Positions 1 through 21,176 of a stretch of 21,176 nt of DNA are shown one piece after another. The stretch spans positions 1 to 21,176 of the forward strand of contig JAHQWG010000042.1 of the NCBI GenBank assembly GCA_029856045.1, read 5' to 3'. The stretch is from Promethearchaeia archaeon. GTDB taxonomy: Archaea > Asgardarchaeota > Lokiarchaeia > Sigyniarchaeales > SOKP01. Within the stretch, counting starts at the first letter, position 1, and each line of letters begins with the position of its first letter. The translations under genes were made by a program, and so were the position numbers. Under the pieces are notes generated by a model. That model made no database searches. It was not told the origin of the DNA and worked only from the letters and a program-made list of their open reading frames with translations.

Positions 1-531
1 CCTGAAGGGTGTTATACCTGAACCACCTGCAATTCCAACTATCTCATTTAAATCACGTACATCATCAAAATACATATTTCCGTGTGGACCAGATACCGAA
101 ATAATACTTCCTATTTTCCATTTTTCGAAAATCTCTGCTGATAAAAAGCCATCGTCTTTAATTTTAATTGTTAGTTCATAAAACCCATTTTCAAGAATGT
201 CTGATGGCGCTGAAGAGATCGAGTAGGGTCTAGTTACCTTGACACCATTTAAATTAACTTTAACACTGAGATATTGTCCAGCGCGAAATAGAGGTAATCT
301 TTTCAACTCAGAATCCGGTGTAAGTTTCAATCTGTAAGTTTTTGTGGTTTTAGTGACGTCTATAATGTCCGTTATTATCAATTGGAAATTTTTTGAGTGT
401 AAACCTTTTGATAATTCTTCTATTGGATCTTCGACATCTGGTATAGGAGATGCATTTTTCCAGCGCTTTTTTCGCTCACGTTGCATTTTGGAGGCTTGTG
501 CCATATCTTTTGACCTACCATATACTTCCAT
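1..531 (-). CDS. FNR-type FAD/NAD(P)H-binding oxidoreductase (ferredoxin-NADP reductase / flavodoxin reductase family), 3' end outside the window
   Basis: Not in the ORF track. Manual translation from ATG 531 gives MEVYGRSKDMAQ...FRAGQYLSV...RPYSISSAP...GFLS...GPHGNMYF...IAGGSGITPFR, with the RxYS(I) FAD motif, GxxS and the AGGxGITP NAD motif. An SD-like GGAGGT overlaps the end of the upstream gene. Confidence 0.9.
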   Translation of the reverse strand, partial: MEVYGRSKDMAQASKMQRERKKRWKNASPIPDVEDPIEELSKGLHSKNFQLIITDIIDVTKTTKTYRLKLTPDSELKRLPLFRAGQYLSVKVNLNGVKVTRPYSISSAPSDILENGFYELTIKIKDDGFLSAEIFEKWKIGSIISVSGPHGNMYFDDVRDLNEIVGIAGGSGITPFR

Positions 532-535
532 ATTT

Positions 536-2116
536 TCAACCTCCCTCTTTTTTCATTTTCCATAGAACAGATCGCGCTGCTTGACGTCCTGAAATTAGAG
601 AGCTATTATATCCATGACCCATTGCTGCAAAACCCCCAGCAAATTCTAGACCTTTAAAGAATTCTTCTTTATTTTTTACTTGTGATCTTATAACTAAACT
701 GTCCCAAGGATCCAAATCATAACCATAAACTCCACCTTTAAATGAACCAGTATAACGTGAGAATGTTTGTGGCGTTGCAACCTCGATTTCTTCGATATGT
801 TCAAAAATTGGAGAACCTATTGCTTTACTTACTTGCTCAATCATTTGCCTAGCTAATTCATTTTTGGTAGTGAAATATGTTTCGGGAGTAATATTCTTCC
901 AAATATCAATTCCAAAAGCAGTTGTGATTGACAAAATGGTAGTTCCCGGTGGAGAACAGTCTGGTATAGCGTTATTTAGACAGATACTAGCTGTTAATTC
1001 AGGTGGCTTCTCACATTGTAACATACTTTTAGTAATTTTTTCCGTGTCCATATGAGGGCTAATGAAATATCCATAACTTTCAAGATTCAAATCTTTAGGT
1101 GAAGCATCTAAACCCATGTAGACAACAAATGCTGAAACACCAAGACGCCTAGAATTGTTAAGTTTGTATGCCTCTTCAGGAACTGCACTTGCTGGAGAAA
1201 TCAATTTGCCATAAACCAGATGAGGGGAACAATTTGTTATGACATAATTTGTCTTAATTTTCTCACCATCATCAGTCTCAACACCGATAACCTTATTATT
1301 TTCAACCAATATACTTTGTACTCTAGTGTTGTATTCAGTTTGACCTCCAAGTTCTCTGATTCTAGCATCGATAGCCGCACACATTTGGTGTGATGTTCCT
1401 TTGGGGATATATGCGCCCTGGGTAATATAGAGATGGAGTAATGATGCCCATATTGTAAAATCTAACCTTGAAGCTGGCAAACCCATATAGCAGGAATAAG
1501 GGTATAAAAGATCTAATGTTTTTTTCGGAAATCCGAATTTATTTGTTACTTCTGCTGCACTATAGCCAGAAGTAGTTAAAAAGGATGTATATTTAGTCAT
1601 TAAAGTCTTGTAATCGATATTTCCTTTGGATCGGGCAACAAATGTCAATGCTTCACTGCACTCCCTACAAAGATCGAAATATTTAACCAAGCGTCCTCTA
1701 GGTGTTTCTGGTACCGCAGAACATACTGCATCGATAAAATTTTCTACGCCAAACGGTAAATTGACGTTAATTTTATGTTCTTCACCTGTTAAAATCAAAT
1801 GATAAGCTTCTGGAACCCTTATGAATTCCACATCTACACCAGATTCATCATGAAGGATATATCTAATGGGACCTTTAAGTTCACCTTCAGGTGGTCCAAC
1901 AGCACACATTTCATGAAGTGATATCTCAAATTCAAATCTACCGCGTACAAAACTCGAAGCGAAACCGCCAGGTAAATTATGTTGCTCTAAAAGAAGTACC
2001 CTTTTTTGTGATAAAGCTAAATTAAGCGCTGCACCGAGACCACCGAGTCCTGCACCGATGACAACTACATCATATGATGCATCAAAACTTGAACTTTTAT
2101 GAATAGTACTACTCAT
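536..2116 (-). CDS. Phytoene dehydrogenase-like (CrtI/CrtISO/RetSat superfamily, COG1233) NAD(P)/FAD-dependent oxidoreductase
   Basis: N-terminal DVVVIGAGLGGL...LLEQHNLPGG...F.RG.F.F Rossmann motif; C-terminal TPQTFSRYT...GGVYG and GLEFAG...GHG.....SG motifs; 526 aa. Confidence 0.88.
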   Translation of the reverse strand: MSSTIHKSSSFDASYDVVVIGAGLGGLGAALNLALSQKRVLLLEQHNLPGGFASSFVRGRFEFEISLHEMCAVGPPEGELKGPIRYILHDESGVDVEFIRVPEAYHLILTGEEHKINVNLPFGVENFIDAVCSAVPETPRGRLVKYFDLCRECSEALTFVARSKGNIDYKTLMTKYTSFLTTSGYSAAEVTNKFGFPKKTLDLLYPYSCYMGLPASRLDFTIWASLLHLYITQGAYIPKGTSHQMCAAIDARIRELGGQTEYNTRVQSILVENNKVIGVETDDGEKIKTNYVITNCSPHLVYGKLISPASAVPEEAYKLNNSRRLGVSAFVVYMGLDASPKDLNLESYGYFISPHMDTEKITKSMLQCEKPPELTASICLNNAIPDCSPPGTTILSITTAFGIDIWKNITPETYFTTKNELARQMIEQVSKAIGSPIFEHIEEIEVATPQTFSRYTGSFKGGVYGYDLDPWDSLVIRSQVKNKEEFFKGLEFAGGFAAMGHGYNSSLISGRQAARSVLWKMKKEGG

Positions 2117-2138
2117 AATTTAATATTCTTTTTTTTAA

Positions 2139-2146
2139 TTATAAAA
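2139..2146 (-). promoter_or_regulatory. Putative TATA box (TTTTATAA), probably a leaderless or short-leader transcript of the oxidoreductase pair
   Basis: Ends about 22 nt upstream of ATG 2116, typical archaeal spacing; the AT-rich background lowers certainty. Confidence 0.4.
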
Positions 2147-2171
2147 CTTGAATATTGGAATTTAAATAAAA

Positions 2172-3083
2172 TCATAATTTAGAAAAAAAATCTTTTATTC
2201 CATCTGTAGCATCTATAATGAAATCTGCTGGATTTAAACCAAAATAATGTTGAATAATATTTAATACAAAATTCAAGTATCTAGATGTGATTTTAATCTT
2301 AAATCTTCGATTCAATTCACTTATGACATTTTTTTTAAACCACTTCTTTTTACCTTCGCCAGCCTCTTCTTCAAGAAAATTTTTTAGATTAATCACTACA
2401 GAATAAATTTTTTGAATCTCATTTTTTAAAATTATTAAAGAAGTTGTTGGATCATATTGTTTAAAAGCTTTTTTTACTATTTCTGCTTCATAAATTAATA
2501 AATTTTGTGAAATCCTCTTATTTTCCCCTTCTAATATTGTTTCTGAACTAATATCTAAAACTAATATGTCTTTATATTTTTTTATATTTGATTTATATTC
2601 TTTCATGTTTCCCACAGTTATATGCATCTCAAAAGCATTCCTTGTAATTTCTTCAAAAACTTGCACTATCTGATCATATATATCTTGAATATCGTACACT
2701 AAATGGATCGGTTTTTTTAATAATATCGCATGGATTATGTATGCAAAAATCTTTCTTTGTAAAATACTCCGGACAATGTTATAATCTTCATCCGAAATTT
2801 TTTTCTCTTCTATAACCAGTTCATCTTCTTTAGTAGGAACTTTTTTTTCTACTACTTCAATCCCTTCTAAAGTTATATCTGGAATAAAATAATCCCGTAC
2901 TACAAAATTTTTATCAACATAGGCTATAAATGAATCAGAACAAAGTTGATTTTTAGTAACTTCAATAGCGCAAACTCCTCTACTACTAGATTCAATTACT
3001 TTCCTTGCAACTTGAATCTGTCCTTTCTTTCCACATATGGGACATTGAATACGAATCTTTTTAAAAATATCAGAGTTATCCAT
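2172..3083 (-). CDS. Hypothetical protein with N-terminal Zn-ribbon-like domain (Lokiarchaeia-type family)
   Basis: CPICGKKG...RGVCAIEV...LCSDSFIAYVDKNFVVRDY pattern followed by a soluble alpha/beta region; 303 aa. Confidence 0.75.
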   Translation of the reverse strand: MDNSDIFKKIRIQCPICGKKGQIQVARKVIESSSRGVCAIEVTKNQLCSDSFIAYVDKNFVVRDYFIPDITLEGIEVVEKKVPTKEDELVIEEKKISDEDYNIVRSILQRKIFAYIIHAILLKKPIHLVYDIQDIYDQIVQVFEEITRNAFEMHITVGNMKEYKSNIKKYKDILVLDISSETILEGENKRISQNLLIYEAEIVKKAFKQYDPTTSLIILKNEIQKIYSVVINLKNFLEEEAGEGKKKWFKKNVISELNRRFKIKITSRYLNFVLNIIQHYFGLNPADFIIDATDGIKDFFSKL

Positions 3084-3153
3084 TAAAGCTATCTGATTAT
3101 CTATCCACTTAATAATATATATAATTTATATATTTTTTTAAGAATACAAAACT

Positions 3154-3621
3154 TTATTTCTTTATTTTTGCCCAATTTCGCTCGATAAAATGAGCAATGA
3201 ATATACAGCTTATAGTTGATATATTCTCTGCAATTATAAACGATTGAAAAGAATTTAAAGATATACTACAAATAAAAAATGATAAAACATAAATTAGCGT
3301 AAAGCTCAAAAAACATAATATTAAGGGTTTAGTAATAGGAAATGAGAAAAATTTAGTTTCTTTTCCTGATTTCTTTCTAAATTGGCTTTTTATTTTTCGA
3401 CGTCTTTCGACATCTGCTATACTTTCAAAAATTATTACTGCAGCTAAAATAAGCCCAATCGTCACACCTATTGGGATTAAAATTACAGCATAAATCGAGC
3501 CGATTAGAAAAACGTATTGAGCTATTAATATATAAATGACTTGAAATAAGCCACAAAACCCGATTATCATTAATCCCAATCCCAAGAATTTTCCGTGCAC
3601 CCATCTTATTCTAATTGGCAT
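3154..3621 (-). CDS. Hypothetical 4-TM membrane protein
   Basis: 155 aa; two hydrophobic hairpins separated by a basic loop (RRRKIKSQFRKKSGK). Confidence 0.75.
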   Translation of the reverse strand: MPIRIRWVHGKFLGLGLMIIGFCGLFQVIYILIAQYVFLIGSIYAVILIPIGVTIGLILAAVIIFESIADVERRRKIKSQFRKKSGKETKFFSFPITKPLILCFLSFTLIYVLSFFICSISLNSFQSFIIAENISTISCIFIAHFIERNWAKIKK

Positions 3622-3767
3622 AAAAGTCGCTAATTCTTAATTAATTATTTATTCTATTCCTTCGAAATATTTAATTTTTTTGATTTAAATTTTTTTTAAC
3701 ATAAATTTTTATTTAACATAGTCTTTTTTAAGCATTAGGAGGAGAAATTTTTAAGTAAAATAATACG

Positions 3768-4502
3768 ATGATTGAAATCTGGAAATTAAAACAAATTATA
3801 AACATACTTACCAATAAAAAATTTAGATTTTTTATTTGTTTAGTAATCTCCATTATTTTAACATCACATATCTTTGACAAATTAATATTACCACTTACAA
3901 TAGGGGTTATTATTACCACTTTTATTCTACTTGTTATATTTATTTTTGGAATAGTTCAAACTATATCAGTAATAATCTCTTATTTGTTAAAAAATGAAGA
4001 AAAAGAAATGGTTCGAAATATTAGGAATGAGGCAATTAAACAAAATTTGATTAAATTAATTTTAAAATTTGAGGAGCTTAAATTTTTTAAAATGGATGGT
4101 GCTTCACAATCTCTTCTTGATAATAAAGAATATTTATTGAAAATAACTCACATTTTTAATCAAATGAATCAATATATTAAAGAAATAGAAGATAATCGTG
4201 CATATGAAATTTTTTTTTTATATACAATTAATAGAATGAAAACTGAATTCAAGTATTTAAAGAAAGTAGCAAAAAAAGCACAAGACTTTTGTGTTGTTTG
4301 TGGCCAAGTAATTGAATTTCCTGAAGTATTTCCAAAAGGTTTTCCTGATGATAAGAAAATATGCTGTTTATGTAGGGATTCATGGCTTTATCATTACGAC
4401 AAGAATTATAAGTCTCGCAATTTTAGAAAATCGGATTATAAATTGAAAGACCACTATAAAGAATATAAAGATAAACTTGAAAGTTTATTTTTAATACAGT
4501 AA
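3768..4502 (+). CDS. Hypothetical membrane-anchored protein with C-terminal CxxC...CCxC motif
   Basis: 244 aa ORF with two N-terminal hydrophobic segments, a helical middle, and FCVVCG...KICCLCRD near the C-terminus. Confidence 0.7.
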   Translation: MIEIWKLKQIINILTNKKFRFFICLVISIILTSHIFDKLILPLTIGVIITTFILLVIFIFGIVQTISVIISYLLKNEEKEMVRNIRNEAIKQNLIKLILKFEELKFFKMDGASQSLLDNKEYLLKITHIFNQMNQYIKEIEDNRAYEIFFLYTINRMKTEFKYLKKVAKKAQDFCVVCGQVIEFPEVFPKGFPDDKKICCLCRDSWLYHYDKNYKSRNFRKSDYKLKDHYKEYKDKLESLFLIQ

Positions 4503-4529
4503 TTCAGTTCTATTAAATATTAACACTTC

Positions 4530-4736
4530 CTACATTCGAATTGGAATTCTAGCTTTAGCACGTATTAATTCAAATTCTCGAAAGGTTAAACGAGATATTT
4601 CTAATGCTTTTCCAATTGAAATCTCACCACGCATGTAGAGTTCTAATGCGTCCTGAATTTTCTTTGAAAGAGAATAAAAGTATTCCCGTTCTATTGGTTT
4701 TATTAAATTCTCTTCCGAAAACTAATATTTTTTCAT
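4530..4736 (-). CDS. UPF0175-family small HTH protein (putative antitoxin-like); in-frame TAG at codon 5, so possibly a pseudogene or non-canonical start
   Basis: Manual translation MKKY*FSEENLIKPIEREYFYSLSKKIQDALELYMRGEISIGKALEISRLTFREFELIRAKARIPIRM*. The ALELY..GEISIGKA.E...L...EF......IP pattern is the UPF0175 signature. Confidence 0.7.
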
Positions 4737-4857
4737 ATTTCTTTTCTGAACCAAATTAATAACCTTAAATCCTTATGAAAAATAAAAAATTTATTCTCTA
4801 ATATATTTTTTATTCTTTATTCTATAGATCTCGAAATAAATGAGACTTATATTAAAA

Positions 4858-4930
4858 TGGGCCGAAGGGGACTTGAACCCCCGACCTTCCGCACGTCAAG
4901 CGGACGTCATAACGACTAGACCATCGGCCC
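4858..4930 (-). tRNA. tRNA-Val: tRNA-Val(GAC), no intron, CCA not encoded
   Basis: Reverse complement GGGCCGA TG GTCT AGTCGTTA TGAC G TCCGC TTGACGT GCGGA AGGTC GGGGG TTCAAGT CCCCT TCGGCCC A folds into a cloverleaf with anticodon GAC and discriminator A. Confidence 0.96.
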
Positions 4931-4957
4931 TTGATTGTTTAATATTATAAGTAGAAT

Positions 4958-4965
4958 TATTTAAA
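4958..4965 (-). promoter_or_regulatory. Putative TATA box (TTTAAATA) for tRNA-Val
   Basis: Archaeal consensus TTTAWATA located 28-35 nt upstream of the mature tRNA 5' end. Confidence 0.55.
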
Positions 4966-5141
4966 AAACGTTTATCTTAAATAAATAATCTAACATTTTT
5001 AAAAGATTTTTTTATAGGGATTATTATGAAACTTATTTGTAAAACAAATCAATTAGAGTTAAAGAAAAATCAAAAACAAATTGAGATAATTATTGGATTA
5101 AATCCAAATATTTTTGAATTTTTTTCCTTTAAATTAATATT

Positions 5142-6551
5142 ATGAAAGTGGCTTTTGGTAAGGTAAATTTAACACCAAAGGATTATATTGGCAAGGCAAT
5201 GGCGGGTTATACCCGAACTAAGCCATGTTTAGGGAAATTAGACGATATTTATGCTTATGGCATTTTAATAGAAAATAAAGAGCTACATAATAATAGCAAT
5301 AGATTACTACTCATTTCTACTGATTTATTAAAAATCCCATTGAGCGTATCTAATTATATTAAAGAAAGAATTCAACAATTCATGCCGATTAATCCAGAAC
5401 AGATTCTAATCCATGCAACCCACACGCATTCCTCTTTTGATTTAACCGGAGAGTTTTATTGGCAGGGAGGAGTTCTAAATGTGATGAAGGGAGTTATGTT
5501 TGGTGCTAATAGAAATGATAAATATCTCGTTTGGATGACTAAAGAAATTGTAAAAATGGTTAGCCAATTGGTTAAAGATTTAATCCCATGCAAAATAGCT
5601 TGGACTAAAAAGCAAATTGATGAAAATATCATCATTAACCGACGTCATCCTACTCGGCGATCAAAGTCTGATTTGGGCGTGATTGCTTTTCGTAATTTAA
5701 AAGATAATAATTTAATTGGAATAATAATAAATTTTTCTTGCCATCCAACGACATTATCATTTCTAAATAACAAATTATCGGCTGATTTCCCTGGTAGGAT
5801 TGTTTTTAAAATTCAAAAATTAACCAAAGAGCGTGTAAATGCAGTTTTTTTTAATAGTTATGCTGGCGATTTAAATCCTATTACTACGTGTGGAACAGAT
5901 TTTGAGAATCTAAATAATAATAAAACTCTTATTTATGATCAGTTAGGAACTTACAAACATACAAAAGAGATTGGATATTTCTTAGGAAAACAAGCGTTAC
6001 ACCTTGCACAATCAATACCTCACGTAGATTATTTTGAAATTGTCGAATTAGATTTCTATATTAAAGATTTTTGGATTCCCATGAAAGATTTTAAATATTT
6101 TTCAAAAACATGGTTGAAGAATAAGCTTCTTTTTTTATTGAAAAAATACTTATTAATCCCAGTTACAATAATATCTGGTAAGAATCCAAATTTTTCTGCA
6201 TTTCATATAAAATATAAAGGTTTGAAGGCAAAATGTAACACAATTATACAATACCTTGAAATTAAAGCATCTTCTGAATTAAAATCTAAAACTCTTGGTA
6301 TTATAACAGCACCCGGTGAATTATTTGAAGAAATTGGAAAGAATTTGCTTAAGAAATCTCCAATTGGAAAAGAAAATACCTTTATCTTCCAAAATAGCAA
6401 CGATTGGATTTCATACTTATTTCCAACTAAAGAGTATATTGAAGTGGGAGGATATGAACCTTTCCCTAGTTTTTCACCTGTAAGTGGCGTTTATGTAGAA
6501 AAAGAAATATTAAAATTATTCGAAGAAATTAAAAATAAAATATTTAAATAA
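5142..6551 (+). CDS. Neutral/alkaline ceramidase-like metal-dependent amidohydrolase (N-terminal catalytic domain family)
   Basis: Motifs ATHTHSS, NFSCHPT, SADFPG, AGDLNP, PGELF and GGYE; no signal peptide; 469 aa. Confidence 0.85.
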   Translation: MKVAFGKVNLTPKDYIGKAMAGYTRTKPCLGKLDDIYAYGILIENKELHNNSNRLLLISTDLLKIPLSVSNYIKERIQQFMPINPEQILIHATHTHSSFDLTGEFYWQGGVLNVMKGVMFGANRNDKYLVWMTKEIVKMVSQLVKDLIPCKIAWTKKQIDENIIINRRHPTRRSKSDLGVIAFRNLKDNNLIGIIINFSCHPTTLSFLNNKLSADFPGRIVFKIQKLTKERVNAVFFNSYAGDLNPITTCGTDFENLNNNKTLIYDQLGTYKHTKEIGYFLGKQALHLAQSIPHVDYFEIVELDFYIKDFWIPMKDFKYFSKTWLKNKLLFLLKKYLLIPVTIISGKNPNFSAFHIKYKGLKAKCNTIIQYLEIKASSELKSKTLGIITAPGELFEEIGKNLLKKSPIGKENTFIFQNSNDWISYLFPTKEYIEVGGYEPFPSFSPVSGVYVEKEILKLFEEIKNKIFK

Positions 6552-6586
6552 TTAGAAAATTTAAAAAGAGATTAATTAGGTTATTT

Positions 6587-8275
6587 TTAATCTATATCCC
6601 ATTTTCCTTGTTCTCTTGCCTTCTTAACTTCTTGTTCAACTCGCTCCTTCAAAACTTTATAATCGGTTTTAGCAACTCTATTTAATGGCATCTCATCAAT
6701 AAATACAATTAGGGAGGGTCTTTTATATGATGCAATTTGTTTGCAATGTTCCATCACCTGTTCTTCAGTTAATTTCGCTTCGGTTTTTAATTGAACATAT
6801 GCTACAATTCCTTCAGTAAAAATATTATGTTGAGCGCCAACGACTCCTACTGAAGTGACTCCATCCAACTTTGATATATGTTCTTCAACTTCAATTGGGA
6901 ATACATTATATCCTTTGGGTTTTATCATTAATTTAGCCCTTCCAGCTAAATGAAGGTTATTTTTCTCATCTTTAAATCCTAAATCTCCTGTATAAAGCAC
7001 ACCCTCAGTAGAAATTGTTTTTCTTGTAGCTTCTTCATTCCCGAAATATCCCTTGAATACCTGAGGTCCTGTATAACAAATTTCGCCGATTTGTCCCACA
7101 GATAATTCATCACCAGCAGAGCCATCCTCTTTCATTGGTTTCCGGATACTTAATGGAGTGATTGAGTAATCATGACCCAAATTATCAAGAATATCATCAA
7201 CTGTTCCATCTAATGGAGTATATGAGCAAAATCCTGAAATTTCTGTTAATCCTAAACCTGAGCCAAATTTAGGTGCCATTTTTGAAAGCTTTTCTAGGAA
7301 AATCCTAGTTACCTGCTGTCCTCCATAAAGAGCGAATTTCAGACTTGATATGTCAAATTTATCATAATCAGGCAAGCGCCACTGCATTTCAAAAAGCGCG
7401 GGTATCTGTCCCATTGCTGAAATTTTATATTTTTGGATTGCTTCTAATGATTTTCTTGCATCGAATATATGTAAAACTACTGCTGTCCCGCCTACATATA
7501 ATGTTGTCATTAATTGTTCAGCATTTCCACCCACATGACTTGGAGGTAGATTAACAAGCATTAAATCTCCCTCCTCGATGGCAAAACCTTTCGAAAGACA
7601 CATATTCTGAGAAGTAATTCCAATATTTGTTAACATTGCAGGTTTCGGCCATCCCGTTGTTCCTGTGGTAAAAACAATTAAAATTGGATCATCTTCTTTA
7701 ACCTTAGCACATTCAGCTACAAAAATCTTCATTTCTTCTGGACTTTGCATTACAATTATTGCTTCTTCCTTAGCTTGTGCTGCAAATTCATATGCTGGGA
7801 TAATCCCTTTTCTTACCCTATCACTGGGAGGGCTAAATTGAATAAAGTAATCAATCCAAGGACAATTATCTTTAACTGCTTTCCCTATCATACCAAAGTT
7901 AGCCACAGAGGTCTTACCGAGATGACAATACATTTTCGTTTTTTCTTTCAATAAACCCATATTCCTCAAAATTTCTTGTGGTTTAAGCCTTAAATCGAGT
8001 GGGCACCATATTACTCCAAGTTTAGCACAAGCATATGCCAAGTATATATGTTCCATAAAATAGGGAAGCGAAGTAACTAAAATATCTCCCTTTTTAAAAC
8101 CCATCTTCCATAATTTTATTGCATAGATATTTATTGCCTGATTGAACTCTTTCCAAGTAATTCTTTTATCAGCATCAGCATCAATGAGGGCGATTGCACT
8201 TGGTTTTTCCTTTGCCCATTTTTCTATAACCTTACAAATAAAATGAGGAAGTTGAGCGAATTCCTCTTCTGACAT
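6587..8275 (-). CDS. Class I adenylate-forming enzyme, acyl-CoA synthetase / fatty-acid-CoA ligase family
   Basis: P-loop FTTGTTGWPK, GLTE, YTGDLG, hinge GRAK.MI..KG.NV.P.EVE, and terminal P.N..AK lysine. Confidence 0.92.
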   Translation of the reverse strand: MSEEEFAQLPHFICKVIEKWAKEKPSAIALIDADADKRITWKEFNQAINIYAIKLWKMGFKKGDILVTSLPYFMEHIYLAYACAKLGVIWCPLDLRLKPQEILRNMGLLKEKTKMYCHLGKTSVANFGMIGKAVKDNCPWIDYFIQFSPPSDRVRKGIIPAYEFAAQAKEEAIIVMQSPEEMKIFVAECAKVKEDDPILIVFTTGTTGWPKPAMLTNIGITSQNMCLSKGFAIEEGDLMLVNLPPSHVGGNAEQLMTTLYVGGTAVVLHIFDARKSLEAIQKYKISAMGQIPALFEMQWRLPDYDKFDISSLKFALYGGQQVTRIFLEKLSKMAPKFGSGLGLTEISGFCSYTPLDGTVDDILDNLGHDYSITPLSIRKPMKEDGSAGDELSVGQIGEICYTGPQVFKGYFGNEEATRKTISTEGVLYTGDLGFKDEKNNLHLAGRAKLMIKPKGYNVFPIEVEEHISKLDGVTSVGVVGAQHNIFTEGIVAYVQLKTEAKLTEEQVMEHCKQIASYKRPSLIVFIDEMPLNRVAKTDYKVLKERVEQEVKKAREQGKWDID

Positions 8276-8439
8276 ATTTATTGCATTTTTTTTTTTGTTT
8301 TTTATTAAATTTTATTTATAAATTATTTGATAATAATGTTATTATTACGTTAAAATAGAAATTTCTCAAAAAGCTATAAAATTTTTATAATATTATTCAA
8401 AAATTTGTTTAAAAGGGAAAAAAAATAAAGTTTTTTAAA

Positions 8440-11226
8440 ATGACGGAAGATATTAGTTTATCCTTTAATAAAAAGGAAGCAGAGATTCTTTTAAATTCAT
8501 TGAATCTCTCAAAAGAGTTAAATCTTTTACCCGATGATAGCCATCTTTTAACTGCATTAATTAATAAGACTTTTAAAGTTGCAAAAAACCTCATTGATGA
8601 AAATATATACACTAAAGAAGAAATTAATCGTTGTGAACAAAAATTAAAAGAATCTGAAAATAAATATCGTTTTTTCATAGAAAATTTTCCTGGAATCGCG
8701 TTTCAAGGCTATCCAGATTTTTCAGCTGCCTTCTTTGATGGTAATATTGAAGAAATGACTGGATATACTGAAGAAGACTTCACTTCTGGACGAATTAAGT
8801 GGGATAATATTATTCATCCAGATGATTTGGAAAGAATTATAAAATTGGTTAAAAAATTTCATTCAACATCCATGAATTCTGATATTCGAGAATATAGAAT
8901 TATAAATGAAAATGGTAAAGTCCGTTGGGTTATGGAAAACATTCAAAAGCTTTATGATAACAGAAGAAAAGAAGAAATGGTACAAGGTACCATTATTGAT
9001 ATTACCGAGAGCAAATTAGCGGAACAAAAATTAAAAGAATCCGAAGAGAAATATCGAAATATTCTTGAAAACATGCAAGATGGATATTATGAAGTAGATC
9101 TTCAAGGAAATTGGACTTTTGCAAATAATTATATTTGTAATTATCTAGGATATTCAAGGGAGGAATTGTTGGGACGAAATTATCAAGAATTTTTAGATAA
9201 GGATACGGTAAAAGAAGTTTTTAATAGGTTTAATCAGGTCTATAAAGACGAGATTCCTAGAAATACTTTTGAAACTTATGTTATTAGAAATGACGGAAAG
9301 AAACGATTTATTGAAGGTACAATTTATTTAAAGTATGATTCTCAAGGAAAAAAGGTCGGTTTTGCTGGCTTTAGTCAAGATACGACAGAACACAAGAAGA
9401 TAGAGGAACAATTGCTTGAAAATGAAGATAAATTCCGCACTCTTTTCGAGCAAGCAGCAGATTCAATTTTACTCATTGATGTGGAGACGGGCGAACTAGT
9501 TGAATTCAACAACAAAACATGTGAAAATCTTGGTTATTCTCGTGAGGAATTCAAGAATATTAAGATTCCTGATTTAGAAATCATTGAGTCTCCTGAAGAA
9601 GTTAAGAAACATTTAGAGAAAGTCGTCAGGGAGGGTACTGACATCTTTGAAACGAAACATAGGACAAAGAATGGTGAGATAAGAAATGTAATAGTAAGCT
9701 CTAAGGCTATTAATATTCGAAGGAAAAATTTTGTTCAATCCATATATCGAGACATCACCGAGCGCAAGAAGGTGGAGGAAAAAATTCGCTACCAGGCGGA
9801 GCTCGTGGAAAATGTTACGGATGCCATTTTATCTCTAGATATAAACTATAACATTAAAAGTTGGAACAAGGCGGCTGAAGAAATATACGGTTGGAAAGCC
9901 GATGAGGTAATTGGGAAAAATTTACGGGAGGTTATTCCTGTTGAATTCCTTTACGATAAGACAGAGGATGTGCTAAGAGAATTCGCCGAAAAAGGGTATT
10001 GGAAAGGCGAAGGAATCCAACACCACAAGGATGGATCTCAATTAAACATTCTATCGGCGTCGAAAATTGTTAAGGATAGTTTGGGAAAACCAGTTAGTAT
10101 GGTAACTATCAATAAAGATATCACCGAGCGCAAGAAGGCAGAGGAGGAATTGATCAAAGCTAAGACCTTCTCCGAATCGATAATAGATAGTTTACCAGGA
10201 ATCTTTTATTTATTTGACGAGAAAGGCAAATTTCTGCGGTGGAATAAAAATTTTGAAATAGTTTCCGAATATTCGGCTCAAGAAATATCAAAAATGAGCA
10301 TATTAGATTTTTTTAGGGGAGAAGATAAAAGGCATATTGCTGAGAGGATTCAAGAAGTTTTTATTAAAGGCAAATCTACTGCAGAAGCGGATTTTATATC
10401 TAAAAGTGGAAAAAAAACCTCTCATTATTTTACAGGACTACGGATAATAATAAATAATACACCTTATCTTGGAGGAATGGGAATTGATATTTCTGAACGC
10501 AAGAAGGCGGAAAAAAAATTGCAAGAATCAGAAAAACGGTATAGGGATTTTATTTCAGTAGCCTCTCATGAATTTAAAACTCCATTAATCCCAATTATTG
10601 GCATTCCACAAATCATTTTAAAAGACACTAATTTAACTGAACAGCAGAAAGATTTTATTGACGAGATTTTATTAAGCGGTAAAAAATTAAATAAATTGAT
10701 GGATAACCTTTTAGATACAACTAAAATTGATGCAAAGGGTATTGAATTAAACAAACATGTAATAGAGATCAATGCCTTAATTGAGCAATGTATTAATGAT
10801 CTTTCTTTCTTAATACAATATAATAACCATACACTTGTAAAAAGATTACAAGAAAATGTAAAATTAAATATTGATAATATTAAAATATCACAAGTGTTAA
10901 ATAATTTCATCTCTAATGCAATTAAATACACCCCTCAAAATGGAATAATTGAAATTTCCACACAAATCGATAAGGATAATAATTTCATTTTTTCAATAAA
11001 AGATAATGGGATTGGAATAGATAAAAAGGATGCAGATTTGGTCTTTCAAAAATTTGGAAAAATAAGAGGAGTAGAAATATCTCAATATAACCTTGATACT
11101 TACGGAAATGGTCTGGGGCTTTATATTTCAAAAGAAATCATAAAACTCCATGGTGGAGAAATCTGGTTCGAATCGGAAGGTAGAAATAAAGGAACAAAAT
11201 TTTATTTTAAAATTCCAAACAGATGA
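8440..11226 (+). CDS. Soluble multi-PAS (5 PAS/PAC) sensor histidine kinase (HisKA + HATPase_c), HK1
   Basis: Five PAS modules ending in D(I/T)(T/S)E.K; H-box SHEFKTPL, N-box NFISNAIKYT, G1 DNGIGI, F-box, G2 GNGLGL; no TM segment and no receiver domain. Confidence 0.95.
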   Translation: MTEDISLSFNKKEAEILLNSLNLSKELNLLPDDSHLLTALINKTFKVAKNLIDENIYTKEEINRCEQKLKESENKYRFFIENFPGIAFQGYPDFSAAFFDGNIEEMTGYTEEDFTSGRIKWDNIIHPDDLERIIKLVKKFHSTSMNSDIREYRIINENGKVRWVMENIQKLYDNRRKEEMVQGTIIDITESKLAEQKLKESEEKYRNILENMQDGYYEVDLQGNWTFANNYICNYLGYSREELLGRNYQEFLDKDTVKEVFNRFNQVYKDEIPRNTFETYVIRNDGKKRFIEGTIYLKYDSQGKKVGFAGFSQDTTEHKKIEEQLLENEDKFRTLFEQAADSILLIDVETGELVEFNNKTCENLGYSREEFKNIKIPDLEIIESPEEVKKHLEKVVREGTDIFETKHRTKNGEIRNVIVSSKAINIRRKNFVQSIYRDITERKKVEEKIRYQAELVENVTDAILSLDINYNIKSWNKAAEEIYGWKADEVIGKNLREVIPVEFLYDKTEDVLREFAEKGYWKGEGIQHHKDGSQLNILSASKIVKDSLGKPVSMVTINKDITERKKAEEELIKAKTFSESIIDSLPGIFYLFDEKGKFLRWNKNFEIVSEYSAQEISKMSILDFFRGEDKRHIAERIQEVFIKGKSTAEADFISKSGKKTSHYFTGLRIIINNTPYLGGMGIDISERKKAEKKLQESEKRYRDFISVASHEFKTPLIPIIGIPQIILKDTNLTEQQKDFIDEILLSGKKLNKLMDNLLDTTKIDAKGIELNKHVIEINALIEQCINDLSFLIQYNNHTLVKRLQENVKLNIDNIKISQVLNNFISNAIKYTPQNGIIEISTQIDKDNNFIFSIKDNGIGIDKKDADLVFQKFGKIRGVEISQYNLDTYGNGLGLYISKEIIKLHGGEIWFESEGRNKGTKFYFKIPNR
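9022..9363 (+). repeat. Shared PAS module, copy A (second PAS of HK1)
   Basis: Gap-free alignment with 12616-12957; 87/114 aa identical by hand count. Confidence 0.92.
9754..10138 (+). repeat. 19-bp perfect direct repeat ATCACCGAGCGCAAGAAGG (9754-9772 and 10120-10138) bracketing the fourth PAS of HK1
   Basis: Read directly from the sequence; variants at 12976-12994, 10489-10507, 12220-12238 and 9001-9019. Confidence 0.9.
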
Positions 11227-11427
11227 ATATTAAAGAATATGGATATGTCGTATTGAAAAAATTTTTATTATTCATATCTTTTAAATTATCTTTTTGAATT
11301 ATATCTTATACTTTATAATAATGAAATAAACGAAATCAACAATTAAATATTATAAAAAATAAATTTATATTATAAAAATCGACCTCTTCCTTTTTCAAAA
11401 AAAAAAATTATTTTAAAGTAAGGAGTA

Positions 11428-14097
11428 ATGAAAAACAAAATAAAAAGTCTTACAGATCATAAGCAAGCGGAAGATGAACTAAAGAAGAGTGAGGAGAAAT
11501 ATAGATACCTAATTGAAAGATTAGGGGAAGCCGTATATCGCATATCTCTTCCTGACGGGAAATATGAATACTTTAATCCTGCTACTAAACTTATTTTTGG
11601 ATATACTGAAAAAGATTTTCTTAATAATCCAAAATTTATAGAGAAGATAATGCATCCTGATTTTAAAGAATATTTCAAGGAGAAATGGGGAGATTTGATA
11701 AAAGGCATTGTGCCCCCAACATATGAATATAAGATAATAGATCCAAAAGGAAATGAAAGATGGATATTACAATCGAATAAAGGGATATTTAACGAAAAAG
11801 GTAATATTATTGCATTAGAAAGTATTTGTAGGGATGTTACTAAGCAGAAAAAAGCAGACATCGCTCTAAGAACAAACGAAAGAAAATTTTTTGCTCTCTT
11901 TGAAAATGCAAATGACGCGATTTTTTTGTATAAAATAGATAAAAATCAAATACCAGACCAATTTTTAGAAGTGAATAAAATTGCTTGCAAATTATTAGGA
12001 TATAGTAGAGAAGAATTGCTTAAAATGACCCTTCTAGAAATAACTAATCCTATTCAATTAAAAAATATATCAAAGTTAATGAAAATGAGACAAAATACAG
12101 GAAAATTAACATCTGAAACGAATGCCTTAACAAAAGATGGTAAAAAAATTCTCTGCGAAATTAGTTCTCAAACATTTCAACTAGAAAATGAAAATGTTAT
12201 ACTCTCGACTATAAGAGATATTTCAGAGCGTAAGAAAACGGAAAAAAAATTAAAAAAATCTGAAAAACAATATCGAGAAATGATTACTTATTTAGATGTG
12301 GGTTTTTATAGCATCGAAATAGATGGAACGATATTAAACTATAACCCCAAATTTAGTGAAATCTTAGGTTTTAAAAACTCTGATAATTTGATTGGGTTGA
12401 ATGTATCTGATTTTTGGCAAAAGCCTGAACTTCGAAAAGAATATCTAGAGGAAATTATGAACTTAGGATTTGTTAAAAATTATATTTCCCATAGTAAAAA
12501 GAAAAATGGTGAAGAAATTGTTTTACAAGTGAATTCACATCTATTAAAAGACGATATGGGAACACCAATAAAAATTGAAGGGACAGTTATCGATATTACT
12601 GATAAATTTAGATTAGAACAAAAATTAAAGGAATCCGAAGAGAAATATCGTAGTATTCTTGAAAACATGCAAGATGGATATTTTGAAGTAGATCTCAAGG
12701 GAAATTGGACTTATGTAAATGATTATGTCTGTAAATATCGAGGTTGTTCAAAGGATGATTTAGTGGGAAGAAATTATCGAGAAATTTTAGATAAGGCAAA
12801 TATAAAAGAAGTGTTTAAGAAATTTAATCAAGTCTATAAAGAAGAGATTCCAAGAGGGACTTTTGAGACGCAAATTATTAGAAACGATGGGAAAAAACGT
12901 TTTGTTGAGGGCACAATTTATTTAAAGTATGATTCTAAAGGAAAAAAGGTAGGTTTTTTTAGTTTTTCACATGATGTCACCGAGCGTAAGAAGGTGGAAC
13001 AAAAATTGAAAAAATCTGAGGAAGAGCATAGAAATATGCTAAATAATTTAGATGTGGGTTTTTATAAGGGTGAAATAAAAGGCAAGTTGTTAATGCATAA
13101 TATTGCAATTAATAAAATATTAGAATGTGATCCATCTAAAAATTTGATAGGAACATTTGCAAAAGATTTTTTCAAAGATGAAAAACAGATGAAATTATAT
13201 TATAATACATTAATGAAAAATGGATTTATCAAAAATTTTATTGTCGAGCTAAAAAAAGAAAATGGAGAAATCATGACTGTCTCTTTAAATTCTCATTTAG
13301 TTGAAAATAAAATAACTGGAGAACAAGAAGTTGAAGGTACTGTTATTGATATAACAGAAAAATTCAGATTAGAACAGAAATTAAGAGAATCCGAAAAAAG
13401 ATATAGAGATTTTACGTCAATAGCCTCACACGAGTTTAAAACACCCTTGATTCCCATAATTGGAATGCCTCAACTTCTACTAAATGATAACAACTTAACT
13501 GAACAACAGAAAGATTCCTTAAATGAGATTTTACATAGTGGCAAAAAATTAAATAAATTAATTGATAATCTCTTGGATACATCTCAAATTGAAAGAACAA
13601 GTATTGAACTAATTAAAAGAGAAATAGAAATTAATACTTTAATAGACTCGTGTATTTCTGATCTCTCTTTTTTAATAAAACAGAAAAATATTATTCTCAT
13701 AAAGAACTTACAGAAAGATATAAAGTTAAATATTGATGACAAGAAAATCTCTCGGGTTTTAACGAATCTCATTTCGAATGCGATTAAATATACGATTTCG
13801 AATGGGAAAATTGAAATCTCTTCACAAATTGATAAAGAGAATAATTTCATTTTTTCAATAAAAGATAATGGTATCGGAATTGAGGAAAAGGATAAAGATT
13901 TAATCTTTCAAAAATTCGGGAAAATTAGAAGAGAAGAAATCGTTAAATATAAACTTGATTTTCATGGAAGTGGTTTAGGTCTTTTTATATCAAAAGAAAT
14001 AATTAAATTACACGGTGGAGAAATGTGGTTTGAATCTGCTGGAAAGAATAATGGAACTATTTTTTACTTTAAATTACCGAAAAAATTAGTTAAATAA
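11428..14097 (+). CDS. Soluble multi-PAS (5 PAS/PAC) sensor histidine kinase, HK2, paralog of HK1
   Basis: Five PAS modules; SHEFKTPL, NLISNAIKYT, DNGIGI, GSGLGL. The kinase core shares a 32-nt identical stretch with HK1 (10978-11009 vs 13840-13871). Confidence 0.95.
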   Translation: MKNKIKSLTDHKQAEDELKKSEEKYRYLIERLGEAVYRISLPDGKYEYFNPATKLIFGYTEKDFLNNPKFIEKIMHPDFKEYFKEKWGDLIKGIVPPTYEYKIIDPKGNERWILQSNKGIFNEKGNIIALESICRDVTKQKKADIALRTNERKFFALFENANDAIFLYKIDKNQIPDQFLEVNKIACKLLGYSREELLKMTLLEITNPIQLKNISKLMKMRQNTGKLTSETNALTKDGKKILCEISSQTFQLENENVILSTIRDISERKKTEKKLKKSEKQYREMITYLDVGFYSIEIDGTILNYNPKFSEILGFKNSDNLIGLNVSDFWQKPELRKEYLEEIMNLGFVKNYISHSKKKNGEEIVLQVNSHLLKDDMGTPIKIEGTVIDITDKFRLEQKLKESEEKYRSILENMQDGYFEVDLKGNWTYVNDYVCKYRGCSKDDLVGRNYREILDKANIKEVFKKFNQVYKEEIPRGTFETQIIRNDGKKRFVEGTIYLKYDSKGKKVGFFSFSHDVTERKKVEQKLKKSEEEHRNMLNNLDVGFYKGEIKGKLLMHNIAINKILECDPSKNLIGTFAKDFFKDEKQMKLYYNTLMKNGFIKNFIVELKKENGEIMTVSLNSHLVENKITGEQEVEGTVIDITEKFRLEQKLRESEKRYRDFTSIASHEFKTPLIPIIGMPQLLLNDNNLTEQQKDSLNEILHSGKKLNKLIDNLLDTSQIERTSIELIKREIEINTLIDSCISDLSFLIKQKNIILIKNLQKDIKLNIDDKKISRVLTNLISNAIKYTISNGKIEISSQIDKENNFIFSIKDNGIGIEEKDKDLIFQKFGKIRREEIVKYKLDFHGSGLGLFISKEIIKLHGGEMWFESAGKNNGTIFYFKLPKKLVK
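12616..12957 (+). repeat. Shared PAS module, copy B (fourth PAS of HK2)
   Basis: Gap-free alignment with 9022-9363; first ~100 nt nearly identical. Confidence 0.92.
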
Positions 14098-14228
14098 AAG
14101 TGGATTTGAAAAAATGGAAGCAAGAAAAATCTAAAAATATCTACTACTTTAATTTATCTTCTTACCAAGAAAGAAAAAAGATAAATAATTAAGGATTATT
14201 TTAACATGAAAAATAATCTAGTAGAAAA

Positions 14229-16022
14229 ATGAAAAAAAATCAATTTATCGCAGTTATAATTCTAATCTTATCAATAATACCAGTATTTTTTGTCGTTATT
14301 AATACCATCATCTCAAAACAAATTAACGATATTTATCTTAAGGAGAATGAAATTCATCTCGAATATTTTGAATTTCCGGGTTATGCAAATACAAGAATTA
14401 ATGGTATTTGTTGGATGACTGAAAAATATCGACTTTATACAAACCACTCGCAAGACGGCATTATTTTAATCCCAGGTATTAATTCGAGAAAAGAAAGTAA
14501 TGCTGAGAAATGTTTTGAATTGGTAAAACGAGGGTTTTTTGTCTTTATTATAGATAAAAGAGGGCATGGAGATAGTGACGGCTTATTAAGTTTATTAGCA
14601 AACGAGCCCTTGGATATTATTAAATGTATCGATTACATAGAACTCAATTATCCACAAGTTAATTCATCTAGAATTGGATTATTTGGATTGTCGTATGGTG
14701 GTGGAGCTGCCTTAATTGCACAAACCCAAGAACAAAGAATTCTAACAACCGTTGTTTATCACCCCTTCTCAAATATTTCTGACTTATTAATTGATTTTCC
14801 TATTCAGCATTTAATTGGAAACACTTTAGAAATACAGTTTGATGAACAATCCATTAAAAAGAATTCACCTGTAGAAATTTTAAATAGCTCAAATACTCGA
14901 AATCTATTGATAATCCACGGAACAGAGGATTTTACTGTTAAGTTAGAACATTCACAAATAATATATCAAATCCTGAATGGAGATAGTAGAAATGATATCG
15001 AATTGATTGAACGTCTTGACCTTAATCATGTGCAAAATATAAACAATGAAACCTCCTTAAAATATGCAATTTCGTGGCTGTTGCACTACTATAGGAATTC
15101 AAGTATTGATATTACCAATCTCGATAAGGAGATAAATTATTGTCATTTGTATGAATTTCAGGGATTCACTGCCAATAATTTGGAATTTTTATCCGTTATC
15201 TTTCTTTTTTTCCTCCTAATTGGCGGATGGATTTTATTTTTTGGTGATATTGGGATACCATACTACTCTGATATTCGTAATTTTAGACAAAAGAATAAAA
15301 AATCAACCCAAAATAGCCCAAATTCCTTGCTTTATTTTAAAAACCAAAAGGAATACCCAAATTTTAAGATTATAATCTGGGTTTCTATAATTTATATATC
15401 AGGATCATTAATAACAACGCTTTTATCACTGTTAATTAATCCATCTCTAATAATCGGTTTTCTTTTTCTTGGGAGTTTAATAATCATTTCAAGTATTCTC
15501 TTATTTTTAAAATTAAAATTACCTATTTTACTATCTATAGATAAAATTACACTATTTGAGAAAGAAGAAATTGAATTCTTTATTAAAAATTGTATTTGGA
15601 TTTTTTCTTCATTTCTAATATTTGGATTGGTTAATAATATTTACACTTATTATATCATCCCTATAGGAAGGATTCCGATATTTACTACTACATTTTTTAT
15701 AAATCTTTTTTTAATTTCCTTTGTATTTTGTCTAGATTTTCTAGTAATTCGGATTTTTAAATTACATTATGGGCTTTTAATCAATTCATTATTGAGACTT
15801 ATCACATTATCGATATTTCTATTGTTTATTCCGCTACCATCGTTTAATTTTCCAATAAATACTACGTTTTTATTTTGGCTCGGAATTCCATTATCTGCGA
15901 TATTGTTTACGTTCGTTGCAAAAATTCTAAAACCAATAACTAAAAATGAGCTAGGTGCATTAATTCTCATTTCAGTAATAACCTCAACAATTTTAGTGTA
16001 TTATTTTTTCAGAACAATCTGA
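14229..16022 (+). CDS. Alpha/beta-fold serine hydrolase with N-terminal anchor and C-terminal polytopic membrane domain
   Basis: DKRGHGDS, nucleophile GLSYGG, IIHGTEDFTV (Asp), LNH (His); one N-terminal TM and about 8 C-terminal hydrophobic segments. Confidence 0.85.
   Translation: MKKNQFIAVIILILSIIPVFFVVINTIISKQINDIYLKENEIHLEYFEFPGYANTRINGICWMTEKYRLYTNHSQDGIILIPGINSRKESNAEKCFELVKRGFFVFIIDKRGHGDSDGLLSLLANEPLDIIKCIDYIELNYPQVNSSRIGLFGLSYGGGAALIAQTQEQRILTTVVYHPFSNISDLLIDFPIQHLIGNTLEIQFDEQSIKKNSPVEILNSSNTRNLLIIHGTEDFTVKLEHSQIIYQILNGDSRNDIELIERLDLNHVQNINNETSLKYAISWLLHYYRNSSIDITNLDKEINYCHLYEFQGFTANNLEFLSVIFLFFLLIGGWILFFGDIGIPYYSDIRNFRQKNKKSTQNSPNSLLYFKNQKEYPNFKIIIWVSIIYISGSLITTLLSLLINPSLIIGFLFLGSLIIISSILLFLKLKLPILLSIDKITLFEKEEIEFFIKNCIWIFSSFLIFGLVNNIYTYYIIPIGRIPIFTTTFFINLFLISFVFCLDFLVIRIFKLHYGLLINSLLRLITLSIFLLFIPLPSFNFPINTTFLFWLGIPLSAILFTFVAKILKPITKNELGALILISVITSTILVYYFFRTI
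15807..16022 (+). repeat. Direct repeat copy 1: 3' end of the membrane hydrolase gene
   Basis: Aligns without gaps to 17308-17523. Confidence 0.9.
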
Positions 16023-16091
16023 TTTTTATTATATTTTCAGATTTTTAGCTAATTTAATAAGGCAAATAGAAAAAAATTAAATAAGATAGTT

Positions 16092-17141
16092 TTAATTGAA
16101 TAATTTTTGAACAAATTTGCTGATATTAGCTATTGCTTCTTTTGATTCAGGTAATCCAAAAGCTTGAAAAACATGCATCATCTCATTCCACACTTCCAAT
16201 GTTGCATCTACACCAGCAGTTTTAGCGCGTTCAACAAAAAGTCTCGAATCATCATATAGCATTTCACTTGTACTAGCTTGAATTAAGAGGGGTGGTAAGT
16301 CTTTTAAATCCGCAAAAAGAGGAGAAACTAAAGGATCCCGAGGATCTGCCCCTGCTAAATATGCTTCACTCCACCAGAACAACCCAGCATCCGCTAAAAA
16401 TGGATCTGTTTTCGCATTTTCAAAAAATGATTCACTTGTGCCCAAATGATTAGTTACTGGTGAAAGACAAAATGCCCCAGCTGGTATTGATATTCTATCA
16501 TCTCGTAATTTAATAAGAGTAACGAGCGCTAAGTTTCCTCCTGCTGAATCTCCGGCAATAATAATATTCTCCGGCTTAAAATTTTCTGAAAGAAGCCAAT
16601 TATATACGTTGATTGAATCTTCCAGTGATGCGGGGTAAGGATATTCAGGTGCAAGACGGTAATCGACGCTCAGTACTCTCATTTTTGTAGCCCTTCCTAG
16701 TTGAACTGTGAGTAATCGGTGATCATTCGGAGACCCTAATATGAATCCACCTCCGTGAAGATATAATAAAACTCTATCTTCTACTGCACTTGGAACAATT
16801 TGCCATTCTGCTGGGACTCCATTTGCATCAATTATCTTTATTTTAACATCTTTAGGGATTGGGTGTCTTTTTTGCACGAGATCCGCTCCATATTCGATAC
16901 CAAATCGATAGAATCTCGTCAAAAAGAGCTGCTCATCCTTAGTTAAAAAACCGCTCATATTTTCTCCTTTAAAAAACCGCTCATTTCCATCCATCACTTT
17001 TTTCCAAAGTGCCTGAAAATCAACTCCTTTATTCTCTTCTTTCTCCAAAAATTTAGGAATTACATGTAGTTGAATACCTAGGTAAGCATCCATAATTTTG
17101 AGTACGTCGGGACGAACCTTTGATCTATCTAAAATTGTCAA
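16092..17141 (-). CDS. HSL-family (family IV) esterase/lipase, alpha/beta hydrolase_3
   Basis: LHGGGF oxyanion motif, DYRLAPEYPYPA, GDSAGG nucleophile, SEMLYDD, MMHVF; TTG start. Confidence 0.93.
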   Translation of the reverse strand: MTILDRSKVRPDVLKIMDAYLGIQLHVIPKFLEKEENKGVDFQALWKKVMDGNERFFKGENMSGFLTKDEQLFLTRFYRFGIEYGADLVQKRHPIPKDVKIKIIDANGVPAEWQIVPSAVEDRVLLYLHGGGFILGSPNDHRLLTVQLGRATKMRVLSVDYRLAPEYPYPASLEDSINVYNWLLSENFKPENIIIAGDSAGGNLALVTLIKLRDDRISIPAGAFCLSPVTNHLGTSESFFENAKTDPFLADAGLFWWSEAYLAGADPRDPLVSPLFADLKDLPPLLIQASTSEMLYDDSRLFVERAKTAGVDATLEVWNEMMHVFQAFGLPESKEAIANISKFVQKLFN

Positions 17142-17307
17142 GTGATATTCTAACTCCTATCGTTTACTTTTTATTATTTATAATTTCTTCTTTATATTAA
17201 ATTATTACAAAAAAGTATTTAGCGTTTAATTAATAATATAAATAGAATTGAACAATTAATAAGATAAATTTATTTTAAAATTATGTAAAATTAGATAAAG
17301 GTGGTCC

Positions 17308-17523
17308 TTAACACTATTCTTATTGCTTATCCCACTTCCTTTCATTAATTTTCAATTGAATACTACGTTTTTATTATGGATTGGAATGCCAATTTTTGCT
17401 ATATTACTTATATTAATGACAAAAATTCTAAAACAAATAATAAAAAATGAACTAGGTGCATTAATTTTTTTTTCAGTAATAGCATCAACGATTTTAGTTC
17501 ATCTTTTTTTCAGAACAATCTAA
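17308..17523 (+). pseudogene. Diverged duplicate of the last ~70 codons of the 14229-16022 hydrolase (orphan 3' end)
   Basis: 44/66 aa identical by hand count (NTTFL, KILK, KNELGALI, STILV, FFRTI*). In-frame TAA at 17296-17298 and no homology further upstream. Confidence 0.85.
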
Positions 17524-17657
17524 GATTATTCAGCTAAAAATTATATTTCGTTTATTGTTGATTATGAATTTAAATTAAAATAGGCGAATAATATAGAATT
17601 ATAAATTTATTTAGATTGATTGTAATACGACTCTTATATCTTGAATATCTATCCACT

Positions 17658-18656
17658 TTATTCACCTTTTTTTTCTTTCTTGCGGGAGGAATCAAGATTT
17701 ACAAGAATAATTCCCAGTATTACTAATAATAAAGCAAAAGGATAGATGAAAACATCGAATTGTTCTTGTAAAAATATAGCAGAGAGGATTACTCCAAATA
17801 AAGGTACTAATGTTTGGAATATCGCAGCTCTACTAGCATTTAAACGCTTAACTCCTTCTAAATAAAACGTATATGCTCCTACTGTAGATATAAATGCTAA
17901 ATATGCAATCCCAATCCATATTCGAGGTGGTATATTAAAGTATTCTAGCGGATTAAGAAACTCTGGGCTAACAAGTAATGCTATAGGAGTGGTTGCTAAA
18001 AATCCAAAAAAAGATACCCAAGTAATTATCCATAGCGATGATGGTTGATAAGATTTAAGATTATTTTGGATTTTATTCAAAAAATAACGTGAAGTTACCG
18101 TATATACAGCATAAGCAAATGCGGCTGCCAATATTAATATATCTCCAAGGATTCGATTCGAGACATCTACATTCGGAGAAAATCCTACAACGATGATAAC
18201 AGCCATGAATGCTAACAGAGTTCCTGCAACTTTTTTCCAAGTAAAAAATTCTGTTTTTAAGAATTTGCTGGAAAAGATAATAACCCAAATAGCGTTTGTT
18301 GCGACCATTATACTAGCATCACTTGCAGAAGTGAAAATTTCACCTATAAGATAACCTGCTTGATAAATTGTTACAGATGTTAATCCCATGAAGGTTAATA
18401 TTTTCCAATTTTCTTTTGCAAATCGCCAATTTAAAGTTCCTTCTTGATATTTCAGAATCAGAAAAAAACAAATTACGGCCAGAAAATAACGGATTGTTGC
18501 TATCATTAATGGCGGAATAGTCAATCCTCCAACTTCTTCAGATACTAACCATCGACCTAATGGCCAGGTACCTCCCCAAATAACCATAGTTAAGATTAAT
18601 AATATATAAACAATGATCTCCTGTTTTCTATTAACATTTGAGATTGAATTTATTAT
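17658..18656 (-). CDS. EamA/DMT superfamily transporter (10 TM); true start probably upstream of the first ATG at 18587
   Basis: IWGGTWP, PP...ATIRY, SASDAS, GDILIL, GVKRLNASRA, LVPLFGVILSAIFLQE motifs. The frame stays open to 18677 and encodes RKQEIIVYILLILT before the ATG; AGGTGA at 18666-18661 precedes in-frame ATA ATA. Confidence 0.88.
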   Translation of the reverse strand: MINSISNVNRKQEIIVYILLILTMVIWGGTWPLGRWLVSEEVGGLTIPPLMIATIRYFLAVICFFLILKYQEGTLNWRFAKENWKILTFMGLTSVTIYQAGYLIGEIFTSASDASIMVATNAIWVIIFSSKFLKTEFFTWKKVAGTLLAFMAVIIVVGFSPNVDVSNRILGDILILAAAFAYAVYTVTSRYFLNKIQNNLKSYQPSSLWIITWVSFFGFLATTPIALLVSPEFLNPLEYFNIPPRIWIGIAYLAFISTVGAYTFYLEGVKRLNASRAAIFQTLVPLFGVILSAIFLQEQFDVFIYPFALLLVILGIILVNLDSSRKKEKKGE

Positions 18657-18757
18657 TGATTCACCTATTGAAAATCTCTACTAATCGCAATACGAGTATT
18701 TTTCCGTATCTTTCCATTTTCTCAACTCACATTTCTTTATACCACTTACTAATTAAA

Positions 18758-18907
18758 TTAAATATTTTTGGTCCTTACAGCTGTTATAAATGATTTCAAA
18801 TTCTTGAGGAATTCTTCTTTATTATCGATTCTACTCACCAGTAAATTTTGCACATCCCATACCAAAAGAGCTGTATGACCTGGATCTACAATCTCTTTTA
18901 AATTCAA
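18758..18907 (-). pseudogene. Truncated isochorismatase-like (cysteine hydrolase) gene, N-terminal 49 aa only
   Basis: Manual translation (TTG start) MNLKEIVDPGHTALLVWDVQNLLVSRIDNKEEFLKNLKSFITAVRTKNI*. TALLVWDVQN matches the family TAL...D.QN motif; the catalytic Lys and Cys regions are missing. Confidence 0.8.
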
Positions 18908-19131
18908 ATATACCGTTTTTAATCAATCTTTTATTTTTTTACATAATAAATATATGTATATTTTAAATTATTTTCTATGCAGCCTTACTAATTCTTTCAA
19001 ATATGAGCATTTTTAAGTTTTAAATAAAACTTTAATTTAAAAGAATTCAAACTTAATGTCTTTAATTTAAATAAGATTGTTTTTGTAAGAAAATATAAAA
19101 AAAAGAAATTAATTAAAATTTACAAATCTCC

Positions 19132-21176
19132 CTAATAATAGGTATGTGTGCTGCTTATATTGACTAATCGAGGTAAAATTATTCCCGAAGGATAAGATGG
19201 ACCAACAAGTAATGTATTATTTGCGATATAATAGGTTAAATAATTAGTAGATAATGGTTCGCCAGTATTTGGATTCACAGCAAAACGATCTGCATTACTA
19301 CTTGAAATAGCCACCCGAATTTTATGACCAGGAGCCCAAACATATGCTGAACTCCAACAATCTACGAGAAGTTTATAAACATCATTTTGATTGCCTGACA
19401 TGAAACTCACATCTTCAGGTAAATATCCCTCTCTACTCCTAACTGTTAAAGAACCATCAGTAATTAACATCGATCTTCCATCTGGATAAACATCTGTGAG
19501 TTTTATCGTAAAATCTGTATCTGTACAGTTCGATGTTACAAATAATTGGCCCCAAATTCTTCCAACAGTCTCGACAGATTTTGTTAAATTATCTGTCTCA
19601 AATATTAAAACATCCGCTCTGTTTTCAATCTCTCTCTGATCCATGGGTCCACATAGATCAAAAGGTTGATTTTGTCCACCAAGATTAGGAACTGGATCTG
19701 TAGGGTCGAATAAATATGAATAATTCATGTTATTTGTCCCTACTGATAAATTATTTAAAGTTCCTCCAGCATTGAAATACCATGTGTCATTTACATAATC
19801 GAGTGGCCAATCATAGGTATATCTCCAATAATTCCATTGATTGGATTCTTCAATAACACTGCCCATTATATAATAAGCAACTCGTTCTTCATCCCAATTT
19901 GTGGGAATATCCAACAGAGAATCATCAAAAATCTCCTGTTCCCAACCTAATACCAAATCATATCCATTAGAATTCAGTGGATATGTTAATTCCCCTTGTT
20001 TTGTAGATTGGAAATTTACGTGAGTCCATGGTCCAATAATCATCTTTTGATGCCCTTTAGCACGTGTAGCGCCCATATCATCGTATCCTATATAACCATC
20101 AATTGTTCCTTGAAGAAAATGGTCATACCACCCTCCTACATGAAGTGCTCTAACAGTTACATTAGAATAATGTGGTCCCAATGGTATTGATAAGGAAGTT
20201 GAATTATACAAAACAATATTTTTTGGGTGAAATTGAAAAATCAAACTGATCTGATAATCATAATTATCAGGTGCAGTACTTTCTATCCATGTCTCTACGG
20301 ATGATTTATGATAAGAACCTTGATATATTGCATGATCATACATCTCTGGTGTTCCAAACCATAATTGTTGGCATAATAATCCCTCAGGGTTCATTCCTGC
20401 ATAATAATATTGATTCATACAGAGAGCACTCGCCCCGGAACTCCCAATTCTACCATTACACCAAGGTTGAGCTCGCACCCATTCAACTGTATCAACTCCA
20501 TCTAAATAAGATTTAGTAAATAATTGAAAACTGGAATCACTTTCTGAATCATGTGTCCCTCTCATATCTTGAATTACAACATGATATCCTTGTGGAAGAT
20601 ACAATAATTCTGCTAGGCTGTAACTCCAGCCAGTTTTTCCATATGGTGTTCTTATGAGAATAACTGGTCTAGGTGCTCCAAAAAACCCAGGGGCAAAATA
20701 AACATCAGTTGCTAATTTCACGCCATCGTCCATTTCGATCATATAAGTTTGCCTAACTGGTGGAGCATATACTGCAGCACTTATAATAATTGTTGTTGGA
20801 AAGGCAATAAGAACTATCAAAATTAAATACTGAATAAGTTGAGGAAGTTTATTGAGACGCCGTTTGCTATATTTTTCCAATAAATCTGACAACGAGAAAG
20901 AAGAATTTTTTAATCCGTAATACAAATAAACAAGAACACTTATGCCAATCGCAGCAATTACATAGTTTTCTTCTTCAAATATATACCAAAAAATCCCTAA
21001 AACTGGTGAAAGAATGTTAATTAGAGTTCCCAAAATTTCTATAATTCTAGATCTTCTCTCTTCTCCAATTTTTTTAAGATAACTGCCAGTCATCATAAGC
21101 GAATAAAAGGAAATAAATGCAGCAATAGGTAGATACAACATTCCAACTAATATTAATAGCACCTGCTTTAAAGTGA
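19132..21176 (-). CDS. CocE/NonD (peptidase S15 / PepX-like) serine hydrolase with N-terminal membrane domain; 5' end outside the window
   Basis: DDGVKLATDVY, RTPYGK, QDMRGT, GASAL nucleophile elbow, GGWYD, IGPWTH, and PepX_C-like DTDFTIKLTDVYPDG / GHKIRVAISSSN. The frame is open beyond GTG 21162 to the window edge. Confidence 0.9.
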   Translation of the reverse strand, partial: TLKQVLLILVGMLYLPIAAFISFYSLMMTGSYLKKIGEERRSRIIEILGTLINILSPVLGIFWYIFEEENYVIAAIGISVLVYLYYGLKNSSFSLSDLLEKYSKRRLNKLPQLIQYLILIVLIAFPTTIIISAAVYAPPVRQTYMIEMDDGVKLATDVYFAPGFFGAPRPVILIRTPYGKTGWSYSLAELLYLPQGYHVVIQDMRGTHDSESDSSFQLFTKSYLDGVDTVEWVRAQPWCNGRIGSSGASALCMNQYYYAGMNPEGLLCQQLWFGTPEMYDHAIYQGSYHKSSVETWIESTAPDNYDYQISLIFQFHPKNIVLYNSTSLSIPLGPHYSNVTVRALHVGGWYDHFLQGTIDGYIGYDDMGATRAKGHQKMIIGPWTHVNFQSTKQGELTYPLNSNGYDLVLGWEQEIFDDSLLDIPTNWDEERVAYYIMGSVIEESNQWNYWRYTYDWPLDYVNDTWYFNAGGTLNNLSVGTNNMNYSYLFDPTDPVPNLGGQNQPFDLCGPMDQREIENRADVLIFETDNLTKSVETVGRIWGQLFVTSNCTDTDFTIKLTDVYPDGRSMLITDGSLTVRSREGYLPEDVSFMSGNQNDVYKLLVDCWSSAYVWAPGHKIRVAISSSNADRFAVNPNTGEPLSTNYLTYYIANNTLLVGPSYPSGIILPRLVNISSTHTYY

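Follow-up and report, generated by a model that had tools for sequence, protein, structure and literature searches.

In-frame gain, loss and exchange of PAS cassettes at two linker blocks in a tandem histidine kinase pair of a Loki-type Asgard archaeon

Two tandem multi-PAS histidine kinase genes, at 8440-11226 and 11428-14097 of the window (the whole stretch of 21,176 nt that was analysed), belong to a locus at which PAS modules (one to three at once, 372-1119 nt) and entire sensor regions have been gained, lost and exchanged in frame on an evolutionary time scale. The motif that recurs between the modules is, in our reading, the DIT cap and linker of the PAS domain, and the cassettes would have been shuffled over evolution at two blocks by general recombination, with no programmed device involved; we give this reading a probability of roughly 70%. 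The G/C-rich codons at the junctions are real, and they would form a separate feature that coincides with the conserved peptide; our best guess is that this island is not an adaptation for recombination.

The host is a Loki-type Asgard archaeon with a genome of 3.34 Mb and 29% GC. We compared the genome of the window (G000) with two congeners (G004 and G002) and with a metagenome contig near-identical to the window (L098). The first gene, K1 (8440..11226, forward strand), encodes 928 aa comprising an N-terminal region, five PAS modules, HisKA and HATPase_c, as judged from the ORF, its translation and Pfam; its tandem paralogue K2 (11428..14097, forward strand) encodes 889 aa with five PAS modules, HisKA and HATPase_c. 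The five modules apiece were delimited with our own profile. Pfam families matched in K1 were PAS/PAS_3/PAS_9, HisKA and HATPase_c (PF00989 at 3.1e-51 over four stretches, PF13426 over five), K2 matched PF13426 at 3.6e-48, and PF00512 and PF02518, the C-terminal HisKA and HATPase_c, exceeded their cut-offs in both. A SHEFKTPL box is visible in both translations, and the kinase cores (10510-11219 in K1, 13372-14081 in K2) share 75% nucleotide identity. By domain content K1 and K2 are thus assigned to the multi-PAS sensor histidine kinases of the HisKA/HATPase_c class; no receiver-domain gene was detected by Pfam among 12 window ORFs scanned.

Across 50 PAS modules of G000, the module end is marked by the DIT motif, with Asp in 94% at column 112, Ile in 90% at column 113 and Thr in 80% at column 114. 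This is the known linker peptide between PAS sensor domains: the motif would comprise the DIT cap closing the PAS fold and the first turns of a putatively helical segment that leads on to either a further PAS domain or the phospho-acceptor helix of the kinase. Its recurrence follows from the build of both genes as tandem PAS arrays. The junctions of K1, all on the forward strand, are J1 (DITESKLAE, 8998..9024) from PAS1 to PAS2, the degenerate J2 (DTTEHKKIE, 9379..9405) from PAS2 to PAS3, J3 (DITERKKVE, 9751..9777; 8/8 scored codons G/C-ending), J4 (DITERKKAE, 10117..10143; 7/8) and J5 (DISERKKAE, 10486..10512), which leads from the last PAS module to the kinase helix. Those of K2, on the same strand, are DVTKQKKAD (11833..11859), DISERKKTE (12217..12243), DITDKFRLE (12592..12618; 0/8), DVTERKKVE (12973..12999; 6/8, within AT-rich flanks) and a fifth, DITEKFRLE followed by an EQKLRESE block (13348..13395), which precedes the kinase helix. 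A preliminary description had placed six DIT-type strings at 8998, 9751, 10117, 10486, 12217 and 12973, where all are found in frame, and had reported an identical 19-nt run between those at 9751 and 10117, which is borne out; its wording that the motif is nucleotide-conserved fits the GC-rich subset only, as junctions range from 8/8 to 0/8 G/C-ending codons.

The second block, EQKLKESE(E)KYR, caps the N-terminus of the module type that is commonest at this locus. Besides the copy within the fifth K2 junction, it is found on the forward strand at 8635..8658 (EQKLKESE, before PAS1), at 9022..9045 (the start of the B cassette, and a crossover site relative to L098), at 12616..12639 (the start of the K2 B cassette) and at 12997..13020 (EQKLKKSE). 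All five GAACAAAAATTAAAAGAATCYGAA-type strings described earlier are present in frame at their stated positions, but the codons of the block are ordinary, with 68 G/C-ending codons observed against 70.7 expected; the nucleotide identity of the block follows from peptide conservation combined with strong codon bias, the sole codon exception being Ser TCC (9/29 Ser codons in its column, 7.9% genome-wide). Related cassettes recur within the pair: the B cassette of K1 (PAS2, 8984..9414, forward) is 80% identical at the nucleotide level to that of K2 (PAS4, 12578..13008, forward), and the A cassette of K2 (PAS3, 12226..12648, forward) is 67% identical to A' at 12982-13404.

Four sensor architectures occupy one syntenic locus in the window, G004, G002 and L098. 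K1 of the window runs N-terminal region, PAS1, B, PAS3, PAS4, PAS5, kinase; K1 of G004 runs N-terminal region, PAS1, PAS5, kinase; K1 of G002 consists of a hydrophobic N-terminal region and the kinase; and L098, 92-94% identical to the window in nucleotides over the K1-like parts, runs N-terminal region, PAS1, A, B, PAS3, kinase. The sensor regions of K2 vary likewise, with 84-93% identity retained in the kinase cores and flanks. The G000 order PAS2-3-4-5 was found in contigs of sequencing runs from four studies; the other arrangements come from single assemblies, three of which are marked as metagenome-derived by their contig counts, and chimeric joins are possible in any of them. Relative to the syntenic G004 gene, the window carries 1119 nt (373 codons, PAS2-PAS4; 9010..10128, forward) without counterpart and, because the crossover interval is GATATYACCGAG, its limits may be set at 8998-10116, at 9010-10128 or at any position in between. 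The proposal that PAS cassettes of about 366-384 nt are added, deleted and swapped in frame is thus upheld by the comparisons with G004, G002 and L098.

The same comparisons locate the crossovers in the two motif blocks, as had been proposed. The K1 joint of G004 combines the left of J1 with the right of J4, the left and right crossovers of the 1119-nt difference, inside GATATYACCGAG, with a microhomology of 12 nt including one mismatch. J1 of the window itself combines the left of the PAS1|A block of L098 with the right of its A|B block, inside TTAAAAGAATCCGAA, and together with 9022-9045 it represents the joint left by absence of the A module of L098. L098 in turn has J3 joined straight to the kinase, with the partner switch in or just past CGCAAGAAGG. 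Homology of window K1 to the PAS-less K1 of G002 begins at 10504, inside J5, and homology of K2 to its G004 and G002 counterparts (91-93% in nucleotides) begins at 13376. Beyond this locus, the G004 copy of a PAS gene on C36 has two modules fewer, with the joint directly after DITERKKAEE and a microhomology of about 5-8 nt.

Over 17 PAS genes of G000 aligned to fetched G004 loci, 18 of the 21 internal homology breakpoints (internal ends of BLAST HSPs, whose positions are affected by conserved motifs that lengthen HSPs) fall -16 to +82 nt from the Asp codon of the DIT motif. Such windows cover 14.6% of positions, which gives a binomial probability of 8e-13, to be read with the facts that the window was picked post hoc and that HSP ends are non-independent (two per event). 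Two further breakpoints lie at the KLKESEEKYR block and one lies inside a kinase core. Clustering is no proof of motif-directed recombination, since selection for foldable proteins would also gather breakpoints in linkers. Selection alone might suffice if breaks occurred anywhere, only in-phase linker joints yielded working kinases and the motif were irrelevant; the shortness of the microhomologies, the break in the kinase core and the existence of whole-gene presence/absence (the gene at C51 170600-172885 is missing from the syntenic position in G004) agree with this. We nevertheless consider it unlikely, as each joint that was read at the nucleotide level sits on sequence common to both parents, rather than just anywhere in the linker, and several homology ends lie no more than 1 nt from the Asp codon (-1, 0, +1, -1).

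We therefore favour exchange by general recombination at the junctions, in which unequal or illegitimate recombination, or replication slippage, would be guided by the roughly 6-35 nt that junctions have in common. The partner junctions could lie in the same gene, in tandem paralogues or in dispersed ones, and the exchange would be the work of the general machinery for recombination and repair in the host. Products would be in frame because the junctions are all in one codon phase and selection discards the rest.

The junction codons differ from those of the adjoining modules and of the genome. Since breakpoints also cluster at the motif, both halves of the refuting condition set in the preliminary description fail. 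The unusual choices singled out in the preliminary description (ACC, GAG, CGC, AAG) hold up against genome usage over the 19 D[IV][TS]ERK motifs found genome-wide in 12 ORFs: Arg is CGC in 9/19 (genome 4.4%), Thr is ACC in 9/16 (11.7%), Glu is GAG in 11/19 (21%) and Lys is AAG in 11/19 (19%), and mean GC3 is 0.47 in the motif against 0.22-0.23 in the 60 codons on either side. The 3.34-Mb genome contains the 15-mer ACCGAGCGCAAGAAG five times exactly, and eight times with at most one mismatch, each time inside a PAS gene; base composition predicts 0.0004 occurrences. Over the 50 aligned PAS modules, the nine codons after the DIT Asp (I-T-E-R-K-K-x-E-x, columns 113-121) contain 163 G/C third positions against 84.8 expected (z 9.7, 15/17 ORFs), compared with 87 against 86.4 at ten conserved PAS-core columns. 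The island is limited to codons 0-9, about 30 nt: in 13 junctions with at least five G/C-ending codons the flank GC3 is 0.12-0.34, and at C36:240362 the motif reaches 0.86 between flanks of 0.13 and 0.07. For the kinase with this isolated GC-type junction (C36 239226-241070), no orthologue was found in the congeners, where only a flank matches. G/C states co-vary inside junctions (variance 4.29 against 1.86 in 5000 shuffles), and among favoured codons ACC (17) exceeds ACG (3) and CGC (12) exceeds CGG (1) and AGG (2). CGN is preferred to AGR in both conserved Arg columns (20/28 in column 5, 20/30 in column 116; genome 36%), so that only the third-position part is junction-specific.

Several simple causes were rejected. 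Avoidance of A-runs in ERKK does not fit: ERKK elsewhere in the genome (n=29) uses AAA in 83% and 90% and CGC in 7%, ERK elsewhere (n=224) uses AGA in 68% and CGC in 1%, and Ile before Thr elsewhere is ATC in 39/252. Locally GC-richer modules fail as a general cause, as flanks are AT-rich and the junction G/C count tracks module-body GC3 weakly (rho 0.22, p 0.16); PAS3 and PAS4 of K1 are nonetheless GC-richer (GC3 0.31 and 0.38, genome mean 0.21). A general habit of conserved sites does not fit the PAS-core columns, whose ratios over five sets are 1.00, 0.95, 0.98, 1.01 and 1.23, with a weak excess in G004 alone. Synonymous constraint was not found: junction divergence is 74/630 against 488/4725 in flanks (p 0.27), and synonymous differences between G000 and G004 number 26/189 at junctions and 268/2357 elsewhere. 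The unpolarised G000/G004 junction differences comprise 11 W/S and 9 S/W, and we dropped an equilibrium argument built on them because such counts are symmetric by construction.

The idea that recombination maintains or needs the G/C codons is not borne out: crossovers also use the AT-rich EQKLKESE block, so that GC richness is not required, and junction synonymous sites diverge between species as fast as sites elsewhere. The island may instead be a by-product of junction-limited exchange, through copy-spread of a GC-type junction allele, GC-biased heteroduplex repair or both, an explanation that we hold tentatively. The copied allele would be the form usual in GC-richer organisms, and heteroduplex would form only where diverged modules resemble each other. 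The four junctions with seven or eight G/C-ending codons share exact runs of 19-29 nt with foreign PAS genes of GC at least 0.40 (29 nt for J3), against about 11-12 nt for module bodies. Against this, orthologous junctions of G000, G001, G002 and G004 each retain their own variants, the EQKLKESE crossover block has no G/C excess, and none is seen in other Loki genera (182 observed against 172.2 expected, 14/26 ORFs), although multi-PAS kinases occur there too.

The excess is present in a congener and also in unrelated metagenome contigs spanning GC 0.36-0.70 (observed/expected 493/365.9 at GC 0.36-0.50, 481/387.7 at 0.50-0.60 and 483/445.4 at 0.60 or above), which could point to a general selective cause. 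Selection of G/C codons for translation or mRNA (decoding accuracy, or a set speed at the domain boundary), unrelated to recombination, would account for this recurrence in three GC classes, for the exact match of the island to the conserved peptide and for the CGN preference in both Arg columns. We doubt it, however: in 18 ribosomal-protein genes of G000 the usage of these codons is that of the genome (AAG 0.19/0.19, GAG 0.19/0.21, ACC 0.15/0.12, CGC 0.07/0.04), which also disposes of codon usage typical of highly expressed genes, and the PAS-core columns, the unremarkable count of junction synonymous differences and the Loki genera lacking the excess argue likewise. G/C letters are favoured in G000, which seldom uses such codons, as well as in GC-rich contigs, which use them commonly, a pattern that composition fits better than tRNA supply.

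Alternatively, PAS modules might have come from GC-richer donors, with the GC-type junctions as relics that are now decaying, and K1 PAS3 (residues 316-450, 9385..9789, forward) bears on this. Besides the raised GC3 of PAS3 and PAS4, modules on 69 of 80 metagenome loci fetched, mostly of GC 0.40-0.74, align with PAS3 over 119-135 residues at 45-66% identity, and for one protein labelled Planctomycetota by its source (P0056) the similarity spans the preceding linker to DITERKK; in a scan of genome contigs, relatives of PAS3-PAS4 in named genomes amounted to just two loci at 28% identity. The GC-type string is the usual form in GC-rich organisms: read depth is 123-694 in the J3 and J4 bins against 1.4-34.8 (mostly below 30) in most others, GC-rich loose ends flank these peaks on both sides, and strong/weak differences between G000 and G004 at junctions (20/166, 12.0%, against 8.8% elsewhere) equal calculated free decay. 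An imported module that decays uniformly cannot, however, end up as an island of about 30 nt in AT-rich flanks; this, the case of C36:240362 and the weak correlation with module-body GC3 make the relic explanation improbable in our view.

A broader possibility, which we rate as quite improbable, is that PAS cassettes are exchanged within and across genomes, even from bacteria to Asgard archaea or back, with the roughly 30-nt coding sequence of the DIT junction as their common currency, and that recurrent pairing keeps this stretch G/C-rich in many phyla. The junction would then be the one stretch where diverged PAS genes pair, so that crossovers and heteroduplex repair would take place there.

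A shuffling system in the sense of the preliminary description is not borne out. Of the 16 window ORFs listed with 100 aa or more, 12 were scanned with Pfam, and no recombinase or transposase family was found in them (three of the 12 had no Pfam match at all), the motif was found genome-wide neither outside PAS genes nor near recombinase genes at one mismatch or fewer, and four public runs gave no reliable module-order variants or circles in Logan contigs, which drop rare variants; the joints seen there always had a shorter side of at most 31 letters, and such joints often stem from other organisms or repeats. A dedicated programmed system, whether based on a site-specific recombinase, shufflon-like or retroelement-driven, with the motif as its site, would have in its favour nothing beyond a repeated in-phase motif and fast architecture turnover among congeners, and is very improbable given these results, the stability of junction variants between species and crossovers at varying positions in two different blocks.

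Domain shuffling is held to be a main source of new sensor kinases, and here a single conserved kinase pair bears a different sensor architecture in each of four close relatives, window included, with joints on two short in-phase linker blocks. The PAS DIT linker is a fusion point in engineered PAS sensor-kinases, and the natural crossover points thus coincide with a site that protein engineers use. The junction-specific synonymous G/C excess, which other conserved PAS sites lack, offers a new quantity that is simple to measure. A link to recombination, if proved, would turn it into a marker of active shuffling points whatever the genome; if selection proved to be the cause, a very large domain family would be under a codon constraint at one specific position; and, should the junction be a common currency of exchange, the island would be the footprint of the process that shuffles the commonest prokaryotic sensor domain.

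PMC4810494 calls the end of a PAS domain the DIT motif, which is the same peptide at the same place, where the PAS fold ends and the helix to the next domain starts; the literature found on this peptide mentions neither a synonymous G/C island nor a natural crossover role. GRINS (2021, PMC8256042) are repeated nucleotide elements in genes for modular proteins whose biased composition recodes a protein region, and which their authors tie to gene conversion and faster diversification, with the mechanism described as unknown; the present element is about 30 nt long, covers one conserved peptide and is compared with GRINS by third-position G+C. On gene conversion between modules the signs are mixed here: junction strings are common to modules that look only distantly alike in alignment, and G/C states co-vary, but orthologous junctions are not homogenised within genomes. 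GC-biased gene conversion in prokaryotes, described by Lassalle et al. 2015 (PMC4450053), resembles one candidate reading here in that a recombination-linked synonymous G/C rise arises without codon selection, but it concerns whole genes or regions, whereas we see a 30-nt island and an AT-rich crossover block without signal; the literature found holds no description of a 30-nt GC island on a paralogous junction. A further close parallel is the lineage-specific expansion of histidine kinases with domain shuffling reported by Alm, Huang and Arkin 2006 (PMC1630713), who call the mechanism of shuffling unclear and ask how reading frames survive, a question to which this locus offers a concrete, testable answer. 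As in their kinases, recent duplicates here combine kinase cores that are conserved with upstream PAS domains that have been reshuffled, membrane-bound forms occur alongside soluble ones, and no transposon or phage lies nearby. Their survey works at the level of domain architecture, whereas the joints described here are read at the nucleotide level between congeners, at two short linker blocks, and, unlike that survey, in an Asgard archaeon.

The tandem, co-directional histidine kinases K1 (8440-11226) and K2 (11428-14097) together occupy positions 8440-14097 of the window, as shown by ORF listing, translation and Pfam. In each product (928 and 889 aa, respectively) five PAS modules precede HisKA and HATPase_c, and the modules end in DIT-type junctions (D-I-T-E-R-K-K-type linker blocks) whose Asp codons lie at 8998, 9379, 9751, 10117 and 10486 in K1 (J1 to J5) and at 11833, 12217, 12592, 12973 and 13348 in K2, with 366-384 nt between successive ones. 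All junction and block strings quoted in the preliminary description are found in frame where it had placed them. The source genome, G000 (3.34 Mb, 29.4% G+C), in which the window is contig C42, contains an SSU rRNA of archaeal type, and those neighbours of the kinases that were scanned are, by Pfam, hydrolases, an AMP-binding enzyme, an EamA transporter and a peptidase; no receiver domain was found among the 12 of 16 listed window ORFs scanned with Pfam. At 2172-4502 there are three ORFs (303, 155 and 244 aa) without a Pfam match; going by position and length alone, the latter two appear to correspond to ORFs of 155 and 255 aa that stand in the same order in the congener G004. The K1-K2 spacer measures 201 nt in the window (11227-11427) and 974 nt in G004 (L031, G004:C1:358000-374000), where it is AT-rich and holds no listed ORF of at least 150 aa.

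PAS cassettes turn over in frame, with joints on two blocks: the DIT junction and an AT-rich second block, EQKLKESE. Synteny between the window and G004 is kept on both flanks and the kinases differ. G004 K1 corresponds to window K1 residues 2-198 joined to 560-926, a difference of 1119 nt, or three modules, and its single joint (GAT ATT ACC GAG CGC AAG AAG GCA GAC) combines the left of J1 with the right of J4, the switch falling within GATATYACCGAG. G004 K2 has an N-terminus recognised by eye as hydrophobic, together with two unrelated PAS modules, its nucleotide homology to the window (91%) beginning at 13376 within the ESEKRYRDF stretch, while in a second congener, G002, both genes lack PAS and K1 homology begins at 10504, within J5. 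The metagenome contig L098, whose K1-like parts match the window at 92-94% identity, has the order N-terminus, PAS1, cassette A, cassette B, PAS3, kinase; window J1 is the PAS1/A block of L098 through TTAAAAGAATCCGAA and then, exactly, its A/B block, and at the PAS3/kinase joint of L098 the partner switches within or just 3' of CGCAAGAAGG. Cassette B is 80% identical at the nucleotide level between K1 and K2, above the 75% of the kinase cores; the K2 cassettes A and A' share 67%. Joins PAS2-3, PAS3-4 and PAS4-5 of the window are present in contigs from four studies, so its arrangement is not an assembly accident; the arrangements of G004, G002 and L098 are each read from a single assembly.

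Breakpoints elsewhere in the genome were taken as the internal HSP ends of 17 G000 PAS genes against the fetched G004 loci. Eighteen of 21 lie within -16 to +82 nt of a DIT Asp codon, an interval covering 14.6% of positions; two of the others fall at a KLKESEEKYR block and one in a kinase core. The gene at C36 309667-312288 has two modules that are absent in G004, with the switch directly after DITERKKAEE, and for the gene at C51 89114-91138 a different segment stands in G002 between two junction blocks. Four PAS genes are collinear throughout between G000 and G004, and whole-gene and large differences occur alongside cassette-level ones.

One PAS kinase (G000:C51:170600-172885) is wholly absent from the syntenic site in G004, the flanks overlapping by about 72 nt, and for most of another (G000:C36:314490-316493), the stretch between 109 nt before its start and ORF position 1688, G004 offers no match of at least 78%. 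A DITERKK-coding string at G000:C36:346150-346170, some 170 nt 5' of the initial ATG of the kinase ORF 346321-348144 and near or just outside the start of a 655-codon open frame, possibly marks where an upstream PAS module has been lost. The G004 assembly appears to be broken up by near-identical PAS modules: four of its ten contigs (C7, C9, C10 and C11; L070, L073, L074 and L075) start or end inside PAS kinase genes, with C7:4-177 and C10:4-177 matching the same part of the PAS profile; module counts for G004 are therefore lower bounds.

Against a background of 2622 long ORFs called in G000 (81.5% of the genome covered), the 19 D[IV][TS]ERK motifs, spread over 12 ORFs, are enriched in CGC (9/19 vs 4.4%), ACC (9/16 vs 11.7%), GAG (11/19 vs 21%) and AAG (11/19 vs 19%). 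A PAS profile built on the window's ten modules gave 57 domain matches in 17 G000 ORFs, and the 50 covering more than 70 profile positions were aligned. With the third-position G/C expectation of each column conditioned on the amino acid, an excess is prominent in columns 113-121 (I-T-E-R-K-K-x-E-x; z = 3.6, 3.4, 3.2, 2.9, 4.8, 3.3, 1.2, 2.4 and 1.6), the sole comparable excess outside them being isolated column 14 (z = 3.5); Asn28, Gly36, Glu76, Gly84 and Asp112 show none in the 50 modules. When each ORF serves as its own background, the junctions hold 163 G/C-ending codons against 84.8 expected, with 15 of 17 ORFs above expectation, and no excess is seen in ten conserved core columns (87 vs 86.4) or in the EQKLKESE block (68 vs 70.7), which is without G/C signal save for Ser TCC (9/29). 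The island is ten codons wide with sharp edges. Because G/C states within one junction co-vary and particular codons are favoured (ACC over ACG, CGC over CGG), the GC-rich form has the character of one specific string, complete in a few junctions and surviving as graded remnants in others.

Peptide-driven codon choice was rejected, as the same peptides outside the motif are written with ordinary codons, and so was local composition as the general cause, flanking GC3 being only 0.22-0.23; junction G/C count is weakly related to module-body GC3 (rho 0.22). In 18 ribosomal-protein genes found by Pfam the junction codons are used as in the rest of G000, and are thus not expression-preferred there. 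The cluster of 17 ribosomal-protein genes on the minus strand at 6833-16470 of L177 (G000:C1:4000-23999) has a GC3 of 0.220 vs 0.209 for the genome and the same codon usage, with no expression-linked bias seen in this comparison. A preference for CGN over AGR extends to the other conserved Arg (EEKYR), whose codons mostly end in A, so only the third-position signal is junction-specific. Across all G000 PAS genes, the conserved Arg of columns 5 and 131 (EEKYR) and 116 (DITERK) are about 70% CGN vs 36% genome-wide, as would be expected if AT-rich genomes acquire AGA chiefly at Lys/Arg positions that vary. Between G000 and G004, synonymous differences in the 24 modules with a gap-free counterpart number 26/189 at the junction and 268/2357 elsewhere, nucleotide divergence over 21 collinear junctions is 74/630 vs 488/4725 in their flanks, and neither comparison gives any sign of synonymous constraint at the junction. 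For the G000 island, strong synonymous constraint is ruled out, and so are a codon choice tied to expression, sequence context and mere conservation; the island is genuine. A weak G/C-favouring force limited to the conserved patch would fit, as would one junction allele spread through the same cassette exchanges; an island of 30 nt is at odds with free decay of imported modules.

The junction bias is clearly not private to the genus. G004 has 158 G/C-ending junction codons against 79.7 expected (16/16 ORFs), and other genera of the family and order, at one kinase locus each, 182 against 172.2 (14/26 ORFs). DITERKK matches occur in 100 of 121 genomes of the order; outside the genus, among the 150 matches listed, Arg is CGN in 80/109 and G/C-ending in 31/109 (counted by eye), and Lys is mostly AAA. 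In 80 metagenome loci fetched as relatives of K1 PAS3, a non-random sample picked via one PAS subtype and possibly containing duplicates, per-ORF tests gave 68 vs 57.7 expected at GC <0.36 (7/10 ORFs), 493 vs 365.9 at 0.36-0.50 (25/31), 481 vs 387.7 at 0.50-0.60 (21/23) and 483 vs 445.4 at >=0.60 (15/17), with no excess in conserved core columns (ratios 0.95-1.00). The bias is towards G/C irrespective of whether such codons are rare or common.

K1 PAS3 itself (residues 316-450; window 9385-9789) is closer to modules of distant proteins than to any genus module found, the best genus match to this part being 45%. Its similarity to the distant protein P0056 (Planctomycetota per its source label) is far higher over aligned residues 1-134 than over the alignment as a whole (40%) and falls directly after DITERKK, and P0014 has PAS3 and PAS4 in common with K1 and diverges directly after the next DITERKK. 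A PAS3 relative 45-66% identical is present on 69 of the 80 metagenome loci, most of these with GC 0.40-0.74. K1 PAS3 looks like either a transfer between domains of life or a PAS subtype that is shared widely and evolves slowly. In four public runs, depth is 123-694 in the two bins that contain J3 and J4 vs 1.4-34.8 (mostly <30) in most other bins, reaching up to 144 in second-block bins near 8635-9054, and loose ends flanking the high-depth bins are GC-rich on either side; the GC-type string is therefore the spelling that numerous other organisms of these sediments use for the peptide. The four junctions in which 7 or 8 codons end in G/C have 19-29-nt exact runs in common with foreign PAS genes (200 kb, GC >=0.40), vs about 11-12 nt for module bodies.

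The exchanges most likely arise when in-phase junction blocks recombine over short homology, or by slippage from one such block to another, carried out by general host machinery, with selection then filtering the products; nothing indicates a programmed system. The observation in the preliminary description is confirmed and its interpretation partly supported. Crossover sites at PAS junctions stand, given joints on both blocks and the clustering of HSP ends near DIT (18/21). Its dedicated shuffling system is unsupported, no recombinase family appearing among the 12 of 16 listed window ORFs scanned with Pfam (three of the 12 without a match), and so is any causal part played by G/C richness: crossovers use the AT-rich block, which has no such signal, just as well, and the signal is lacking in other Loki genera; both points argue against a simple link between G/C and recombination.

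Earlier work establishes domain shuffling with lineage-specific expansion in histidine kinases, leaving the mechanism open (PMC1630713), names the DIT motif as a PAS feature (PMC4810494) and catalogues multi-PAS cytoplasmic kinases in Asgard archaea (PMC10343646; PMC5847659); in the literature searches made here, including term look-ups in PMC10468136, neither codon choice nor crossing-over at the PAS junction came up. The value of the present case lies in a clean natural series of architectures and in a synonymous signal that is specific to the junction and turns up again in distant organisms. Its nearest nucleotide-level analogue is GRINS in polyketide synthase genes (PMC8256042).
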